From Eubacterium sp. CAG:274 (GTDB taxonomy: Bacteria; Bacillota; Clostridia; Lachnospirales; CAG-274): a DNA stretch of 64,000 bases. The stretch spans positions 16,614 through 80,613 of the forward strand of contig FR888502.1 of NCBI GenBank assembly GCA_000432155.1, written 5' to 3'. Each line of letters starts with the position of its first letter. Positions within the stretch are counted from its first letter, which is position 1. Under the pieces are notes generated by a model. The model did not search any database and had not been told where the DNA came from. It saw nothing but the letters and a program-made list of their open reading frames with translations. Positions 1 through 64,000 of this stretch are shown here, in pieces. A program made the position numbers and the translations under genes.

Positions 1-366
1 AGGCGTAATGTGCCACAGATTTTGTCTATGGTCGGTTTAGGTAAAAAGGCTAAGGCTTATCCAAACCAGCTTTCTGGTGGCGAACAGCAGAGAGTAGCTC
101 TTGCAAGAGCTATTATCAATAGACCTCCGATACTTTTGGCAGACGAACCTACTGGTAACCTTGACCCAGATACTGCTTGGGATATTATGGAACTTATTCA
201 GGAAATAAATAGAAATGGTACTACTGTTGTTATATCAACACACGCAAAGGAAATTGTAGACAAAATGCAAAAGCGTGTTATAAAGATTAACAAGGGCGTA
301 GTATTAAATGATGTTGAGGGTGGTGGATATAACAATGAAGCTTCGAACATGGAAATATTATATTAG
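1..366 (+). CDS. ftsE: Cell-division ABC transporter ATP-binding protein FtsE (5'-truncated at the window edge)
   Basis: ABC signature [14 protein letters not shown] and Walker [13 protein letters not shown] in the translation. The gene sits immediately upstream of an FtsX-like permease. Confidence 0.9.
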
Positions 367-1537
367 TCAGGGCTTTAGAGGTGTATTCAAAAATGGACTT
401 ATGTCTGCAGCCTCAATTATTATAGTTAGTGCCTGTGTATTTACAGTTATTCTTTCTCTTAGTATTATGGTTAATGTTGACTATGTATTAAATCAGATTG
501 AGTCTAATGTAGGTGTTACAGTTTTCTTAGGCAATAAGCCTACAGATGCGCAGGTAAAAGTCTTGCAAAAGAAAATAGAAGAAATGCCTAATGTAACAAA
601 GGTTACATACATTTCCCAACAAGGTGCTTTGGAAAAAGCAAAGAAAATGTGGGATACTGATACACTTGACGGCTTGAAAGAGGATAATCCTTTCCCTAGG
701 TCTTTAGATGTACAGGTATCTGGCATAAGTCATCAGAAAGATGTAATTGCAAGAATAACTAAATTACAACAGGAATTTGAGAACCAGATAGTAAATGGCG
801 AGGTTGAAACAGTAGCAGAAACAACTACTATTGACCCAGCTCAGGCAGCTAAAGCAGCAGTAAATAATGCTGTTAAGGAGGCAGGTTCTCAGCCAACAAC
901 TACTAAGACAGCTCTCTTAGATAAATTAACAGGAACTGTTGAAGTACAGGCAGAGGGAACTTCTGCAACACCAGTAACTGAGGGCTTACCTACACCAGCT
1001 ACTATTCAGCAGGAAAATAATGAACCTGTTACAGTAAATAATGCACCTAAAATTGGTGATGCCGATTATGAGTATCAGGGAATTGAGTCAATTCGCCACG
1101 CACAGCAGTTGACAGATACTCTTATGGCTATTGATGCAATATTTAAAATAGTATCAGTTGTTATTATTGCAATTCTTGCAATTATCTCTATTGGTATTAT
1201 TATGAATACAATTAAACTTACAGTTTTCATTAGAAAAAATGAAATTGGTATTATGAAGTATGTCGGTGCTACAGACTGGTTTATACGCTGGCCTTTCATT
1301 GTAGAGGGTGTTATAATTGGTCTTATTGGTGCTGCTATTCCATCAGTTATTTCATGGCTTAGCTATGATAGAATTGTAGACTACTTCAATACTCACATAA
1401 GCGTGTTAAATACTCTTGTGTCATTAAAGAGTGGTAGTGAAATATTCATAGTAACAATACCAGTTGCACTTTTAGTTGGTGCATTATTGGGTGCTGTGGG
1501 AAGTATAACTTCTGTAAGAAAGCACCTTAGAGTATAA
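335..1537 (+). CDS. ftsX: Cell-division permease-like protein FtsX, with a large low-complexity extracellular loop
   Basis: I place the start at the internal ATG ([16 protein letters not shown]) rather than at 308. That start matches the FtsX N-terminus and overlaps the ftsE stop, as is typical. The product has 4 TM helices at the C-terminus. Confidence 0.85.
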   Translation: MKLRTWKYYISQGFRGVFKNGLMSAASIIIVSACVFTVILSLSIMVNVDYVLNQIESNVGVTVFLGNKPTDAQVKVLQKKIEEMPNVTKVTYISQQGALEKAKKMWDTDTLDGLKEDNPFPRSLDVQVSGISHQKDVIARITKLQQEFENQIVNGEVETVAETTTIDPAQAAKAAVNNAVKEAGSQPTTTKTALLDKLTGTVEVQAEGTSATPVTEGLPTPATIQQENNEPVTVNNAPKIGDADYEYQGIESIRHAQQLTDTLMAIDAIFKIVSVVIIAILAIISIGIIMNTIKLTVFIRKNEIGIMKYVGATDWFIRWPFIVEGVIIGLIGAAIPSVISWLSYDRIVDYFNTHISVLNTLVSLKSGSEIFIVTIPVALLVGALLGAVGSITSVRKHLRV

Positions 1538-1627
1538 AAAGTTTGCCGTTATAACGGTGTGTTTTTTGGGGGAATAGTCATATTTTTATGTATGATGTTT
1601 TCCCCTTTAGTTATGGAGTGAAAATTT

Positions 1628-2947
1628 ATGTTAAAAAAATTGGTATCGGGATTATTGACAGTATCTCTTACATTGGCTTTTGTTGGTGTAGCAGATGCAG
1701 CGTCAGTATCTCAGTTACAGAAACAGAGTTCGGCATTTAAAAATAAGATAAGCTCTGTTCAAAGTCAGATTAATTCCACAAAACAGCAGAAAGCCTCTAC
1801 TCAGTCAGAAATTCAGGAGCTTGATAGACAGCTTGCATCTGTTCAGGCTGAGATTACACAGCTTAATACAAAAATTCAGGAAACAACTGCTAACCTTAAT
1901 AAATCTCAGCAGGAACTTAAAGAGGCTATTGCTACAAGAGAGGCTCACTACAATACTCTTAAAAAGCGTATTAGAGTAATGTATGAGTATGGTAATAGTG
2001 GTTATCTTGAGGCACTTTTGTCTTCAGATAATTTCTCTGATTTTATAACTCGTCTTGAGTATACTAACAAACTTGTAGAATACGATAACAAGGTTCTTAA
2101 AGATTATACTCATTCAGAAGAAGTAATAGCTACAAATGTTAAGACTATTGCGAAGGATAAGAAACAAATAGAGGATATGAAGGCTGAACAGGCTAAGAAA
2201 CAGCAGATTTTGGATAACAATATTGCTAGAAAAAATCAGATTGTAAAACAGCTTGATTCTAACCAAAGTACTTATGAGGCACAGATTGCCGACTTACAGC
2301 AACAGGATGCCAATGTTCAGGCACTTATTCAAAAAGCAGAGGCAGAGGCAAAGGCTAGAGAGGCAGCAGCAGCCAAGGCAAAGGCTGATGCAGCAGCAAA
2401 AGCTAAGGCGGCTGCACAGGCAGCAAAGGCTAAGAGTAGCTCAAGCTCAAGGACAAAATCAAGTACAAGGTCTAAGTCATCAAGCTATAATACTGGCTCA
2501 AGTAATACATCTGGTGGCTCAAGCTCTGCTACTGTATATAGTAGTAATGGTAAGCATTATCAGTACCCAATTCCAGCTTATAATGGCTATAAGCCAAACT
2601 CTGGATATGGTTACAGGTCATCACCTATTGCCGGTGGTACAGAGTTCCACACAGGTGTTGACTTAAAGGCTACACTTAACACAGATGTAATCGCCGCTGA
2701 AAGTGGTACAGTTATTTATGCTGGTTGGAGAGGTGGCTATGGTAAGTGTGTTATTATTGACCATGGCGGTGGATATAGTACACTTTACGCACACAACAAT
2801 GTATTAAAGGTTTCTGTTGGTCAGACTGTTCAAAGAGGACAGGTTATTGCTGGTGCAGGTACAACTGGTTATTCTACAGGTGTTCATTCTCACTTTGAAG
2901 TAAGAATAAATGGTCAGCATACAAATCCAACAGGTTATATTTATTAA
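1628..2947 (+). CDS. Coiled-coil M23 family peptidoglycan endopeptidase (EnvC/PcsB-like partner of FtsEX)
   Basis: Signal peptide, then a long Q/K/E-rich coiled coil and an Ala/Ser-rich linker. The C-terminal M23 domain has HTGVD and HSHFE motifs. Confidence 0.85.
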
Positions 2948-2952
2948 TATTT

Positions 2953-2990
2953 GGGGACACAGGGCAAATGCCTTGTGTCCCTTTTTTGTT
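2953..2990 (+). terminator. Intrinsic terminator after the M23 peptidase gene
   Basis: GGGACACAGGG-N7-CCTTGTGTCCC stem followed by a T-run. Confidence 0.6.
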
Positions 2991-3039
2991 ATAAAATTTT
3001 TAAGAAAACTTGAATTTAACTGGCATTTAATGTTTTTAC

Positions 3040-3068
3040 TTGTAAATATTGAAAAATTGTACTATAAT
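3040..3068 (+). promoter_or_regulatory. Sigma-A-type promoter (TTGTAA-17-TATAAT)
   Basis: -35 TTGTAA, 17-nt spacer and a perfect -10 TATAAT lie about 80 nt upstream of the 3149 start. Confidence 0.35.
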
Positions 3069-3148
3069 ATACTTTAATTAAAAGTGTGTGTAAATTTATA
3101 GTTAATGAGTTTTTGTGCCTTAGTTACAAAGACAAGAGGAGTTTTTTT

Positions 3149-5347
3149 ATGAACAATAAACTTATACTAAATATAGTAATTGTGTATTTTGTAATTTTAA
3201 GTATAGTGCTTGTATTTCAGATTTCAAAGAAAAAAGATGACATTTCAGCACCTACTACTTCAAATCAGGTTACATCAGAGGATAGACTTGATAACGCAGT
3301 TGTTTTCAATTTAGGAAGTCCTGTAATTTTAGTAAACAAAAAGCAGACCCTTTTGGAAAAAACTGATTCATCACAAGTACCTGTTGTTAAGGGCGAGAAT
3401 GTTTATGTGCCTTTAAGTTTCTTTAAAACAGCTTATGGTGCTAGTGTAACAGGAGATGCAAATGCTCCAAGTGCAACAATAAGAATGAACAACAAAGCAC
3501 TTGTTATGGATAGCGAAAATGCTAGTATTGTTGATAACACAAGGGAAAAGAAATTAGATTATAATATAAAGATTTTTGCGGATAAGGGCGTTGACTATGT
3601 TCCAATAACTGTTTTTGCTAATGCCTTTAATAAATATCTTTATTATTATAATGGTATGGTTATTGTATCTAATCAGGAAAATGCTTTTACAAATGAAGAA
3701 AGCACAGAGTTTATACAGAATTTAAGAACACAGGTTAATGACTTGCCTTATGTTGCTACAGAGGAAAATTTAAGGGAAATTACTAATACAAGTGACAAAG
3801 ATGAACTTATTGATAAAATTGGACAGGCTGTTGGTAACAATAGTCAGAACAATGATAACATCAATGTAGCAGGACTTTTACAAAAGGACAGAGAAGACCT
3901 TATTAAAAGCGATGATACTTATATGTATTGTGCTACAGATGAAAGTGTAAATATTTTAGATTATACTAATGGCTTAAAGCATATTTCTGCTATTAAGTTA
4001 GATGCAGGATTTAAGCCACAGAAAATAGAATTGGAAAATAATACACTTGTTGTTGTAGGTAATTTAAAGGAAAACAATAGTGAAGTAGAAACTGGAGAAG
4101 ATTCTCAAAGGGACCCAGATACAGAAAAGGCTATTGTTTATGTTTATGATGTAACAAATGTAAATGCACCTACTCAGAAAAGAAAGGTTGCTGTAGATGG
4201 ATATGCTGTAGACACATCATTTGAAGGAGATTTTGTGTACTTAGTTGCTAATTCATCAGTATTTGATAATTACAAAGAGGGTCATTTTGTTGCACCATCT
4301 TATACAGATAGTGCCAATGGCGATGCTGTTACTATAATGGACTTTAGCAATATGCAGTATTTCCCTGAAATGGGTGGGGATAGCTACACAGTTGTTATGG
4401 CTATTAATATAGCAGATACAAAACAAGCTACTTCAGCAAAATCTTTCCTTTGTGCTGGAGATAATATATCATTGTTTGGCAGTAATCTATATGTTGCCAA
4501 AAATAGATATACAGCTTTTGATAGTTCAGATAAAACAGAAAATACTAGAATTTATAGATTTTCACTTGCCAATGGGGAATTTACAAGAAATGCCTATGGT
4601 GAGGTAAAGGGACACCCTGTTGATAACCATTCTATAGACGAAAATAATGGTTATGTAAGGGTTGTAACAAGTAATGTTGAGGGCAAAGAAAAGAAGATTG
4701 TAAATAGTGTTTATGTTTTAAACAACAATATGGAAATAAGTGGAGAGGCTACAAAGGTGGCAAATAATGCAAATATTAGTTCTGTTATTTTAACAGAAGA
4801 TAAAATTTATTTAACACCAAAGGAAAAAGGCGAACCAATTTATACAGTCGATATGTCTAATCCACTTAATCCATCAGGTAACGGTATATTGAAATTGTCA
4901 GACGGTAACATTATGCTTTATCCTTACGGAGAAGACCAAATCGTGACTGTTGATAATGGTGGGGATAAGCTCAAGATTAATGCTTTTGATATTTCAAGCA
5001 AGGATAATCCTAAACTCCTCTATAGTCAGGAATTAGGTGGAAGTAATATTTCTTCTTCTGTATTTGAAAATCCACAGGCATTTATGTTTGATACAGAAAA
5101 GAATATATTTGTATTGCCAGTTACTATTAAATCAGAAGAAGATGGCAGTGTAACATTTAATGGGGCGTATATTTATAGTATCTATATGGACGAAGGTTTT
5201 GAAAGACTTGGAGCTTTCTCAACAGAAGGAAATATAGAAACTATATTTAAGAAAAAAGGTAAACTCTACTGTGTAACCAACAGAGGTATCAGTCAAGGTA
5301 CTTTTGCTGAACCAGATAAAATGGTAGGGGTTAAATTTATTAATTAA
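3149..5347 (+). CDS. Secreted or membrane-anchored protein with copper-amine-oxidase-N-like stalk repeats and a beta-propeller-like body
   Basis: I place the start at the ATG after the AAGAGGAG RBS (MNNKLILNIV..., TM anchor). Motifs YVPLSFFKTAYGASV and DYVPITVFANAFN are typical of the CAO-N fold. A long Asn/Asp/Thr-rich beta-rich region follows. Confidence 0.5.
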   Translation: MNNKLILNIVIVYFVILSIVLVFQISKKKDDISAPTTSNQVTSEDRLDNAVVFNLGSPVILVNKKQTLLEKTDSSQVPVVKGENVYVPLSFFKTAYGASVTGDANAPSATIRMNNKALVMDSENASIVDNTREKKLDYNIKIFADKGVDYVPITVFANAFNKYLYYYNGMVIVSNQENAFTNEESTEFIQNLRTQVNDLPYVATEENLREITNTSDKDELIDKIGQAVGNNSQNNDNINVAGLLQKDREDLIKSDDTYMYCATDESVNILDYTNGLKHISAIKLDAGFKPQKIELENNTLVVVGNLKENNSEVETGEDSQRDPDTEKAIVYVYDVTNVNAPTQKRKVAVDGYAVDTSFEGDFVYLVANSSVFDNYKEGHFVAPSYTDSANGDAVTIMDFSNMQYFPEMGGDSYTVVMAINIADTKQATSAKSFLCAGDNISLFGSNLYVAKNRYTAFDSSDKTENTRIYRFSLANGEFTRNAYGEVKGHPVDNHSIDENNGYVRVVTSNVEGKEKKIVNSVYVLNNNMEISGEATKVANNANISSVILTEDKIYLTPKEKGEPIYTVDMSNPLNPSGNGILKLSDGNIMLYPYGEDQIVTVDNGGDKLKINAFDISSKDNPKLLYSQELGGSNISSSVFENPQAFMFDTEKNIFVLPVTIKSEEDGSVTFNGAYIYSIYMDEGFERLGAFSTEGNIETIFKKKGKLYCVTNRGISQGTFAEPDKMVGVKFIN

Positions 5348-5358
5348 AATAGCATTGG

Positions 5359-5386
5359 GGCTGTGAGTAACATCACAGCCTTTTTG
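5359..5386 (+). terminator. Intrinsic terminator abutting the cobT RBS
   Basis: GGCTGTGA-gtaaca-TCACAGCC followed by TTTTTG. cobT ATG is 13 nt downstream. Confidence 0.5.
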
Positions 5387-5399
5387 TTTAGGAGAAACT

Positions 5400-6431
5400 A
5401 TGTATAATTTTGAAAAAACAGATGACAATATAAAAAAACTTGCAAAAAAGAAATGGGATTCTATTGCAAAACCTATTGATTCTTTAGGGGAATTTGAAAA
5501 TTTATTTATAAAAATATCAGCTATAAAGGAAAATATTGATTTTAGTATTAAAAATAAAACAATGGTTGTATTTTGTAGTGACAATGGTGTAGTGGCTGAG
5601 GGTGTTACGCAAACTGACAGCTCTGTTACAACTATTGTGGCAAACAATATTCCTAAGGGGGTAGCTACTATTAGTAAATTATCAAGTGCTTGTGGGGCAA
5701 AGGCAATAGCTGTTGATGTAGGTATTAATGTAGATACCCCACAGGGAGTTTTAAACTACAAGGTTTCAAAAGGCACTAATAATATTGCAAATAGACAGGC
5801 TATGACAAAAGAACAAATGATGCAGGCTATAAATGCAGGTATTGATGTAGTCAAAAATTTAAAAGATAAAACGGATATTATTGGTCTTGGAGAAATGGGC
5901 ATTGGCAATACTACTACTACTTCAGCCGTAGCATCTGTACTTCTTGATATTCCAGTAGAACAGGCTACAGGTAAAGGTGCTGGACTTACAAGTGCCGGAT
6001 TGGAAAGAAAAATAAATGTAATAAAAAAGGCTATAGAAGTCAATAAACCTAATTCTAAAGACCCTCTTGATGTTCTTATGAAGTTAGGTGGTTACGATAT
6101 TTGTGCTATGACTGGTGCATTTTTAGGCGGTGGAATGTATAAAATACCTATAGTAATAGATGGCGTAATTGCCTGTCTTAGTGCTTATATTGCCTGTCTT
6201 ATAAATCCTAATACTATTGACTATATTTTACCATCACATATGGGTAGAGAACCTGTGGCAAGGGTTTTACTTGAAAAAATGAATTTAAAGCCTGTAATAT
6301 ATGGAAATATGGCTTTAGGCGAGGGTAGTGGTGCTGTAATGCTTTTTCCTTTGCTTGATATGGCAATGGCACTTTATAACAATGTAACATTTGAAGAAAT
6401 AGAAATGAAGCCCTATGAAAGGTTGGTATAA
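5400..6431 (+). CDS. cobT: Nicotinate-nucleotide--dimethylbenzimidazole phosphoribosyltransferase
   Basis: GEMGIGNTTTTSA motif and full-length CobT architecture. Confidence 0.9.
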   Translation: MYNFEKTDDNIKKLAKKKWDSIAKPIDSLGEFENLFIKISAIKENIDFSIKNKTMVVFCSDNGVVAEGVTQTDSSVTTIVANNIPKGVATISKLSSACGAKAIAVDVGINVDTPQGVLNYKVSKGTNNIANRQAMTKEQMMQAINAGIDVVKNLKDKTDIIGLGEMGIGNTTTTSAVASVLLDIPVEQATGKGAGLTSAGLERKINVIKKAIEVNKPNSKDPLDVLMKLGGYDICAMTGAFLGGGMYKIPIVIDGVIACLSAYIACLINPNTIDYILPSHMGREPVARVLLEKMNLKPVIYGNMALGEGSGAVMLFPLLDMAMALYNNVTFEEIEMKPYERLV

Positions 6432-6946
6432 TGCTTACACTTATTATAGGAGGAAGTGGCTCTGGCAAAAGTAGTTTTGGAGAAGAACTGGCACAAAAAA
6501 GTAATTCCAAACTGTACTATCTTGCTACAATGATTCCCTATGGCGATGAGGGAAAAAGGCGTGTTGAAAGACATTTGAAACTTAGAAAAGGCAAAGGTTT
6601 TGAAACTATTGAGGAATATATGGATATTGGAAATATTGACATACCCTATGGCTCTTGTGTGTTACTAGAAGATTTGCCTAATTTAGTAGCAAATAATATG
6701 TTTACAAAAAATCCACAAAAAGATATAAATATGTTTATTGTAAATGGAATAGTACAGTTGTATAATAAAGTAGAAAATATGATAATAATAACAGGTGATG
6801 TTTTCTCAGATGGAGAAAAATATGATAGCCTGACTAATAAGTATATTAGAATTTTGGCAAGCATAAATAACGCTGTTGCAGAAAAAGCTGACAGAGTTTA
6901 TGAAGTGGTTTGTGGAATAGATATACTTTTAAAGAGGGAGGAATAA
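6431..6946 (+). CDS. cobU: Adenosylcobinamide kinase / adenosylcobinamide-phosphate guanylyltransferase
   Basis: P-loop GGSGSGKSS at the N-terminus; aligns over the whole length with CobU/CobP. Confidence 0.85.
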   Translation: MLTLIIGGSGSGKSSFGEELAQKSNSKLYYLATMIPYGDEGKRRVERHLKLRKGKGFETIEEYMDIGNIDIPYGSCVLLEDLPNLVANNMFTKNPQKDINMFIVNGIVQLYNKVENMIIITGDVFSDGEKYDSLTNKYIRILASINNAVAEKADRVYEVVCGIDILLKREE

Positions 6947-6948
6947 AA

Positions 6949-7716
6949 TTGGGTGCTTTAAGAAGTCTTATAATTTGTTTTGCAGTATTTAGTAAAATAC
7001 CTATGCCCTATATAGATTGGGAAAAGAAGGATATGAAATATATCTTTTGCTTTTTGCCTTTAGTAGGTGTCGTAATGGGTGCTTTATTTATAGGCTTAAA
7101 TTTGTTAGCACAACGATTTAATGTACCAGAAACTGCTTTTGGTATTATATCCTTTGCTGTTGCTATGTTGCTTGTAAATGGTGGTATACATATGGACGGC
7201 TTTATGGATACTATAGATGCCCTTAGCTCTCATAAATCAAGAGATGATAAAATTAGAATATTAGATGACCCTCATACAGGAGCATTTGCAATTATATATG
7301 CTATTTTTTATGTTCTTATTACCGCCTATATTTTAGGTACTGTTGATAACTTAGCTGAGGCTGTTTATATGGCTATTGTTTTTGTGTTTACAAGAGCCTT
7401 AGTAGGTATTGTGGCTATGAGTGAGGACCTTGCTAAAAATAGTGGTATGTTATACACTTTTGTTTCTAGTGCAAACAAGTTTGTTACAGCTGTTATTTGT
7501 GTTGTATGGCTTATTGCTAGTATTTCTGTAATGGAGATTTTAGCTCCTGTTCGTTCTATTATTACCCTTGGTGTTGTATTTATATTTGTAATGCTTTTCC
7601 AAAATATGAATAGAAAACATTTTGGTGGTATTAGTGGGGATTTAATGGGCTTTTTTATCTGTGTTGTTGAGTTTATATGCTTTTTAATTATGGGTATAGG
7701 TGATTTTATTTGTTGA
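6949..7716 (+). CDS. cobS: Adenosylcobinamide-GDP ribazoletransferase (cobalamin synthase)
   Basis: Multi-TM protein with CobS-like N-terminus LGALRSLIICFAVFSKIPMP. A TTG start 7 nt after an AGGGAGGAA RBS avoids a long overlap with cobU. Confidence 0.8.
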   Translation: MGALRSLIICFAVFSKIPMPYIDWEKKDMKYIFCFLPLVGVVMGALFIGLNLLAQRFNVPETAFGIISFAVAMLLVNGGIHMDGFMDTIDALSSHKSRDDKIRILDDPHTGAFAIIYAIFYVLITAYILGTVDNLAEAVYMAIVFVFTRALVGIVAMSEDLAKNSGMLYTFVSSANKFVTAVICVVWLIASISVMEILAPVRSIITLGVVFIFVMLFQNMNRKHFGGISGDLMGFFICVVEFICFLIMGIGDFIC

Positions 7717-8072
7717 AATTGTTTATAGGTGGAAATTCTCAAGGTCATAATGACTTGGCAATAAAAGCATATAATGGTATAATAGCTGATGGAAAAGAAG
7801 ATAGCATTGAAAGCATTGAAAATGCAGATGTTATTGTTAATTATCACGAGTTTGTCAGAAAAATAATGGAAAATGGAAAAGACCCTTTGGAATTTTCTCA
7901 AAATATTAATGCAAAGGCTGTTGCCTGCGATGAAGTAGGCTGTGGCGTTGTGCCTATGGATAAAAAGCAGATTTTATACAGAGAGGCTGTAGGCAGAAGT
8001 TGCTGTATATTGGCAGAAAGAGCAGAGAGAGTTACTCGTGTTATTTGTGGAATCGGAGTGATTATTAAATGA
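7710..8072 (+). CDS. CobU-like protein with a degenerate P-loop (truncated paralog)
   Basis: The C-terminal 50 aa (CDEVGCGVVPMDKKQILYREAVGRSCCILAERAERVTRVICGIGVIIK) align with the CobU C-terminus. The N-terminus reads FIGGNSQGHND in place of a GxxGxGKS Walker A. Confidence 0.5.
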   Translation: MLKLFIGGNSQGHNDLAIKAYNGIIADGKEDSIESIENADVIVNYHEFVRKIMENGKDPLEFSQNINAKAVACDEVGCGVVPMDKKQILYREAVGRSCCILAERAERVTRVICGIGVIIK

Positions 8073-8638
8073 AAATTACTTTAATAAGACATGGCAGAAC
8101 AATAGGCAATGTAAAAGGCTGTTTTAACGGAGTAACAAATGACCCCCTTTGTGATGAGGGTGTGGAAACAATAAAGGAGTATGTGGAAAAAGGCATTTAT
8201 CCGGAAGTAGGAATAGTTGTTTCAAGTCCACTAAAAAGGTGTTTGCAGACTTCTAACTTGATTTATCCTCAACATAAGCCTATAGTTGTGGATAATTTAA
8301 GAGAAATCAATTTTGGGGATTTTGAAAACAAGACTCATTTGCAACTTGAAAATAACCCAGACTACATACGCTGGATAAAGTCTAATGGCACAAGTGATAT
8401 TCCTAATGGAGAGAGTTTTAAGGCTTTTACAGACAGATGTGTAAAGGGTTTTAAAGAGGCTGTAGATGTATCTAAAAATAGTGTAAATTCAGCTTTTGTA
8501 ATTCATGGTGGAACTATGATGGCATTACTTACAGCTCTTACTGGAGAGAACTTTTACACAACTGTGCCTAAAAATGGCTTAGGTTTTGTTATTAACTGGG
8601 AAAATAATGAAGTAAAGGATTTAAAAACTTTGGTGTAA
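8069..8638 (+). CDS. cobC: Alpha-ribazole phosphatase (histidine phosphatase family)
   Basis: Phosphoglycerate-mutase-family RHG motif (LIRHGRT); located inside the cob cluster. Confidence 0.75.
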   Translation: MKITLIRHGRTIGNVKGCFNGVTNDPLCDEGVETIKEYVEKGIYPEVGIVVSSPLKRCLQTSNLIYPQHKPIVVDNLREINFGDFENKTHLQLENNPDYIRWIKSNGTSDIPNGESFKAFTDRCVKGFKEAVDVSKNSVNSAFVIHGGTMMALLTALTGENFYTTVPKNGLGFVINWENNEVKDLKTLV

Positions 8639-8640
8639 TT

Positions 8641-9588
8641 ATGGATATTCTTTTGGGATTTATACTGGATACAATAATTGGCGACCCTTATAAACTGCCA
8701 CATCCTATTAGATGGATTGGCAGTTTTATTAGTATACTTGAAAAACTGTGTAGAAAAATTGCAAAAAGCAATACTATGCTTATGATACTGGGAGCAATAC
8801 TTGTTTTTATTGTTGTTTTTGTTTCTGGAGGTATTACATTATTGGTGCTTAAATTAGCCTCTTTCAATAAGTATGCCTATTTAATAGTTTCATCTGTTAT
8901 CTGTTACTATATGCTTGCCGGAAAGTCACTTAAAACAGAAAGTATGAAAGTTTATAAGGCTTTTGAAAACAATGATACAGAGGGTGCTAGAAAGGCTGTT
9001 TCAATGATAGTCGGCAGAGATACACAGTCTTTAACGAAAGAGGGTATTATAAAGGCAGCAGTAGAAACTGTGGCAGAAAATTCATCAGATGGTGTTGTTG
9101 CACCTTTGATTTATATGCTTATTTTTGGACCTGTTGGTGGAGTTGTTTATAAGGCTGTAAATACAATGGACTCTATGATAGGCTATGTAGAGGAAAAGTA
9201 TTTTTATATAGGTAAATTTGCTGCTAAATTAGATGATGTATTAAATTATATACCGGCTAGAATATCTGGAATATTGGTTATTATATCAGCTTTTATATTA
9301 AGATATGACTATAAAAATGCTTTTAGGATTTTTAAAAGAGATAGAAGAAAACACGCAAGTCCTAATTCAGCTCAAACAGAGTCAGCTATGGCAGGAGCTT
9401 TAGGTGTACAGCTTGCTGGCGATGCAACATATTTTGGTGTTGTTCATAAAAAGCCTTACATAGGGGATAAAAAAAGAGAAATAGAAAACGAAGACATAAA
9501 GAGAGCAAATGACATAATGTATACAATGACAATCATTTGTCTTGTAGTAGGTCTTGTAATAAGGAGTGTGGTAATGTGGCTAAAGTAA
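8641..9588 (+). CDS. cbiB: Adenosylcobinamide-phosphate synthase
   Basis: N-terminus [25 protein letters not shown] is characteristic of CbiB/CobD; membrane protein. Confidence 0.9.
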
Positions 9589-9590
9589 TA

Positions 9591-11648
9591 ATGGTACAGG
9601 GAACAATGTCAAATGCCGGTAAGAGCATTATAACTGCTGGGCTTTTGAGAGTTTTTGCACAAGACGGATATAAGGTAGCACCTTTTAAATCTCAAAATAT
9701 GGCATTGAATTCTTTTATTACAAAAGAGGGTTTGGAAATGGGTAGAGCACAGGTTGTACAGGCTGAGGCTGCTGGTGTTGAGCCTGATGTGTTAATGAAT
9801 CCTATACTTTTAAAGCCTAATTCTGATACAGGTTCTCAGGTTATAGTTATGGGTAAGCCTATAGGAAATATGAAGGCTAAAGAGTATTTTAAATACAAAA
9901 AACAGCTTATTCCCACAATAAAAGAGGCATACAATAAATTAGCGGAAAAGTATGACATTATTGTAATAGAGGGTGCAGGTTCTCCGGCTGAAATTAATTT
10001 GAAATCTGACGATATTGTAAATATGGGTATGGCTGAAATGGTTGATGCCCCAGTTATACTTGTAGGAGATATTGATAGAGGTGGCGTTTTTGCACAGCTT
10101 TATGGCACAGTTGAACTATTGCCTTACAATGAGAAAAAGAGAATAAAAGGTATAGTTATAAACAAATTCAGAGGAGATAAAGCTATACTTGAAAATGGCA
10201 TTACTATGCTTGAAAAGAAATGCCATACTCCTGTTGTTGGCGTTGTGCCTTACGGAAATATAGATATTGATGACGAGGACAGTTTGGCTTCAAGACTTGA
10301 AAATAAAACTGTAGGGGCAATAGATATTGCTGTTATAAGATTGCCTAAGTTATCAAACTTTACTGATTTTTCTCCTTTGGAACAGTATGGTATGAGATAT
10401 GTTTCAAATGTAAAGGAATTGGGAAAACCAGACTTAATTGTACTTGGTGGCACTAAAAATACTATTGCCGATATGAAGTGGCTTAATGAAACCGGCTTAA
10501 AATCAGCTATACAGAAATTGGCTGAAAATGGTACAGATATTTTTGGCATTTGTGGTGGCTATCAGCTTATGGGTCAAAAGATAACTGATAGTGAGGGTGT
10601 TGAAAATGGTATTGACACTATAGAAGGTCTTGGTCTATTGCCTGTAGAAACTGATTTCTATATGGAAAAGACTACAAGACAGGTTACAGGTGTAGCCCAT
10701 AATGGGGAAAAAATAACAGGCTATGAAATACATCAAGGTCAAAGTGTAGTAAAGGGCGGACAGGCTTTTTCTGAAATTGAGGGTAGAAAAGAAGGTTGTG
10801 TTTTAAATAACTGTGTTGGCACTTATGTTCATGGTGTCTTTGACGAAACCGGCTTTAGAGAAAGTTATATAAAGAAAATATTTGATAAAAAGGGTATTTC
10901 TTTTGATGTAAAAACTATAGATATAGAGGAATATAAAAACAGTCAATACGATAAATTGGCAGACATTATTCGTGAAAATATGGATATGGACAAAATATAT
11001 GAAATATTAGAGAATAAGGAAACTGACTATACTCCACAATTTGTACTTCCAAAGGATATTGAGGCACGAAGTATGGAAATTATAGAAAGTGAAATGATTA
11101 CAGAAGTGCCAGAAGAGTATAAGCCTATTGTAAAAAGGGCTATACATACTACAGCCGATTTTGACTATGAAACAAGTTTGTATTTTTCACCAAATTGTGT
11201 AGAACAGGCTAGAGAGGCTATAAAAAGAGGAGCGTCTATAATTACTGATACCAATATGGCTAAGGCCGGCATTAATAAGAGAGTTTTAGGTAAATATGGT
11301 GGAGAAGTTTTGTGTTTTATGGCTGATGAGGATATTGCCAAAAGAGCAAAGGAAAATGGCACTACAAGGGCTGTTGCCTCTATGGAAAAGGCGTCAGAAT
11401 TGGAGGGCGAATATATTATAGCTGTTGGTAATGCACCAACTGCCCTTATAAAGCTAAAGGAATTAATAGAAGAAAACAGAATAAAACCTGTACTTATAAT
11501 TGCTGTGCCTGTAGGTTTTGTAAATGTGGTCGAGGCAAAGGAAATTATAAGCAAGTGTAATGTGCCAGTTATAGTAGCAAGAGGAAGAAAAGGTGGCAGT
11601 AATTTGGCTGCGGCAATTTGTAATGGTATATTGTATGGTATAGAGTAA
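9591..11648 (+). CDS. cobQ: Cobyric acid synthase fused to precorrin-8X methylmutase
   Basis: The N-terminal ~490 aa are CobQ: [12 protein letters not shown] start, with a glutamine amidotransferase region [10 protein letters not shown]. The C-terminal ~210 aa are CbiC/CobH ([11 protein letters not shown]...[15 protein letters not shown]). There is no stop between the two parts. Confidence 0.85.
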
Positions 11649-11667
11649 AAATGTAAAAAATTTATAA

Positions 11668-11695
11668 TTGCAAAAAATATATTTTGGAGTATAAT
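11668..11695 (+). promoter_or_regulatory. Orphan sigma-A-like promoter (TTGCAA-16-TATAAT)
   Basis: Good -35/-10 with 16-nt spacing. No CDS lies downstream before the terminator at 11930. Confidence 0.3.
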
Positions 11696-11929
11696 AATAG
11701 CAACAGAGTTGCCTGAAGTTATTAAGTAATTTTTAACATTGGGAATCAAGCTGGGTGATTTACCAAGCTTTTTTACTTTTTAGAAGATTACCAAACTTAG
11801 AAATAAAACAGCTAATGATAGGTGACTTATATGATGTTTTTGAGAAAAATATTGAATATATTGATTTAAAGTTGATAGGGTTTCCGGAAAATTATAAAGA
11901 AGTATTAAAAAATAACATAAAATAAAAAC

Positions 11930-11967
11930 AAGGAGTGCAAACACAAGATATGCACTCCTTTTCTTTT
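11930..11967 (+). terminator. Intrinsic terminator
   Basis: AAGGAGTGCA-N11-TGCACTCCTT followed by TTCTTTT. Confidence 0.6.
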
Positions 11968-11977
11968 AATAATAAAT

Positions 11978-12008
11978 AATGAGTCGGAAAGATAAATCCG
12001 ATGGCTTG
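11978..12008 (+). repeat. Copy 1 of the 31-nt palindromic motif AATGAgTCGGAAAGATAAATCCGATGGCTTG
   Basis: Near-identical to 33348-33378 (1 mismatch). It contains the inverted repeat ATCGGA-N8-TCCGAT. Confidence 0.8.
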
Positions 12009-12024
12009 AATGGTCAAAAAATAT

Positions 12025-12451
12025 TTACTTCAAACTACCATCTCCACCCATTAAGGCTGTCAATTCCTCAATATGTTCCAATGGAAAAGGTGGTTCGCAA
12101 AGGGGTTTCATTGCTATACTCATAAGTTTCATTGGGTTATCGTCGGCAGCTACTCTATTTGATGAAAGCTTGCCACATCTTTTGCAACGATGAATAATTG
12201 CCCATTCGCCATTTTTTCTTACCCAAACAGCTACAGGTTCCATAATTCCACCACAGTCAGACTCTCTATCTCCAGGTTCTTCGTCAACATGAAGACTGGA
12301 AAGACAATTAGGACAATGGTTTCTATGGTTATTGCCTGCACTATTTGGAATTACAGGGCGACCACAAACCTTACAAGTAAAAGTATCATTACAAGGATGA
12401 TTTTTATAATATCCCTTTTCATATTTTTTTGCGTTTATTTTCTCTATTCAT
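12025..12451 (-). pseudogene. RNHCP-domain zinc-ribbon protein, reading frame interrupted at an A7 homopolymer
   Basis: The downstream frame encodes ...HPCNDTFTCKVCGRPVIPNSAGNNHRNHCPNCLSSLHVDEE...RCKRCGKL, an RNHCP domain. The ATG with a GGAGG RBS at 12451 is in the +1 frame relative to it. A 6-A run instead of 7 (12424-12430) would give one ~141-aa ORF. Confidence 0.5.
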
Positions 12452-12495
12452 TTTTATTCCTCCATAAAAGTCAAATAATATCTATTTTTCCTTTT

Positions 12496-12541
12496 GGGAG
12501 GAAAGCTGACATTGTTTGCTAACCTCCCGATTAGCAAACAA
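12496..12541 (-). promoter_or_regulatory. Leader hairpin of the RNHCP gene with alternative GGGAGG/CCUCCC pairings
   Basis: Perfect 11-bp stem TTGTTTGCTAA/TTAGCAAACAA whose loop contains GGGAGG. A CCUCCC follows and could pair either with that loop or with the SD GGAGG. Confidence 0.3.
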
Positions 12542-12588
12542 TATCCAATGTTATATTAATTTTCAAAAAGCAATCTCCTAAAAAATAA

Positions 12589-14061
12589 TTAATTTTCTTC
12601 TTCTTCTTTTTCCTGAGGGTGTTCCTCTAAAATCTTGTTGTAAACATCAATGTATTCCTTAGCACTTCTGTCCCAAGAAAATCTTGTTTCAATAGCATTA
12701 TGAACTACCTTGTTCCATTGAGCCTTATCAGCATAAATTTTAAGACCCTCGTTAATAGCCCACATTAAGCCATTTGCATCATAGTCCTGGAACTGGAAAC
12801 CGTTACCTTCGCCAGTTTCAGGGTTATAAACCTTTACTGTATCTACTAAACCACCAGTAGTTCTAGTAACAGGAATAGTACCGTAGCTCATAGCAAAAAG
12901 CTGACCTAAACCACAAGGTTCAAAAAGACTAGGCATAAGGAAGAAATCACTGGCTGCATAAATCTTCTGAGAAAGTGCATCATCAAAGAGAATATTAGCA
13001 CTTACCTTGTCAGGGTATCTATAAGCTAAATCCTTAAACATATTTTCGTAAGTATAGTCGCCAGTACCGAGAATAACAAACTGAACATCTTTTGAAAGAA
13101 GTTCTCCTGCTGCCTGTAAAACAAGGTTAATACCTTTCTGTTCTACAAGTCTTGAAATAATACTAAATACTGGAACATCAGGGCGAACAGGAAGTCCTAA
13201 ATCTTTCTGAAGTTGAGCCTTATTTTTAGCTTTTCCAGTTAAATCTTCAGCAGAGAAATTAGCATAAATCTTTTTGCTAGTTTCAGGGTTGTTTGCGTCA
13301 TAGTCAATACCATTTACGATACCGTAAAGGTCATCTTTTCTGGCTCTTAAAACACCGTCAAGTCCATAGCCATACTGTTCTGTCTGAACCTCATAAGCAT
13401 ATGTTTTACTTACTGTACTAATAGCATCAGCATATAAAAGACCGGCTTTCATAAAACTTGTCATATTATAAAATTCCAATTTATCATTAGTAAAGTAATA
13501 ATTTTCGTCTAATTCCATCATACTAAGAGCGTGTTTAGGGAACATACCCTGATACTGGAGATTATGAACAGTATATAATGTACGAATATTTTTGTAATCC
13601 TTAATAAGTGAGTACTTGTCTTTTAAGTAAACACACATTGGACCAGTCTGCCAGTCGTTACAATGAATGATGTCAGGCATAAAATCATCGTCTATATAGC
13701 TTAAAAATTCAATAGCAGCTTTACAGAAGAAAGCAAATCTTTCATCATCATCGCCATAGCCATAGTAACCAGAACGACCAAAGTAGTAGTCATTACCTAT
13801 AAGGTAAGTAGGCACATCTGTGTGCATTGTAAAAATATCTGCCTTTTGAGTACGCCAATCAAGGGTTACATCAAAAGATTTTATATATTCACAGCTAGTA
13901 AGGCACTCGTCCTTAATGGTTCTGTACTTAGGAAAAACAACTCTTGCATCAATACCGGCATTTCGTAATGCTTTTGGTAAAGAACCGGCAACATCACCTA
14001 GTCCGCCACTCTTGGCATATGGTGCAACTTCAGAAGCAACAAATAATACTTTAAGACCCAT
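12589..14061 (-). CDS. glgA: Glycogen synthase (ADP-glucose type)
   Basis: N-terminus VLFVASEVAPYAKSGGLGDVAGSLPKAL; full-length GT5 family. Confidence 0.9.
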   Translation of the reverse strand: MGLKVLFVASEVAPYAKSGGLGDVAGSLPKALRNAGIDARVVFPKYRTIKDECLTSCEYIKSFDVTLDWRTQKADIFTMHTDVPTYLIGNDYYFGRSGYYGYGDDDERFAFFCKAAIEFLSYIDDDFMPDIIHCNDWQTGPMCVYLKDKYSLIKDYKNIRTLYTVHNLQYQGMFPKHALSMMELDENYYFTNDKLEFYNMTSFMKAGLLYADAISTVSKTYAYEVQTEQYGYGLDGVLRARKDDLYGIVNGIDYDANNPETSKKIYANFSAEDLTGKAKNKAQLQKDLGLPVRPDVPVFSIISRLVEQKGINLVLQAAGELLSKDVQFVILGTGDYTYENMFKDLAYRYPDKVSANILFDDALSQKIYAASDFFLMPSLFEPCGLGQLFAMSYGTIPVTRTTGGLVDTVKVYNPETGEGNGFQFQDYDANGLMWAINEGLKIYADKAQWNKVVHNAIETRFSWDRSAKEYIDVYNKILEEHPQEKEEEEN

Positions 14062-14233
14062 ACAAAAAACCTCCTGTCTGAATAAACTGAAAATTGAAAA
14101 ATAATGTCGTTATTTACAAACTGCTTAGATTTGTAACTATTATTTGAATTTTTTTGTTTATTTTTTACATATTTATATTATAATTATACTATGTTATAAT
14201 TCATTTATCAAGAAAAAAAGGAGAAAATTTTAA

Positions 14234-16018
14234 ATGTCAGAATTAAAAAATAGAAATCAGATTTTACCTGAGGATAAATGGAGTGTTGAAGATTTATTCT
14301 CAAGTGACGAAGCATGGCAAAAACTTTATGACGATATAGAAAACAGCCTTAGTGGCTTTGACAAATTTAAGCCTCTTACAATGGCTAATCTCTATGAATG
14401 CCTTAACTTCAGAGATGAAGTATACTTAAATACTGAGAGAGTATATGTATACGCAGGGCTTAGAGCAAATGAAGATAGTGACAATAGTTTCTATCAGGCA
14501 ATGGATAGCAAGGCAGCAAGACTTTCTTCACTTGTTCAGGCTGCTTCAGCTTTTATTGACTCATCTATTGCACTTTTGCCGGAAGATGAAATCTTAAAGG
14601 CTGTTGAAACAGAGCCTCTTAAATTATATGCTCACTACTTAAAGGATATTCTTCGTAGTAAGGAACATATTTTGACACAGGACAAGGAAGAAATACTTGC
14701 ACAGATGCAGGAAGTAGCAGGTGTGCCTTCTAATGTTTTCTATATGCTCAATAATGCAGATATGACTTTCCCTGATGTTGTAGATAGTAAGGGCGAAAGC
14801 CACAAATTAACTCATGGCACATTTATTTCTTATCTTGAAAGTAGCGACAGGGTTTTAAGAAAATCAGCTTTTAATGCTCTTTATGACACATACAAAAAAC
14901 AGCTTAATACAATTACAGCATCTTATAGCGGTTCTGTAAAGGTAGATAGCTTTGGTGCAAAGGTAAGAAAGTACGGTTCATCACTTGAGGCACATTTAGA
15001 GCCTAATAACATTCCTACAAGTGTTTATACACAGCTTATTGATACTGTAAACAAAAACCTTAACTTAATGCACAGATATATTTCTATTCGTAAAAAGGCA
15101 TTAGGTCTTGATGACTTGAATATGTATGACCTGTACACTCCTATTGTAAAGGATATTGATACTAAAAAGACTTATGAAGAAGCTGTTGCAACTGTTAAGG
15201 AAGCTGTTAAACCTTTAGGCGAAGATTATTGCAAGGTATTTAATAAGGCACTTGATACTGACAGATGGGTAGATAAGTACGAAAACAAGGGTAAGAGAAG
15301 TGGTGCATATTCTTGGGGTGCTTACGGTTGCCACCCATTTGTTTCTATGAACTATAATGGCACTGTAGACTCTATGTTTACACTTATTCACGAAATGGGT
15401 CACTCTATGCACTCTCACTATACTTGGTCAACTCAGCCTGTAGTTTACGGAGATTACACTATATTTGTTGCAGAAGTTGCATCAACAGTAAATGAAGCCC
15501 TTTTAATGGAACATTTATTAAAGACAACTGAAGACAAAAATCAGAGAAAATACCTTATCAACTACTATCTTGAACAGTTTAGAGGTACTCTTTTCCGTCA
15601 GACTATGTTTGCTGAATTTGAGCTTGAGGTTCATAGGCGTGATGAGGCTGGAGAAGCTCTTACAAAGGAAGAATTAAATGAAATTTACTACAACCTTAAT
15701 AAGAAGTATTATGGCGATGAAATAAATATTGATGAAAAAATATCTTGGGAATGGGCTAGAATACCTCATTTCTATACTGCTTTCTATGTTTATCAGTATG
15801 CTACAGGATATTCAGCAGCTATTGCTCTTTCACAGAGAATATTAAAGGAAAATGGCAAGGACGATTATATTAATTTCTTAAAGGGTGGTTCTTCTAAATA
15901 CTCTATTGACCTTTTAAAGGGTGCTGGCGTAGATATGACAACTGCCGAACCTGTAGAAAAGGCTATGGAAGTATTTTCAAGTCTTTTAGATGAAATGGAA
16001 AATCTGTTGACAGAGTAA
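14234..16018 (+). CDS. pepF: Oligoendopeptidase F (M3B)
   Basis: HEMGH zinc motif; ~594 aa M3B architecture. Confidence 0.9.
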   Translation: MSELKNRNQILPEDKWSVEDLFSSDEAWQKLYDDIENSLSGFDKFKPLTMANLYECLNFRDEVYLNTERVYVYAGLRANEDSDNSFYQAMDSKAARLSSLVQAASAFIDSSIALLPEDEILKAVETEPLKLYAHYLKDILRSKEHILTQDKEEILAQMQEVAGVPSNVFYMLNNADMTFPDVVDSKGESHKLTHGTFISYLESSDRVLRKSAFNALYDTYKKQLNTITASYSGSVKVDSFGAKVRKYGSSLEAHLEPNNIPTSVYTQLIDTVNKNLNLMHRYISIRKKALGLDDLNMYDLYTPIVKDIDTKKTYEEAVATVKEAVKPLGEDYCKVFNKALDTDRWVDKYENKGKRSGAYSWGAYGCHPFVSMNYNGTVDSMFTLIHEMGHSMHSHYTWSTQPVVYGDYTIFVAEVASTVNEALLMEHLLKTTEDKNQRKYLINYYLEQFRGTLFRQTMFAEFELEVHRRDEAGEALTKEELNEIYYNLNKKYYGDEINIDEKISWEWARIPHFYTAFYVYQYATGYSAAIALSQRILKENGKDDYINFLKGGSSKYSIDLLKGAGVDMTTAEPVEKAMEVFSSLLDEMENLLTE

Positions 16019-16103
16019 TAAAAAGGAATTATAATGTTTAAGATATTTACAAATTGTTAAAAAATACCAATGGGGCAAATATTACTCTAAAGGAGAGAAA
16101 AAT

Positions 16104-17831
16104 ATGAAAAAATTGTTAGGAATATTTGCTGTTTCGGCATTAACCATTTTAGGTTGCACTACAGCTTTTGCAAGCAATAGTGTACAGGGCGATGCAGATA
16201 CAGACGGAATACTTACTGCTAAAGACAGTGCTTATGTTTTACAGAAAACTCTTGATTCTACTTTCAAAGTGCCAATGGCTGATGAAGAATATAGTGTTTA
16301 CTGTGATGTAAATGGCGATAAGATAGTTAATGCAGACGATGCAAGCCTTATTTTACAGAGAGTATTAAATGATAGTGTAAAATTTGCTCCTATTGGTGGC
16401 AGTACAGAAACTACAACAGAAACTACTACTGCTACAACAACAGAAACTACTACAGTTACTACTACAGAAACTACTACTCAGGTAACAACAGATGGAACTA
16501 CTGAAGAAACAACAATTCCAGATGGATTTAATACAGTACCTGAAAACTTTGACTATACTGTAAATGTAAGTAATTTCAGCCAATTAAAGTCTGCTCTTTC
16601 TGATTGTGCTAAAAAGAGTGGTCAAAAGGCAATTTACATTACAGACGATATTGATGCTACAGAACAGATTAAACTTTCTACATCAAATGCCAATATTTCA
16701 TTAATTGGTGTTGAAAAGGCTGACGGCTCTTATCCAGCTATTGATTTTGCTAAGTTCAGAGATTCAAAGAACAGTACAGGTGAAAATGGTACAGGTATTT
16801 ATGTAAGCAAGGGTTCTTACTACAACTTTAAAAATCTTATTGTTAAAAATGCACCAGACTGTGGTATGAGAATTAAGAACTCAACTTCAGGCAACTGTAT
16901 TATTCAGAATTGTGTATTTAAGTACAACAACAACTCAGGTATTTCTGTAACTGCCGGTGGTCACGACAATACATTTATTGGTGTAGACTCTTATAGAAAC
17001 TGTGACTTGGTTCAGAAATTAGGTAGTGACGCTGACGGTTTCTCTGTAAAGCTTAATGTCGGCAATAATAACAAGTTCTTCGCTTGTAGAGCTTGGGAAA
17101 ATGGCGATGACGGTTGGGATAGTTATAACCACTCAGGAGATTCTCCATATCACCTTGATTATATTGAATGTCTTTGCTACCACAATGGTGACTACGATAT
17201 TTACAACGGTAAGTGGGATTATGAAAACAACTTACCACTTGATAAGGATTTACTTTATGTTCAGGCTATGATTAAGGCTGACCCAGATTTTGAAACTAAG
17301 TACAATAACAGACAGCTTGATGTAAACAACTGGCCAAATGTTACACTTACTAAGTTTGGTAAGTCTATTAAGGGTTCAGATATTAGCTATGAAAACTGGG
17401 ACGGTAATCCAAACGGTTTCAAGTTTGGTAGTAAGTTTACAACATCAGACAGCACAAGAACTGTTAAGGATTGTATAGCTTTCAATAATGGTCAGAAGGG
17501 TTTTGATGAAAATAACTCAAAGGCTACTATTGATATGGAAAATACAATAGCATTTGACAACGGTTTCAAGGGCAAGAAGGGTCAGAATGGTAATTCTAAC
17601 TACCGTATGGAACTTATGAACATTCAGCAGTTTGATAATTGCTTTGGTTTCAATGGTGCTATTGAAGACTTCTTACCAGATGGCAAGACAGTTATTACTC
17701 CAGATTCTAGTGTACAAGATGCAGTAAGAAATGCAACAACTGCTCTTAGTGATTCACTTCAGCAGTCTATTAGAGAAGATAAAATACCTGGTATGGTATG
17801 GTTTAATGACATCTTCGCTTTAACAAAATAA
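16104..17831 (+). CDS. Cellulosomal protein: signal peptide, N-terminal type-I dockerin, Thr-rich linker, and right-handed beta-helix (pectate-lyase-like) domain
   Basis: Dockerin Ca-binding repeats DADTDGILTAKD and DVNGDKIVNADD. Linker TETTTETTTATTTETTT. Beta-helix repeats NCVFKYNNNSGIS and DADGFSVK. Confidence 0.7.
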   Translation: MKKLLGIFAVSALTILGCTTAFASNSVQGDADTDGILTAKDSAYVLQKTLDSTFKVPMADEEYSVYCDVNGDKIVNADDASLILQRVLNDSVKFAPIGGSTETTTETTTATTTETTTVTTTETTTQVTTDGTTEETTIPDGFNTVPENFDYTVNVSNFSQLKSALSDCAKKSGQKAIYITDDIDATEQIKLSTSNANISLIGVEKADGSYPAIDFAKFRDSKNSTGENGTGIYVSKGSYYNFKNLIVKNAPDCGMRIKNSTSGNCIIQNCVFKYNNNSGISVTAGGHDNTFIGVDSYRNCDLVQKLGSDADGFSVKLNVGNNNKFFACRAWENGDDGWDSYNHSGDSPYHLDYIECLCYHNGDYDIYNGKWDYENNLPLDKDLLYVQAMIKADPDFETKYNNRQLDVNNWPNVTLTKFGKSIKGSDISYENWDGNPNGFKFGSKFTTSDSTRTVKDCIAFNNGQKGFDENNSKATIDMENTIAFDNGFKGKKGQNGNSNYRMELMNIQQFDNCFGFNGAIEDFLPDGKTVITPDSSVQDAVRNATTALSDSLQQSIREDKIPGMVWFNDIFALTK

Positions 17832-17840
17832 TATAAGTTT

Positions 17841-17877
17841 AAAAACTGCTGTGTTATGTAAATACAGCAGTTTTTTG
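17841..17877 (+). terminator. Intrinsic terminator
   Basis: AAAACTGCTGT-N11-ACAGCAGTTTT followed by a T-run. Confidence 0.6.
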
Positions 17878-17918
17878 TTGTAATGAAATGTGATGGATTG
17901 ACAATTAGGGAGAAATTT

Positions 17919-18461
17919 ATGTGGAAAGAATTACTTAATTTATACTGGATATTTGTAAAAATGGGAGCTATGTGCTTTGGTGGAGGATATGCTATGCTCC
18001 CCATACTTGAAAGAGAATTAGTCTTAAAAAGAGGTTGGGTAACAAAAGAGGAAATAGTAGATTATTATGCTTTAGGTCAGTGTACACCTGGAGTTATAGC
18101 TGTAAATACTTCTACATTTGTAGGCAATAAATTGGCTGGAAATTTTGGTGGAATTATAGCTACTCTTGGCTTTATAACACCATCTATAGTAATTATAACC
18201 ATTATAGGAACTTTACTTGAAAATTTTGCCCATATAGAAATTGTGCAAAATGCTTTTTCCGGCATAAGGATTTGTGTGTGCGTGCTTATTATAAATGCAA
18301 CTGTAAATCTTTGGAAAACAGCTATTACAGATAAATTTGGTCTTGTAATGTTTGTTATAGTTCTTGTGCTTTCCAGCTTTTTAAATATATCTCCTATATT
18401 TTTTGTGTTAGGTTCAGGCTTTTTAGGCTTTTTATTTAAGACATTAGGAGGTAAAAAGTAA
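17919..18461 (+). CDS. chrA: Chromate transporter ChrA, N-terminal half-size subunit
   Basis: CHR-family motif MCFGGGYAMLP. Start taken at the ATG after an AGGGAG RBS. Confidence 0.8.
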   Translation: MWKELLNLYWIFVKMGAMCFGGGYAMLPILERELVLKRGWVTKEEIVDYYALGQCTPGVIAVNTSTFVGNKLAGNFGGIIATLGFITPSIVIITIIGTLLENFAHIEIVQNAFSGIRICVCVLIINATVNLWKTAITDKFGLVMFVIVLVLSSFLNISPIFFVLGSGFLGFLFKTLGGKK

Positions 18462-19027
18462 TGCTTATAGTTAGGTTATTTTACGAGTTTTTCAAAATAG
18501 GGCTTTTTGCTATTGGTGGAGGTATGGCAACATTACCTTTCCTGTATAATTTGGCTGGTACACACCCAGATTGGTTTAATACTTCACAGCTTATGGATAT
18601 GGTTGCTGTTTCCGAGTCAACTCCCGGACCAATGGGTGTAAATATGTCAACTTATGTAGGGTTTACAACTGGTGGTGTATTTGGTGGTGTTTGTGCTACT
18701 TTGGGTCTTGTAATACCGTCTATAATTGTAATACTTATTGTGGCAAAAATACTTAATAAAGTAAAAGACAATCCCACAGTACAAAAGGTTATATATGGTA
18801 TTAGACCAGCATCAATGGGGCTTATAGCAGGTGCTGCAGTTTTAGTAATGAAAGAGGCTTTAATAAATGTAGACTTATTTAAACAGACAGGAAATATAAC
18901 TGATTTATTTGAAATAAAGTCAATTATATTTGCTGTTATACTCTATATTTTAATGGTCAAGTATAAAAAACACCCTATTATGTATGTTGCGTTTTCTGCT
19001 GTAATAGGCTGTATTATTAAGTTTTAA
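18461..19027 (+). CDS. chrA: Chromate transporter ChrA, C-terminal half-size subunit
   Basis: Second CHR repeat (FAIGGGMATLP); start overlaps the upstream stop. Confidence 0.8.
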   Translation: MLIVRLFYEFFKIGLFAIGGGMATLPFLYNLAGTHPDWFNTSQLMDMVAVSESTPGPMGVNMSTYVGFTTGGVFGGVCATLGLVIPSIIVILIVAKILNKVKDNPTVQKVIYGIRPASMGLIAGAAVLVMKEALINVDLFKQTGNITDLFEIKSIIFAVILYILMVKYKKHPIMYVAFSAVIGCIIKF

Positions 19028-19033
19028 GGGGAT

Positions 19034-19050
19034 TTTACATAAACTTTACA
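19034..19050 (+). promoter_or_regulatory. Putative Pho box (TTTACA-N5-TTTACA) upstream of phoP
   Basis: Perfect direct hexamer repeat with 11-bp periodicity about 85 nt upstream of the phoP ATG. Matches the B. subtilis PhoP-box consensus TT(A/T/C)ACA-N5-TT(A/T/C)ACA. Confidence 0.35.
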
Positions 19051-19134
19051 TAAAAAATACTTGTTATATCTTTTTAGCTTATTGTAAATGATGTAAAATG
19101 AAGACGATAGTGGTATAAATATGAGGTGAAATAA

Positions 19135-19809
19135 ATGGCAAAGATTATTGTAATAGAAGACGATGAAAGTATCAGAGAATTAGTGAAAGTAGCTTTGCAA
19201 GGCTATGGACACGAAGTTTTGGATTTTGAATGTGCAGAAGATGCTCTTGAAGAATTAAAGCATACAAAGGCTGATTTGGGTATCTTCGATATTATGCTCC
19301 CTGGTATAGACGGTGTAGAGGCTGTTAAGGAGTATAGAAGTACAGAAACTAATGGCCATATGGCTATTATTATGCTTACTGCAAAAGATAGTGAAGTTGA
19401 AAAAATAATAGGTCTTGATAGTGGTGCTGATGATTATGTTACAAAGCCATTTTCAGTAATGGAGCTTATGGCAAGAGTTAGAGCACAGCTTAGAAGATAT
19501 GAACAACCTGTAAGTAATAAAATTTCTTTAGGAAGTATAAGCATAAACACAGATACAAGGGAAGTATTTGTAAATGGCGAAGAAGTAAAACTTACATTTA
19601 AGGAATATGAACTTCTTGTTTTCCTTATTGAAAATGGCAATAAGGTTGTATCAAGAGATGAACTTTTAAATAAAATCTGGGGATATGAATACACAGGGGA
19701 AACAAGAACTATTGATATTCACATTAAAACATTAAGACAAAAACTTGGAACTGCCGGAGATTATATTAAGACTATAAGAGGTATGGGATACAGAGCGGTT
19801 AAGGAGTAG
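19135..19809 (+). CDS. phoP: OmpR-family response regulator (PhoP/PhoB-like)
   Basis: Receiver domain plus winged-helix domain. Sits directly upstream of a histidine kinase and the pst operon. Confidence 0.8.
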   Translation: MAKIIVIEDDESIRELVKVALQGYGHEVLDFECAEDALEELKHTKADLGIFDIMLPGIDGVEAVKEYRSTETNGHMAIIMLTAKDSEVEKIIGLDSGADDYVTKPFSVMELMARVRAQLRRYEQPVSNKISLGSISINTDTREVFVNGEEVKLTFKEYELLVFLIENGNKVVSRDELLNKIWGYEYTGETRTIDIHIKTLRQKLGTAGDYIKTIRGMGYRAVKE

Positions 19810-19813
19810 GTCT

Positions 19814-21526
19814 ATGAAAAATGCGGTATTAAAAAGATTTGTTTTTATAACACTTATAACCCTTGTGGTTAGTACGCTGGTTTGTTTATGGCTTGTGGGG
19901 GATTACAACCTTAACCAGACTAAGGCAAGTATGATAGATGCTGTAAAACTTATTGACTACAGCTTAGATTACAGTAAGGATATTAATGAACAGATAAATG
20001 AAATAAATCCATTAATAGTCGACTCCTCTAGTCGTATTACTGTTATTGACAAAAACGGTGTAGTCTTAGGTGATACATATAAAGGAATAAATTACGAGGA
20101 TAACCATTTACAAAGACCGGAGGTTGTGGAAGCACTTAAAAATGGCAGGGGAATAGATGTCAGAATGTCTGATACAACAAATGACCGTATGCTCTATGTA
20201 GCTCAGGTTTGTAGCGACAATGAGCATATACTGAGGGTTTCTGTTCCATATAATGGTAAGGTTTATCTTGCTTTATGGATGTTGCCAGCAGTAGTGTTAA
20301 GCAGCATTTTTGCTTTTATTGTTTCAGTTTTATTTTCAAGACATTTTACAAATACAGTTTCTAAGCCTTTACAGCAGGTTACTGACGAAATAAGAAAAAT
20401 TCAAGATGGGGATTATTCCTCTCCACTTAAAGTTTATGAATATGATGAAATTACACAGATTGCATCAGCTGCCCATAACCTTGCACAAAAAATTAAACTT
20501 ACTATGGAAGAAATAGTTACAGAAAGAAACAAGGCACAGTATGTTCTCAATAATATGAGTGAGGGTCTTGTGCTTTGTGATAAAAATGGTTATGTAAGCT
20601 CTATGAATAAGGTGGCTAATGTTGTGCTTGGCTGTGGAAATGTTCCTATAGGAAAGCATATTGTAAACTATACTAGAAATGTAGATGTTATAAATGGTGT
20701 TGCAGATGCCTATAACAAGGGCAAAACTGTTACCTTTGACTTTGATGCACCAGACGGCAGAATTATATCAGCCAATATTACAAGGGCAACAGAAAATTCT
20801 GATATAGGTGTTATTATGGTTCTTATTGATGTAACTACTGACAGAGAAACTCAAAAATTAAGACAAGAGTTCTTTTCCAATGCCTCTCACGAACTTAAAA
20901 CACCTATTACATCAATACAGGGATATTCAGAACTTCTTACAAGTGGTATGGAATATCCTCCTGAACAGAAAAAAGAGTTTTTATTGAGAATAAAGAAAGA
21001 GGCTCAAAATATGACCACTCTTATAAATGATATTCTTATGATTTCTCGTCTTGAGGCAGGAACTACTGTTCAGAGTAAAAATGAGTTTGATGTTTCCCTT
21101 ATGTTAGACGAAATATTGTTGTCAGCTAAACCTATGATTGATGAACAAAAGTTAAAAGTTGTATGTAATTGCCCGTCTATTATTATTAATGCAGAGTACA
21201 AAAGGATATATGAGTTATTTAACAATGTAATTATAAATGCTGTTAAATACAATAAGCCAGAGGGTTCTGTAAATATAAATGTAAATTGTGCCGGCAAAAA
21301 GCTACACTTTAATGTAAAGGATACAGGTATTGGTATTCCTGATGTCAGTCAACAAAGAGTTTTTGAAAGATTTTACAGAGTTGACAAGGGTCGAAGTAAG
21401 AAAATTGGTGGAACAGGTCTTGGCCTTGCCATTGTAAAACATATTGTAAATTATTATAAAGGTACTGTTACCCTTAGAAGTAAATTAGGAGAGGGTACAG
21501 AAATAGATATATTAATTAATTTATAG
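19814..21526 (+). CDS. phoR: Sensor histidine kinase (PhoR-like)
   Basis: Two TM helices, HAMP, PAS-like region, H-box SHELKTPITSI, and an HATPase domain with GTGLGLAI. Confidence 0.8.
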   Translation: MKNAVLKRFVFITLITLVVSTLVCLWLVGDYNLNQTKASMIDAVKLIDYSLDYSKDINEQINEINPLIVDSSSRITVIDKNGVVLGDTYKGINYEDNHLQRPEVVEALKNGRGIDVRMSDTTNDRMLYVAQVCSDNEHILRVSVPYNGKVYLALWMLPAVVLSSIFAFIVSVLFSRHFTNTVSKPLQQVTDEIRKIQDGDYSSPLKVYEYDEITQIASAAHNLAQKIKLTMEEIVTERNKAQYVLNNMSEGLVLCDKNGYVSSMNKVANVVLGCGNVPIGKHIVNYTRNVDVINGVADAYNKGKTVTFDFDAPDGRIISANITRATENSDIGVIMVLIDVTTDRETQKLRQEFFSNASHELKTPITSIQGYSELLTSGMEYPPEQKKEFLLRIKKEAQNMTTLINDILMISRLEAGTTVQSKNEFDVSLMLDEILLSAKPMIDEQKLKVVCNCPSIIINAEYKRIYELFNNVIINAVKYNKPEGSVNINVNCAGKKLHFNVKDTGIGIPDVSQQRVFERFYRVDKGRSKKIGGTGLGLAIVKHIVNYYKGTVTLRSKLGEGTEIDILINL

Positions 21527-21657
21527 TGGAAAGCACTTCCCAATGTAAAAAATACAGTTTTTTTGCATTAATGGGGAGTGTTTTTTATTTTACATTTCTA
21601 TGTTAAATATGTAAAAAAGCATTGATTTGACCAATGAATATGCCACTTTATCTAAAT

Positions 21658-21684
21658 TTTACAAAACCTAAACATAAATATGAT
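21658..21684 (+). promoter_or_regulatory. Putative Pho box (TTTACA-N5-TAAACA) plus -10 TATGAT upstream of pstS
   Basis: Direct hexamer repeat with 11-bp periodicity followed by TATGAT about 70 nt upstream of the pstS ATG. Confidence 0.3.
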
Positions 21685-21757
21685 AGTTGATAAATCTTCT
21701 TTAAAATATAATAACTAAGAATTAACTCACAGAGATTATTAAAAAGGAGAAATCAAA

Positions 21758-22621
21758 ATGAAAAAATTTATTTCAGGATTATTAACAGCAGTTTTATTAG
21801 CAACAACTCTTGCAGGTTGTGGTGGAACAGCAGATAGCTCATCACAGGGCGAAGGTTCTACAGCAGCAGCTGACAGCAGTAACATTAATGGTACTGTTAC
21901 AATGAACGGCTCTACTTCAATGGAAAAGTTTGCTAATGCTTTAGACGAGGCTTTTATGGCTAAGTACCCAGGTATTCAGGCTACTGTTCAGTTTACTGGT
22001 TCAGGTGCAGGTATTGAGGCTGTAGCAAATGGTACAGTTGATATTGGTAACTCATCAAGAGCATTAAAAGACGAAGAAAAGGCAAAGGGTCTTGTAGAAA
22101 ATGTTGTAGCTATTGATGGTATTGCAGTTGTTGTAGACAAGGCTAACCCAGTAGAAGACATTACAAAGGACCAGCTTGCTCAGGTTTATAGTGGTCAGAT
22201 TACAAACTGGAAAGACCTTGGCGGTAGCGACCAACAGATTGTAGTAATCGGTAGAGAAGCATCTTCTGGTACAAGAGGTGCATTTGAAGAATTACTTAAA
22301 CTTGAAGACAAGTGCAAGTATGCACAGGAAATTGATTCAACAGGTGCTGTAATGGCAAAGGTTGCTGCAACTCCTGGTGCTATTGGTTATGTTTCACTTG
22401 ATGTAATTGATGATACAGTACATACATTAAAGATTGACGGCGTAGAACCAACAGAAGAAAACATTAAGGCTGGTAGCTACACATTACAAAGACCATTTGT
22501 AATGGCAACTAAGGGCGAAGTTAGCGAACAGTCTCAGGCAGTACAGGAACTTTTCAACTACATTAACAGTGACGAAGGTCAGCAGATTGTTAGCAAGGTT
22601 GGTTTAATATCAGCAAAATAA
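21758..22621 (+). CDS. pstS: Phosphate ABC transporter substrate-binding lipoprotein
   Basis: Lipobox LAGCGG. PstS family (GSGAGIEAVANGTVDIGNSSR). Confidence 0.9.
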   Translation: MKKFISGLLTAVLLATTLAGCGGTADSSSQGEGSTAAADSSNINGTVTMNGSTSMEKFANALDEAFMAKYPGIQATVQFTGSGAGIEAVANGTVDIGNSSRALKDEEKAKGLVENVVAIDGIAVVVDKANPVEDITKDQLAQVYSGQITNWKDLGGSDQQIVVIGREASSGTRGAFEELLKLEDKCKYAQEIDSTGAVMAKVAATPGAIGYVSLDVIDDTVHTLKIDGVEPTEENIKAGSYTLQRPFVMATKGEVSEQSQAVQELFNYINSDEGQQIVSKVGLISAK

Positions 22622-22639
22622 AGTAAGGAGTGCAAAACA

Positions 22640-23635
22640 ATGCAAGATACGGAAGCAGTTATGCCTGTAAATAAAAAAACAAATGTAACCGGCATAAAGA
22701 CAGGAAATAGTGGCTTTTCAATAAACGGAAGTAAGGGTTCAAAAGCTCTTATTGAAACAATAATGGAAATTATATTCTTCGTTTGTGCCATATTTGCAGT
22801 AATAGCTGTTGCTGCAATTACAATATATATGATAATATCTGGTGCACCGGCTTTAATGAAAGTCGGTATAGTAGATATGCTTTTTAATACAGTATGGCAA
22901 CCAACAGCGGCAGAACCTTCATTTGGTATAGCATACATTGTACTTACATCTATTATTGGTACAGCTTTTGCTATAGTCCTTGGTGTTCCAGTTGGTCTTC
23001 TTACAGCTGTATTTATTTCAGAAGTTGCTCATAAAAAGGTGGCAGCAGTTGTAAAGCCAGCAGTTGAACTTTTGGCAGGTATCCCATCTATTGTATATGG
23101 TTTGTTGGGTCTTTTAATTATAAATCCTCTTATGTATAAGTTGGAATTAGCAATATTTAAGGATAATCCTAATCATCAGTTTACTGGTGGTGCAAACCTT
23201 ATTTCAGCAGTTATTGTGTTGGCGATTATGATTTTACCAACAGTTATAAATGTATCTTATACATCATTACAGGCTGTTCCAGTAAAAATGCGTCAGGCTT
23301 CTCTTGCTCTTGGTGCAACAGAGGTTCAGACAATTTTCAAGGTAACCATTCCAGCAGCTAAGTCTGGCATTATTACAGCTATTGTACTTGGTGTAGGTAG
23401 AGCAATAGGTGAGGCAATGGCCATTGTACTTGTTTCTGGTAATGCTGTAAATATGCCATTACCATTTAACTCAGTTCGTTTCCTTACAACAGGTATTGTA
23501 TCTGAAATGTCTTACTCTTCAGGTCTTCATAGACAGGCATTATTTACAATCGGTCTTGTGTTGTTTGTATTCATTATGATAATCAATATTACAATTAGTA
23601 AAATTATAAAGGCAGGTGAAGAAAGTGGAAAATAG
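22640..23635 (+). CDS. pstC: Phosphate ABC transporter permease
   Basis: Multi-TM permease with the EAA-like region ASLALGATEVQTIFKV. Confidence 0.9.
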   Translation: MQDTEAVMPVNKKTNVTGIKTGNSGFSINGSKGSKALIETIMEIIFFVCAIFAVIAVAAITIYMIISGAPALMKVGIVDMLFNTVWQPTAAEPSFGIAYIVLTSIIGTAFAIVLGVPVGLLTAVFISEVAHKKVAAVVKPAVELLAGIPSIVYGLLGLLIINPLMYKLELAIFKDNPNHQFTGGANLISAVIVLAIMILPTVINVSYTSLQAVPVKMRQASLALGATEVQTIFKVTIPAAKSGIITAIVLGVGRAIGEAMAIVLVSGNAVNMPLPFNSVRFLTTGIVSEMSYSSGLHRQALFTIGLVLFVFIMIINITISKIIKAGEESGK

Positions 23636-24473
23636 TATATGCGTAAAACAGACAAGAATTAAGGATAACTTTTTTATGGGTCTTATATACCTTTCTGCTT
23701 TTATAGCCGTAGGTCTTTTAGTAGGTATCATTTGCTATGTAGCTTTCAGAGGTGTTTCTTCAATAAGCTGGCAGTTTTTATCTACTATACCATCTACTCT
23801 TGAGGGTACATTTGGTATTTTAGGTAACATAGTAAACACATTATACATTATAGTAATTACACTTATTATTGCTACACCTATTGGTATTGGGGCAGCAGTA
23901 TACTTGACAGAATACGCAAAGCCGGGCAAGATTGTAAGCCTTATTGAGTTTACAACAGAAACTCTTGCAGGTATTCCATCTATTATTTATGGTTTGTTTG
24001 GTATGGTATTCTTTGGTATATCACTTCACTTAGGATATTCAATACTTTGTGGTTCACTTACTCTTACATTAATGGTACTTCCTATTATTATAAGAACAAC
24101 ACAAGAGGCACTTAAAACAGTTCCCCTTGGCTATAGAACTGGTGCTTTAGGTATTGGTGCTACAAAGTGGTATATGATTAGAACAATTATTTTACCTAGT
24201 GCTATGCCAGGTATTGTAACAGCAGTTATATTAAGTGTAGGTCGTATCGTTGGCGAGTCTGCTGCACTTCTCTTTACAGCAGGTAGTGCCTACCTTTTAC
24301 CAAAGAACTTGTTCTCACATGTTTTAACATCAGGTGGTACACTTACAATACAGATGTACTTGAGTATGTCTAAGGCTGATTATGGCAACGCCTTTGCTAT
24401 TGCTCTTGTACTTATAGTAGTAGTATTGGCAATAAACGCATTGACAAAGGTAGCAACAAAGAAATTAAGTTAG
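23616..24473 (+). CDS. pstA: Phosphate ABC transporter permease
   Basis: Multi-TM permease ([25 protein letters not shown]). GTG start overlaps the pstC stop. Confidence 0.9.
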
Positions 24474-24483
24474 GAGTTATAGT

Positions 24484-25239
24484 ATGAATTCAAAAATAAG
24501 CGTTAGCAATTTAAACTTATATTATGGTCAGAACCACGCATTAAAATCTGTAAATATGGAAATACCAGAAAATGAAATTACAGCCTTTATTGGACCTTCA
24601 GGTTGTGGTAAATCTACTTTTTTAAAGACTCTTAACAGAATGAATGACCTTGTTGAGGGCGTAAGAATTGAGGGTAAAGTTGTTCTTGACGGAGAAGATA
24701 TTTACTCTCCAACAGTAGATACTACACTTTTAAGAAAAAAGGTAGGTATGGTATTCCAGCAACCAAATCCATTCCCAATGAGTATTTATGACAATATTGC
24801 CTATGGTCCTAGAATACACGGTATTAAGAACAAGGCAAAACTTGATGAAATAGTTGAAACATCATTAAAGGGTGCAGCTATTTGGGACGAAATTAAGGAT
24901 AGACTTAAAAAATCTGCCCTTGGACTTTCAGGTGGTCAGCAGCAAAGACTTTGTATTGCAAGAGCCTTAGCAGTAAAACCAGAAGTATTACTTATGGACG
25001 AACCTACATCTGCTCTTGACCCTATTTCTACTTTAAAGGTCGAGGAACTTATGGCAGAACTTAAAAAGAATTACACTGTTGCAATAGTTACTCACAATAT
25101 GCAACAGGCTACAAGAATTTCAGATAATACAGCATTTTTCCTTGTAGGTGAAATGGTGGAAATGAATAAGACAGAAGAATTATTCTCTCGTCCTATGGAT
25201 AAGAGAACAGAAGATTATATTACTGGTAGATTTGGTTGA
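24484..25239 (+). CDS. pstB: Phosphate ABC transporter ATP-binding protein
   Basis: Walker [10 protein letters not shown], signature LSGGQQQRL, Walker [12 protein letters not shown]. Confidence 0.95.
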
Positions 25240-25930
25240 TATTTTAGAGAAGGAGATGTATAATATGAGTAGTGCTAGACCAACTTTTGAGGAGGCTTTA
25301 ACACAACTTAATGTAGAGCTTATAAAAATGGGTGCTACTGTGGAAAAGTCAATTATGGACGCAGTTGAGGCTTTTAAAAATCACGATGAAAAATTGGCTA
25401 AGGATATTGTAGCGAAAGATAGAATTGTTGACGATATGGAAAAAAATATCGAGGCTCAATGTCTTTCACTTATTTTAAGACAACAGCCAGTTGCTGGGGA
25501 TTTAAGAGTTGTATCTACTGCCCTTAAAATGGTTACAGATATGGAAAGAATAGGCGACCAGGCCTCTGATATTGCAGAACTTATTCCTCACTTAGGAGAG
25601 GGTGATACATATGATGCTTGTTCACATATTCCAGCTATGGCACAGGTGGCCCTTGAAATGGTACATGGAGCAATAAATGCCTTTGTTGAGGGAGATGTTC
25701 AAAAGGCTAAAGAAATCATCAATAAAGATGATATTGTTGACGACTATTTCGATAAGGTAAAAAATGAAGTTGCTGACCTTTTGAGAGAAAAAGCGGGTTC
25801 TGTTGATGTTATATTGAACTTTTTAATGATTGCTAAGTATTTTGAACGAATCGGTGACCACGCTGAAAATATCTGTGAATGGGTTGAGTTTAGCAAAACT
25901 GGCGAATATAAAGATGAAAGAATAATTTAA
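25232..25930 (+). CDS. phoU: Phosphate signalling complex protein PhoU
   Basis: Two PhoU repeats ([12 protein letters not shown] and [12 protein letters not shown]). Confidence 0.9.
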
Positions 25931-25949
25931 TCCATAAGGGGGATTTTTT

Positions 25950-26858
25950 ATGAAGGTAGGTATTGTAGATATTGGTTCAAATACTATTAGACTTGTTGTG
26001 TATGATGTAATTGATATGACCTACAAGGAGATACTTAATCAGCGTAGTTTTGCAGGAATTATTGAATATGTTGATGATGACCGCCTTTCTCAGACAGGTA
26101 TGGATAAGTTAGTAAAGACACTTAGTAATATTAAGGAGCTTACTTATCTTGTGCGTTGTGACAAGGTGTTCTATTTTGCGACTGCCTCTCTTAGAGGTCT
26201 TAACAATAGTATTGATTTGCTTACTTATATTAAAAAAGAACTTGATATTGATATAGATATTATTACTGGCGAGGAAGAAGCATATTTTGACTATGTCAGC
26301 CTTAAAAATTCAAAGATAACTAAAACAGGCCTTGGTATTGACTTAGGCGGTGGTAGTTGTCAGGTTTTTGCTTTTGATGGCGACAATGTTGAAAAGAGTA
26401 ATTCTTTCCGTATTGGTTCACTTTTGTTGTATAAAACATTTGTTTCTAGCCTTTTCCCAAAGGAGAGAGAAAAGAAAGCTATTAAAAACTATGTTTTAGC
26501 AGAATTGGAGAAAAGCCCAGAGCTTAAAAAGTTAGGCTTTACAGATATTTACGCTATGGGTGGTACAGCAAGAGCTGCCATTAAACTTCATAGGGTCTTA
26601 GCCGGTAGTAGTCCAAAGGTTAAGAACAACTATGCTCTTACAGTTGAACAGATTGACGAAATGATGGATACTATATACGATATGGGTAAAGACGGTATTA
26701 AACTCCTTTGTCATGTTATTCCAGAAAGAGTATATACTATTATCCCAGGTCTTATTGCTATTAAAGCCATTTGTCAGTATACAGGGGCAAAGGGAATAAT
26801 TGCTATAAAGAGTAGTGTTCGTGAGGGTTATCTTACAGAAAAGGTAATTAAAAAATAA
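25950..26858 (+). CDS. ppx: Ppx/GppA-family phosphatase (exopolyphosphatase)
   Basis: N-terminus VGIVDIGSNTIRLVVYDV is typical of Ppx/GppA; located next to the Pho cluster. Confidence 0.8.
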   Translation: MKVGIVDIGSNTIRLVVYDVIDMTYKEILNQRSFAGIIEYVDDDRLSQTGMDKLVKTLSNIKELTYLVRCDKVFYFATASLRGLNNSIDLLTYIKKELDIDIDIITGEEEAYFDYVSLKNSKITKTGLGIDLGGGSCQVFAFDGDNVEKSNSFRIGSLLLYKTFVSSLFPKEREKKAIKNYVLAELEKSPELKKLGFTDIYAMGGTARAAIKLHRVLAGSSPKVKNNYALTVEQIDEMMDTIYDMGKDGIKLLCHVIPERVYTIIPGLIAIKAICQYTGAKGIIAIKSSVREGYLTEKVIKK

Positions 26859-26890
26859 ACTTTTTTCATAAATAAATTTTTCTTTTTTGA

Positions 26891-26925
26891 AACCACATTT
26901 TCTTTTTGAAGGTGTGGTTTTTTTG
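26891..26925 (+). terminator. Intrinsic terminator after ppx
   Basis: AACCACA-N15-TGTGGTT followed by TTTTTT. Confidence 0.5.
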
Positions 26926-26965
26926 TTGCAAAAACGCAGTAAATTTTATCGTAACTATGGTGTCT

Positions 26966-26972
26966 TTCGACA
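26966..26972 (-). promoter_or_regulatory. Putative Spo0A box (TGTCGAA) in the spoIIE upstream region
   Basis: + strand TTCGACA is the reverse complement of the 0A-box consensus TGNCGAA. It lies about 55 nt upstream of the spoIIE start. Confidence 0.25.
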
Positions 26973-27025
26973 AATTTTATTTAGGTATAGAATTATACTA
27001 TTTTGTAATAGGGGAGGCATAGATA

Positions 27026-29310
27026 TGTATAAATTAAATTTGCAGTATTGGAACAAGGAAAGATTGGCAAGTATTGTGTTTGTAATTGTAGGGCTGTTAA
27101 TGGGCAGGGTTGTGCTTTTTGGGGGCATAAACGGTTGTGCAATAGGCTATTTAACTTGTTTTTTGTTTAATAAAAATATTTTTTATGCTGTTGCTGTAAC
27201 TATCTTTACAGGACTTATGACAGTAAGAAAAACAATGGATATAGGGGAATATGTAATAGCTATAGTTTTAATGTGCCTGTTTAATTTTTTGGGAAATGGT
27301 CGGATACAGGAAAACAAAAAATATTTTATTGGTGGCTTGTCCTTATTATCGGGAGCTTTGATTATAGCTGGTTTTACGGGGAATTTTGTTTATTACTGTA
27401 TCATAGGTACTTTGGAGGCTATTTTTACTGTGGTGATAGCCTATGTTCTGGATAGGGGCATAGGCGTTTTAAGAAGTAATGGTAAAAAAGAGTACATAGA
27501 CGGAGAGGAAATATTAAGTCTTTTTATACTAGGTGTAGCTGTAATTTGTGGTAGTGGAAATATGGTTATTCTAGGTGTGCCACCTGCCTTAGTTGCAGTA
27601 GTGACGGTAATTTTTGTGTCGTCCGTAAAAGGTGGCTGTATATTGGCAATAGCTAGTGGTGCAACTATGGGTATGATGTTGTCCTTTGCAAATATTTATC
27701 CTATTGGAATAATACCTACATTGGCAATAGGTGGGCTGACATCAGCTATGGCAGGGCGATTTCGTAAAATTTTTATGCCCATAGGTTTTGTGCTTTCTTT
27801 TGCTCCAATGGTTATATATTACAGGCTTGATTTGCTTTCCGTTGGTGCTTTTGTGTCAATATTGTTGGCTGGTATTATTAATATGTATATTCCGGAGAGA
27901 TTATATCTAAATTTTTCAAATATTATTAATACGGGAAAAAGTCAGAGCAATTTGTATAATTACGAAATTAAAAGTATGGTGTGTGGGAAACTTAAAAAGT
28001 TTGCTCAATGTTTTTCAGACTTAGACTCCTACATACAAATGGCATCGGTTTCTCAGGAAACCGAAAATATAAAATTTGAAATATTTGATAAATGTACTTC
28101 TAATGTTTGCGGGCGATGTAATAGACAGGGGACTTGCTGGGAGGGAAACTATAAAACTACCTATGAAAATTTGTATGGTCTTGTAAGTCAATGGGTAGAT
28201 AAGGAAAGTGTGGATTTTAAAAATTTGCCAAATTATTTTATAGCATCTTGTTCTAAATATAGAGAATGGCTGTTATGGGCAAAAAATTCAATAGATGAAT
28301 ATAAGTTTAAGAATATTTGTATATCTCAAAAGGAGGAATATAGACAATTACTGTCTGTTTATATAAGAAATGTAGCACAAAGGGCAGAGAGTATAGCATC
28401 TGAAATAGAAATGGAAACGGATATAGACATAGAGTTGTCAGAAAAAATTTATAGAAAGACAGCATATATGGGAGTAAAGGGGATTACAGTTTCAAAGGGG
28501 GAAAAGGGGTGCATATTAAGAATATTATTGTCAAAGGAACACAGTTGGGATATTTGTGAGGGCAGAATTTTACCTTTGTTGAAAGAATTTGTTGGTGTTA
28601 ATATTGTAAAAACTGAGGAAAGGTTGGTTGATGATAATACTTGGAGTGTTACATTGGTTGAAGAACCTAAACTAAGGATTTCGGCCTATTGTTGCTCTAA
28701 GCCTAAAAATAGTGAAAATATATGTGGGGATAGCTTTATATTTACAGATTTGGAAAATGGCAGATATTTATTGGCACTTGCTGACGGAATGGGAAGCGGT
28801 AAAAGGGCTGGAATGGAAAGTGCAGCAGCCGTTGAAATGTATGAAGATTTTACACAGGCTGGATTTTTTAGAGATGATGCTTTAGAGCTTATAAACTCTC
28901 TGATTTCAGGTAAAAATGAGAGTTTTTCAACGCTGGATATATGTACCGTAGATAAGTATACAGGTAAGGCTGAATTTATAAAAATAGGTGCAGTATCAAC
29001 ATTTATATTAAAAAGAAAGGGAGTAGAAATTTTAAAATCAAATACTTTGCCAGTAGGTATATTGGAAAATGTAGATACCAAAATATATGAAAAGAGGGTT
29101 GAAAAAGGCGATGTAATTGTAATGATGACAGACGGTATATTTGAGGCAGGAAAGAGTGGTGAAAATGAATATAAATTCATAGAAATGCTAGAAAAAAGGA
29201 AGAAAACGACAGCTGAAAATACAGCTAAAAAAATTATGGAAACCGCCATTAAAATGGGCGAAAGTAAAATAAATGACGATATGACAGTATTGGTTGCTAA
29301 CATATATTAA
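27026..29310 (+). CDS. spoIIE: Stage II sporulation protein E (PP2C-type phosphatase with 10-TM N-terminal domain)
   Basis: Start at the ATG after a GGGGAGG RBS (MYKLNLQYW...). Polytopic N-terminus and a C-terminal PP2C core LADGMGSGKRAG ... DDMTVLV. Confidence 0.9.
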
Positions 29311-29375
29311 ACATTGTAGGTACTTGAGTTTTACATAAAAAAAGTTTATACTCTTTTTATTAGGAGTGTGGACAA

Positions 29376-30728
29376 ATGTTAGCTTTAGTAACGAAAACTA
29401 TAGAAAGAAACAGAATGTTGAAAAAAGGCGATAAAATAGTTGTGGGAGTGTCTGGTGGGGCAGATTCCGTATGCCTTTTAGATGTATTAAATAAATTAAA
29501 GGATAAATATAATCTGAAAATTACAGTTGTGCATATAAATCATTGTATAAGGGGACAGGAGGCTGACAGAGATGAGGCCTTTGTAAAAGCTCTTGCAGAA
29601 AAATATGGCAATGAATACAAGGCTTTTTCTTATCCTGTGGAAAAAATGGCAGAGGAAAATGGCACAACTGTTGAAGAAATGGGCAGAAATTTAAGATATT
29701 ATTCCTTTAGAAAAATAGCCGGCGAAAAGGGAAAGATAGCAGTTGCCCATAATAAAAACGATAATTGTGAAACAATGCTTATGCGATTTTTTAGAGGGAC
29801 TGGAGTAAAAGGATTAGGTGGTATTTCTCCTGTAAGGGGTAATATTATAAGACCTTTGATTACAGTTGATAGAAATTCTATTGAAAAGTATTGTAATGAA
29901 AATAACTTGAATTATTGTACTGACTCTACAAATAATGATACAGAGTATACAAGAAACAAAATAAGGCATAATATTATACCTTTAATTGAAAAAGAGTTTA
30001 ACCAGTCTATAGTTGATACTATGTATAAAACAGCAGAAATTATGGCTGGAGAAGAAGAATATATGGACAGGCATGCTAGGACAGCATACAGCTATTGTGC
30101 TGTAGGGGACAAAGTTCTTTCTGTTGAAAAACTTTTGGATTTAGATAAAGTTATTTTAAAGAGAGTTTTAAGATTAGGCTTTATAGATTTTTCAGCTGAT
30201 TTACACGATGTTTCCTATGAACATATAAAGTCTGTGGAAAGCCTTTTGTATAAAAAGAATGGAAAGGTGGTACAGCTACCTCATAATTTAAGAGCATCAA
30301 GAATTAATAATTGCATAATTTTCTCTAAACATATAGAACATAAGGAGGTTTCATATAAATTAGAGCCAGAAGAACCAAAATATATTCCCGAAATAGGAAA
30401 AACTTTGTTAATTTCTAAAAAAAATTTGACAAATCCAAAAATACTATATACTATTCCTTTTGATTATGATAAAATAAAAGGTGATTTTTATTTTAGAAAT
30501 AGAAAAGCTGGGGATAAAATTTATCTCAATGGTGTAGGTGGAAGAAAGAGTTTAAAAAAGATTTTTTCTGAGCTTAAACTATCAAAAGATGACAAAGACA
30601 GTATCACTTTATTGGCTGTAGATAATGATGTTTTGTGGATTCCTAACTACAAAACTTCTGATATGTACAAGGCTAATGAGGATACAAAAAATGTAGTATA
30701 TATGTATTTAAAGGAGAAAGAAAACTAA
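29376..30728 (+). CDS. tilS: tRNA(Ile)-lysidine synthetase
   Basis: PP-loop SGGADS; conserved spoIIE-tilS-hpt-ftsH gene order. Confidence 0.9.
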   Translation: MLALVTKTIERNRMLKKGDKIVVGVSGGADSVCLLDVLNKLKDKYNLKITVVHINHCIRGQEADRDEAFVKALAEKYGNEYKAFSYPVEKMAEENGTTVEEMGRNLRYYSFRKIAGEKGKIAVAHNKNDNCETMLMRFFRGTGVKGLGGISPVRGNIIRPLITVDRNSIEKYCNENNLNYCTDSTNNDTEYTRNKIRHNIIPLIEKEFNQSIVDTMYKTAEIMAGEEEYMDRHARTAYSYCAVGDKVLSVEKLLDLDKVILKRVLRLGFIDFSADLHDVSYEHIKSVESLLYKKNGKVVQLPHNLRASRINNCIIFSKHIEHKEVSYKLEPEEPKYIPEIGKTLLISKKNLTNPKILYTIPFDYDKIKGDFYFRNRKAGDKIYLNGVGGRKSLKKIFSELKLSKDDKDSITLLAVDNDVLWIPNYKTSDMYKANEDTKNVVYMYLKEKEN

Positions 30729-31273
30729 TGAAGGAAAAACTTACGGTACTTATAGGAGAAAAAGAAATTCAATCAAGAGTTGAAAAGTTAGCCGCAGAAA
30801 TTTCCGAAAGCTACAAAGGAGAAAGTTTACTTGTTGTTGGTATTTTAAGAGGAGCTATAATGTTTATGGTAGACCTTCTTAAAAAACTTGAAATTAATGA
30901 TGTTCAGATTGACTTTATGGCTGTTTCAAGCTACGGTTCAAGTACAGTATCTAGTGGCAAGATAAACATTAAAAAGGATTTAAGCGAAAGTATTGAAGGC
31001 AGAAATGTACTTATTGTTGAAGATATTATTGATACTGGTAATACATTGTATCATTTGATTGAATATCTCAAGAAAGATAATCCAAAGTCAGTAAAACTTT
31101 GTACACTTTTTGACAAGCCTGAAAGACGAGAAAAAGAAGTTCCTGTTGATTGGGTAGGCTTTGATATTCCTAATAAATTTATTGTAGGTTATGGTCTTGA
31201 TTATGCCCAGAGATACAGAAATTTACCATACATTGCAGAGCTTGCATTTATAGAGGATGAAGATGAAAAATAA
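30728..31273 (+). CDS. hpt: Hypoxanthine phosphoribosyltransferase
   Basis: PRPP-binding motif VLIVEDIIDTGNTL. Confidence 0.9.
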   Translation: MKEKLTVLIGEKEIQSRVEKLAAEISESYKGESLLVVGILRGAIMFMVDLLKKLEINDVQIDFMAVSSYGSSTVSSGKINIKKDLSESIEGRNVLIVEDIIDTGNTLYHLIEYLKKDNPKSVKLCTLFDKPERREKEVPVDWVGFDIPNKFIVGYGLDYAQRYRNLPYIAELAFIEDEDEK

Positions 31274-31308
31274 TAGCTTATAACAGCTGTTTCTTCGACA
31301 AAATTTCC

Positions 31309-31337
31309 TTGAATAAATTTGTAAAATATGGTATTAT
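31309..31337 (+). promoter_or_regulatory. Putative sigma-A promoter for ftsH (TTGAAT-17-TATTAT)
   Basis: Hexamers with 17-nt spacing about 70 nt upstream of the ftsH ATG. Confidence 0.35.
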
Positions 31338-31405
31338 AAAGCGATAACGGTAGATGGGTATTAGCTATTTTCCGATATATAAAATTTATTATTAGGGGGA
31401 GAGAG

Positions 31406-33307
31406 ATGAAAAACAATTTTTTGCGTAATCTTGGTATGTATCTGGTCATTTTCCTATTCATCATAGGAATGATTTTGGTAAATAAGAACTTTTCAAGTTC
31501 TACACCACAGACTACAGATTATGTTTACAGCGATATGATTTCCCAGATTAATGGTGATAAAGTTGAGTCTATTACTTTACAGCGTGATGCCGATGTTTCT
31601 GACTCTGGTACAGCAGTTGTTAATTTAAAAGACGGCAAGTCTTATAAAGTTACAATAAGTAGCGTATCATCATTTGTGGATACTGTAAATCCAGCAGTTG
31701 AAAAGGGATTAAAGCTTACTACACAGGCTCCATCAAAAGCCGGTAATATGTTTTCTATTATTGCAACTATTGTTAGTATAGTTGTTGTTATTGCACTTTT
31801 CTTCTTCTTATTCCAGCAGATGCAAGGTGGCGGAGGCGGTGGCAAAGTTATGAACTTTGGCAAGGCAAAAGCCAAAATGCAGAACCCAGGGGATAAGAAA
31901 GTTACATTTAAAGATGTAGCAGGTCTTGAGGAAGAAAAGGCAGAAATTGAGGAAATAGTAGATTTCCTTAAACAGCCAAAGAAATTCGTAGACTTAGGTG
32001 CTAGAATACCAAAGGGTATACTTATGGTAGGCCCTCCGGGTACAGGTAAAACATTACTTGCAAAGGCTATTTCAGGTGAGGCAAATGTTCCATTTTTCTC
32101 TATTTCCGGTTCAGACTTTGTAGAAATGTTTGTTGGTGTTGGTGCATCAAGAGTTCGTGACCTTTTTGAACAGGCAAAGAAAAATGCTCCTTGTCTTGTA
32201 TTTATTGATGAAATTGATGCTGTAGGTCGTAGGCGTGGTGCTGGTTTAGGTGGTGGCCACGATGAAAGAGAACAGACACTTAATCAGCTCCTTGTAGAAA
32301 TGGACGGTTTTGGTGTAAATCAGGGTGTTATTGTTATGGCTGCTACAAACAGACCAGACATTCTTGACCCAGCGCTTTTAAGACCAGGTCGTTTTGACAG
32401 ACAGGTTGTTGTTGGTGCTCCAGATGCAAAGGGCAGAGAAGAAATTCTTCAGGTTCACGCCAGAGGAAAGAAACTTGCCCCAGATGTTGACCTTAAAGAT
32501 ATTGCAAATACTACACAGGGCTTTACTGGTGCAGACTTGGAAAATCTTTTAAATGAGGCAGCACTTCACGCAGCAAGAAAGAATAAAAAAGAAATCTCTA
32601 TGCAGGATGTAAAGGACTCATTTATCAGAGTTGCTTTAGGTACAGAGAAAAAGAGCCATATTAAAACTGAGCTTGAAAGAAAGATTACAGCTTATCACGA
32701 AGCTGGACACGCAATTCTTTTTGAAAAAATGCCAGATTTAAGTCCGGTTCATACAGTTTCTATTATTCCTATTGGTATGGCTGGTGGTTATACAATGCCA
32801 GTTCCTACTGAAAAGAGCTTTAGATTTAAAAGGTCTATGGAACAGGAAATTGTTGCTACATTTGGTGGTAGAGTAGCTGAAGAAATGATTTTTGGTGACT
32901 ATACACAGGGTGCAAGCAAGGATATTGAACAGGCTACAAACCTTGCTAGAAATATGGTAACTCGTTTTGGTATGAGTGAAAAAATGGGACCTATTCTCTA
33001 TGGCGAAGAAGACCACGAGGTATTCCTTGGCAGAGATATTGGTCATAGCAGAAATTATGGCGAAAATGTTGCAGGTCAGATTGATAGCGAAATTAGAAGA
33101 ATTATTGATGAGGCTTACAACAAGGCTAAGGAAGTCCTTGAAGAAAATAGAGATGGACTTGAAAGAACTGCTCAGCTTCTCCTTAAAAAGGAAAAGGTTA
33201 GTGGCGACGAATTTAGAGAAGTATTAAACAATGAAACTGTAGAAGAACCACAGGAAACTGTTGTTATTGACAGCGAACATTTTAATGCTGAAAATAGTGA
33301 AAACTAA
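31406..33307 (+). CDS. ftsH: ATP-dependent zinc metalloprotease FtsH
   Basis: AAA Walker [17 protein letters not shown] zinc motif, N-terminal TM. Confidence 0.95.
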
Positions 33308-33311
33308 TATT

Positions 33312-33343
33312 AAGGCTGTCGAGGGTTTTCGACAGCCTTTTTG
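33312..33343 (+). terminator. Intrinsic terminator after ftsH
   Basis: AAGGCTGTCG-N8-CGACAGCCTT followed by TTTTTG. Confidence 0.6.
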
Positions 33344-33347
33344 TTTA

Positions 33348-33378
33348 TAATGAATCGGAAAGATAAATCCGATGGCTT
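33348..33378 (+). repeat. Copy 2 of the 31-nt palindromic motif AATGAATCGGAAAGATAAATCCGATGGCTTG
   Basis: 30/31 identical to 11978-12008; lies directly downstream of the ftsH terminator. Confidence 0.8.
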
Positions 33379-33416
33379 GCTTGCAAGCCACATTTTGCAA
33401 AGCAAAATGTTCTGAC

Positions 33417-33442
33417 GGTGAATCGGAAAGATAAATCCGATG
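33417..33442 (+). repeat. Copy 3 of the core motif GGTGAATCGGAAAGATAAATCCGATG
   Basis: The core 24 nt are identical to copies 1 and 2. It sits 20 nt upstream of the Spx/ArsC-family start. Confidence 0.8.
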
Positions 33443-33463
33443 TTCTGAATAGGAGGAATGAGA

Positions 33464-33814
33464 ATGTTATTTTTAGAATATCCAAAATGCTCAACTTGTA
33501 AAAAGGCTAAAAATTGGCTTGAAAGTAATGGTGTTGAATTTGAAGACAGACACATTGTGGAAAACAATCCAACAGCTGATGAATTAAAGGCTTGGTATGA
33601 AAAAAGTGGTTTTCCACTTAAAAAGTTCTTTAACACAAGCGGTTTAAAGTACAAAGAACTTGGTTTAAAGGATAAATTACCTGATATGACAGAAGAAGAA
33701 CAGATTAATCTTCTTGCAACAGACGGTATGCTAGTTAAACGCCCTTTGGTTATAGGCGATGATTTTGTTTTAATAGGTTTTAAAGAAGCTCAATGGGCTG
33801 AAAAATTAAAATAG
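33464..33814 (+). CDS. ArsC/Spx-family thioredoxin-fold protein (CxxC)
   Basis: N-terminal CSTC motif and ArsC/Spx-like length. Start taken at the ATG 7 nt after AGGAGG. Confidence 0.65.
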   Translation: MLFLEYPKCSTCKKAKNWLESNGVEFEDRHIVENNPTADELKAWYEKSGFPLKKFFNTSGLKYKELGLKDKLPDMTEEEQINLLATDGMLVKRPLVIGDDFVLIGFKEAQWAEKLK

Positions 33815-33922
33815 TAATAATATAGAAATTTCACCTTCCTTTTTGTACAATATTTCGGACTATAGTTTATTGACTTTGATTTTCTTTGGTCGTATACTTG
33901 TACTTATGACTAAAAAAGGAAG

Positions 33923-36070
33923 GTGTTTTTATTGAAAAAACTATTATGCACAGCTATTTTGGCATTGGGTGTCATTATGCTAATGACAGTAGGAGCTTAT
34001 GCTCAAATGCCAAAGGACAAAATAGCATTACAGGGAGAGGACAGCTTTAAAGCTGAAATGTTTAAGGAATTTAGTGACACTATTGAGGATAATGCCCTCT
34101 ATGTTGCCACTACAGGTAGCGACAGTAATGCAGGTACAATAGATAAGCCTTTTGCTACTGTTCAAAAAGCCTTAGATACAGTAAAGGCAGGTCAGACAAT
34201 ATATGTCAGAGGTGGTACTTATAATGCTCTTAATTCCTTTAAGACATCAGGTAGCGAGGGGAAGTATATTACATTGAGAAACTATCCTAATGAAACACCA
34301 TTTTTGACTTGTACAACTGGTACAAATGGTGCTATTTTGCTTTTAAATGGTTGTAATTACATTAAAATTTATGGACTTGAAATAGGTGGACATTCAGCTG
34401 AGCAAGCCTATGGTATTTTGATTAATGATTGCGAAAACCATATTATTATAAGTAATAATCATATTCACAACTTGCTTACTACAAAGCCAGGAGAAAATGA
34501 AAATGGCGAAGCAAACGGTATTTTGCTTTTTGGCGAGGGCAAGACAGATGAAACTTCTATTAACAATATTTGCATTGAAAATAATAACATACACAATAAT
34601 ACAACAGGTTGGAGTGAAACACTTTCAACTTCTGGTAACTGTAAATATGTAAATGTAATCAACAATACTGTACACGATAATACTAACATTGGTATTGATT
34701 TCTATGGTAATGCAAAATATTGTTCTGTTCCAGCTTATGACCAGCCTAGATATTGCGTTGCCGCTGGTAATACTGTTTACAATTCTATATGCTCATATGC
34801 AGAGTGTGCAGGTCTTTATTTAGACGGTGCAAGAGATACTATATTTGAAAATAATATTGTTTATGGTAGTATGTATGGTATTGAAATTGGTTCAGAAGAA
34901 TTACAGGCAAATTATCCAGTTAAAAATGTTATAGTCAGAAATAACCTTGTTTACAAAAATTCTTGTGGTGGTATAAGAGTTGGTGGTTATGACAAGAAGA
35001 AAACTGGCTATGTTACAGAAACAAAGATATATAATAACACTCTTGTTGACAATGGCGAGGGCGAAGGTGGATATAATGGCGAATTTTGTTTTGTAAAATG
35101 TAATGGCGTAGATGTTAGAAACAATATGGTATATAAATCATCTAATAAGTACCCATTAATTGGTGGAGATTTGCCAGCTGAATATACTTTAAATGTTACA
35201 TTTAACAATAATGTATTCTATGATACAAACAGCTCAGACAGTACTTATTTTGAATACAAGGGTAGTTCGCAAGAGGGTATAGATGCCTTTAATACTTTTG
35301 TAGGTGGTACAAACTATAGTGGCAAACCTAGTTTCAATAGTGATTACAGCCTTGCTAACGGTTCTTACGGTATTGATTTAGGCGATAATGGTGTTTTAAA
35401 TGATATGGGTAGTTTAGTTGATTTGGGCAATAATTACAGAGCCATTGGAACTGTAGATGTAGGTGCTTTTGAGTATCAAGATGGTAGCAAGCCTACAGTT
35501 ACAACAGTTTCTACAACAACAGTATCTACAACTACAACTACCACAGAAGCAACAACAGAAACTACAACATATGATAAGGCAGACTTAAATAAAGACGGAA
35601 ATGTAGATAAAAAAGACTGTGCTATTATGTTAAAGTTGGTACAGGGATTAAAAACTGATATTGTTGCACCGGATTTAAACAAAGACGGTAAAATAGATTT
35701 GTTAGATGCTTTGTGGTATTTGGCTGAAAGTTCTGCTAAGGTTTGGAACTATACTACAGGAGAAAATACAGATAATTTCTATAGTGTAAAAGCCAATAAC
35801 TATAAAAATGCTACAACTATTACATATAACGGATTGACCCTTACAAAGGCTGTTAAAATGGAAACGGGCACAGCAATATCCTTTACAGCTCCAAAAGACG
35901 GTACACTTACACTTGTAGCTAATGGTGGTAGTGGTAAAAAGATAAAAGTAAATAATGTTTCATATGCTATTGTATCAGACGGTGCTTTAGAAGTTCCTGT
36001 AAAAGCCGGAACAGTTACAGTTTCTAAAGATTCCACTGGAACATACTTATATTATATGAGTTTTAAATAA
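33923..36070 (+). CDS. Cellulosomal protein: signal peptide, parallel beta-helix domain, Thr-rich linker, type-I dockerin, and a C-terminal beta-rich domain
   Basis: Beta-helix repeats NNHIHN, NNNIHNN, NNTVHDN. Linker TTVSTTTVSTTTTTTEATTETTT. Dockerin repeats DLNKDGNVDKKD and DLNKDGKIDLLD. The likely true start is a TTG at 33932. Confidence 0.7.
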   Translation: MFLLKKLLCTAILALGVIMLMTVGAYAQMPKDKIALQGEDSFKAEMFKEFSDTIEDNALYVATTGSDSNAGTIDKPFATVQKALDTVKAGQTIYVRGGTYNALNSFKTSGSEGKYITLRNYPNETPFLTCTTGTNGAILLLNGCNYIKIYGLEIGGHSAEQAYGILINDCENHIIISNNHIHNLLTTKPGENENGEANGILLFGEGKTDETSINNICIENNNIHNNTTGWSETLSTSGNCKYVNVINNTVHDNTNIGIDFYGNAKYCSVPAYDQPRYCVAAGNTVYNSICSYAECAGLYLDGARDTIFENNIVYGSMYGIEIGSEELQANYPVKNVIVRNNLVYKNSCGGIRVGGYDKKKTGYVTETKIYNNTLVDNGEGEGGYNGEFCFVKCNGVDVRNNMVYKSSNKYPLIGGDLPAEYTLNVTFNNNVFYDTNSSDSTYFEYKGSSQEGIDAFNTFVGGTNYSGKPSFNSDYSLANGSYGIDLGDNGVLNDMGSLVDLGNNYRAIGTVDVGAFEYQDGSKPTVTTVSTTTVSTTTTTTEATTETTTYDKADLNKDGNVDKKDCAIMLKLVQGLKTDIVAPDLNKDGKIDLLDALWYLAESSAKVWNYTTGENTDNFYSVKANNYKNATTITYNGLTLTKAVKMETGTAISFTAPKDGTLTLVANGGSGKKIKVNNVSYAIVSDGALEVPVKAGTVTVSKDSTGTYLYYMSFK

Positions 36071-36082
36071 CAATAAAGGTAT

Positions 36083-36108
36083 TGCAAGAAATGCTTGCAT
36101 TTCTTGCA
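36083..36108. terminator. Bidirectional terminator between convergent genes
   Basis: TGCAAGAAATGC / GCATTTCTTGCA palindrome. Confidence 0.45.
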
Positions 36109-36134
36109 GTTAGTCTAAGGAAGGGACCATTATA

Positions 36135-37337
<1,203 letters not shown>

Positions 37338-37349
37338 TTTTATATCTCC

Positions 37350-38624
37350 TTAGTTATTTTTTAATTTATTATTTACTGCTGCAAGTTTTACACATACACA
37401 GAAAATATCCATAGCCTGAATTAAATCTTCGCAAGTTGGATAAGATGGAGCAACTCTGATATTGCTGTCGTTAGGGTCCATTCCATGAGGGTAAGTAGCA
37501 CCTGCATTTGTTAAAATAAGTCCACATTCTTTTGCAAGGCGTACAGTTTCCTTAGCACAACCATTCTGAGTGAAAACACTAATAAAGTAACCACCCATAG
37601 GCTTATGCCACTTTAAGTAGTCTGTACCTTCAAATTCTGCATCAAGTTTATTGAGAACAATATCAAATTTTTCTCTTAATAATGCACCAAGACGCTTCAT
37701 ATGAAGTTTAACTCCGTCAGCAGTCTTGAAGAAATTGTATGTTCTAAGCATATTGATTTTGTTATGACCAATAGTCTGTACACCAAAATGCTTCTTTATT
37801 TCTTCTATATAGTTATCGCCTGCTGCAAGAAGGGCAACACCTGAACCAGGGAATGTAATTTTAGATGTAGAGAAGAAGAAAAGTATTCTATCAAGAGTAT
37901 TGTACTTTCTACATACATCAAAAATGTTTAATAATTCAACTTCCTTATATACATGGTGGATAGCATAAGCATTGTCCCAGAAAATCTTGAAATCTTCTGC
38001 TGCAGTTTCCATCTTTGCAAGTCTTTCAACGGTTTCATCGCTGTAGCAAATACCGTCAGGATTTGAATAAAGAGGAACACAAATGATACCCTTTACAGTA
38101 GGGTCATTTTTAACAAGGTCTTCTACTATATCCATATCAACACCTGTTTCAGTCATAGGAACAGGAACCATTTCAAAACCAAATTCATCACAGATAGAAA
38201 AATGTCTGTCATAACCTGGTACAGGACAAAGTATTTTAACCTTATCTAATTTGCCCCAAGGTGTAGAACCGAGAGCACCAAATATATAAAGTCTAGCAAA
38301 AGAATCATATATAAGATTAAGAGAGGAATTTCCACCTACAATAATATTTTTTGTTGGAATATTAAGTAAGTCTGAAAAAAGACCCTTGAGTTCGGCAATA
38401 CCGTCAAGTATACCGTAATTTCTTACATCAATACCTTCAGAAGTGATGTAGTTATTAAGGGGCATAGTTAAAATATCATTAGATAAATTAAGCTGTGCTC
38501 CAGCAGGCTTACCTCTGGACATATCCAAGTTAAGGTTTAATCCTTTTAATTTATCGTATTCAGCCTGTAAATCTTTCTGTAACTGTAGAAGCTCGACTTG
38601 AGACATTTCGTCCAAAGTAGCCAT
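37350..38624 (-). CDS. PLP-dependent aminotransferase (class I/II fold), specificity unknown
   Basis: Motifs SRGKPAGAQL and FSTSKITFPGSGVA (PLP lysine context); 424 aa. Confidence 0.65.
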   Translation of the reverse strand: MATLDEMSQVELLQLQKDLQAEYDKLKGLNLNLDMSRGKPAGAQLNLSNDILTMPLNNYITSEGIDVRNYGILDGIAELKGLFSDLLNIPTKNIIVGGNSSLNLIYDSFARLYIFGALGSTPWGKLDKVKILCPVPGYDRHFSICDEFGFEMVPVPMTETGVDMDIVEDLVKNDPTVKGIICVPLYSNPDGICYSDETVERLAKMETAAEDFKIFWDNAYAIHHVYKEVELLNIFDVCRKYNTLDRILFFFSTSKITFPGSGVALLAAGDNYIEEIKKHFGVQTIGHNKINMLRTYNFFKTADGVKLHMKRLGALLREKFDIVLNKLDAEFEGTDYLKWHKPMGGYFISVFTQNGCAKETVRLAKECGLILTNAGATYPHGMDPNDSNIRVAPSYPTCEDLIQAMDIFCVCVKLAAVNNKLKNN

Positions 38625-39043
38625 ACTTATCTCCTCCTAGTAATACAAGTTAAAAAAATAAAACTTCATATTAAAATTCTTGCTTATTCCTGTTCATTAT
38701 ACAAGTTTTTGCACCTTGCTGTCAAGTATTATGAATAATATAGTCATTAAAATCTTCAAAAATTTATTTCACACTACTACATATTAGAAAAATATAAAAT
38801 AAAATGCAGGATTAGTTGGTCATAAATTTAAAAACTAGAGAATATCTATTGTGTGTGGATAAAATAATAAAAAATAAAATGAATTTAGGAGGTATAAAAA
38901 GTGAGAAATTTTTTTTATTAAAAAGTTATAAAAATATAAAAAAATGCAAGTTAAAAAACTAAAAATTGCATAAATATTAAGAAATTATAAAAAAGGTCTT
39001 GCATTTTTTTTAACTTTGGAATATAATCCAACTATCAAGCGAG

Positions 39044-39085
39044 GGAGCTGGATATGACAGAGTTCATTATCCGGCTCCTTTTTTT
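39044..39085 (+). promoter_or_regulatory. Leader terminator/attenuator hairpin 22 nt upstream of the amt-glnK start codon
   Basis: 11-bp stem GGAGCTGGATA / TATCCGGCTCC (one G-U pair), 13-nt loop, then T7. No upstream co-directional gene, so it is not an ordinary gene-end terminator. Confidence 0.4.
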
Positions 39086-39107
39086 ATACAATTAAGGAGG
39101 GGTCGTT

Positions 39108-40847
39108 ATGGACGCTAGTACATTTAATGCTTTTGACACAATATGGCTTATCTTAGGTGCTATATTGGTATTCTGGATGCAGGCAGGTTTCGCAATGGTT
39201 GAAACAGGCTTCACTAGAGCAAAGAATGCAGGTAATATCATTATGAAAAACTTAATGGATTATGCCTTTGGTTCTATTGTATTCTGGATTATCGGTTACA
39301 GCCTTATGTTTGGTGGCGATGGTCCAATCGTAGGTTCTTTTGATTTATTTGCTACAGGAAACTACGATACAGGTTCAGTACCTATGTGGGTACACTTTAT
39401 GTTTAATACTGTTTTCTGTGCTACAGCAGCTACAATCGTTTCAGGTGCTATGGCAGAAAGAACTAAGTTCAAGTCTTACTTAGTATATTCAGTTGTTATT
39501 TCAGCTGTTATTTATCCTATTGAAGCTCATTGGACTTGGGGCGGTGGCTGGTTATCACAGTTCAGCTTTGGTTCTTGGACAGGTGGTTTCACAGACTATG
39601 CCGGTTCTACTATTGTACATATGGTAGGTGGTATCTCAGCTCTTATCGGTGCTACAATTCTTGGACCTCGTATTGGTAAGTATGACAAGAATGGTAAGTC
39701 TAAGGCTATTCCAGGTCACAGTTTAACACTTGGTGCTTTAGGTGTATTCATTCTTTGGATGGGTTGGTTCGGTTTCAACCCTGCATCTAGCTACGGTCTT
39801 TCTTCTTTTGAACAGGGAATGGATGTTGGTAATGTATTTATGACAACTAATATTGCAGCAGCCGTTTCAACAGTAGCTACAATGGTATTTACTTGGGTTA
39901 AGTATGGTAAGCCTGATGTTTCAATGACATTAAACGGCTCTCTTGCAGGTCTTGTTGCTATTACAGCAGGTTGTTCAGCAGTTGACCCTTGGGCAGCAGC
40001 TATTATTGGTCTTGTTGCAGGTATTCTTGTAGTAGTAGTTATTGAATTTATTGACCAGAAGTTAAAGATTGATGACCCAGTTGGTGCTGTTGGTGTTCAT
40101 GGTGCTTGTGGTTTATTTGGTACAATTTGTGTAGGTCTTTTCGGTAGAGATGGTGGCTTATTCACTACAGGTTCTATTGACAGAACAGTAGTACAGCTCG
40201 TTGGTGTATTTTCAGTAGCTCTTTTCGTTATTGTTACAATGACTATTGTATTCTTACTTATTAAGGCTACAATCGGCTTAAGAGTAACAACAGAAGAAGA
40301 AGTTATTGGTCTTGATGCTCTTGAACATGGTCTTGTAGCCGGTTCTTATGCAGACTTTATGCCATCTTTAGGTTCTGTTCCTAATCCTACAATGCCATCT
40401 GCTGTTGCAGTTGGTACAGTATCTTCTGATGAAGCAGTTCCTGTTCAGGTTGTTACTGACAAGAGTGGTGTACCTGCTAGTGATGTAGCAATGTCTAAGG
40501 TTGAAATCATCTGTAAGATGGATAAGTTTGAAGATTTAAAGGCATCTCTTGAGGCTGTAGGCATTACAGGTATGACAGTTGTTAATGTAATGGGTTGTGG
40601 TGTTCAGAAAGGTAATACTAAGTATTATCGTGGTGCTGAAGTTGAAGTTAATCTTCTTCCTAAGATTAAGGTTGAAGTTGTTGTTTGTGCAGTTCCTGTT
40701 TCAGCAGTAATTGAGGCTGCTAAGAAGGCTCTTTACACAGGTAATATCGGCGACGGTAAGATTTTCGTTTATGGTATTGACGAAGTAGTAAAGGTTAGAA
40801 CAGGGGAAACAAATGCAGCAGCACTTCAGGGCGTTGACCAGTTCTAA
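39108..40847 (+). CDS. amt: Ammonium transporter fused to a PII nitrogen regulatory protein
   Basis: The first ~440 aa are the Amt/MEP family (11 TM; ...GLRVTTEEEVIGLDALEHG). After a ~60-aa linker comes a complete PII domain (MSKVEIICK...GVQKGNTKYYRGAEVEV...GDGKIFVY). It is a single ORF. Confidence 0.85.
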   Translation: MDASTFNAFDTIWLILGAILVFWMQAGFAMVETGFTRAKNAGNIIMKNLMDYAFGSIVFWIIGYSLMFGGDGPIVGSFDLFATGNYDTGSVPMWVHFMFNTVFCATAATIVSGAMAERTKFKSYLVYSVVISAVIYPIEAHWTWGGGWLSQFSFGSWTGGFTDYAGSTIVHMVGGISALIGATILGPRIGKYDKNGKSKAIPGHSLTLGALGVFILWMGWFGFNPASSYGLSSFEQGMDVGNVFMTTNIAAAVSTVATMVFTWVKYGKPDVSMTLNGSLAGLVAITAGCSAVDPWAAAIIGLVAGILVVVVIEFIDQKLKIDDPVGAVGVHGACGLFGTICVGLFGRDGGLFTTGSIDRTVVQLVGVFSVALFVIVTMTIVFLLIKATIGLRVTTEEEVIGLDALEHGLVAGSYADFMPSLGSVPNPTMPSAVAVGTVSSDEAVPVQVVTDKSGVPASDVAMSKVEIICKMDKFEDLKASLEAVGITGMTVVNVMGCGVQKGNTKYYRGAEVEVNLLPKIKVEVVVCAVPVSAVIEAAKKALYTGNIGDGKIFVYGIDEVVKVRTGETNAAALQGVDQF

Positions 40848-40936
40848 AATAATGATATTATTCAAATTCCGGAGAGGGTTAAACCTCTCTGGGAGTTTCC
40901 TCTTTCCTGATACGAAATTTTCATATTAAATTATTA

Positions 40937-40968
40937 AACCGTTGTCTTACTATTGACAGCGGTTTTTT
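40937..40968 (+). terminator. Intrinsic terminator after amt-glnK
   Basis: AACCGTTGTC-N8-GACAGCGGTT followed by TTTTTG. Confidence 0.5.
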
Positions 40969-41028
40969 GTAGGTTTACAATAATAGCTGATTTTTATATT
41001 TTATATATAAATTAGGAGGAATTATTTT

Positions 41029-41721
41029 ATGAAAGAAACTAATGAAAAAAGTGGTTTGCCTGTTTTTAGTGGAGAGATAGCACTTATTATTGCAGTTATA
41101 ATAAATAGCTGTGGTGTTGCTTTAATGCTCCATTCAGGTGCAGGTATATCTGCTATTTCTAGTGTTCCATTTGCTTTTTCTGAGCTTTTTCCACAGCTTA
41201 CTTTAGGTACTTGGACTTATATTTTTCAGGGCGTTTTAGTATTTAGTCTTATGGTTTTGCGTAAAAGATTTATACCATCTTATTTATTTAGCTTTGTTGT
41301 AGGCTTTGCTTTTGGCGAAATGCTTGATGTACATCAGCTATGGATAACTACATTACCACAGACTATACCTCTTAGAGTGATTTATTTTATAATAAGTTAT
41401 TTAATTATTTGCATTGGTATAGCTATTTCCAATAGATGTGGTTTGCCAATTATACCAACAGATTTATTCCCTCGAGAATTAGAAGATATTACAAAAGTGA
41501 AATACTCTAAAATAAAAATAGCCTATGATGTAATTTGTCTTACAATTACAGCAATACTTACAGGCTTTGGCTTAGGTCATATTGATGGACTTGGCATAGG
41601 TACTGTACTTGCAGCATTTACTATGGGTAAGGTTGTAGGTCTTATAGGAGAATTAATGGATAAGCACATTAATATTGAGCCTTTGTTAGTAAAGAAAATA
41701 ATGAAGAAGAAAACAGCATAA
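41029..41721 (+). CDS. Integral membrane protein of unknown function (YczE/YitT-like)
   Basis: Six hydrophobic segments; no catalytic motifs recognised. Confidence 0.4.
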   Translation: MKETNEKSGLPVFSGEIALIIAVIINSCGVALMLHSGAGISAISSVPFAFSELFPQLTLGTWTYIFQGVLVFSLMVLRKRFIPSYLFSFVVGFAFGEMLDVHQLWITTLPQTIPLRVIYFIISYLIICIGIAISNRCGLPIIPTDLFPRELEDITKVKYSKIKIAYDVICLTITAILTGFGLGHIDGLGIGTVLAAFTMGKVVGLIGELMDKHINIEPLLVKKIMKKKTA

Positions 41722-41736
41722 ATTAGGAAAAACAGA

Positions 41737-41772
41737 AAAGCTATTCCAAAGTGATTTTCGGAATAGCTTTTT
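41737..41772. terminator. Bidirectional terminator between the membrane protein gene and abrB
   Basis: AAAGCTATTCC-N12-GGAATAGCTTT with T-runs on both sides. Confidence 0.5.
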
Positions 41773-41781
41773 GTATAATAA

Positions 41782-42093
41782 TTAGAATATAGTTTCGATT
41801 TTAAATCTATCTTCTTCTTTAGGTCCGTTTTCTTCTATAATCTTGAAACCGGCAAGTTTAGCAAGTTCTCTGATACTTTCAATAGAAACCTTCTTATCCT
41901 TATAATCAATAAGATTTTCTGATTGACCTGTAAAAATATCTCTAGCTTCATATTTTTTAAGAACAATCATATCCCCACTTGTGAAAATTTCTAAAGCGTC
42001 GTTTTCAACAATGTGAAACTTTTCTCTTAACTCACTAGGAAGAACAAAGCGACCGAGCTTATCAACCTTTCTTATTATACCTGTAGAAATCAC
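41782..42093 (-). CDS. abrB: Transition-state regulator AbrB (SpoVT/AbrB swapped-hairpin domain)
   Basis: Start reassigned to the GTG preceded by AAGGAGG (MISTGIIRKVDKLGRFVLPSELRE...ALEIF...IVLKKY), which aligns with the B. subtilis AbrB N-domain. The 116-aa ORF in the track is an upstream extension. Confidence 0.75.
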   Translation of the reverse strand: MISTGIIRKVDKLGRFVLPSELREKFHIVENDALEIFTSGDMIVLKKYEARDIFTGQSENLIDYKDKKVSIESIRELAKLAGFKIIEENGPKEEDRFKIETIF

Positions 42094-42291
42094 AACAAAA
42101 ACCTCCTTAAATAAAATATATTCGTAATTCACAAGGTAATATTAACAAGGTTGGTAAAAAATGTCAATACTTTTTAAGAAGAATAATATTTTTGTAATAA
42201 TTTGTCTTCTTAAATGTTTTATTTTAAATTCTTGGAAATATTGAAAATATAAGTGCCTTATGTTATAATTTAGCCTTGTGAGGTGATAGAA

Positions 42292-42873
42292 ATGATAGCA
42301 ATAATCGGATTGGGAAATCCAGGTAGAGAATATAATTGGACAAGACATAATATTGGTTTTGAGGTTATAGGAAAGCTTGCCTATGACAATAATATAAATA
42401 TGAACAAAGAAAAGTATAAGGCTATTGTTGGCGAGGGAAGAATAGGTAACGAAAAGGTTCTTCTTATACAGCCTTTAACATATATGAATTTAAGTGGAGA
42501 TAGTGTAAGAGAGTTTGTTAATTTCTATAAACTTTCTCCTGAAGAAATTATTGTAGTATGTGATGACATTAATCTTCCTGTAGGCGGTATCAGGATACGC
42601 AAAAAGGGAAGTGACGGTGGTCAAAAGGGTCTTAGAAGTATTATAGGACAGCTTGGCTATGATAATTTTACTAGAGTTAGAGTAGGTGTAGGCGAAAAGC
42701 CTGCCGGTTGGGATTTAGCAAAGCATGTTCTCAGCAAGTTTACTGATGATGAAAAAGACGATATAATTTCTGGTATTACTGATGCTGCTGAGGCTGTTTC
42801 TATTATTGTTAAAACTGGCGATGTTGATAAGGCTATGAATAAATTTAACAAAAAAGGTCAAGGAAAACAGTAA
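42292..42873 (+). CDS. pth: Peptidyl-tRNA hydrolase
   Basis: N-terminal motif MIAIIGLGNPGREY...RHNIGF. Confidence 0.9.
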   Translation: MIAIIGLGNPGREYNWTRHNIGFEVIGKLAYDNNINMNKEKYKAIVGEGRIGNEKVLLIQPLTYMNLSGDSVREFVNFYKLSPEEIIVVCDDINLPVGGIRIRKKGSDGGQKGLRSIIGQLGYDNFTRVRVGVGEKPAGWDLAKHVLSKFTDDEKDDIISGITDAAEAVSIIVKTGDVDKAMNKFNKKGQGKQ

Positions 42874-42949
42874 AAACAAGAAAATAGTTGTTTTATACAC
42901 CCCCAAATAAAAAGTTTGGGGGTAAAAGTGTTTTGCAGGAGGTGGAAGT

Positions 42950-45900
42950 GTGAATATATTTTATGATTTTTTAGACAGCAATAAAAATTATGACAGATTA
43001 AGAGATAGCATAAAAGAAAATAAAACTCCTGTTCTTGCCACAGGTGTTGTAGACGGTCAGAAAACTCATTTAATTGCCGGAATAACAAATGATGTTCATA
43101 AGTCAAATTTGGTCATTACACATTCAGAATTAAAGGCTAAAGAAATATATAATGATTTAAAATTCTTTTTAAAGGATAAAGTAGTTCTTTATCCGGCTAA
43201 GGATATAATTTTCTATTGGGCTGATGTAAAGTCTATGGATATTATAAAAGAAAGATTTAACATAATTTCAAGGCTTATAAATAATGAAGAAATAACAGTA
43301 GTTGTTACTGTTGAGGCTCTTTTTGACAGACTTGTATCTAAAAATATATTTGAAGATTTTGTTTTTGACATAAAGGTTGGAGATACCTACGATATAGATG
43401 AGCTATGTAAAAAGTTAGTTTTTATGGGCTATGAGCATAGTGATGTTGTAGAAGGTCAGGGTCAGTTTGCAAGGCGTGGTGGTATAGTTGATATATATTC
43501 AGCTGTAAATGAAAACCCTATACGATTGGACTTTTTTGATGAAGATGTAGATGCAATTAAAACTCTTGATGCCAAAACTCAAAGGTCTTTAGGCAATATT
43601 AGTGAGGCTAAAATTTATCCAATGAGAGAATTGGTATATAATGAGGAACAAGTAGAAATTGCTATAAAAAACATTGAAAAGGACTTAAATTCCTTTAAAA
43701 ATAAAACAGACAAAATAAAAATGCTTACTGATGAGGTAATAGAAAAATTAAGGGAGCAAAAGAGTTTTTCTGGAGTAGATAGATATATACAATATTTCTA
43801 CGATAAAACAGCAAGCCTTATAGACTATTTTCCAAAGGACAGTTGTTTCTATATTGATGAACCAAACAGAGTTAGAGAGCATGGAGATTTTATAATAAGA
43901 GAGTTTACCAATTCTATTGAAAATAGAATAGATAAAGGCTATATGTTGCCTAAACAGATAGAATTGGTATTTTCTTATGATGATTTGTTAAAACAGCTTA
44001 GCAAAAAGAATACGATACTTTTAAGCAATATTACCTATACATTAAAGGACTACAAGCCAAAAGAACTTGTAGAGTTTGCTGTCCGTTCAACTTCAATAGC
44101 CAAAAATGACCCAGATATGATGGCTGAGGATTTAATTTATATGTGCCAAAGACAGTACAAAATTATATTCCTTGCAGGTGGTCATACCAGAAGTGAAAGA
44201 ATATTAAAAGAGCTTTTGGATAGAAATGTAAATGCTGTTTATGTTGAAAATATAGACGGTGTAGAGCTTTCAGCTGGTATTGTTTATATTACAAGAGGTA
44301 GTTTAACCCATGGATTTGAATATCCGGAAGATAAATTGGCTATTGTAAGTGATAATGAGCTTTTTACACAGGAAAAGAAAAAGAAGAAAAAGAAAAAATC
44401 TAAAAATGGCAAGCCTATTGAAAGTTTTACAGACTTAAAAGTGGGAGATTATGTAGTTCACGAAAACCATGGTATTGGTGTGTATAGAGGTATTGAACAG
44501 ATAATAGCTGATGGTGTAAGCAAGGACTATATGAAAGTTGGCTATGCAAATGACGGTGTTATATATGTTTCAATAGACCAGATGAGCCTTGTGCAAAAAT
44601 ATATTGGTGGCGATGCTGCAAAGCCTAAATTAAACAAATTAGGTACAGTATCTTGGGAAAAGGCTAAAACTAAGGCAAGAAATGCCGTTAAAATTCTTGC
44701 ACAGGATTTAGTGGACTTATATGCTCAAAGACAGTCAGCAAGAGGTTATCAGTATTCGGCAGATACTGTATGGCAAAATGAATTTGAGGAGGCTTTTCCT
44801 TATGAGGAAACAGATGACCAGTTAAATGCTATTGCCGATTGTAAGAGAGATATGGAAAGTGGAAAGGTAATGGATAGACTTGTTTGTGGCGATGTTGGTT
44901 TTGGTAAAACAGAAGTAGCCATAAGAGCTGCTTTTAAAACTGTTCAAGACGGAAAACAGGTTGCATTCCTAGTTCCAACTACCATATTGGCAAAACAACA
45001 CTATAGCACATTTGCGTCAAGAATGGCCGATTTTCCTATTAATGTGGATATGCTAAGTAGATTTAGAACACCTAAACAGCAGAGAGAAACTATTGCCGGT
45101 ATTGAAAACGGTAGCGTTGATATAGTTGTTGGTACTCATAGACTTTTAAGCAAGGATATTAAGTTTAAAGATTTAGGTATGGTTATTGTTGATGAGGAAC
45201 AGCGATTTGGTGTTGCACATAAAGAAAAGTTAAAAGCACTTAGAAAAAATGTAAATGTACTTACACTTTCAGCAACTCCAATACCTAGAACACTTCATAT
45301 GTCTATGACAGGTATAAGAGATATGAGCCTTTTGGAAGAAGCTCCTAATGACAGACTTCCTATACAGACTTATGTTATGGAATACAATCCGGAGTTTGTA
45401 AAAGACGCAATATTGAGAGAGCTTGCAAGAAATGGACAGGTTTATTATCTTTACAACAGAGTGAGTAATATTGACGAGGTTGCAGCACAGATACAGGCTC
45501 TTGTACCAGAGGCAAATGTAGGTTTTGCTCATGGACAAATGAGTGAGAGAGAACTTGAAAATATTATGATGGAATTTTTGGATAATGAAATAAATGTTTT
45601 GGTATGTACTACAATTATTGAAACAGGTCTTGATATTTCAAATGCCAATACTATTATAATACAAGATGCCGACTGTATGGGACTTAGTCAGCTTTATCAG
45701 TTAAGAGGTAGAGTAGGGCGTTCTACAAGAACAAGTTATGCCTATTTAATGTATAGACAGGATAAGGTGTTGCACGAAGTTTCAGAAAAAAGACTTCAGA
45801 CAATAAAAGAATTTACTGAATTTGGTTCTGGTTTTAAAATTGCTATGAGAGATTTGGAAATCAGAGGTGCTGGTAATCTTTTAGGTGCTGAACAGCATGG

Positions 45901-46426
45901 TCATATGGATACAGTAGGTTATGAAATGTACTGTAAACTTTTAGATGAGGCTGTTAGAGAGTTAAAGGGCGAAAAGATTGAAGAAGATTTTGAAACCCTT
46001 ATTGAAATTAAGATTAATGCCTATATTCCTAATTCATATATTTCAAGCGAGTTCCAAAAACTTGAAATGTATAAGAAAATTTCACTTATAAATAATGAAA
46101 ATGACTACTATGATGTACAAGACGAGCTTTTGGATAGATATGGAGATTTACCTAGAGCTGTACAAAATCTTTTGGATATTGCTCTTGTAAAATCTAGTGT
46201 TCATACTTTGGGTGGCACTTCTATAGCACAGAGAAATGGCAAGGTGCTTATTAAGTTTAGAACGAAAAATAGTGTAAATGCTGAAAAGACAATGGCTCTT
46301 GTGGCTGAAAGCAAAGGTAAAATTATGGTTACAAGTGCCGGAGGAGATACAACTCTTTCTTATACAATTAAAAATGAAAATAATATTTTAAGTGAAATTA
46401 AAGATTTAGTAAAACAGATTATGTAA
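42950..46426 (+). CDS. mfd: Transcription-repair coupling factor
   Basis: 1158 aa with a UvrB-homology N-terminus, an RNAP-interacting domain, a DEAD/DEEQ helicase core (GDVGFGKTEVA, DEEQRFGV) and a TRG motif. Confidence 0.95.
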   Translation: MNIFYDFLDSNKNYDRLRDSIKENKTPVLATGVVDGQKTHLIAGITNDVHKSNLVITHSELKAKEIYNDLKFFLKDKVVLYPAKDIIFYWADVKSMDIIKERFNIISRLINNEEITVVVTVEALFDRLVSKNIFEDFVFDIKVGDTYDIDELCKKLVFMGYEHSDVVEGQGQFARRGGIVDIYSAVNENPIRLDFFDEDVDAIKTLDAKTQRSLGNISEAKIYPMRELVYNEEQVEIAIKNIEKDLNSFKNKTDKIKMLTDEVIEKLREQKSFSGVDRYIQYFYDKTASLIDYFPKDSCFYIDEPNRVREHGDFIIREFTNSIENRIDKGYMLPKQIELVFSYDDLLKQLSKKNTILLSNITYTLKDYKPKELVEFAVRSTSIAKNDPDMMAEDLIYMCQRQYKIIFLAGGHTRSERILKELLDRNVNAVYVENIDGVELSAGIVYITRGSLTHGFEYPEDKLAIVSDNELFTQEKKKKKKKKSKNGKPIESFTDLKVGDYVVHENHGIGVYRGIEQIIADGVSKDYMKVGYANDGVIYVSIDQMSLVQKYIGGDAAKPKLNKLGTVSWEKAKTKARNAVKILAQDLVDLYAQRQSARGYQYSADTVWQNEFEEAFPYEETDDQLNAIADCKRDMESGKVMDRLVCGDVGFGKTEVAIRAAFKTVQDGKQVAFLVPTTILAKQHYSTFASRMADFPINVDMLSRFRTPKQQRETIAGIENGSVDIVVGTHRLLSKDIKFKDLGMVIVDEEQRFGVAHKEKLKALRKNVNVLTLSATPIPRTLHMSMTGIRDMSLLEEAPNDRLPIQTYVMEYNPEFVKDAILRELARNGQVYYLYNRVSNIDEVAAQIQALVPEANVGFAHGQMSERELENIMMEFLDNEINVLVCTTIIETGLDISNANTIIIQDADCMGLSQLYQLRGRVGRSTRTSYAYLMYRQDKVLHEVSEKRLQTIKEFTEFGSGFKIAMRDLEIRGAGNLLGAEQHGHMDTVGYEMYCKLLDEAVRELKGEKIEEDFETLIEIKINAYIPNSYISSEFQKLEMYKKISLINNENDYYDVQDELLDRYGDLPRAVQNLLDIALVKSSVHTLGGTSIAQRNGKVLIKFRTKNSVNAEKTMALVAESKGKIMVTSAGGDTTLSYTIKNENNILSEIKDLVKQIM

Positions 46427-46428
46427 TA

Positions 46429-46464
46429 AAACAGCCGATACTGAAAAGGGTATCGGCTGTTTTG
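46429..46464 (+). terminator. Intrinsic terminator after mfd
   Basis: AAACAGCCGATA-N10-TATCGGCTGTTT followed by a T-run. Confidence 0.6.
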
Positions 46465-46522
46465 AAATAAATGTAAGAAAAAGGAAAACACAAAATAAAT
46501 AAAAGAAAAAATTATAAAAATA

Positions 46523-47390
46523 CCAAGGAGTATACAATACCTTTCTCTTACTGTAGTTATAATATACCATATACAAAGTCCAATAAATGGGATTTTAATA
46601 ACAAAAATAAAAAAATATTAAATAATCTAAAAAAGTCGATGTTCAAAATAACATCGACTTCTTTAGATATAAGAGAAAGGAAGTGTAACTAATAAAAATA
46701 AAAAATATACTAATATAAAATCTATATGAAAAATAATGAAGTACTATTATGAATTAAAAAAAATAACTAAAACCTCAAGGAGTATTTAGGTCCTTTCTCT
46801 TACTGTAATTATAATACCACATACAAAGTCCAATAAATGGGATTTTAATAATAAAAATTAAAAAAATGAAAAATATTAAATAATCTAAAAAAGTCGATGT
46901 TCAAAAAGACATCGACTTCTTTAGATATAAGAGAAAGGAAGTATAAGTAATAAAGATAAAAACTATAACTAATAAAAATCTATATGAAAAATAACGAAGT
47001 ACTATTATGAATTAAAAAATAACTAAAAACTCAAGGAGTATTTAGGTCCTTTCTCTTACTGTAATTATAATACCACATACAAAGTCCAATAAATGGGATT
47101 TTAATAATAAAAATTAAAAAAATGAAAAATATTAAATAATCTAAAAAAGTCGATGCGTTAATTTGTTCTGAAAGGTAAGAGAAAGGGAAAAAATAAATAA
47201 ATTAACTATAAAAAATTTTGTGTAAAGTTACACAAGAAAGGATAAAACATATTACAAACAAAAATAAATAAAATACAATACAAAGGAGTACTTATTACCT
47301 TTCTCTTACTGTAATTACAATATATCACATACAAAGTCCAATAAATGGGATTTTATCAATAAATTTTAAAAATTTATACTGTTTTTTCAT
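46523..47390. repeat. Tandem array of about 3.4 copies of a 250-256-bp non-coding unit
   Basis: Units begin at 46525, 46777, 47033 and 47283 (AAGGAGTA...). Each carries CCTTTCTCTTACTGTA...ACATACAAAGTCCAATAAATGGGATTTTA. Units A-C carry the inverted partner TAAGAGAAAGG; only A and B carry the perfect 10-bp hairpin GTCGATGTT-N-AACATCGAC, which is truncated in C. No ORF is conserved across units. Confidence 0.8.
47325..47390 (-). other. 21-codon sORF (MKKQYKFLKFIDKIPFIGLCM) with a strong RBS, overlapping the last repeat unit
   Basis: GGAGG 6 nt upstream of the ATG, immediately after the mtnN terminator. It is intact only in the partial fourth unit. Confidence 0.15.
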
Positions 47391-47402
47391 ATTAAACCTC
47401 CT

Positions 47403-47467
47403 AAAAATAAAAAAAGACAACAAATGTACTTGTCCGTCTGACATTGGACAAGTGACATTTATTGTCT
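47403..47467 (-). terminator. Long composite intrinsic terminator after mtnN
   Basis: Outer 13-bp stem AGACAA(C/T)AAATGT plus inner 8-bp stem ACTTGTCC/GGACAAGT, followed on the minus strand by TTTTTTTATTTTT. Confidence 0.5.
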
Positions 47468-47521
47468 TCTATAATCAATTATTTAATTTTTTACATTTTA
47501 AAACAAAATGTTGTCAATATA

Positions 47522-48220
47522 TTATTTTAAAATTGTAAGCATATTATTTACAATATTACCAGCTGTTTTTGCAGATTCTCTAAAGAACTGTGCATAATCA
47601 ACATTTCCATCACCATCTGCTGTATCAGACATTACTCTTAAAATAACAAAAGGAATTTTGTTTAAGTAGCAAGCCTGAGCAATAGCTGCACCTTCCATTT
47701 CGCAACAAAGAGGGTTGAAAAGAGTTTGTATTCTATGCTTTGAATCTAAATCAGCAATAAATTGGTCTCCGCTGGCAATACGGCCTATATTAGGAACTAA
47801 ACCTAATTCCTCAACAGCATCTGTAGCAGCGTCAATAAGGTTAATATCAGCAGCAAAAATGCTTGTATCCATTCTTGAAATATAACCAGGTTCATCGCCT
47901 AAAGCACTTGTATCAAAGTCGTGCTGAATAGCATCAGAGGAAATAACAATATCGCCAACCTTGAGAGTACGGTCAATAGCACCAGCTACGCCTACATTTA
48001 TAACAGAGTCTACAGCAAAAATATCAATCAAAACCTGTGCACAAAGGGCAGCATTTACCTTTCCTATACCTGAACGCACAAGAACGATATTGTGAGATGA
48101 ACCCTCAACACTACCTACGAAGAAATCACAGCCAATTACATTTCTTGTAGTTACTACATTCATGGATTCCTTGAGGAGAGTAACCTCTTCTTCCATTGCT
48201 CCTATAATACCGATTGTCAT
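47522..48220 (-). CDS. mtnN: 5'-methylthioadenosine/S-adenosylhomocysteine nucleosidase
   Basis: MTIGIIGAMEEEV start, PNP/UDP phosphorylase family, 232 aa. Confidence 0.9.
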   Translation of the reverse strand: MTIGIIGAMEEEVTLLKESMNVVTTRNVIGCDFFVGSVEGSSHNIVLVRSGIGKVNAALCAQVLIDIFAVDSVINVGVAGAIDRTLKVGDIVISSDAIQHDFDTSALGDEPGYISRMDTSIFAADINLIDAATDAVEELGLVPNIGRIASGDQFIADLDSKHRIQTLFNPLCCEMEGAAIAQACYLNKIPFVILRVMSDTADGDGNVDYAQFFRESAKTAGNIVNNMLTILK

Positions 48221-48231
48221 ACAATACCTCC

Positions 48232-50076
48232 TTATTCTACAGTAACACTCTTAGCAAGGTTTCTAGGCTTATCTACATCATTACCTAAATCTCTTGCCAT
48301 ATAGTAAGCGAATAACTGCTGTGGAATATTAGCAAGTAAAGATGTAAGCATCCAATGAGTTCTTGGAATATAGATTACATCATCGGCGTATTTTTCAATT
48401 TCAGTATTACCTGACATAGCAATAGCAAGAACCTTAGCACCTCTTGCCTTAACTTCACGAATGTTACTTACAGTCTTTTCGAATAAATCTTCCTGAGTAA
48501 CAATACCTACAACAAGTGTAGAATCTTCAATAAGGGCAATAGGACCATGCTTTAATTCGCCGGCTGCATATGGTTCGCTGTGTAAGTATGCAATTTCTTT
48601 AAGCTTGAGAGAGCCTTCCATACCTACAATGTAGTCAAGACCTCTACCGATATAGAATACATTCTTTGAGTGAATATATTTCTGTGTAAATTTCTCTATT
48701 GCAGGAGCAGCCTTTGTAAGAATATTGTTTACCAAAGAAGGTAATTCTTCAAGGGCAGCCTTAATTTTAGCAAATTCCTCAGGAGAAATCTTGTTAAGTT
48801 CCTGAGCAATATGGAGAGTGAGAAGATACATAGCTACAACCTGTGCACTAAATGCCTTTGTAGAGGCAACGGCAATTTCAGGACCAGCAAGAGTATAGAG
48901 AACATCGTCAGCTTCTCTTGCAATAGAGCTACCAACGGCATTAACAACGCCTAAAACTCTTGCACCCTTAGACTGAGCAAGTCGCATAGCAGCTAAAGTA
49001 TCAGCTGTTTCGCCAGACTGAGAAACTACAATCATAAGTGTATGCTCATCAATAAGTGGGTCTTTGTATCTAAATTCACTTGCAACTTCTGAATTAACTG
49101 GTATTCTGGCAATTCTTTCAATAAGGAATTTACCTACCTGACCAGCATAGAAAGCTGTACCACAAGCTACAATATAAATTCTGTTAATGTTTTCAAGTTC
49201 TTTTTTACCAAGTTTGATACCGTCAAGCTTAATGCTCTTACCGTCATCACTAAAACGGCTTGAAATATTATCCTTTACAACCTTAGGCTGTTCGTAAATT
49301 TCCTTGAGCATAAAGTGGTCATAACCATTCTTTTCAGCTGCTTCAATATCCCAGTTGTATGTAAATACTTCTTTCTTAACAGGTTCTTTTTTGTCGTTTA
49401 AGATTTCAATAGAATCTGCCTTGATAATAGCAACTTCCTTGTCATCAAGAAGGTATACATTCTTAGTATAATTCAAAATAGCTGGCATATCAGAGGCAAT
49501 AAAGTTTTCGCCTTCGCCAATACCTACAACAAGTGGACTATCCTTTCTTGCTGCAATAAGTGTGTCAGGAAAATCCTTACAAACAATACCAAGGGCATAA
49601 GAACCTTCAATTCTGTCAAGAACCTTGAATACTGCATCAAGGAGGTCCATACCTTCGTTATAGTAGCTATCAATAAGATGAACTACAGTTTCTGTATCTG
49701 TTTCAGACTTGAACTTGTAACCTTTAGCTTCAAGTTCTTCCTTAAATTCCATATAGTTTTCAATGATACCATTGTGAACTACAGCAAACTTACTGTCGTT
49801 ACTAGAGTGAGGGTGAGCATTAACATCAGATGGAGCACCATGAGTTGCCCATCTTGTGTGACCAATGCCTAAGTGACCCTGAATAGGAGAAGTAAGGAGA
49901 AGATTTTGTAAATTCTCAATACGACCCTTAGTTTTACGCACATTTATAGTATCAGTTTCTTCGTTAAGTACAGCAACGCCAGCAGAGTCATAGCCTCTGT
50001 ACTCAAGCTTTGTTAAACCACTTAAAAGTACAGGTACAGCATCTCTGTGACCTATGTAACCAACTACACCACACAT
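48232..50076 (-). CDS. glmS: Glutamine--fructose-6-phosphate aminotransferase
   Basis: MCGVVGY N-terminal nucleophile, two SIS domains, 614 aa. Confidence 0.95.
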   Translation of the reverse strand: MCGVVGYIGHRDAVPVLLSGLTKLEYRGYDSAGVAVLNEETDTINVRKTKGRIENLQNLLLTSPIQGHLGIGHTRWATHGAPSDVNAHPHSSNDSKFAVVHNGIIENYMEFKEELEAKGYKFKSETDTETVVHLIDSYYNEGMDLLDAVFKVLDRIEGSYALGIVCKDFPDTLIAARKDSPLVVGIGEGENFIASDMPAILNYTKNVYLLDDKEVAIIKADSIEILNDKKEPVKKEVFTYNWDIEAAEKNGYDHFMLKEIYEQPKVVKDNISSRFSDDGKSIKLDGIKLGKKELENINRIYIVACGTAFYAGQVGKFLIERIARIPVNSEVASEFRYKDPLIDEHTLMIVVSQSGETADTLAAMRLAQSKGARVLGVVNAVGSSIAREADDVLYTLAGPEIAVASTKAFSAQVVAMYLLTLHIAQELNKISPEEFAKIKAALEELPSLVNNILTKAAPAIEKFTQKYIHSKNVFYIGRGLDYIVGMEGSLKLKEIAYLHSEPYAAGELKHGPIALIEDSTLVVGIVTQEDLFEKTVSNIREVKARGAKVLAIAMSGNTEIEKYADDVIYIPRTHWMLTSLLANIPQQLFAYYMARDLGNDVDKPRNLAKSVTVE

Positions 50077-50094
50077 TTTAAATCCTCCTTCGGC

Positions 50095-51447
50095 TTAACT
50101 TAATAAACCTTCAATAAGTCTTGCAAGTCTTTCGGCCTCTTCTTTGAGGACAGACTGGTCACGACCTTCAATCATAACTCTAACAATTGGTTCAGTACCA
50201 GAAGGGCGAATAAGAACTCTACCTTCTCCACTAAACTTGCTTTCTAACTTTTCAATTTCTGCCTTAATAGTTTCGTTTGAAAGGTATTCCTTTTTACGCT
50301 TGTTGTCAACTCTTGCGTTTACAAGTACCTGAGGGAATACTTCCATAATCTTCTTTGCTTCTTCAAGTGTCTGGTTCTGCTTTTTAAGAGTAGTAAGAAG
50401 CTGAATAGCTGTTAATGTACCATCACCTGTAGTATTGTAGTCAAAGAAAATAATATGACCAGACTGTTCGCCACCGAAACAATCTCCGTTTTCTAATATA
50501 TGTTCAAGAACATAACGGTCGCCAACTTTAGTTCTTTCAACCTTGATACCGTTTTCACGACCCATTTTGAAAAGACCCATATTACTCATAACTGTAGCAA
50601 CAATAGTGTTGTTTTTAAGTTTGCCGTTGTCCTTCATATGCTTAGCACAAATAGCCATAACAACATCACCGTCAACCATATTACCGTTGCCATCACAGGC
50701 AAGACATCTGTCGCCGTCGCCGTCAAAGGCAATACCAAGCTGAATATCGTCATTTTCCTTTACAAACTGGCATAAATCTTCCATATGAGTTGAACCACAG
50801 TTAAGGTTAATGTTAGTACCGTCTGGTTCTCTATGTATAGCTACAACTTCAGCACCAAGTCTTTCAAGAGCCATAGGAGCTGCCTTGTATGTAGCACCGT
50901 TTGCACAGTCAATAGCAAGTTTAATGCCATCAAGTTTAATATCAGTTGAAGAAACAAGGAAGTCTACATAATCGTCAATAGCTTCTTCCCCGAGAGTCTT
51001 AGCTCCAACCTTGTCGCCATATGGGCGAGGGATTTCTTCCCACTTATCTGTCATATAAGTTTCAATTTCGTTTTCGATTTCATCTCTAAGCTTAAAGCCC
51101 TGAGAATTAAAGAATTTAATACCATTATCCTGAATTGGATTGTGAGATGCACTAATAACAACACCAGCGTCAGCATTATACTTTCTTACGAGATAAGCTA
51201 CAGCAGGAGTTGGAACAATACCAAGACTTACTGCGTGAGCACCTACAGAACATATACCTGCAATTAAAGCTGATTCAAGCATATCCCCAGAAATACGAGT
51301 ATCCATACCTACGATTATTTTAGCAGTGTGATTAGTATGCTTAGTTAAAACATACGCACCGGCTCTTCCTAGCTTATACACCAATTCTGGAGTAAGCTCA
51401 ACATTGGCAACGCCTCTTACGCCGTCTGTACCAAAATAATTACCCAT
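50095..51447 (-). CDS. glmM: Phosphoglucosamine mutase
   Basis: GTDGVRG start and active-site SASHNP. Confidence 0.95.
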   Translation of the reverse strand: MGNYFGTDGVRGVANVELTPELVYKLGRAGAYVLTKHTNHTAKIIVGMDTRISGDMLESALIAGICSVGAHAVSLGIVPTPAVAYLVRKYNADAGVVISASHNPIQDNGIKFFNSQGFKLRDEIENEIETYMTDKWEEIPRPYGDKVGAKTLGEEAIDDYVDFLVSSTDIKLDGIKLAIDCANGATYKAAPMALERLGAEVVAIHREPDGTNINLNCGSTHMEDLCQFVKENDDIQLGIAFDGDGDRCLACDGNGNMVDGDVVMAICAKHMKDNGKLKNNTIVATVMSNMGLFKMGRENGIKVERTKVGDRYVLEHILENGDCFGGEQSGHIIFFDYNTTGDGTLTAIQLLTTLKKQNQTLEEAKKIMEVFPQVLVNARVDNKRKKEYLSNETIKAEIEKLESKFSGEGRVLIRPSGTEPIVRVMIEGRDQSVLKEEAERLARLIEGLLS

Positions 51448-51544
51448 TATAGTTTCCTCCTAAAGAATATAAATCTTTCTACATTATAACACCTATACCT
51501 AAAAAGCACAACCCTTTTAATTGTAAGGAAAATTCAGCCAAAAC

Positions 51545-51916
51545 CTAATTTTTATTAGTGTTTTTAGCCTTAAAACCTTTGTAAATTTCATATGCTCCTA
51601 CAATGAGGAGAAAAACAGAAAAACACTTCCTAAGTATAGTATCGTCTAGTTTTAAAGCACATAATGTGCCTATTATTGTGCCTATTATACCAAAAACTAT
51701 TAAAAGCCACAAGTTATTTTTTTCTATTTGCCTATTTTTGATATGAATTGTAAGGGCTGTAATGGCCGTAGGTATAAAATAAATTAAGTTTACTGCCTGT
51801 GCTGTTTTTTGGTCAAAACCTAAAAATATTGTCATTATTGGTATAAGTATTGTGCCACCACCAATACCCATTCCACCTATTATTCCAGATAAAAAACCGG
51901 TTATTATTAACGCCAT
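51545..51916 (-). CDS. TauE/SafE (DUF81) family membrane protein, half-size (C-terminal-type repeat)
   Basis: 4 TM and Gly-rich GIIGGMGIGGG; 123 aa. Confidence 0.65.
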   Translation of the reverse strand: MALIITGFLSGIIGGMGIGGGTILIPIMTIFLGFDQKTAQAVNLIYFIPTAITALTIHIKNRQIEKNNLWLLIVFGIIGTIIGTLCALKLDDTILRKCFSVFLLIVGAYEIYKGFKAKNTNKN

Positions 51917-52266
51917 AATAGTGATTTCACTCCTGCTATAATCATTATTCCACCAAAAATGTAGTGTAGATATTTGACAGATATTTTGTTTAGTAATTTT
52001 GCTCCAGTCAATCCACCGGCTATGCCACCAATGGAAACAAGTCCTAAGGTTTTAAGGTCAATATGAAGTTTATAGTAATACAAAAAGGCACTTATAACAG
52101 TCAGAGGCAGTATAATGGCTATGGCTGTTGCGTGGGCTTTGTGAGGTTCTGTTTTCATAAATTTTTCAAGACAGGGAACAACAACAGTACCACCACCAGA
52201 GCCTAAAAAGCCGTTGGCAATACCTGTTATTATGCCTATAATACAGGGTAAAATTTTATTTTTCAT
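51907..52266 (-). CDS. TauE/SafE (DUF81) family membrane protein, half-size (N-terminal-type repeat)
   Basis: 4 TM and GFLGSGGGT; 119 aa. It overlaps the downstream half by 10 nt in a different frame. Confidence 0.65.
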   Translation of the reverse strand: MKNKILPCIIGIITGIANGFLGSGGGTVVVPCLEKFMKTEPHKAHATAIAIILPLTVISAFLYYYKLHIDLKTLGLVSIGGIAGGLTGAKLLNKISVKYLHYIFGGIMIIAGVKSLLWR

Positions 52267-52386
52267 ATTTTTCTCCTTTTTATTTGTTATAACCTAGTAT
52301 AACCAGTAAAATAGGCAATATGCTCACTTGTAAAAAAGGCTGTTTTGTGATACTATAAAATAGATTAATTATGGAGGTTTTAGGCT

Positions 52387-53361
52387 ATGGAATGGAAAGA
52401 AGTAAAAATATATACAACTACAGAGGGTATTGAGCCAGTAAGTGCTATGCTTTTAGAAACTGGTGTAACTGGTATTCAGGTAGAAGATGACAGAGAATTA
52501 AAGGAATATCTTAATACAAGTAGCGAATTTTGGGACTATGTAGACGAAGAACTTTTAAACAAGCCTATTGGAGAAACTAAGGTTACAGTTTATGTAAGTG
52601 AAAATCCTTATGGCCACGAAATATTTTTAAATATTAAGGCTGGCGTTGAAAGATTAAAGTCAATGGATATAGGTCTTGATTTAGGTAGACTTGCCATTGA
52701 AATAAAGAGCAACTTAGATGACCAGGAATGGCTTAACAAGTGGAAAGAATTTTATAAGCCTTTCTGTGTAGGTAACAGAATTTTTGTAAAGCCTGTTTGG
52801 GAAGATATGGAAGCTCCAGACGGCAGAGTTACATTTAAAATTAACCCTGGTCATGTTTTTGGTACAGGTCTTCATCAGACTACACAGCTTTGTATGTTAC
52901 AGCTTGAAAAATATATTGATGAAAATTCAGTTGTAGCCGATTTAGGTTGTGGTAGTGGTATTCTTTCTGTTGTAGCACTTTTACTTGGTGCAAAGAGTGC
53001 CTTTGCTGTTGATATTGATGCAAATGCTATTAAAACAGCTTATGAAAATGCTGACCTTAGTGGTGTAGACAAGAGCAAATACTATGTTACAAGTGGTAAT
53101 GTAATTGATGATAAGGCTTTACAGGACGAAATCGGTTATGACAAGTACGATGTTGTTGTAGCAAATATTATTGCCGATGTTATTTGTGCCATTAGTCCAG
53201 TTGTTCCAAAACAGCTTAAAAAGGGTGGCGTATTTATTGCCTCTGGTATTATTAAGGATAGAATTGACGATGTTTACAAGGCACTTGCTGAAGTTGGTTT
53301 AAAGGTTATAGATACTTCTATAAAGGACGAATGGGTATCTATTACATCTATTAAGGAGTGA
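52387..53361 (+). CDS. prmA: Ribosomal protein L11 methyltransferase
   Basis: PrmA N-domain plus SAM-binding motif DLGCGSGILS. Confidence 0.9.
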   Translation: MEWKEVKIYTTTEGIEPVSAMLLETGVTGIQVEDDRELKEYLNTSSEFWDYVDEELLNKPIGETKVTVYVSENPYGHEIFLNIKAGVERLKSMDIGLDLGRLAIEIKSNLDDQEWLNKWKEFYKPFCVGNRIFVKPVWEDMEAPDGRVTFKINPGHVFGTGLHQTTQLCMLQLEKYIDENSVVADLGCGSGILSVVALLLGAKSAFAVDIDANAIKTAYENADLSGVDKSKYYVTSGNVIDDKALQDEIGYDKYDVVVANIIADVICAISPVVPKQLKKGGVFIASGIIKDRIDDVYKALAEVGLKVIDTSIKDEWVSITSIKE

Positions 53362-53365
53362 TACT

Positions 53366-54094
53366 GTGCCTAAATTCTTTGTAAACAAAAACAATATTTC
53401 TGACCATACAGTAACTCTTGACGGAGATAATGCAAGACATATTGCCATGGTTCTTCGTGGCAAAGTTGGCGACGAAATAACTGTAGGCGACGGAGAGGGC
53501 AGAGATTATACCTGTAAACTTACTGAAATAGATAAGAAATGCGTAACAGCTGAAATTACAGATATTTTTACAAATGACAATGAGCCAAAAGTAAAAATAA
53601 CTTTATTTCAGGGACTTCCAAAGGCTGACAAAATGGAGCTTGTAATACAGAAGTGTATTGAAATAGGCGTTGACTCTATTGTTCCAGTAAAAACTGAACA
53701 TACAGTTGTAAAATTAGATGGTAAAGAAGAAAAGAAAATTGCTCGTTGGAATAAAATAGCAGAGTCAGCAGCAAAACAATGTGGCAGAGGTAAAATACCT
53801 GTTGTTGAAAATGTTATGACTTTTAAGCAGGCTGTTGAAAAAGCAAAAAGCCTTGATATGGCAATAATTCCTTACGAAAAGGAAGAAAAGAATACACTTA
53901 AAGCTGTTACAAAGGAATTTAAAGGTACTTCTATAGGTGTTTTCATTGGTCCAGAGGGTGGTTTTTCAAATGATGAAATTGCTCTTGCGGGAGAAAATGG
54001 CATAACTTCTGTTACTCTCGGAAAGAGAATATTGAGAACAGAAACTGCCGGTCTTGTAACATCAGTTATTTTGCTTTACGAATTGGAGGAATAA
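53366..54094 (+). CDS. rsmE: 16S rRNA (uracil1498-N3)-methyltransferase
   Basis: RsmE family (PUA-like N-terminus, SPOUT C-terminus, GPEGGFS). Confidence 0.9.
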   Translation: MPKFFVNKNNISDHTVTLDGDNARHIAMVLRGKVGDEITVGDGEGRDYTCKLTEIDKKCVTAEITDIFTNDNEPKVKITLFQGLPKADKMELVIQKCIEIGVDSIVPVKTEHTVVKLDGKEEKKIARWNKIAESAAKQCGRGKIPVVENVMTFKQAVEKAKSLDMAIIPYEKEEKNTLKAVTKEFKGTSIGVFIGPEGGFSNDEIALAGENGITSVTLGKRILRTETAGLVTSVILLYELEE

Positions 54095-54096
54095 AA

Positions 54097-55233
54097 GTGA
54101 TTTACTTTGACAATGGTTCAACAACTAAAATTAGTGAGCCTGTCTATGAAAAATTATGCGATTTTTTGAAAAATAATTTTGCTAATCCGTCATCACTTCA
54201 CAGTATAGGTTTTGAGGCTGAAAAGGAATTAATAGAGGCCAGAAAGAAAGTGGCAAATGCCCTTAATGTTACTCCAGATGAAATTTATTTTACAAGTGGT
54301 GGAACAGAGGCAAATAATACAGCTGTTTTAGGTATTGCTGAGGCATACAAAAAGAGAGGTAATAAGGTTATTACTTCAAATATTGAACATCCCTCTGTAG
54401 CTGACAGCTTTAAAGAGTTAGAGGCAAGAGGTTTTGAAGTTGTTACACTTAATGCTGATGAAAAGGGTTATATTAATCTTGAAGAATTGGAAAGAGAAGT
54501 AGACGAAAATACAATTCTTGTCAGCATAATGTATGTAAATAATGAAGTTGGTACTGTTCAGCCTATAGAAAAAATTGCAGAAATTATAAAAAGTAAAAAT
54601 AAAAATTGTATTTTCCATACAGATTGCGTTCAGGCCTTTGGCAAGCACCCTATAAATGGCAAACATTTTGATGCTATTTCTGTAAGTGGTCATAAAATAC
54701 ATTGTCCAAAGGGTGTAGGTGTTTTATATCTCAGAAAAGGTGTAAGAGCCAAAAATCTCCACTTTGGCGGTGGTCAGGAAAAGGGCTTCAGACCGGGTAC
54801 AGAAAACACAGGGTCTATTGTGGCTATGGGTCTTGGTGCTGAAATAGTTAAAAGAGATTTGGAAAAGAATTTTGAAAAAGTTAAGGCTGTTAAGGAAAAG
54901 TTAATGACTATTTGCGATATTTTGCCAGATGTTTATGTAAACGGCGATAGTGAAAATGGTAGTCCTTACATATTGAATTTAAGTTTTGAAGGAGTAAAGG
55001 GAGAAGTTCTCTTACACGCCCTTGAAAATTACGAGATATATGTAGCAACAGGTTCAGCTTGTTCAAGCAGGGCTAAAGAAAAGAAGAAAATAGTTGATTA
55101 CTTAATTGACGGCAGAGGTTCTAGTACAGTTCGTTTTAGCTTTGATTGTGAAAACACAGTTGAAGAAGCTGAAAAGGTAATTGAGGTTTTAAAGGAACAA
55201 GTTCCTATGCTTAGAATGTTCCAGCCAAGATAA
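54097..55233 (+). CDS. Cysteine desulfurase (class V aminotransferase; NifS/IscS-like partner of ThiI)
   Basis: PLP site SGHKIHCPKGVG; an active-site Cys is present near the C-terminus (GSACSS); GTG start. Confidence 0.85.
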   Translation: MIYFDNGSTTKISEPVYEKLCDFLKNNFANPSSLHSIGFEAEKELIEARKKVANALNVTPDEIYFTSGGTEANNTAVLGIAEAYKKRGNKVITSNIEHPSVADSFKELEARGFEVVTLNADEKGYINLEELEREVDENTILVSIMYVNNEVGTVQPIEKIAEIIKSKNKNCIFHTDCVQAFGKHPINGKHFDAISVSGHKIHCPKGVGVLYLRKGVRAKNLHFGGGQEKGFRPGTENTGSIVAMGLGAEIVKRDLEKNFEKVKAVKEKLMTICDILPDVYVNGDSENGSPYILNLSFEGVKGEVLLHALENYEIYVATGSACSSRAKEKKKIVDYLIDGRGSSTVRFSFDCENTVEEAEKVIEVLKEQVPMLRMFQPR

Positions 55234-55243
55234 AGGAGAAAAT

Positions 55244-56419
55244 ATGAAAAAGGTACTTTTGGTCAAGTATGGCGAAATTGCTATGCGTGGCAAAAATAGA
55301 TATTTAGTAGAAAACAGACTTATAACTACTATTATAAACAGACTTAAAGATTACGAGGGCTACAAGGTTTATAAGGAACAGGGTAGAATACTTGTTCTCA
55401 ACGAAATTACTGATGTAGATTATGACACAGTAGTTCCTCTTGTAGTAAATATATTAGGTGTTACAGCAGTATGCCCTTGTTGGGAAGTAGATGACCAGTC
55501 TATTGAAAATTTAAGAGAAGTTGCTTTACAGCAGTTTAAGGAAAGCTATCCTAACGGTGGAGTTTCTTTCAAGGTTGTGACAAAGCGTTCTGACAAGAGA
55601 TACCCTATGACAGGTAATGAAGTAAGTGCAGAAGTAGGTGGATATATTCTCAACAATATGCCAAATCTTACTGTTGATGTTCACGAGCCGGAAGTTAAGT
55701 TGATGGTAGAATTGAGAAATAATGCCTATATTTATAGCAAACTTATTTATGGCTTTGGTGGCTTGCCATATGGTGCATCAGGCAGAGCTACTGTACTTAT
55801 GTCAGGCGGTATAGATAGTCCAGTTGCAGCATTCCTTACTGCTAAAAGAGGTGTAGAAGTGGAGGCTGTTTACTTTGATTCTCCACCTTATACATCAGAA
55901 AGAGCAAAGCAGAAAGTTTTAGATTTAGCAGAAAGAGTTGCAGTATTTACAGGTAGTTTTAAACTTTATGTTGTGCCATTTACTAAAACTCAGCTTACAA
56001 TTTACCAAAATACTCCACCAGAAAAAATGACTATACTTTTAAAGAGAGCAATGCTCAAGGCTGCTAGACTTGTAGCAGAGAAAAATAAGAGTATGGCACT
56101 TGTAACAGGAGATAGTATTGGTCAGGTAGCAAGTCAGACTATGCACGCAATAAATGCTATTGATTCAGCTGTAACAGATATGCCTGTTCTTCGTCCTCTT
56201 TGTGCTATGGATAAACAGGAAATAGTAGATTGGGCAAGAAAAATAGGTACTTTTGATATTTCAATAAGACCATATGAAGATTGTTGTACAGTTTTCGTAG
56301 CAAAACACCCAGAAACTAAGCCAAAAAAATCTATAATAGAAAATATAGAAAGAAAAATTGAAGGTCTTGATGAACTTATTGAACAGGCTGTAGAAGAAAG
56401 TAAAATATACGAATTTTAA
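55244..56419 (+). CDS. thiI: tRNA 4-thiouridine synthase / thiamine biosynthesis protein ThiI
   Basis: THUMP domain plus PP-loop SGGIDS; 391 aa with no rhodanese domain. Confidence 0.9.
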   Translation: MKKVLLVKYGEIAMRGKNRYLVENRLITTIINRLKDYEGYKVYKEQGRILVLNEITDVDYDTVVPLVVNILGVTAVCPCWEVDDQSIENLREVALQQFKESYPNGGVSFKVVTKRSDKRYPMTGNEVSAEVGGYILNNMPNLTVDVHEPEVKLMVELRNNAYIYSKLIYGFGGLPYGASGRATVLMSGGIDSPVAAFLTAKRGVEVEAVYFDSPPYTSERAKQKVLDLAERVAVFTGSFKLYVVPFTKTQLTIYQNTPPEKMTILLKRAMLKAARLVAEKNKSMALVTGDSIGQVASQTMHAINAIDSAVTDMPVLRPLCAMDKQEIVDWARKIGTFDISIRPYEDCCTVFVAKHPETKPKKSIIENIERKIEGLDELIEQAVEESKIYEF

Positions 56420-56424
56420 AAACA

Positions 56425-56453
56425 AGGCATATTCCGAAAGGGGTATGCCTTTT
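56425..56453 (+). terminator. Intrinsic terminator after thiI
   Basis: AGGCATA-N12-TATGCCT followed by TTT. Confidence 0.45.
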
Positions 56454-56591
56454 GTAGTGTAGTAATATTATATTGTAATTTTTACTAAATTTGGAGAATA
56501 TAAATAGTGAAAATCCACTAATTGACAAAATTTTATCAAAGTGGTAGAATAGAATTGATAAAAAAATAACAAAGTTTTGGAGGGTTTTACT

Positions 56592-57692
56592 ATGGCTAGA
56601 ATTATTGGTTCACCAAGTCGTTATATACAGGGAAAAGGCACTCTTGCTGAAATTACTAAATATACTGAAAGATTAGGTAAAAAGTTACTTATTCTCGTTA
56701 GTAAAAGCGGTAAAAAGAGAGTAGAGGAGAAGATTAATAAGGCTGTTGAGGGGACAGATACTACGGTTGTATGGGAAATATTCAATGGGGAATGTTCAAA
56801 GAGCGAAGTTAATAGAATAGGGGAAAATTTAAAGAAAGAAAAATGTGATGTTGTAGTAGGTATTGGTGGGGGAAAAATACTTGATACTGCAAAGGCTGTT
56901 GCATATTATGAGGATATAGCTGTTGTTTGTGTGCCAACTGCTGCATCTACTGACGCACCTTGTTCAGCTTTATCAGTTCTCTATACTGATGACGGTCAGT
57001 TTGATGAATATTTATGGTTGCCAGCTAATCCGGACATAATTCTTTTGGATACAGATATTATTGTTGCTGCACCTGTAAGATTAATTGTTTCAGGTATGGG
57101 CGATGCTCTTGCAACATATTTTGAAACTAGAGCCTGTATGAGGTCAAATACTACTAGCTGTATGGGTGGTAGTGTTTCAAAGACAGCTATGGCACTTTCT
57201 GAACTTTGTTTCAAAACTCTTATGGAAGACGGAGCTAAGGCTTTACTTGCTGTAAATGCTGGTGCTTGTACTCCTGCTGTTGAAAATATTATTGAGGCTA
57301 ATACTTATCTTTCTGGCATTGGCTTTGAAAGTGGTGGTATTGCTGCTGCTCATGCTATTCACAATGGTCTTACTTGTATAGAAGAAACACATGGTATGTA
57401 CCATGGCGAAAAGGTTGCCTTTGGTGTACTTTCTCAGCTTGTATTGGAAAATGTTTCAACTGAGGATTTAGAAGAAGTTGTTGAATTCTGTATCAACATT
57501 GGCTTACCAGTTACATTTGAAGAATTAGGTATTAAGAAACTTGATGAAGAAAAACTTATGGAGGCAGCAACTCTTGCTTGTGCTGAAGGGGATACAGCTC
57601 ACAATATGCCTTTTGAAGTTACTCCTGAAAGTGTGTACAATGCTATGCTTGCAGCTGACAGAATTGGTCACTACTACAAAGATTACGAATAA
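56592..57692 (+). CDS. gldA: Glycerol dehydrogenase (iron-containing ADH family)
   Basis: MARIIGSPSRYIQGKG start and GGGKILDTAK NAD motif. Start taken at the ATG after a GGAGGG RBS. Confidence 0.8.
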   Translation: MARIIGSPSRYIQGKGTLAEITKYTERLGKKLLILVSKSGKKRVEEKINKAVEGTDTTVVWEIFNGECSKSEVNRIGENLKKEKCDVVVGIGGGKILDTAKAVAYYEDIAVVCVPTAASTDAPCSALSVLYTDDGQFDEYLWLPANPDIILLDTDIIVAAPVRLIVSGMGDALATYFETRACMRSNTTSCMGGSVSKTAMALSELCFKTLMEDGAKALLAVNAGACTPAVENIIEANTYLSGIGFESGGIAAAHAIHNGLTCIEETHGMYHGEKVAFGVLSQLVLENVSTEDLEEVVEFCINIGLPVTFEELGIKKLDEEKLMEAATLACAEGDTAHNMPFEVTPESVYNAMLAADRIGHYYKDYE

Positions 57693-57707
57693 AATAAACT
57701 ACTTCAA

Positions 57708-57745
57708 TAAAAAAAGGACTTTGCGATTTTGCAAAGTCCTTTTTA
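57708..57745. terminator. Bidirectional terminator between gldA and tyrS
   Basis: AAAGGACTTTGC-N6-GCAAAGTCCTTT flanked by A- and T-runs. Confidence 0.5.
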
Positions 57746-57758
57746 TGTGTATACTAAA

Positions 57759-58985
57759 TTATTTAACCTTTAACTGGTGGAAAGTCTTTTTACCTTTCTG
57801 AATCATAATGATACCGTCTTCATCACACATTTCAGCAGTAATAACTGTACCAATATCAGTAACCTTTTCTTCGTTTACTCTTACGCCACCCTGCTGTACA
57901 AGGCGTCTGCCTTCACCTCTACTAGGGATAAGTTTACACTTTTCAAGAACTTCAATAATCTGTAAACCTTCGCCTAATTCGTCCTTAGTGATTTCAGTTG
58001 TTGGAACAGAGCCACCCTTTGCACCACCAGCAAATAAAGATTTAGCAGCTGTATCAGCCTTTTTAGCTTCTTCTTCGCCATGAACAAGAGCAGTAAGTTC
58101 GTAAGCAAGGATTTCCTTAGCCTTGTTAAGCTGGCTACCTTCCCACTTATCCATTTCGTCAATCTGTTCAAGAGGGAGGAAAGTGAGCATTCTGAGACAC
58201 TTTAATACATCAGCATCGGCAACATTTCTCCAGTACTGGTAGAAGTCATATGGAGAAGTTTTCTTAGGGTCAAGCCATACAGCACCTGACTGAGTTTTAC
58301 CCATCTTCTTACCTTCTGAATTAAGGAGAAGTGTAATAGTCATAGCATAAGCATCTTTACCTAACTTTCGTCTGATAAGTTCTGTACCACCGAGCATATT
58401 ACTCCACTGGTCATCGCCACCAAACTGCATATTACAACCATATTCCTTGTAAAGGTTGAAGAAGTCGTAACTCTGCATAATCATATAGTTAAATTCAAGG
58501 AAAGAAAGACCCTTTTCCATTCTCTGCTTGTAACATTCAGCTGTAAGCATTCTGTTTACACTAAAGTGAGCACCTACATCTCTTAAAAGTTCAATGTAGT
58601 TAAGATTCATAAGCCAGTCAGCATTGTTTACAAGAAGTGCCTTGCCGTCAGAAAAGTCAATAAATCTTTCCATCTGCTTTTTAAAGCAATCTACATTGTG
58701 CTGAATAGTTTCTGGTGTCATCATCTGACGCATATCAGTTCTGCCAGATGGGTCACCAACCATAGCTGTACCACCACCAATAAGGGCAATAGGCTTGTTA
58801 CCTGCCATCTGTAATCTCTTCATAAGGCAAAGAGCCATAAAGTGACCAACATGTAAACTGTCAGCAGTAGGGTCAAAACCAATGTAGAAAGTAGCTTTAC
58901 CATTGTTAATAAGTTCTTTGATTTCTTCTTCGTCTGTAAGCTGTGCAAGAAGACCTCTTGCCTTTAACTCGTCAAAAATAGTCAT
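57759..58985 (-). CDS. tyrS: Tyrosine--tRNA ligase
   Basis: HIGH motif (ADSLHVGHF), KMSKS-like KMGKT, and a C-terminal S4 domain. Confidence 0.95.
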
Positions 58986-59260
58986 TGTTTTACCTCCGTT
59001 AATAAATAAAAAAGGGTATTCCCAATCCCAAAGGACGAGAATACCCGTGTTACCACCTTAATTCACAGACAAAAAATGCCTGCCTCAAACTCCCCATAAA
59101 GGAGGGACAACCTTTTTGCTCCAAAGCTGTAACTAACCTGAATTTACTGAGTTCCTTTCAGCCACCGGAACACTCTCTGGGTTGTAACAAAACAGGCATA
59201 TTGACTTTTTCATCGCAAATAACTGGAATAAATAATAACATATAAAAAATTTAATGTCAA
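58986..59260 (-). promoter_or_regulatory. T-box leader (tyrS)
   Basis: On the minus strand: promoter TTGACA-17-TATTAT; stem I with an AGAGA motif and a loop containing UAC; T-box sequence AATTAAGGTGGTAACACGG; terminator GGGTATTC...GAATACCC plus U6, directly before the tyrS RBS. Confidence 0.8.
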
Positions 59261-59262
59261 GA

Positions 59263-60138
59263 TTAGACAATGCTTTTCCAGTAAATTCTATTGTTTTCAA
59301 CATAGGTTTGGGCTTTACCTTGCTGTTGTAGGTATGTCAAATAACTTTTTAGTGTTGACTGAACAGTCATATACTGGCTATAGCCCATTTTGTAGCCCAA
59401 CCTATCGGCGACAGCCTTTGTTAATTCTTCTGGAGAAAGGGGAGTTTTACATTCTTCCCACACGATTTCAGCTACTTCATTTACAGTATTCTTATTTGCT
59501 TCAGCAATAGGTCTAAAGTCTTCAGTAGGTGTGCTATGAGCTGGAACATATATTTTAGCATTTACATTTAAAGCCTTGTCAATAGAGTTTAAAAAGCCGG
59601 CTATATCGTAAATGTATATTATTTTAGTTTTTCTAAATGTAATAGGGTCAACAACGCAATCTCCAACGAAGAATACATCGTCTGGAGTTTTTATGCCTAT
59701 CATATATCCAGTATGTCCAGGCAGAGGAATGTATTCAAGAGGTAAATCCGCCTTATCCAAATTTTCTCCGTAGTGGGGCTGATGAACATAGTACCTTGTA
59801 AGCATTTCTTTTGGTGGATTTGATGCACAGACAAAGGCTGGATTTAGAAAACTGTCATTCATAAAGGCTATATCATTGGAATTTGCATATACTTTACAGC
59901 CATATTTTTCTATAAGGCTTTGGTTGTTAAAAATATGGTCAGTATGAGAATGGGTATTTACAATAGCTTTTACATTCCAACCTTTTTCGTCTAATGTTCG
60001 CATAAGTCTTTTGCCTGATGATTTATCATCGCCACTATCTATAAGGCAAACATCTTTTTCGTTTAGTTTATAAATACCAACATTTGAAAAACAGTTAAAG
60101 CAATATGTGTTTTCTCCAAGCTGTGTTAAATCGTACAT
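59263..60138 (-). CDS. MBL-fold metallo-hydrolase
   Basis: HxHxDH motif (THSHTDH); 291 aa. Confidence 0.75.
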   Translation of the reverse strand: MYDLTQLGENTYCFNCFSNVGIYKLNEKDVCLIDSGDDKSSGKRLMRTLDEKGWNVKAIVNTHSHTDHIFNNQSLIEKYGCKVYANSNDIAFMNDSFLNPAFVCASNPPKEMLTRYYVHQPHYGENLDKADLPLEYIPLPGHTGYMIGIKTPDDVFFVGDCVVDPITFRKTKIIYIYDIAGFLNSIDKALNVNAKIYVPAHSTPTEDFRPIAEANKNTVNEVAEIVWEECKTPLSPEELTKAVADRLGYKMGYSQYMTVQSTLKSYLTYLQQQGKAQTYVENNRIYWKSIV

Positions 60139-60208
60139 AAAATCCCCCTATAAAATTATAAAAAATGGGAGGCTTTTGACCTCCCATAGTTATTCTAATA
60201 ATTAAAAA

Positions 60209-62155
60209 TTACCATCTTTTAGTCTTGTTTTTGATTTCTTCAGTAATTTCTTTGATGAAATCTTCAACAGCATAAGAGCCTAAATCTTCGCCCTTACATC
60301 TTACAGAAAGAGTATTGTCGGCAGCTTCCTTTTCGCCTACAACAACAATATAAGGTACTCTTTCGTTTCTTGCTTCTCTAATCTTGTAACCAATCTTTTC
60401 TGCTCTTGAGTCAGTTTCTACCTTGATACCAGCAGCCTTAAATTCAGCTTCAACCTTAGCAGCATAGTCAGCATACTTATCAGAAATAGGAAGAAGTTTA
60501 ACCTGAACAGGTGCAAGCCAAGTTGGGAAGTGACCTGCATACTTTTCAATAAGAAGGGCAAGTGTTCTTTCATAGCAACCTAAAGAAGTTCTGTGAATGA
60601 TGTATGGTCTCTTCTTCTGACCGTCCTTATCAATGTAGTACATATTAAACTGTTCAGCAAGTAACTGGTCAATCTGAATAGTAATAAGAGTATCTTCCTT
60701 ACCGAATACATTCTTAATCTGAATATCAAGCTTTGGACCATAGAAAGCAGCTTCATCAATACCTACAGTATAAGGAACACCTAAATGTTTAAGGATTCTT
60801 TCCATAGCACCCTGTGCTTCGTCCCACTGTTCAGCAGTACCAATGTACTTATCAGTATTGTTAGGGTCCCACTGAGAAAATCTAAAGCTAACATCTTCGT
60901 ATAAGCCTACAGTCTTTAACATAAATGTAGCAAGTTCAAGACAACCCTTGAATTCTTCTTCTAACTGGTCTGGTCTTAAAATTAAGTGACCTTCAGAAAT
61001 AGTGAACTGTCTTACTCTGATAAGACCGTGCATTTCGCCTGATGCTTCATTTCTGAAAAGTGTAGAAGTTTCGCCATATCTGCAAGGTAAATCCTTGTAG
61101 CTGTGCTGTTCTGCATTGTATACCATATACTGGAATGGGCAAGTCATAGGACGGAGAGCAAATACTTCGTCGTCCTTTTCTTCATCGCCAAGAACGAACA
61201 TACCGTCTTTGTAATGGTCCCAATGACCACTAATCTTGTAAAGGTCACTCTTAGCCATTAAAGGAGTCTTAGTTAATAAATAACCTCTCTTTTGTTCTTC
61301 GTCTTCAACAAATCTCTGTAAAGTCTGAACAATTCTTGCACCCTTTGGCATAAGAAGTGGAAGACCCTGACCAATAACATCAGTAGTAGTGAATAAGTGC
61401 ATTTCTCTACCTAACTTGTTGTGGTCACGAAGTTTAGCTTCTTCTCTTGCTTTTATAAATTCGTCAAGGTCAGCAGCCTTTGTAAATGCAGTAGCGTAAA
61501 TTCTAGCAAGCATTTTGTTCTTTTCGTTACCTCTCCAGTAAGCACCTGAAGAACCAGCTTCGTTAGTAATCTTAAATGCCTTAATTGGCTTAGTGCTCAT
61601 AAGGTGAGGGCCTGCACAAAGGTCAGTAAAGTCACCCTGCTTGTAGAAAGAAATAACAGCATCTTCAGGAAGGTCTTCAATAAGCTCTACCTTGTAAGGT
61701 TCGTCCTGTTCTTTCATAAACTTGATAGCTTCTTCTCTAGGAAGTTCATATCTTTCAATAGGAAGATTTTCTTTAACAATCTTCTTCATTTCTTTTTCGA
61801 TGTCAGCAAATTCTTCATTTGTAAAAGGCTTTCTGTCAAAATCATAGTAGAAACCTTCATCAGTTGCTGGTCCAATAGCGAGCTTAGTTTCTGGATATAA
61901 TCTCTTTACAGCCTGAGCCATAATGTGAGATGCTGTATGTCTGTAAGCCTTTTTACCCTCTGGAGAGTCAAAAGTACAAATTTCAACTGTGCAATCCTTT
62001 TCAACTGCATCTCTTAAATCTGCAACTTCGCCATCAATTTTGCCACAACATGCGTTTCTAGCAAGACCTTCGCTAAGGTCCTTTGCGATTTCAAGAATAG
62101 TAGTACCCTTAGCATATGCTTTAGAAGTACCGTCTTTTAATGTTACATTAACCAT
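60209..62155 (-). CDS. thrS: Threonine--tRNA ligase
   Basis: TGS domain, second additional domain, class II core and anticodon-binding domain; 648 aa. Confidence 0.95.
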   Translation of the reverse strand: MVNVTLKDGTSKAYAKGTTILEIAKDLSEGLARNACCGKIDGEVADLRDAVEKDCTVEICTFDSPEGKKAYRHTASHIMAQAVKRLYPETKLAIGPATDEGFYYDFDRKPFTNEEFADIEKEMKKIVKENLPIERYELPREEAIKFMKEQDEPYKVELIEDLPEDAVISFYKQGDFTDLCAGPHLMSTKPIKAFKITNEAGSSGAYWRGNEKNKMLARIYATAFTKAADLDEFIKAREEAKLRDHNKLGREMHLFTTTDVIGQGLPLLMPKGARIVQTLQRFVEDEEQKRGYLLTKTPLMAKSDLYKISGHWDHYKDGMFVLGDEEKDDEVFALRPMTCPFQYMVYNAEQHSYKDLPCRYGETSTLFRNEASGEMHGLIRVRQFTISEGHLILRPDQLEEEFKGCLELATFMLKTVGLYEDVSFRFSQWDPNNTDKYIGTAEQWDEAQGAMERILKHLGVPYTVGIDEAAFYGPKLDIQIKNVFGKEDTLITIQIDQLLAEQFNMYYIDKDGQKKRPYIIHRTSLGCYERTLALLIEKYAGHFPTWLAPVQVKLLPISDKYADYAAKVEAEFKAAGIKVETDSRAEKIGYKIREARNERVPYIVVVGEKEAADNTLSVRCKGEDLGSYAVEDFIKEITEEIKNKTKRW

Positions 62156-62484
62156 TTTAATTCCTCCATAAAAAATAACTGTGGTAAATAAGATTGGGGC
62201 AAATTTACCTAAAAATGTTTTTTACGGGTATAAAAAAATCCCTGCCAAAGCAGGGACGATAATAACCGTGGTTCCACCCAAATTGCACATAAAAGTGCCA
62301 CTTGTCAGCCTTTAACGGAGCAAACCGTGCTTTATTAAAGCCACTCAGAGGTGGTTTTCATAGTTGTCATGCAAGGATAATCACAGCACCATATCCCTCT
62401 CTGAATACATATTGACAAAAATTACTGTCCTCATCACCGTTTTCAATTCAAATTTAATTATATCATCAAAATTTTAAAAGTCAA
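62156..62484 (-). promoter_or_regulatory. T-box leader (thrS)
   Basis: On the minus strand: promoter TTGACT-16-TATAAT; T-box sequence AATTTGGGTGGAACCACGG; terminator GTCCCTGC-TTTG-GCAGGGA plus U7. Confidence 0.8.
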
Positions 62485-62605
62485 GAATATTTAAAAACAT
62501 AGTTAATTCTTTTAATTATGGCATAGTTGAACAAGCTAAAAAAGAGTAAAGATTGTTTACTCAGAATAAATTCGTTAAGGATAGGATTTTATAGTTAAAT
62601 TATTT

Positions 62606-62877
62606 CAGGGCATTTTAGGGCAAGTTTTAGGGAAAATTATAGAGTGATTTTTTTTTAACGCAAAGTGGCTTGTTTACTGGGGTTGTAGGCTGTTTTGAAA
62701 TTTTTAGGGTGAAATTTATGATTTTTTTATACTATATTATATTTTATATATTTATTTTTAATAATTTTATTTATAAAAAATATGCCCTAAATTCCCTAAG
62801 TGGCTTATTTACTGGCTTTCGGGACTTTTATTTTGCCCTAAACATGCCCTAAACATGCCCTGAACTTGCCCTAAAAA
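62606..62877. repeat. Convergent arrays of TTTTAGGGC (left, 3 copies) and GCCCTAAA (right, 5-6 copies, four with exact 11-bp phasing) flanking a >90% AT core
   Basis: Left copies at 62611, 62625 and 62703. Right copies at 62783, 62834, 62845, 62856 and 62867. A second direct repeat AAGTGGCTT(G/A)TTTACTGG occurs at 62662 and 62798. Confidence 0.7.
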
Positions 62878-62994
62878 TTTTTTATAAAAAACACAAATAA
62901 ATTAATAAATATTAAATTTAGCATAATATTTGAAATATAATATTGTAAGCCTAATTTTTTTGGGATATAATTACAGAAAAAAGGGGGTTGAAGT

Positions 62995-63768
62995 ATGAAA
63001 GTTGCTATGTGTCAGACAAATATTATATGGGAAGACAAAGAGAAGAATATAGAAAAATGTGTTGAATTTATAGAACAGGCAAAAAAGCACAACATAGAAT
63101 TAATGCTATTTCCTGAAATGAGTTTTACTGGTTTTTCTATGAATATTAATAATACAAAAGAGAATTATAATTATACAGTACAAAAGATTTCTAAAATAGC
63201 AAGGGAAAATAAAATTGCTATAGGATTTGGCTGGGTTGAAGAAATGGGGCATAAAGCCAGAAATAAGTATACAGTAGTCAATTCAGAGGGGAATGTTTTG
63301 GCTGACTATGCAAAAATACACCCTTTCAGCTATAGTGGAGAGGATAAGTATTTTGTTTCCGGAGCAAGTCTTTCAAAGTTTAAGTTTGATAATTTTACAA
63401 TAGGTCTACTTATTTGTTATGACTTGAGATTTCCGGAAATTTTTCAGGCACTTTCAAAGGAATGTGATGCAATAGTTGTAGCTGCCAACTGGCCAGCATC
63501 TCGAAAAAAACATTGGAAAACTCTTTTAAAGGCTAGAGCTATTGAAAATCAAGTATACATTTTTGCCATAAATTGTGTAGGTAAAGTTGGAGATTTAAGA
63601 TACTCAGGGGATAGTTGCATTATAAATCCTAATGGCGATGTGCTTTCAAGCCTTTCAAAAGTAGAAGGTATGGTAATAGGAGATATTACAAATGATGTAA
63701 AACAGTATAGAAGTGATTTTCCTACTAGAAAGGACAGAATACCGGAATTTTATAAAACTCTATTTTAG
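62995..63768 (+). CDS. Carbon-nitrogen hydrolase family protein (nitrilase/amidase superfamily)
   Basis: E-K-C triad context: FPEMSF (Glu), K, and LLICYDLRFPE (Cys); 257 aa. Confidence 0.8.
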   Translation: MKVAMCQTNIIWEDKEKNIEKCVEFIEQAKKHNIELMLFPEMSFTGFSMNINNTKENYNYTVQKISKIARENKIAIGFGWVEEMGHKARNKYTVVNSEGNVLADYAKIHPFSYSGEDKYFVSGASLSKFKFDNFTIGLLICYDLRFPEIFQALSKECDAIVVAANWPASRKKHWKTLLKARAIENQVYIFAINCVGKVGDLRYSGDSCIINPNGDVLSSLSKVEGMVIGDITNDVKQYRSDFPTRKDRIPEFYKTLF

Positions 63769-63779
63769 GATGTGATTTT

Positions 63780-64000
63780 TTGAACAAGGGTTATGGACTT
63801 GTATTAAATGGTGGTGGTGCAAAGGGTGCTTACCAAATAGGGGTTTGGGCTGCTTTGCGTCAACTGGAACTATATGACGAAATAACAGCTGTTTCAGGTA
63901 CTTCTGTAGGTGCTTTAAATGCACTATTAATAGGGCAAGACGATTTTGACAAGGCTATAAATGTGTGGAAAACTATAAAACAGGAGGATATAACACCTTT
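63780..64000 (+). CDS. Patatin-like phospholipase (3'-truncated at the window edge)
   Basis: Oxyanion-hole motif GGGAKGAYQIG and nucleophile elbow GTSVG. TTG start; runs off the window. Confidence 0.65.
   Translation, partial: MNKGYGLVLNGGGAKGAYQIGVWAALRQLELYDEITAVSGTSVGALNALLIGQDDFDKAINVWKTIKQEDITP

Follow-up and report, generated by a model that had tools for sequence, protein, structure and literature searches.

What is a palindromic motif doing behind the intrinsic terminators of a 64,000-nucleotide stretch of the Eubacterium sp. CAG:274 genome (the window), and is the region ahead of an ArsC-family gene, where it occurs twice, a regulatory leader? An earlier interpretation made from the letters alone (the sequence-only reading) left three possibilities: an operator for a dimeric regulator, a REP-like dispersed element with a preference for terminators, or an RNA stem-loop with a regulatory or processing role.

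The 24-nt core of the motif, TGAATCGGAAAGATAAATCCGATG, is present exactly at positions 33351-33374 and 33419-33442, and a third copy with one mismatch (A>G) occupies 11980-12003; all three lie on the + strand, versus a chance expectation of 0.00 in 100 shuffles. The three copies originally listed are therefore real, although two of the positions given for them, 33348 and 33417, were off by 1-2 nt. A longer form of 31 nt is common to 11978-12008 and 33349-33379, with 30 of 31 positions identical. The inverted repeat ATCGGA-N8-TCCGAT was recognised correctly, the first pair in copy 1 being a G-T wobble. Looser searches with the arms or the loop of the motif revealed no extra copy in the 64-kb window.

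The motif is not a stand-alone site; it is the first hairpin (H1) of a unit of 64-72 nt comprising three hairpins. Flank alignment of loci from the draft genome of uncultured Eubacterium sp. UMGS758, the contigs of which are 92-98% identical to the window and thus represent the same species or a very close relative, gives the order 5' box (R)TGAA, H1, H2, H3, 3' box GTTCTGA and a linker of 2-4 nt. The H1 stem has 4-6 bp and encloses the invariant loop AAGATAAA, the main form being ATCGGA-AAGATAAA-TCCGAT. H2 is variable, with 5-8 bp and a typical sequence GGCTTG-loop-CAAGCC, while H3 has 8-10 bp and a triloop, for example ACAAATTAAC-AAA-GTTAATTTGT or ACATTTTGC-AAA-GCAAAATGT. At least two unit types, A and B, are mixed within arrays; in type B, H1 is CCGA-AAGATAAA-TCGG, and the sequences of H2 and H3 differ from those of type A. 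A mini form, in which H1 is directly followed by TTCTGAAT, recurs at several loci, including 33419-33450 in the window. The unit is AT-rich (about 35% GC). The tetranucleotides ATAG, GTAG, TTAG or CCAG often stand 5' of it, with the invariant TGAA between them and H1; in many units AA or AT takes their place. The two ends, TGAA-H1 and H3-GTTCTGA, are not inverted repeats of each other, pairing being possible for GAA/UUC only. The further palindromes that had been noticed in the leader of the ArsC-family gene do exist, although not as separate elements, since GGCTTGCTTGCAAGCC is H2 and ACATTTTGCAAAGCAAAATGT is H3 of the same unit. The features of the window are as follows.

11930-11968, + strand: terminator-like hairpin (AAGGAGTGCA...TGCACTCCTT, 11930-11960) with a T-run to about 11968, upstream of copy 1.
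11978-12008, + strand: copy 1, a truncated unit consisting of the 5' box (A)ATGA, H1 (11983-12002) with loop AAGATAAA, and GGCTTG, the 5' half of H2.
33312-33346, + strand: intrinsic terminator of ftsH, with a 12-bp stem (hairpin 33312-33339) and a T-run; the target edge of the array.
33349-33415, + strand: full unit consisting of AA-TGAA, H1 (33354-33373), H2 (33374-33389, GGCTTGCTTGCAAGCC), H3 (33390-33410, ACATTTTGCAAAGCAAAATGT) and GTTCTGA to 33415.
33416-33418, + strand: CGG linker between units (CAA, CGG, CCAG or ATAG in other arrays).
33419-33450, + strand: terminal mini-unit consisting of TGAA, H1 (33422-33441), TG and then TTCTGAAT, with neither H2 nor H3.
41766-41785, + strand: empty target site, the terminator T-run GCTTTTTGTATA followed by ATAATTAG; one full unit is inserted between the two in UMGS758 (locus L019).
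57736-57754, + strand: empty target site between GTCCTTTT and TATGTGTATAC, at a bidirectional terminator between Fe-ADH (+) and tyrS (-).

The covariance model of the unit finds the full unit at 33347-33419 (90.8 bits) and the relic at 11976-12038 (36 bits only, with H2 and H3 unpaired), and nothing else in the window. The relic, copy 1, has neither H3 nor the 3' box, and the orthologous site of UMGS758 (L035) carries the same truncated form; look-ups of other strains around this copy revealed no variation. The hairpin at 11930-11960 was not called by the terminator tool because its loop is 11 nt long. The placement of this copy after cobQ-cbiC is roughly right, a CobQ-CbiC fusion being encoded at 9537-11648, but the terminator itself comes after what is left of an Abi_2 gene, a remnant of 56 aa; the UMGS758 ortholog has this gene intact. 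Both long copies had been thought to begin within 10 nt of a T-tract. This holds for copy 2, which starts 3-5 nt past the T-run of the ftsH terminator (to about 33346), while copy 1 starts about 10-12 nt past the T-run in the window and directly after it in the UMGS758 ortholog. The ftsH terminator is identical in 10 other strains. At the other end of this array, the mini-unit adjoins the Shine-Dalgarno sequence AGGAGG (33451-33456) of the gene starting at 33464; this gene (33464-33814) matches the Glutaredoxin and ArsC families of Pfam, and copies 2 and 3 do lie ahead of it, as proposed. A promoter scan of the + strand detected no sigma-70-like promoter inside the array, and a role as an internal promoter was therefore dropped.

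RNA and DNA parameters alike fold the array of the window into the three hairpins and the additional mini hairpin (z = -5.1 and -5.7). In an alignment of 54 distinct units, 94% of the cells are paired versus 77% after shuffling, pairing falls to 42-44% when partners are slid by one column, and double changes occur at 14 of the 22 pairs, these counts being taken over paralogous copies whose events are not independent. The 54 units contain 34 distinct H2 and 25 distinct H3 sequences, with pairing kept in nearly all of them. The H1 stems are likewise compensated, with the pairs TCGGA/TCCGA and CCGA/TCGG, the phage form GCGGA/TCCGC and the form CCGGA/TCCGG of a relative; the loop AAGATAAA and both boxes, TGAA and GTTCTGA, are constant across copies and taxa. 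As judged from this substitution pattern, it means that a folded single strand is probably what matters. Among the mismatches, G-U outnumbers A-C by 20 to 16, most of them at helix ends; the excess is too small to tell which strand folds or whether it is RNA or DNA.

These data bear directly on the proposal that the motif is a palindromic operator through which a dimeric DNA-binding regulator controls the ArsC-family and other genes. The perfect inverted repeat ATCGGA-N8-TCCGAT and the presence of two copies upstream of one gene are what such an operator would look like, but covarying arms around an invariant 8-nt spacer are the reverse of what is expected of a double-stranded binding site. 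In addition, the motif is in every case part of the larger unit, its sites come after the terminators of genes that are unrelated to one another, convergent genes flank about half of the arrays, and strains have anywhere from 1 to 4 H1 copies ahead of the ArsC-family gene. An operator function is thus highly improbable. The short MNRKDKSD reading frame opened by the copies, which had been described as having no ribosome-binding site, indeed has none and is not a gene, since indels between units are not multiples of three, the changes in the stems are paired, and the start codon is unconserved, many copies having GTG or no start codon at all.

In order to be found, relatives of the motif were searched with the 18-mer TCGGAAAGATAAATCCGA against one genome per bacterial and archaeal species. 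Exact matches occur at 75 loci in total, 41 of which are in the single draft genome of UMGS758, often as 2-4 matches spaced 64-73 nt apart. Four other Clostridia metagenome-assembled genomes have single matches each, and the remaining matches are lone, come from unrelated phyla and are about as numerous as expected by chance. The UMGS758 genome contains at least 83 H1 modules, distributed over at least 49 arrays (26 singles, 14 doubles, 7 triples and 2 quadruples) with a unit spacing of 62-75 nt; the count is a lower bound because the fetched arrays were limited to those containing the exact 18-mer. All multi-unit arrays of this species are head-to-tail. Several UMGS758 contigs end inside arrays. 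Chance, or a purely local duplication at the three sites, would be compatible with the 64-kb window holding three copies only, and confinement to these sites had been named as the finding that would speak for it; given the 83 or more modules of a conspecific genome and the further copies carried by other species and by phages, the probability of this explanation is close to nil.

The position of the arrays is not random. A terminator-like hairpin with a T-run ends 3-16 nt before the unit in 37 of the 44 UMGS758 arrays with a complete left flank (84%), as compared to 4 of 400 random positions drawn from the same DNA (1%). The distance from the terminator hairpin is 3-11 nt in all but one array, which places the unit just past the T-run, and of the seven exceptions that have no adjacent terminator, two are array-internal. 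On the upstream side, the closest gene reads in the same direction as the element in 34 cases and in the opposite direction in 5. On the downstream side, 18 genes share the direction of the element and 20 are convergent with it, so that about half of the arrays are located between convergent genes. The top strand of the element is on the G-rich strand in a ratio of 43:4, as it is in the window, this ratio being confounded with gene direction.

Strains differ in the presence and number of the units. Among ten strains with an identical ArsC/glutaredoxin-family protein, the spacer from ftsH to the ArsC-family gene measures 88, 156, 226 or 292-296 nt, corresponding to 0, 1, 2 or 3 full units, while the terminal mini-unit and the Shine-Dalgarno sequence are constant in 10 of 10 strains, however many full units precede them. 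Strains also differ in how the unit types are ordered in this spacer (a; ab; ba; bba; aaa), and chimeric units occur among them. Strains with identical TyrRS have 0, 1, 2, 3 or 8 tandem units at the site between tyrS and Fe-ADH at 57744, which is empty in the window. Where a single unit is present, the insert is the sole difference from the empty strains; it is placed between CCTTTT and TATGTTT and reads ATTGAATCGG...GTTCTGACCAG; it begins with ATTGAA, thus having an extra AT at its 5' end, and has CCAG at its 3' end. This is the one cleanly resolved insertion, and the comparison of empty and filled sites revealed no target duplication. The site at 41770 is empty in the window and in 10 further strains and holds one unit in UMGS758, with boundaries that are ambiguous by 3 nt (ATA). 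Neither the tabulation of flanks nor the two comparisons of empty and filled sites revealed a consistent target-site duplication, the value at 41770 being 0-3 nt and ambiguous. At the L012-type locus, the arrays B-A, A-B-A-A and B-A-B-A-A share an identical terminator-distal unit. Truncated relics are common, and the ends of the element are not sharply defined, varying by a few nucleotides.

Of the three initial proposals, the REP-like element with a preference for terminators is the one that the data support, with at least 83 modules, 84% of arrays abutting a terminator versus 1% of random positions, and insertions that vary between strains. We consider it probable that the terminator-associated three-hairpin element is a non-coding, non-autonomous, structured dispersed repeat of the REP/BOX kind that targets the downstream edge of terminators. 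The ftsH/ArsC array of the window and the relic behind the Abi_2 remnant are best explained as two insertions of this element rather than as a dedicated regulatory leader. New units appear on the downstream side of intrinsic terminators, directly at their edge, and read in the direction of the terminated gene. According to the proposed mechanism, the terminator would survive the insertion and, being intact, could be used again, so that repeated insertion would build mixed head-to-tail arrays at their terminator-proximal end. Mixed arrays of unrelated unit types cannot come from local duplication and fit repeated insertion at a surviving target. The copy-number differences between strains would come from recombination or slippage between the 24-31 nt direct repeats of H1, by which arrays would expand and contract. 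The substrate would be a folded single strand (DNA or, less likely, RNA) recognised in trans by an enzyme that may read the loop of H1, which is invariant, together with the TGAA and GTTCTGA boxes.

Members of the family also occur outside this species. The covariance model confirms them in the four other Clostridia metagenome-assembled genomes. In viral contigs, matches to a loose pattern are mostly due to chance; the model confirms 7 of 100 scanned, and a tighter DNA pattern finds 9 viral contigs that overlap the model-confirmed set. The copies in other Clostridia and in phage contigs have the same architecture, with compensated H1 stems and invariant loop and boxes, and terminator adjacency is not evident in either group. 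The phage copies are co-oriented with late genes and lie in the gap between the genes of the portal and a ClpP-like prohead protease, upstream of terS (small terminase) or upstream of a scaffold gene; in one phage, the stop codon of the portal gene is the TGA of the TGAA box. In another species (L026), a single inverted neighbour copy is found. A metagenome scan from which the main H1 stem was excluded gave matches chiefly in the species of the window or its close relatives, together with four chance matches in an HNH gene.

Located within operons, the phage copies must be transcribed, which brings in the possibility that the unit is a functional structured RNA module, namely a stability or processing element, a protein-binding RNA or a small self-processing RNA. 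Such a module would be transcribed by terminator read-through or within operons, and its high copy number would be a by-product of its usefulness. This possibility is retained because the unpaired nucleotides are invariant and the phage copies are operon-internal: the stems covary, the 8-nt loop and the UGAA and GUUCUGA boxes are the same across genera and phages, the orientation follows the flanking genes (34:5), and the phage copies point in the direction of the late operons that contain them. A Shine-Dalgarno sequence follows several copies at a distance of 2-4 nt, and one locus (L196) has a TGnTATAAT-like promoter about 35 nt upstream and a terminator downstream. However, 84% of the arrays start past the T-run, outside the mature upstream transcript and with no room for a promoter, and the copy number varies from 0 to 8 per locus among strains with identical flanking proteins. 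The frequent truncated relics, the lack of a matching Rfam family, and an excess of G-U over A-C that is too small to prove strand-specific RNA folding also argue against it. The RNA stem-loop of the sequence-only reading is thus compatible with the covariation and with gene co-orientation, but is disfavoured for the chromosomal copies, which lie downstream of the terminator T-run, and a functional RNA is on balance unlikely, though it deserves to be kept in mind. A gathering-threshold scan of the window against Rfam 15 detected a T-box elsewhere only, and E-value scans of three exemplars gave terminator-like or noise matches of up to 23 bits. Hammerhead, hairpin ribozyme, K-turn and C/D-box were judged by eye and rejected, the consensus architecture not fitting any of them; the C/D-box matches (17 and 13 bits) are noise.

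The tandem period of 64-72 nt, a conserved and partly palindromic 'repeat' of 24-31 nt, and arrays that appear to grow at one end resemble a CRISPR-like array or a ToxI-like (type III antitoxin) repeat array. It is nevertheless very doubtful that the family is of this type, since a CRISPR array has identical repeats with unique spacers and usually cas genes, whereas the 'spacers' here are a small set of recurring H2-H3 modules, the arrays are scattered over about 50 loci behind unrelated genes, and no cas or toxN-like gene was found among the Pfam-scanned neighbours.

Literature searches returned no published description of the three-hairpin family, and several known systems resemble it in part. 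REP/BIME sequences are short extragenic hairpin repeats present in tens to hundreds of copies at gene 3' ends and between convergent genes; they are found alone or clustered, and a HUH transposase that recognises hairpins may move them in trans (PMC3184786). The family shares with them its nature as a many-copy extragenic hairpin repeat, with at least 83 H1 modules and at least 49 arrays in UMGS758. REPs have a conserved GTAG-type tetranucleotide directly 5' of the palindrome; the AG-ending tetranucleotide that often stands 5' of the three-hairpin unit recalls it, with TGAA in between and with AA or AT in its stead in many units. However, the unit has three different hairpins instead of one, and its loop is conserved while its stems vary, whereas REPs are defined by their stem sequence. 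Unlike the alternately inverted clusters of BIMEs and REPINs, the arrays are strictly head-to-tail. The element is also AT-rich, sits tightly after a T-run, belongs to a Firmicute host and has copies in phages. BOX elements of Streptococcus pneumoniae (boxA-boxBn-boxC) are modular and strongly folded, are over-represented downstream of genes and vary in length between strains (PMC3049150). The three-hairpin family is likewise a modular small repeat of a Firmicute with a variable number of modules, here 0-3 and 0-8 units per site. In BOX, the terminal inverted repeats pair (boxA with boxC) and modules measure 45-59 nt. The three-hairpin unit lacks such inverted repeats at its ends; it is repeated as a whole, always with an identical 5' hairpin, and its sense orientation and adjacency to the terminator edge are strict. 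The comparison with BOX covers the described architecture.

Class C (IIC) group II introns insert just downstream of intrinsic terminator motifs in the sense orientation (PMC4424553). The likeness in the choice of a terminator-edge, sense target is one of behaviour only: these introns are retroelements with a six-domain ribozyme, measure 0.6 kb or more and in most cases encode a reverse transcriptase, whereas the unit is about 70 nt long, has no group II domains, gives no group II match in Rfam and forms tandem arrays. To our knowledge, this choice of target has until now been tied to class C group II introns. Classical MITEs have terminal inverted repeats and target duplications of fixed length, neither of which was found for the three-hairpin unit. 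Elements of the IS200/IS605 family and the ORF-less PATEs have hairpin ends and neither terminal inverted repeats nor target duplication, and IS200/IS605 elements insert strand-specifically 3' of a short target that is left intact. The clean junction at 57744 and the mixed, polar build-up of arrays fit this behaviour. The left and right hairpins of the unit, however, are unrelated in sequence and its ends are not sharp, and its target is structural (a hairpin and a T-run) rather than a fixed tetra- or pentanucleotide. The MIRUs of mycobacteria are tandem intergenic units of 40-100 nt that are oriented with genes, differ in number from strain to strain and are usable as typing markers. Here too, gene-oriented tandem intergenic units have a strain-dependent copy number, but MIRUs lie inside operons with small coupled ORFs, while the three-hairpin unit is non-coding and hairpin-rich, follows some 50 or more terminators and is shared with phages.

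With regard to the enzyme, our best guess is a hairpin-dependent HUH transposase of the IS200/IS605 or RAYT type, which would be the most plausible class because it inserts without duplication, strand-specifically and beside an intact target. Tblastn with approximate IS200 TnpA and E. coli RAYT queries gave no match in the window and in loci totalling about 0.4 Mb, which together cover about 20% of a genome of roughly 2.3 Mb, and no cognate RAYT gene flanked by inverted REPs or autonomous copy carrying tnpA/tnpB was seen in the approximately 0.45 Mb sampled. The DNA between distant pairs of elements (L044, L023, L027 and L073), where a master copy might be located, contains only ordinary genes, such as glnA and that of an ANTAR-type regulator. 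More speculatively, and with the odds against it, the units could represent a structure-directed mobile element or a self-processing small RNA or DNA of an undescribed kind, common to gut Clostridia and their phages. Its enzyme would read the loop AAGAUAAA and the boxes UGAA and GUUCUGA and integrate the element at the terminator edge, and terminators would accumulate a polar, strain-specific record of insertions.

The terminator-edge placement, the covariation of the stems and the invariant loop and boxes point to a specific recognition machinery, the identification of which would show how a 70-nt element finds terminators. For annotation, the 'leader' of the ArsC-family gene should be corrected to a repeat array, as it is not a dedicated regulatory region. 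The strain-hypervariable arrays could serve as typing markers, and they probably contribute to contig ends in short-read assemblies. The family is a new one, has no Rfam model and belongs to a common gut bacterium: the index of the assembly collection lists one protein of the window in over 5,500 blocks, which indicates a very common species of the human gut.

The repeat unit, a series of three hairpins between a TGAA box and a 3' box, occupies one particular gene junction in four phage contigs, of which the following copy is an example.

L170 2922-2990: repeat unit in a phage contig, exactly between the genes for the portal protein and a ClpP-like prohead protease

The phage contigs L171, L134 and L226 likewise carry a unit exactly in the gap between these two genes. 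In L170 and L134 (the latter read by eye) the TGA of the TGAA box is apparently the stop codon of the portal gene, while in L171 the portal frame, followed by eye in the sequence, apparently continues to a TAA inside the loop of the first hairpin, H1. The Shine-Dalgarno sequence of the phage protease gene is located 3 nt past the 3' box of the repeat, a spacing also found in front of the ArsC-family gene of the window.

Bacterial loci show other layouts, represented by the following units.

L073 1370 and 3225: two single repeat units, 1.85 kb apart
L026 2899-3044: two adjoining repeat units, the second diverged, with the loop AAGATTTA, and inverted relative to the first

Locus L044 (1300-2450) comprises, in order, glnA, a terminator, an array of a type B unit plus the H1-only mini form, a small ANTAR-like regulator gene, a second terminator and an A-B-A array; these are successive transcription units, each capped by an array. 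In L073 both units follow almost identical terminators (AAAACCTCGGAAA..TTTCCGAGGTTTTTT), which suggests that a gene was duplicated together with its own terminator and repeat element. The L026 pair belongs to a Clostridia metagenome-assembled genome from rabbit gut and is embedded in a series of additional, unrelated hairpins; this species may carry a BIME-like mosaic.

The window has further features near copy 1 (the truncated unit at 11978-12008), near the ArsC-family gene and elsewhere, some of them in comparison with the conspecific draft genome UMGS758.

11755-11925, + strand: 56-aa ORF directly 5' of copy 1
12025-12243, - strand: RNHCP-domain gene shortened to 72 aa, with a profile match to the C-terminal half only
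33923-36070, + strand: gene 3' of the ArsC-family gene; its product is a beta-helix protein that resembles Pel9A and has hits to dockerin and CBM77
36123-36144: breakpoint relative to UMGS758, which has a larger insertion here
62249-62446, - strand: T-box leader (112 bits), 5' of the threonyl-tRNA synthetase gene

By comparison with the intact 297-aa Abi_2 (abortive-infection-like) gene of UMGS758 (L035 5438-6331), the 56-aa ORF is identified as its C-terminal remnant, approximately 740 nt of the gene being missing from the window. The RNHCP-domain gene encodes 141-142 aa in UMGS758 and one other strain and 72 aa in several strains, as in the window, where it is probably a pseudogene or frameshift variant. 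The Pel9A-like product looks like a pectin-degrading, cellulosome-type enzyme. The UMGS758 insertion is spread over two contigs; its right end consists of a terminator and one repeat unit. The T-box leader is followed by genes for threonyl-tRNA synthetase, as identified from the strain loci, and a metallo-beta-lactamase-fold protein, and then by tyrS.

Follow-up and report, generated by a model that had tools for sequence, protein, structure and literature searches.

What does a tandem array of similar non-coding units do in the space between mfd and mtnN of a bacterium from the human gut? The array is bordered by the convergent gene mfd (transcription-repair coupling factor; 42950..46426, plus strand; Pfam TRCF, CarD_TRCF_RID, and UvrB_inter) on one side and by its upstream neighbour mtnN (MTA/SAH nucleosidase; 47522..48220, minus strand; PF01048), which is encoded on the same strand as the array itself, on the other. 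All coordinates refer to the window, that is, the whole 64-kb stretch of DNA that was analyzed. An original prediction for this locus had offered three ideas: a tandem sRNA array, decayed type I toxin-antitoxin-like modules, or a tandemly amplified MITE-like element. The array is non-coding, tandem, and read on the minus strand, and we consider it probable, with some reserve, that it comprises four paralogs of a small non-coding RNA gene specific to this lineage ('sibling' sRNAs), an assignment drawn from sequence comparison. Each copy would constitute a transcription unit of its own that starts at or just before GUAAGAGAAAGG. Most likely, the sRNA family is previously undescribed but represents a familiar kind of gene arrangement, with precedents for tandem sibling sRNAs born by duplication (PMC4211561) and for sRNA genes that were found by a regulator-dependent promoter together with a terminator and carry anti-Shine-Dalgarno sequences (PMC3091779).

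Extent, strand, and organization of the array

The tandem repeat itself is real: Tandem Repeats Finder gave a period of 256 with 2.4 copies and 93% matches over 46540-47155, and a repeat finder returned four copies with start-to-start spacings of 250, 258, and 250 bp, with the extent of the array now revised to 46424-47420. A 25-mer that had been described as strictly conserved indeed has four copies in the array and none elsewhere in the 64 kb (0 expected by chance), but the conservation is not strict, as the copy at 46569-46593 carries one mismatch and several positions vary among conspecific strains. The arm of the proposed inverted repeat, ACAGTAAGAGAAAGG (minus strand), was found four times exactly, and its complement-like partner was located at 46670-46680, 46928-46938, and 47175-47185, with a fourth, degenerate partner at 46473-46484. 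Equally genuine are the GTCGATG...CATCGAC hairpins at 46625-46668 and 46883-46926, each of which is followed by T6 on the minus strand. The third hairpin is truncated as had been noticed, because a strain-specific deletion (junction 47157/47156) has joined the tail of unit D and the 3' half of a terminator of the B/C type. No ORF is common to the units, and no plus-strand ORF of at least 30 aa lies inside the array.

What had to be corrected is the reading direction. The units had been phased on the plus strand, so that the reported 'IR pair enclosing ~130 bp' in fact brackets the promoter of one unit and the terminator of its neighbour; phased on the minus strand, the helix formed by the two arms encloses the RNA body, which spans ~110 nt except in unit A, where it is ~55 nt. 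The last unit (D), previously taken as partial, is furthermore a full unit of a divergent type and not a fragment. Read in this direction, each unit starts with A+T-rich DNA, followed by a box (AAAATCCCATTTATTGGACTTTGTAT), an extended -10 element, (AC)AGTAAGAGAAAGG, seven nucleotides (N7), TACTCCTT, a variable U-rich body, CCTTTCTCTTA, and finally a G+C-containing hairpin with a T-run.

The upstream boundary of the array is the intrinsic terminator of mtnN (47409..47467, minus strand; long hairpin AAGACAATAAATGTCACTTGTCC...GGACAAGTACATTTGTTGTCTT followed by a T-run), the core of which was listed on the plus strand at 47427-47454 by the terminator scan. Unit D (47138..47351, minus strand) comprises the box at 47351-47327, the extended -10 element TGATATATT at 47327-47319, the 5' arm GUAAGAGAAAGG at 47309-47298, a CUCCUU motif at 47288-47283, and the 3' arm at 47186-47175. 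In unit C (46878..47099, minus strand), the box (47099-47075) is followed by the extended -10 element TGGTATTAT (47075-47067), which overlaps a TATAAT (47069-47064), by the 5' arm (47059-47048), CUCCUU (47038-47033), the 3' arm (46939-46927), and a terminator at 46926-46883 with T6. Unit B (46620..46843, minus strand) has the same layout, with the box at 46843-46819, the extended -10 element at 46819-46811, TATAAT at 46813-46808, the 5' arm at 46803-46792, CUCCUU at 46782-46777, the 3' arm at 46681-46669, and the terminator at 46668-46625, again with T6. Unit A (46424..46593, minus strand) carries the box with the single mismatch (46593-46569), the extended -10 element TGGTATATT (46569-46561), the 5' arm (46551-46540), CUCCUU (46530-46525), the 3' arm CCUUUUUCUUAC (46484-46473; one G.U pair), and a terminator (46463-46428) in common with the convergent mfd gene, the bidirectional terminator of which thus doubles as that of unit A.

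Predicted promoters and terminators

The promoter of each unit is predicted from conservation. In an alignment of 36 distinct upstream regions, taken from the window species and from related loci including the sister species (see below), an extended -10 element is kept in all 36, either as TGnTATATT (types A and D) or as TGGTATTAT (types B and C), and always at a constant distance from the upstream box. The unit types are set apart by a 2-nt indel located 3' of the -10 hexamer, and the predicted start therefore falls on the same CAG/GUAAG in all types, ~7 nt 3' of the extended -10 element. The box occupies the expected -35 position, and by eye it resolves into a 10-bp-spaced direct repeat, (A/C)TTTAT-N4-CTTT(G/A)T. 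None of these predicted promoters has a -35 match, which is why a generic sigma-70 scan did not list them; the same kind of generic scan returned 15 promoter-like sites as compared to 10 expected in shuffles. Sigma-54 and sporulation-sigma readings of the 25-mer were dropped by eye, as neither the GG/GC spacing that they require nor their -10 motifs are matched. A retron was also considered and dropped by eye, no reverse-transcriptase gene being adjacent.

At the other end of the units, the terminator scan found two strong minus-strand terminators within the array as compared to 0.1 expected in shuffles. Those of units B and C are hairpins of 18-19 bp with a T6 tail on the minus strand, the plus-strand tail being only TTCTTTAG. 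Strong intrinsic terminators close units A-C, and unit D of the window strain has merely a weak internal A/U-rich hairpin with a U-run (47235-47211, minus strand). Most conspecific strains (L002-L010) do possess a terminator of their own for unit D.

These arrangements bear on the possibility that the array acts as DNA, with the 25-mer box serving as a repeated protein-binding site (for regulator titration, nucleoid structure, or segregation) and the inverted repeats being incidental. The box is among the best-conserved segments between the two species, contains a 10-bp-spaced direct repeat as is typical of response-regulator sites, and recurs at ~250-bp intervals, all of which would suit such a role. 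We nevertheless regard it as improbable, since the box is always coupled to the -10 element and the RNA 5' arm: it invariably lies at a fixed distance 5' of the extended -10 element and GUAAGAGAAAGG, and terminators close units A-C, which amounts to the layout of a regulated promoter. In addition, the box is more variable among strains than the 5' arm of the RNA, no further box exists in the 64-kb window, and in one locus (L035) the box has been swapped for a canonical TTGACT -35 element with the RNA part kept. If the units are sRNA genes, the box is probably bound by a transcription factor that would make expression conditional.

Predicted RNA fold and conserved motifs

The RNAs predicted for units A-C extend over ~125-190 nt up to the intrinsic terminator. 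Folded from GUAAGAGAAAGG to the terminator, unit A reaches -36.1 kcal/mol (z = -7.8), unit B -48.5 kcal/mol (z = -7.4), and unit C -48.9 kcal/mol (z = -7.2, with a 13-bp closing helix). In the predicted closing helix, the first 12-13 nt of the RNA pair with CCUUUCUCUUA directly 5' of the terminator, and the loop closed in this way contains a small hairpin and a long body that is rich in U and has little structure. As the plus strand folds strongly too (z = -9.3), folding energy is useless as a strand test. A closing helix of 12-13 bp is predicted for units A, B, C, and D, for a single-copy strain, and for the sister species (there with one bulged A), and it is part of the minimum-energy fold in 40 of 43 distinct units, corresponding to 71 of the 74 copies from all loci collected.

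The 5' arm is identical in 74/74 copies analyzed and, according to the pairing probabilities, paired essentially always, and the 3' arm varies at positions 1 (C/U), 2 (A/G), 7 (C/U), and 11 (C/U), all of these changes being one-sided. Every such variant still allows G.U or U.G pairing in the minus-strand RNA, whereas plus-strand RNA would have A.C mismatches; a perfect 3' arm, CCTTTCTCTTAC, is found in unit A of one conspecific strain (L007). By our own estimate, which is not a tool output, four events would all be pairing-compatible by chance in ~5% of cases. Compensatory double changes between the arms are absent among the 74 copies (43 distinct), and because the 5' arm never varies, the support for the closing helix is of the wobble type only.

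Within the loop, a CUCCUU sequence that resembles an anti-Shine-Dalgarno motif is located at nt 22-27 in all units of the window species, with a mean unpaired probability of 0.5-0.86. The full motif, CUCCUU(U/G)G, resembles the anti-Shine-Dalgarno tail of 16S rRNA and is largely unpaired; the sister species has CCCUUU instead of CUCCUU. Between the three types (A, B/C, and D), the bodies have become too different to be aligned easily.

Distribution and variation among strains

The host belongs to a prevalent human-gut Lachnospirales lineage represented by metagenome-assembled genomes. For its exact MtnN protein, an index of public assemblies lists 7,122 blocks; the ten places shown were ENA metagenome assemblies, several of them labelled human gut. 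The named relatives of its Mfd, at 56-58% identity, come from [Clostridium] colinum and Tyzzerella, which places the host in the Lachnospirales. Among the GTDB representatives, the pattern AGTAAGAGAAAGG-N5-9-TACTCCTT was matched in a single species, 'uncultured Eubacterium sp. UMGS758', and there is thus no wider family at that stringency. A metagenome scan with TAANTACNGTAAGAGAAAGG yielded 47 loci, of which 20 were true according to nhmmer and 27 were chance matches; the chance matches inspected were mostly the promoter and RBS of unrelated genes. Every informative locus among the 20 true ones lies between mtnN and mfd, as do those of the GTDB representative and the sister species. No unit homolog was detectable beside relatives of MtnN (88%, 70%, and 68% identity) or of Mfd (65-67% identity), and BLAST against phage and plasmid collections gave no match. 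An Rfam gathering scan of the whole window matched only a T-box elsewhere and no family (including csRNA, LhrC, 6S, RsaE, and CsfG) in the array, and an E-value scan with Rfam 15 of the array from the window strain and from a fuller strain (L002) returned only sub-threshold chance matches (miRNA models and a leader model). Members of the family thus come from a single species cluster and a single sister species. In one further locus (L021), the order TGTGGTATTAT followed by AGGAAUUGAG...CUUAAUUCCU is vaguely reminiscent of a unit, a resemblance that could not be substantiated.

This distribution also speaks to the suggestion that the array is an amplified MITE or other mobile element. Inverted repeats of the kind that bound such elements are present, as the 12-bp pair GTAAGAGAAAGG/CCTTTCTCTTAC encloses ~110 bp (~55 bp in the case of unit A). 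However, dispersed copies, for which a search of the genome had been proposed, were never found, there being none outside the mtnN-mfd locus in the window, the GTDB representative, and the 20 true metagenome loci; target-site duplications were not seen beside the arms, phage and plasmid matches are lacking, and the repeat period runs from promoter to terminator and not from one inverted repeat to the next. With a single locus and a promoter-to-terminator period, we consider a mobile origin very improbable.

Within the species, the array is present in ten of ten conspecific loci, with differences. In most of them, unit D is ~76 nt longer than in the window strain, the extra sequence consisting of a short dispersed (REP-like) repeat and a proper terminator; in L002-L010, unit D runs through this REP-like insert to its own terminator, which would give an RNA of ~248 nt. 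One strain (L001) has an additional promoter-less body. Taking all loci together, the copy number is 1 (L028, L046, and L067), 3 (L011 and L060), 4 (most loci), or 5 (L038). In assemblies from short reads, an array of this kind is collapsed or broken. If transcribed, the units would represent an undescribed sRNA family in a very common uncultured human-gut Lachnospirales species, and the series of strains with different copy numbers therefore offers a natural gene-dosage set for asking why bacteria keep redundant sRNAs. It is this 1-to-5-copy polymorphism within a species, together with a birth history that can be recovered, that makes an otherwise ordinary kind of regulatory element most interesting.

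The sister species and the origin of the array

The birth history comes from a sister species (locus L012), the MtnN of which is 92% identical. Here, two genes lie between mtnN and mfd, coding for a cytidylate-kinase-like protein (207 aa, Cytidylate_kin2, beginning MKKTVITISRETGSGG) and a DUF2798 protein, and exactly one unit follows both of them in the same place convergent with mfd (nhmmer E = 3e-12). The unit follows immediately on the DUF2798 stop codon and uses the operon terminator, a GTCGAT...ATCGAC hairpin that also serves mfd. By our count from the aligned sequences, the box is ~81% identical; TGATATATT and GTAAGAGAAAGG are kept, the 5' arm matches at 12/12 positions, and the 3' arm is complementary with one bulge. 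The body differs, while the box, the -10 element, both arms, and the terminator are retained.

This comparison also settles what the short reading frame upstream of unit D represents. An AGGAGG (47402-47397) and an ATG (47390) precede a 21-codon sORF (the whole at 47325..47402, minus strand), which overlaps the upstream box of unit D, and the original prediction had, in one of its three ideas, seen in this RBS and sORF a remnant of a decayed module. In the alignment, AGGAGGTTTAATATGAAAAAACAG of the window corresponds to AGGAGGTTTTTATATGAAAAAAACAG of the sister species, where the kinase-like gene has its RBS and start, and the sORF is therefore a remnant left after deletion of both genes. Its stop codon comes after seven codons in L011 and L046, the RBS reads AGGATG in place of AGGAGG in L001, L004, and L005, and the other units have no ATG owing to an 8-nt indel. 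A decayed type I toxin-antitoxin system, with the sORF as the surviving toxin gene, could point to the good RBS and the ATG upstream of unit D. Against it stand the homology of precisely these elements to the start of a P-loop cytidylate-kinase-like gene, the interruption of the frame in two strains and the mutated RBS in three, the missing ATG in the other units, and a peptide that, at 21 aa, shows by eye no long hydrophobic stretch. As no conserved small toxin ORF emerged, we give this idea hardly any credence.

Probably, the ancestor had one unit only, which formed the 3' end of a cmk-like/DUF2798 operon and was convergent with mfd; this arrangement survives in the sister species. In the window species, both operon genes would have been deleted with only an RBS and a start codon left, and the RNA gene would then have been amplified through unequal recombination to the 1 to 5 copies per strain. 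If true, this would be the birth of sibling sRNAs in progress, leading from a single copy at an operon 3' end (sister species) via single-copy strains to arrays of 3-5 copies.

The same history lends itself to another interpretation, namely that a leftover 3' UTR/terminator segment of the deleted operon was duplicated locally by replication slippage or unequal crossing-over and now drifts in copy number without function, its promoter-like A+T-rich sequence being fortuitous. A polymorphic copy number (1-5) with existing single-copy strains, an unstable locus with deletions, the REP-like insertion, and a larger insertion or rearrangement, a young and lineage-restricted family, and the absence of covariation among the arms are all in keeping with it, and A+T-rich DNA readily gives -10-like hexamers, the scan having returned 15 promoter-like sites vs 10 expected in shuffles. 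Moreover, the mtnN terminator is nearly identical in the sister species, so that flanking intergenic DNA has changed less from one species to the other than the unit body has, and conservation alone is therefore no proof of selection. What argues against drift is the unevenness of the divergence, as the 5' arm does not vary among 74 copies, the -10 element is kept in 36 regions, and the 3' arm stays pairing-compatible, whereas the bodies are scrambled. The sister species shows the same kept parts with a different body, and the three types (A, B/C, and D) have had time to become clearly distinct, yet all retain the same functional-looking parts. We thus rate a functionless duplication as unlikely, though it deserves to be taken seriously. 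Among the ideas raised originally, the tandem sRNA array is the one that finds support at the sequence level, through the conserved extended -10 element, the terminators, the closing helix, and CUCCUU.

Possible mode of action and related RNAs

The predicted RNAs would act in trans, with the CUCCUU region pairing with Shine-Dalgarno regions of target mRNAs and thereby blocking translation initiation. In the 64-kb window, complements of the CUCCUU seed are not enriched (7 matches vs 6.1 expected), and no target stands out there. Another conceivable mode, for which we see only a slim chance, is that the RNA serves as a paired Shine-Dalgarno/anti-Shine-Dalgarno mimic that titrates 30S subunits or Shine-Dalgarno sites globally. 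The invariant 5' end (AGAAAGG) would then be a near-ideal Shine-Dalgarno sequence and the 3' arm a copy of the 16S rRNA 3' tail. The RNA would become active if the closing helix came apart or if early termination in unit D left its 5' end free, and its dosage would be set by the 1-5-copy polymorphism. In some alleles, the 3' arm is exactly CACCUCCUUUCU, which we take to be the Firmicutes consensus 16S tail and not necessarily the sequence of the host's own rRNA. Only some alleles of type B have this exact match, and neither types A and D nor the sister species show it; being so patchy, the resemblance probably arises as a side effect of pairing with the purine-rich 5' arm.

For sibling RNAs that act on individual mRNAs, the streptococcal csRNAs appear to be the closest functional analogy. 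These CiaR-dependent RNAs of Streptococcus come as 2-6 highly similar paralogs per genome, some of them in tandem (PMC3091779, PMC4211561), and possess their own promoter, with a regulator site replacing the -35 element, and their own intrinsic terminator, all of which is predicted here as well. The csRNAs also have an unpaired stretch complementary to Shine-Dalgarno sequences, with which they presumably block translation initiation, and CUCCUU would be the counterpart of this stretch in the array RNA. It is from this analogy that we infer pairing of CUCCUU(U/G)G with mRNA ribosome-binding sites and a regulator site in the box. The csRNAs differ in that they belong to a phylum-level lineage other than that of the Lachnospirales host, the array has no Rfam match, and its copies all reside at one locus with an array length that varies between strains. 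Their fold, too, consists of two stem-loops flanking an unpaired region, in contrast to the long-range 5'/3' closing helix of the array RNA. The CiaR box, TTTAAG-N5-TTTAAG, has no match with up to two mismatches in 46424-47420, and the array is therefore not a csRNA locus.

LhrC1-5 of Listeria monocytogenes are sibling sRNAs as well, several of which lie head-to-tail at one locus under the control of a two-component system. They bind the ribosome-binding regions of mRNAs with C/U-rich loop motifs and carry repeated UCCC motifs in their loops. The array RNA shares no sequence or Rfam similarity with LhrC and has one CUCCUU together with a sequestered CCUUUCUCUU arm. LhrC1-5 are named in PMC13350326.

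The pairs PrrF1/PrrF2, OmrA/OmrB, and AbcR1/AbcR2 resemble the predicted sRNA genes of the array in their origin by duplication, their adjacent position, their separate promoters and terminators, and their conserved ends with divergent middles (PMC4211561). Unlike the array, which has up to five copies and is polymorphic within a species, they are two-copy, Hfq-dependent, proteobacterial, and have known regulons. DapZ and MicL, finally, are 3'-UTR-derived sRNAs with an internal promoter of their own. The unit of the sister species is similar to these in that it directly follows the stop codon of the DUF2798 gene and uses the operon terminator; in the window species, by contrast, the parent operon is gone, and the unit is free-standing and amplified.

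The 5′ end of the predicted RNA

The invariant start of the predicted RNA, whose 5′ arm would pair with the 3′ arm to form the closing helix, has a counterpart outside the array, as the 20-mer TAAnTACnGTAAGAGAAAGG is also present in unrelated metagenome contigs (L023, L029/L059, L039, and L030/L066). There it lies immediately 5′ of a start codon, with its AGAAAGG part reading as a Shine-Dalgarno sequence, and in L023 it is preceded by a clear promoter. Such a placement marks the invariant 5′ end of the predicted RNA as a near-ideal Shine-Dalgarno sequence.

In the sister species (locus L012, 6838-7975), mtnN is separated from the only RNA unit by two genes, one cytidylate-kinase-like (207 aa) and one encoding a DUF2798 protein (173 aa). 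The unit starts directly after the stop codon of the DUF2798 gene and therefore could also serve as the 3′ UTR of the operon.

A REP-like repeat and the remodeling of unit D

A short dispersed repeat, (A)AGCCATCGGATTTATCTTTCCGATTCAT, which contains the hairpin ATCGGA-N8-TCCGAT and looks like a REP-type element, occurs on the minus strand of the window at 11981-12003, 33352-33374, and 33420-33442, and at 7094-7116 of the conspecific loci L001-L010. Its location is intergenic, immediately upstream of terminators, and a GGCTTGCAAGCAAGCC-like hairpin is often found 5′ of it. Unit D, the array unit nearest mtnN (47138-47351, minus strand), contains one copy in most strains, which is deleted in the window strain. 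A strain-specific deletion with its junction at 47156-47157 makes unit D shorter here than in L001-L010; it takes away both the REP-like insert and the unit's own terminator, so that no strong terminator remains for unit D in the window strain. In two metagenome loci in minus orientation (L052 and L062), an insert of ~700 bp is found between two copies of the repeat, just downstream of unit D; beyond it, synteny differs, with neither more units nor mfd there. Such an insert flanked by two copies, together with the change in synteny, suggests that the REP-like repeat is a hot spot for recombination or insertion.

Variant and distant loci

One metagenome variant (L035, ~2990-3060) carries GCTTGACTTTTGTCGTT in place of the upstream box, the conserved 25-mer before the extended -10 of each unit. 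This replacement generates a canonical TTGACT -35 element exactly 17 nt from TATTAT and leaves the RNA part unaltered; the match is located near the contig end, and L035 may therefore be a chimera.

Downstream of a 66 % identical Mfd (L021, 7610-7700, minus strand), the TGTGGTATTAT motif is again present, followed by AGGAATTGAG and then CTTAATTCCT, which could form a closing helix of 10 bp ahead of the mfd terminator. This region could be either a very divergent analogue or a product of chance.

In the window as a whole, a T-box leader (RF00230, 112 bits; 62249-62446, minus strand) is the sole Rfam family exceeding its gathering threshold.

What the first reader, a model, noticed from the sequence alone, without database searches (positions are those of the whole stretch)
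62580..62900. Iteron-like convergent repeat arrays around an AT-rich core upstream of a C-N hydrolase gene
Three TTTTAGGG(C) repeats on the left and five or six (G)CCCTAAA repeats on the right face each other across an ~80-bp stretch that is >90% A+T (62715-62790). The last four right-hand copies (catGCCCTAAA) are spaced exactly 11 bp apart, one helical turn, which is the hallmark of cooperative binding by a dimeric DNA-binding protein: plasmid iterons, ParR/ParG-type centromeres, Spo0J-like sites or multimeric operators. A second direct repeat AAGTGGCTT(G/A)TTTACTGG occurs once in each arm. The site sits between the thrS leader promoter and a carbon-nitrogen hydrolase / patatin gene pair, and the only ORF calls in it are translation artefacts of the repeats. 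DnaA boxes (TTATCCACA) are absent, so it is not a canonical oriC.
Basis: seen in the sequence. Interest (0 to 1): 0.65.

Follow-up and report, generated by a model that had tools for sequence, protein, structure and literature searches.

The report
Orphan phage-type replication origin
A gene-less insert of about 380 bp between two housekeeping genes of a common human-gut Clostridia species has the layout of the replication origins used by phage and satellite primase-helicases, but no helicase gene lies beside it, so whether it is a fossil, a decoy or a helper-fired origin is open.

Summary
Ten CCCTAAA-type sites lie in two opposed sets, four on the left and six on the right, around a 73-bp core that is 96% A+T. 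The last four sites are spaced exactly 11 bp apart. Seven of the window's nine exact CCCTAAA copies lie here, against at most 2 per 300 bp in 300 shuffles.

The block (about 62524-62905) is absent from the same thrS/hydrolase intergenic region of a sister species, which keeps both promoters. It is therefore not a conserved operator.

The same grammar recurs next to D5_N/DUF5906 (P4-type, SF3) primase-helicase genes in 12 unrelated phage, satellite and island loci. The grammar is an inner inverted pair of sites at 8-9 bp spacing, an AT core of about 70-120 bp, and distal arrays at 10-11 bp. One of these loci is the non-coding gap of S. thermophilus phage DT1, which I take to be its published ori. 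The layout also matches the published description of SaPI origins.

A profile built only from helicase-linked copies hits the window once, here (E 5e-9). No helicase, integrase, Rep or Par gene is nearby.

Best reading: an orphan copy of a phage/satellite origin. Similar orphans occur in two other gut Clostridia genomes that also carry a helicase-linked copy. Function today is unproven.

The parts
62524..62905 (.). Whole element: a non-coding block of about 382 bp present in this species and absent from the syntenic thrS/hydrolase spacer of the sister species. Boundaries are good to about 15 bp because the flanks are AT-rich.
   Evidence: Pairwise alignments with L362. The intergenic region is 839 bp here and 407 bp in the sister species.
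62603..62633 (-). Distal left iteron array: TTTCAGGGC, ATTTTAGGGC, AAGTTTTAGGG. Three sites at 10 and 12 bp spacing, oriented towards the core.
   Evidence: (family D4). It varies or decays in some strains, for example TTTAGGA.
62663..62680 (+). Left copy of the second module, AAGTGGCTTGTTTACTGG (the '..TTACTGG' module).
   Evidence: family D3. Homologous modules occur in L377 copies A and B and in phage L402, as CCAGTAATTACTAGGG.
62703..62709 (-). Inner left iteron, TTTAGGG, abutting the AT core. Its expected partner 9-10 bp upstream reads TTTTGAAA and is degenerate.
   Evidence: Invariant in 8 aligned strain sequences.
62711..62783 (.). AT core, the presumed DNA-unwinding region: 73 bp, 95.9% A+T, ending in TATAAAAAATAT.
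   Evidence: Invariant across strains, with nucleotide diversity 0.008. Aligns with the AT cores of L044 and L224.
62785..62800 (+). Inner right iteron pair, CCCTAAAttCCCTAAG, with 9-bp spacing.
   Evidence: The same inner pairs at 8-9 bp occur in L044, L224, L367, L372, L053, L402 and DT1.
62798..62815 (+). Right copy of the second module, AAGTGGCTTATTTACTGG.
   Evidence: family D3.
62817..62825 (-). Degenerate single inverted site, TTTCGGGAC. It corresponds to TTTAGGGAC in the HRGM_3419 element.
   Evidence: Pairwise alignment. A single '<' site sits at the same relative position in L044, L224 and L367.
62834..62877 (+). Distal right iteron array: four TGCCCT(A/G)AA units at exactly 11 bp. 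Copy number is 2, 3 or 4 among strains.
   Evidence: (family D1).
62457..62484 (-). Flank, not part of the element: thrS promoter (TTGACT, 16 nt, TGnTATAAT) upstream of the T-box leader at 62249-62446.
   Evidence: Conserved in the sister species.
62943..62971 (+). Flank, not part of the element: promoter-like site of the CN_hydrolase/patatin operon.
   Evidence: Conserved in the sister species, which lacks the element.

Best explanation
The block 62524-62905 is an orphan copy of the kind of replication origin used by phages, phage satellites and small integrated islands that encode a P4/D5-type (D5_N + DUF5906, superfamily 3) primase-helicase.

In such origins the helicase itself is the initiator. 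Its DNA-binding domain recognises short iterons placed in opposite orientation on both sides of an AT-rich stretch. The protein assembles on each side, melts the AT core and loads itself, so replication starts there.

Shown here: this element has that grammar and is profile-homologous to helicase-linked copies.

Inferred:
- It entered the thrS/hydrolase spacer as a discrete piece of foreign DNA.
- It can act only in trans, that is, when a phage, satellite or island in the same cell supplies a helicase of matching iteron specificity ((C/A)TGCCCTAAA).
- It would then be bound, and possibly fired, in situ.

Whether that still happens, and whether it benefits the host, the helper or nobody, is not known.
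For: 1. Grammar. The window has four sites facing right and six facing left around a 73-bp core of 96% A+T. The inner right pair is spaced 9 bp and the distal array 11 bp. This matches the published description of SaPI origins: 6-12 short iterons, an AT-rich centre, and at least 2 iterons on each side pointing in opposite directions (PMC9371898).

2. The same grammar lies within about 0-700 bp of a D5_N/DUF5906 helicase gene in 12 distinct loci:
- L044 (Pfam; element directly 3').
- L224 and L241.
- L367 and L368.
- L372, a satellite-like layout of serine recombinase, repressor, primase-helicase and then GTGTAT iterons.
- L053, with the order helicase, element, ssb.
- L069, with the order helicase, element, primase.
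- L387/L403.
- L393.
- L402, a temperate siphophage replication module.
- S. thermophilus phage DT1, Orf36 followed by a 253-bp gap.

3. Iteron sequence changes together with helicase divergence: TTGCCCT, TTGCCCC, TTGCACC, GTGTAT, GTTACT.

4. Sequence homology.
- An nhmmer profile made only from five helicase-linked elements finds one significant hit in the 64-kb window, at 62730-62878 (E 5.4e-9). It finds nothing in 20 block-shuffled windows and nothing in the sister locus.
- The element is 76-77% identical over 210 bp (E 1e-40) to an element of a second gut species.
- The right arm of that second-species element is found again directly after the stop codon of a 710-aa Toprim/D5_N/DUF5906 gene (L387).

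5. Foreign, discrete origin. The block is absent from the syntenic spacer of the sister species. Orphan copies also sit between core genes in HRGM_3419 (LysR/rpoC and cysK/lipoprotein) and in the second species (recD2/ABC transporter).
Against: - No helicase homolog is in the window or in 10 kb on either side (tblastn, Pfam context). I could not show that this species has a cognate helicase anywhere.
- The outer arrays are the most variable part of the locus. Their nucleotide diversity is 0.055-0.066, against 0.013 at third codon positions.
- Some strains carry decayed left sites (TTTAGGA) or only two right units.
- The inner left pair is reduced to one good site.
- All of this is compatible with a dead relic.
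- TGCCCTAAA repeats at 11-bp spacing also occur beside what read as integrase genes and tRNA ends in many prophage contigs, so the motif alone is not diagnostic.
- In the L224 phage group the element is also next to a terS-like gene and an AbrB/MazE-like gene. The binding protein is therefore inferred from recurrence across contexts, not demonstrated.
- In three more distant helicase loci (L369-L371) I found no array within 2.5 kb.
- There is no experimental evidence of any kind for this element.
Confidence: 0.6

Rival explanations
1. Dead relic. The block derives from such an origin but no protein in today's cells uses it. It is drifting, and the repeat-number changes are plain slippage.
For: - The outer arrays and the inter-array segments have 4-5 times the diversity of third codon positions.
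- Left sites are decayed in L001, L002, L004 and L007, and the right array has 2-4 units.
- The partner of the inner left site is degenerate.
- No helicase is nearby.
Against: - The inner sites plus the AT core are invariant in the aligned strains. Their diversity (0.008) is below the third-position level (0.013), although the sample is small.
- All 11 strain sequences and the GTDB representative keep the complete architecture.
- In two other genomes orphan copies coexist with a helicase-linked copy that is more than 97% identical, or identical over the 55 bp that could be compared.
Confidence: 0.3
2. Attachment site of an integrative element. The repeats are arm-type binding sites of a tyrosine integrase (attP-like, or joined attL/attR of a gene-less mini-element), and the AT core holds the crossover site.
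For: - TGCCCTAAA-NN-TGCCCTAAA arrays lie about 100 bp from tRNA 3' ends or near prophage contig ends in roughly 40 viral contigs.
- Arrays lie directly 3' of ORFs that read as tyrosine integrases in L203 and L144. This was judged from the translated sequence, not by Pfam.
- One array lies next to a tRNA in L092.
- A 2.3-kb R-M insertion lies right beside the element in some strains.
Against: - There is no integrase or tRNA within 10 kb.
- The integrase-linked arrays lack the inner inverted pairs around a pure-AT core of about 70-120 bp.
- The profile built from helicase-linked elements hits the window.
- L053 and L069 place the same grammar inside replication modules, between helicase and ssb or primase.
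- The R-M insertion is flanked by a 91-bp duplication of the hydrolase promoter region, not by the repeats.
Confidence: 0.07
3. Miniature non-autonomous transposon. The two opposed arrays are multiple transposase-binding sites at the two ends, as in Tn7 or Mu, and the AT core is filler.
For: - The block is discrete and present or absent between sister species.
- At least 5 dispersed copies more than 97% alike occur in HRGM_3419, some nested inside another repeat family.
- Assemblies break at the element in the second species.
Against: - I found no terminal inverted repeats or clear target-site duplication at the block ends.
- No transposase is linked to any copy seen.
- The recurrent neighbour is a primase-helicase, in phage replication modules where a transposon end makes no sense.
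- Dispersal still needs a mechanism, so some mobility is not excluded as an added property.
Confidence: 0.08
4. Species-specific operator or enhancer. A regulator (an OmpR/PhoB-type response regulator binding 11-bp direct repeats, or an AbrB-like protein) binds the arrays to control the CN_hydrolase/patatin operon or thrS.
For: - The element lies between two divergent promoters.
- An 11-bp direct repeat is typical of winged-helix response regulators (general knowledge).
- An AbrB/MazE-like gene is adjacent in the L224 phage group.
Against: - The sister species has the same genes and both promoters without the element.
- There is no regulator gene in the neighbourhood.
- Homologous elements sit in unrelated gene contexts.
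- The right array ends 65 bp upstream of the -35 box.
Confidence: 0.05
5. Packaging (cos/pac-like) site bound by a small terminase subunit, which would let a helper phage package the adjacent chromosome.
For: In L224, L241 and L367 the element lies just upstream of a gene matching PHROG 606, 'terminase small subunit' (E 4e-9).
Against: In L044, L053, L069, L372, L387, L393, L402 and DT1 no terS gene is adjacent, while the helicase is. In L402 the Terminase_2 gene is 4 kb away.
Confidence: 0.04
6. Plasmid-type iteron origin, ParR/ParG-type centromere or chromosomal oriC/terminus.
For: Only the generic look: short phased repeats and an AT-rich stretch.
Against: - No rep, par, dnaA or dnaN genes within 10 kb.
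- No blastn match in 72,556 plasmids or 50,697 phage records.
- No DnaA box.
- No GC-skew or gene-strand switch.
- Units are 7-9 bp in opposed sets rather than 17-22-bp direct iterons.
Confidence: 0.02

Closest known systems
Non-coding origin ('PER element') of Streptococcus thermophilus phages Sfi21 and DT1, in the replication module with the DUF5906 primase-helicase (orf504 / Orf36)
   Same: - DT1 Orf36 belongs to the same helicase family (24% identity over 364 aa to P0244, E 1e-24).
- The 253-bp gap after Orf36 has the same grammar: AGTTACTtAGTTACT, an AT core of about 70 bp, GTAACTAAGTAACT, plus distal copies.
- The size is similar (about 250-300 bp) and it is non-coding.
- Literature: the 302-bp Sfi21 element behaves as an origin activated by infection, and it protects the host in a copy-number-dependent way when supplied in trans (PMC6356513, citing Foley 1998 and Lamothe 2005).
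   Different: - The iteron sequence differs (GTTACT versus TGCCCTAAA).
- The phage origin sits directly after its helicase gene inside a phage. The window element has no phage genes around it and is fixed in a chromosome.
- That the DT1 gap is the mapped ori is my reading of the record together with the cited papers. I could not open the primary papers.
SaPI / PICI replication origin (Staphylococcus aureus pathogenicity islands; Rep is a self-loading SF3 helicase)
   Same: Short iterons in two sets on either side of an AT-rich centre, with at least two per side pointing in opposite directions, recognised by the helicase's own winged-helix domain with no separate loader (PMC9371898). L372 shows this layout in a satellite-like context: serine recombinase, repressor, PriCT/D5_N/DUF5906, then the ori.
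   Different: - SaPI iterons are penta- or hexanucleotides located immediately downstream of rep.
- Here the conserved unit is 7-9 nt, there is an additional '..TTACTGG' module on each side, and no rep gene is adjacent.
Phage P4 ori and crr, bound by the alpha primase-helicase (from my own knowledge, not checked here)
   Same: The initiator is a D5_N-type primase-helicase. Octamer iterons occur in direct and inverted orientation. A second iteron cluster (crr) acts at a distance from ori.
   Different: Different iterons and host phylum. Both P4 sites lie inside the P4 genome.
Arm-type sites of tyrosine integrases (lambda attP P/P' arms; P4-like tRNA-integrating elements)
   Same: Direct repeats at 10-11 bp spacing in two arms of opposite orientation over about 250 bp. 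The very 9-mer TGCCCTAAA is used in many prophage ends.
   Different: - Those arrays are next to int genes or tRNA genes.
- They lack the inner inverted pairs flanking a pure-AT core of about 70-120 bp.
- Neither an int gene nor a tRNA gene is present here.
Plasmid R1 parC / ParR centromere and Rep_3-type plasmid iterons
   Same: Phased short repeats (11 bp in parC) flanking a central region.
   Different: In parC the repeats are direct on both sides and lie beside parMR. Plasmid iterons are 17-22 bp and lie beside rep. No such genes are here and there is no plasmid match.

Membership tests
Origin of an SF3 (D5_N/DUF5906, P4-type) primase-helicase: SaPI / Sfi21-DT1 type | Short iterons on both sides of an AT-rich region, the two sides in opposite orientation, at least two per side | tested here: met
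   Four sites on the left and six on the right, opposed. The definition is taken from PMC9371898.
Origin of an SF3 (D5_N/DUF5906, P4-type) primase-helicase: SaPI / Sfi21-DT1 type | Central AT-rich stretch of roughly 60-100 bp between the innermost iterons | tested here: met
   The core is 73 bp at 95.9% A+T, and the inner sites are 81 bp apart. Helicase-linked members span 71-119 bp.
Origin of an SF3 (D5_N/DUF5906, P4-type) primase-helicase: SaPI / Sfi21-DT1 type | Located immediately beside the cognate rep / primase-helicase gene | tested here: not met
   There is no tblastn hit to two family helicases (the L044 and L224 proteins) in the 64-kb window or in L001-L010. The neighbours are thrS, tyrS, CN_hydrolase, patatin and hom. 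The element therefore cannot be filed as a regular member, only as an orphan copy.
Origin of an SF3 (D5_N/DUF5906, P4-type) primase-helicase: SaPI / Sfi21-DT1 type | Sequence/profile similarity to elements that are helicase-linked | tested here: met
   An nhmmer profile of L402, L224, L367, L241 and L044 gives a single window hit at 62730-62878 (E 5.4e-9) and none in 20 shuffles. The element is 76-77% identical over 210 bp to the L377 element, whose right arm abuts the L387 helicase gene.
Origin of an SF3 (D5_N/DUF5906, P4-type) primase-helicase: SaPI / Sfi21-DT1 type | Specific binding and ATP-independent melting by the cognate helicase; supports replication when the helicase is supplied | not testable with these tools
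   Needs EMSA or footprinting and a replication assay.
Tyrosine-integrase attachment site with arm-type sites | Integrase gene adjacent, or a tRNA/tmRNA target at the boundary | tested here: not met
   No integrase Pfam family within 10 kb. Rfam finds only the T-box in the whole window.
Tyrosine-integrase attachment site with arm-type sites | Core-type inverted sites around a 6-8-bp overlap; recombination junctions | not tested
   I did not search for a core. The centre is an uninterrupted A+T run of 73 bp. Junction reads cannot be examined here.
Plasmid iteron origin (Rep_3/RepA type) or chromosomal oriC | Direct 17-22-bp iterons beside a rep gene; DnaA boxes; dnaA/dnaN adjacency or a GC-skew switch | tested here: not met
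   Units are 7-11 bp and opposed. No DnaA box. No rep, dnaA or dnaN gene nearby. No skew switch. No plasmid match.
ParR/ParG-type centromere | Repeat array beside a parMR/parAB-type operon, usually overlapping its promoter | tested here: not met
   No par genes within 10 kb.
MITE / non-autonomous transposon | Terminal inverted repeats, a target-site duplication and many copies per genome | tested here: inconclusive
   No clear TIR or TSD at the indel boundaries. There is one copy in 64 kb, and the rest of this genome could not be scanned. Multi-copy dispersal is seen in HRGM_3419.

The most novel reading that the evidence does not exclude
Orphan phage-type origins are kept, and spread, in gut Clostridia chromosomes because they work.

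One version is a natural 'PER'-style decoy. It captures the primase-helicase of an infecting phage, is fired in situ and starves the phage of its initiator.

The other version is an accessory chromosomal start site, fired by a resident solitary primase-helicase. Candidates are the ligA-adjacent gene in L387/L403 and the L044 gene beside secDF.

Three observations would fit an arms race over initiator specificity:
- The tandem pair with two different iteron specificities in the second species.
- The invariant core with hypervariable iteron arrays in this species.
- The four or more near-identical orphans in HRGM_3419.
Probability: 0.15. Interest if true: 0.85.

Novelty: new variant of a known kind. 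Interest (0 to 1): 0.6.

Why it matters
Origins bound by self-loading primase-helicases are known only as parts of phages, satellites and plasmid-like elements, sitting next to their initiator gene.

Here the origin module is found alone, between core genes of a very prevalent human-gut species. The adjacent hydrolase protein is indexed in 5,684 blocks of the assembly collection. The same situation recurs in two other gut Clostridia genomes, which also hold a helicase-linked copy.

If these orphans are still bound or fired, there are three possible consequences:
- They are a natural version of the engineered 'phage-encoded resistance' trick.
- They are a way for helpers to over-replicate and mobilise neighbouring host genes.
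- They are extra chromosomal origins.

Each possibility can be tested directly from read-depth profiles and simple binding assays.

Even if the orphans are dead, two results stand. Origin modules move as discrete units of about 400-500 bp. And their iteron grammar can be used to find origins and to pair them with helicases in uncultured phages. That grammar is inner pairs at 8-9 bp, an AT core, and distal arrays at 10-11 bp.

Tried and rejected
- blastn ('distant' mode) of 62480-62995 against PLSDB plasmids and INPHARED phages gave no match.
- Rfam at E up to 1 over 61500-64000, and at gathering score over the whole window, found only the thrS T-box. There is no known RNA family in the element.
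- The genome-contig scan for three CCCTAAA units at 11 bp returned more than 119 loci in many phyla. Most are unrelated 11-bp tandem repeats, so the motif with that period is not specific by itself.
- The viral scan for the second repeat AAGTGGCTTRTTTACTGG gave 9 hits with no further similarity to the element.
- The viral scan for TATAAAAAANNTGCCCT gave 120 hits, all apparently chance. None had three or more iterons nearby.
- The search for related loci with the helicases returned nothing for L044. For L224 it returned only L224's own contig and one 71% relative. A five-sequence alignment was too divergent to use.
- Outgroup polarity could not be determined. Hydrolase homologs at 57-58% identity are not syntenic with thrS, so insertion here versus loss in the sister species cannot be settled formally. 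Independent orphan sites in other genomes favour insertion.
- I looked for terminal inverted repeats and a target-site duplication at the block ends and found nothing convincing.
- The primary DT1 ori paper (PMC1065193) is not held.
- Two literature searches for natural orphan or decoy phage origins found nothing relevant. This does not show that none has been described.
- I could not scan the rest of this species' genome.
Full report
**1. The observation**

The intergenic region 62156-62994 lies between thrS and a CN_hydrolase gene.
- thrS is on the minus strand at 60209-62155. Its T-box leader is at 62249-62446 (112 bits) and its promoter at 62484-62457.
- The CN_hydrolase gene is at 62995-63768, with a promoter-like site at 62943-62971. 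A patatin gene follows.

Inside this region there are ten sites.
- Four read TT(T/C)AGGG, at 62604, 62614, 62626 and 62703.
- Six read CCCT(A/G)A(A/G), at 62785, 62794, 62836, 62847, 62858 and 62869.
- The two sets face each other across 62711-62783, which is 73 bp and 95.9% A+T.
- The last four units are spaced exactly 11 bp apart. The inner right pair is spaced 9 bp.
- An 18-nt direct repeat, AAGTGGCTT(G/A)TTTACTGG, occurs once on each side.

Seven of the nine exact CCCTAAA copies in the 64-kb window are here. In 300 block shuffles no 300-bp stretch held more than two. No DnaA box is present.

**2. Organism and population**

The window is 96.9% identical over 4 kb to 'uncultured Eubacterium sp. 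UMGS758' (L042). The hydrolase protein is indexed in 5,684 blocks of the assembly collection, so this is a very common gut organism.

Genes within 10 kb on either side are housekeeping: prmA, rsmE-like, thiI, Fe-ADH, tyrS, thrS, then hydrolase, patatin, ACT, hom, aspartokinase and the trp operon. There is no Rep, Par, integrase or regulator gene. GC skew and gene orientation show no origin- or terminus-like switch.

All ten strain contigs retrieved carry the element. The right array has 2, 3 or 4 units, and the outer left sites are decayed in some strains.

Nucleotide diversity across 11 sequences:

| Region | Diversity |
|---|---|
| T-box leader | 0.000 |
| Third codon positions of the flanking genes | 0.013 |
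| Inner sites plus AT core | 0.008 |
| Outer arrays and inter-array segments | 0.055-0.066 |

**3. The element is an indel, not a conserved regulatory region**

A sister species has a hydrolase 80% identical and keeps the same gene order: thiI, tyrS, thrS, hydrolase, patatin, ACT, hom. Its thrS/hydrolase spacer is 407 bp, against 839 bp here.

The T-box, the thrS promoter and the hydrolase promoter all align. The block at about 62524-62905 is missing, and no TTTAGGG/CCCTAAA site is present.

More distant hydrolase homologs are not syntenic, so polarity is not formally settled.

**4. Where the same thing occurs elsewhere**

*HRGM_3419.* A genome-collection scan for the 11-bp array was mostly noise. 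It did reveal that the Clostridiales MAG HRGM_3419 holds at least 5 copies of a 480-bp core that are more than 97% alike.
- The right half of this core aligns with the window element feature by feature. The shared features, in order, are TTAGGG, the AT core, TATAAAAAA..CTAAAnTCCCTAA, GGGACTTTT, and four CCCTAAA units at 11 bp.
- One copy lies directly 3' of an 821-aa Zn-ribbon/Toprim/D5_N/DUF5906 primase-helicase gene.
- That gene has no other ORF in the 930 bp upstream, and secDF lies downstream.
- Other copies sit between core genes, namely LysR/rpoC and cysK/lipoprotein.

*Other helicase-linked loci.* Viral and metagenome scans with the window's own unit, together with homologs of the helicases, gave further loci with the same grammar. 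That grammar is an inner inverted pair at 8-9 bp spacing, an AT core with the inner sites 71-119 bp apart, and distal arrays at 10-11 bp.

| Locus | Context | Iteron |
|---|---|---|
| L224 | phage contig, helicase operon | CTTGCCCTAAA |
| L241 | helicase 71% identical to L224's | TTGCCCC |
| L367 | helicase homolog | TTGCCCT |
| L368 | helicase homolog | TTGCACC/ATACACC |
| L372 | serine recombinase, repressor, PriCT/D5_N/DUF5906, then the element | GTGTAT |
| L053 | helicase, element, ssb | CCCT(A/T)AA-type |
| L069 | helicase, element, CHC2 primase | CCTCCCTNAA |
| L393 | partial helicase, element 200 bp downstream | TGCCCT |
| L402 | temperate siphophage replication module: Gp157, AAA_24, DUF669, primase-helicase, a 270-bp gap, RecU | TGCCCTTAA |

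The L402 gap also carries the second '..TTACTGG' module on both sides of the core.

The family is common. Homologs of the L402 helicase occur in 1,164 phage records.

Three more distant helicase loci (L369-L371) showed no array within 2.5 kb.

**5. Direct sequence homologs of the window element**

A second human-gut species carries two tandem elements between recD2 and an amino-acid ABC-transporter operon. One of its contigs is 294 kb.
- Copy A has TGCCCC iterons and copy B has TGCCCTAA iterons.
- Copy B is 76-77% identical to the window element over 210 bp (E 1e-40). The match includes the '..TTACTGG' module.
- The right arm of copy B reappears, base for base over 55 bp, immediately after the stop codon of a 710-aa Toprim/D5_N/DUF5906 gene that sits next to ligA (L387).
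- In L403 an 89% identical helicase gene follows ligA, and the contig ends 48 bp into the array. Assemblies break there, as expected for a repeat.

Two profile tests support homology.
- An nhmmer profile made only from five helicase-linked elements hits the window once, at 62730-62878 (E 5.4e-9). It finds nothing in 20 shuffled windows and nothing in the sister locus.
- With the second species' copies added, the hit is 62660-62883 with E 1e-20.

**6. Comparison with what is known**

SaPI origins are described as follows: 6-12 short iterons just downstream of rep, an AT-rich centre, and at least two iterons per side in opposite directions. They are bound and melted by Rep, a self-loading SF3 helicase (PMC9371898).

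In S. thermophilus phage DT1, Orf36 is a DUF5906 protein homologous to the L402 helicase (E 1e-24). It is followed by a 253-bp non-coding gap with AGTTACTtAGTTACT, an AT core of about 70 bp and GTAACTAAGTAACT.

The related Sfi21 302-bp non-coding element is reported to act as an infection-activated origin. It is also reported to give copy-number-dependent phage resistance when provided in trans, the 'PER' effect (PMC6356513).

The window element therefore works like, and is profile-homologous to, this class of origin. It fails one defining feature, adjacency to its helicase gene. I file it as an orphan copy, a new variant, rather than a regular member.

**7. Mechanism, with shown and inferred steps kept apart**

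Shown:
- The architecture of the element.
- Its homology to helicase-linked elements.
- Co-variation of iteron sequence with helicase divergence.
- Presence or absence of the block between sister species.
- Orphan copies in three genomes.

Inferred:
- A helicase of matching specificity, supplied in trans by a phage, satellite or island, binds the iterons on both sides. It then melts 62711-62783 and loads.
- The block arrived by insertion.

Unknown:
- Whether this species has such a helicase.
- How the module moves.
- Whether firing or titration has any effect.

The invariant core combined with hypervariable arrays fits either relaxed constraint plus slippage or selection on specificity. The sample is too small to decide.

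**8. Rivals**

- **Arm-type integrase sites** are the most serious alternative. The same 9-mer at 11-bp spacing marks many prophage ends. However, no int or tRNA gene is present here, those arrays lack the inner-pair/AT-core grammar, and L053, L069, L402 and DT1 place the grammar inside replication modules.
- **A terS-bound packaging site** is suggested only by the L224 phage group.
- **A host operator** is contradicted by the sister species.
- **Plasmid iterons, Par centromere or oriC** are contradicted by context.
- **A MITE-like property** may coexist with origin ancestry, because dispersal needs some mechanism.

Noticed in passing
L003:7610-9909 and the same in L009 (insertion point corresponds to window ~62994; duplicated segment = window 62904-62994): Two strains carry a 2.3-kb insertion between the repeat element and the hydrolase gene. 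It encodes a 263-aa ORF, a 98-aa ORF and a 326-aa C5 DNA methylase (PF00145). It is flanked by a 91-bp direct duplication of the hydrolase promoter region. It looks like a mobile restriction-modification unit inserted with a long target duplication.
   Followed up: partly
window 46427-47521 (tandem repeat 46540-47155): A 1.1-kb stretch with few ORFs and about 27% GC holds a 256-bp unit repeated 2.4 times at 93% identity. By eye, related units continue to about 47360. Each unit has a promoter-like box and a hairpin terminator (AAGTCGATGTTCAAAA.ACATCGACTT). These may be tandem small-RNA or small-peptide cassettes. No Rfam family matches.
   Followed up: partly
L377:6440-7050 (minus strand); same locus in L374-L376, L395, L398: A second gut species has two origin-like elements in tandem between recD2 and an ABC-transporter operon. 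Their iterons differ: TGCCCC in copy A and TGCCCTAA in copy B.
   Followed up: partly
L387:61-2193 and L403:8001-10124; L044:930-3395: Primase-helicase genes (Toprim/D5_N/DUF5906) sit apparently alone beside core genes, each followed at once by the origin-like element. In L387 and L403 the core neighbour is ligA. In L044 it is secDF. The L387 and L403 contigs stop in the element, so what lies beyond it is unknown.
   Followed up: partly
L183-L233 and others (viral contigs, GC 0.46-0.60): About 40 prophage contigs of higher GC content carry TGCCCTAAA(T/A)(T/A)TGCCCTAAA. In some it lies roughly 100 bp from the end of a tRNA-like gene. In others it lies just before a terminator near the contig end. 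These are probably arm-type integrase sites that use the same 9-mer as the Clostridia iteron.
   Followed up: no
L030, L052, L107, L067, L044 (HRGM_Genome_3419): A second dispersed repeat family of about 190 bp, 75-84% alike, with tracts of ATTAG(G/C)-like motifs, flanks some of the origin-like cores as inverted pairs. The cores look as if they had inserted into the centre of a palindromic repeat.
   Followed up: no
L005:538-3427 and L006 (upstream of the Fe-ADH gene; corresponds to window ~56 kb): Two strains carry three extra GTPase-like genes (IIGP / MMR_HSR1 / dynamin-like hits) that the other strains lack.
   Followed up: no
L224:8686-8900 region and L367:2325-2486, L368:2304-2498: In the L224 phage group a small AbrB/MazE-like gene (weak PF04014 hit) is the first gene of the helicase operon and directly faces the origin-like element. 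It could be a second protein that binds the element.
   Followed up: no
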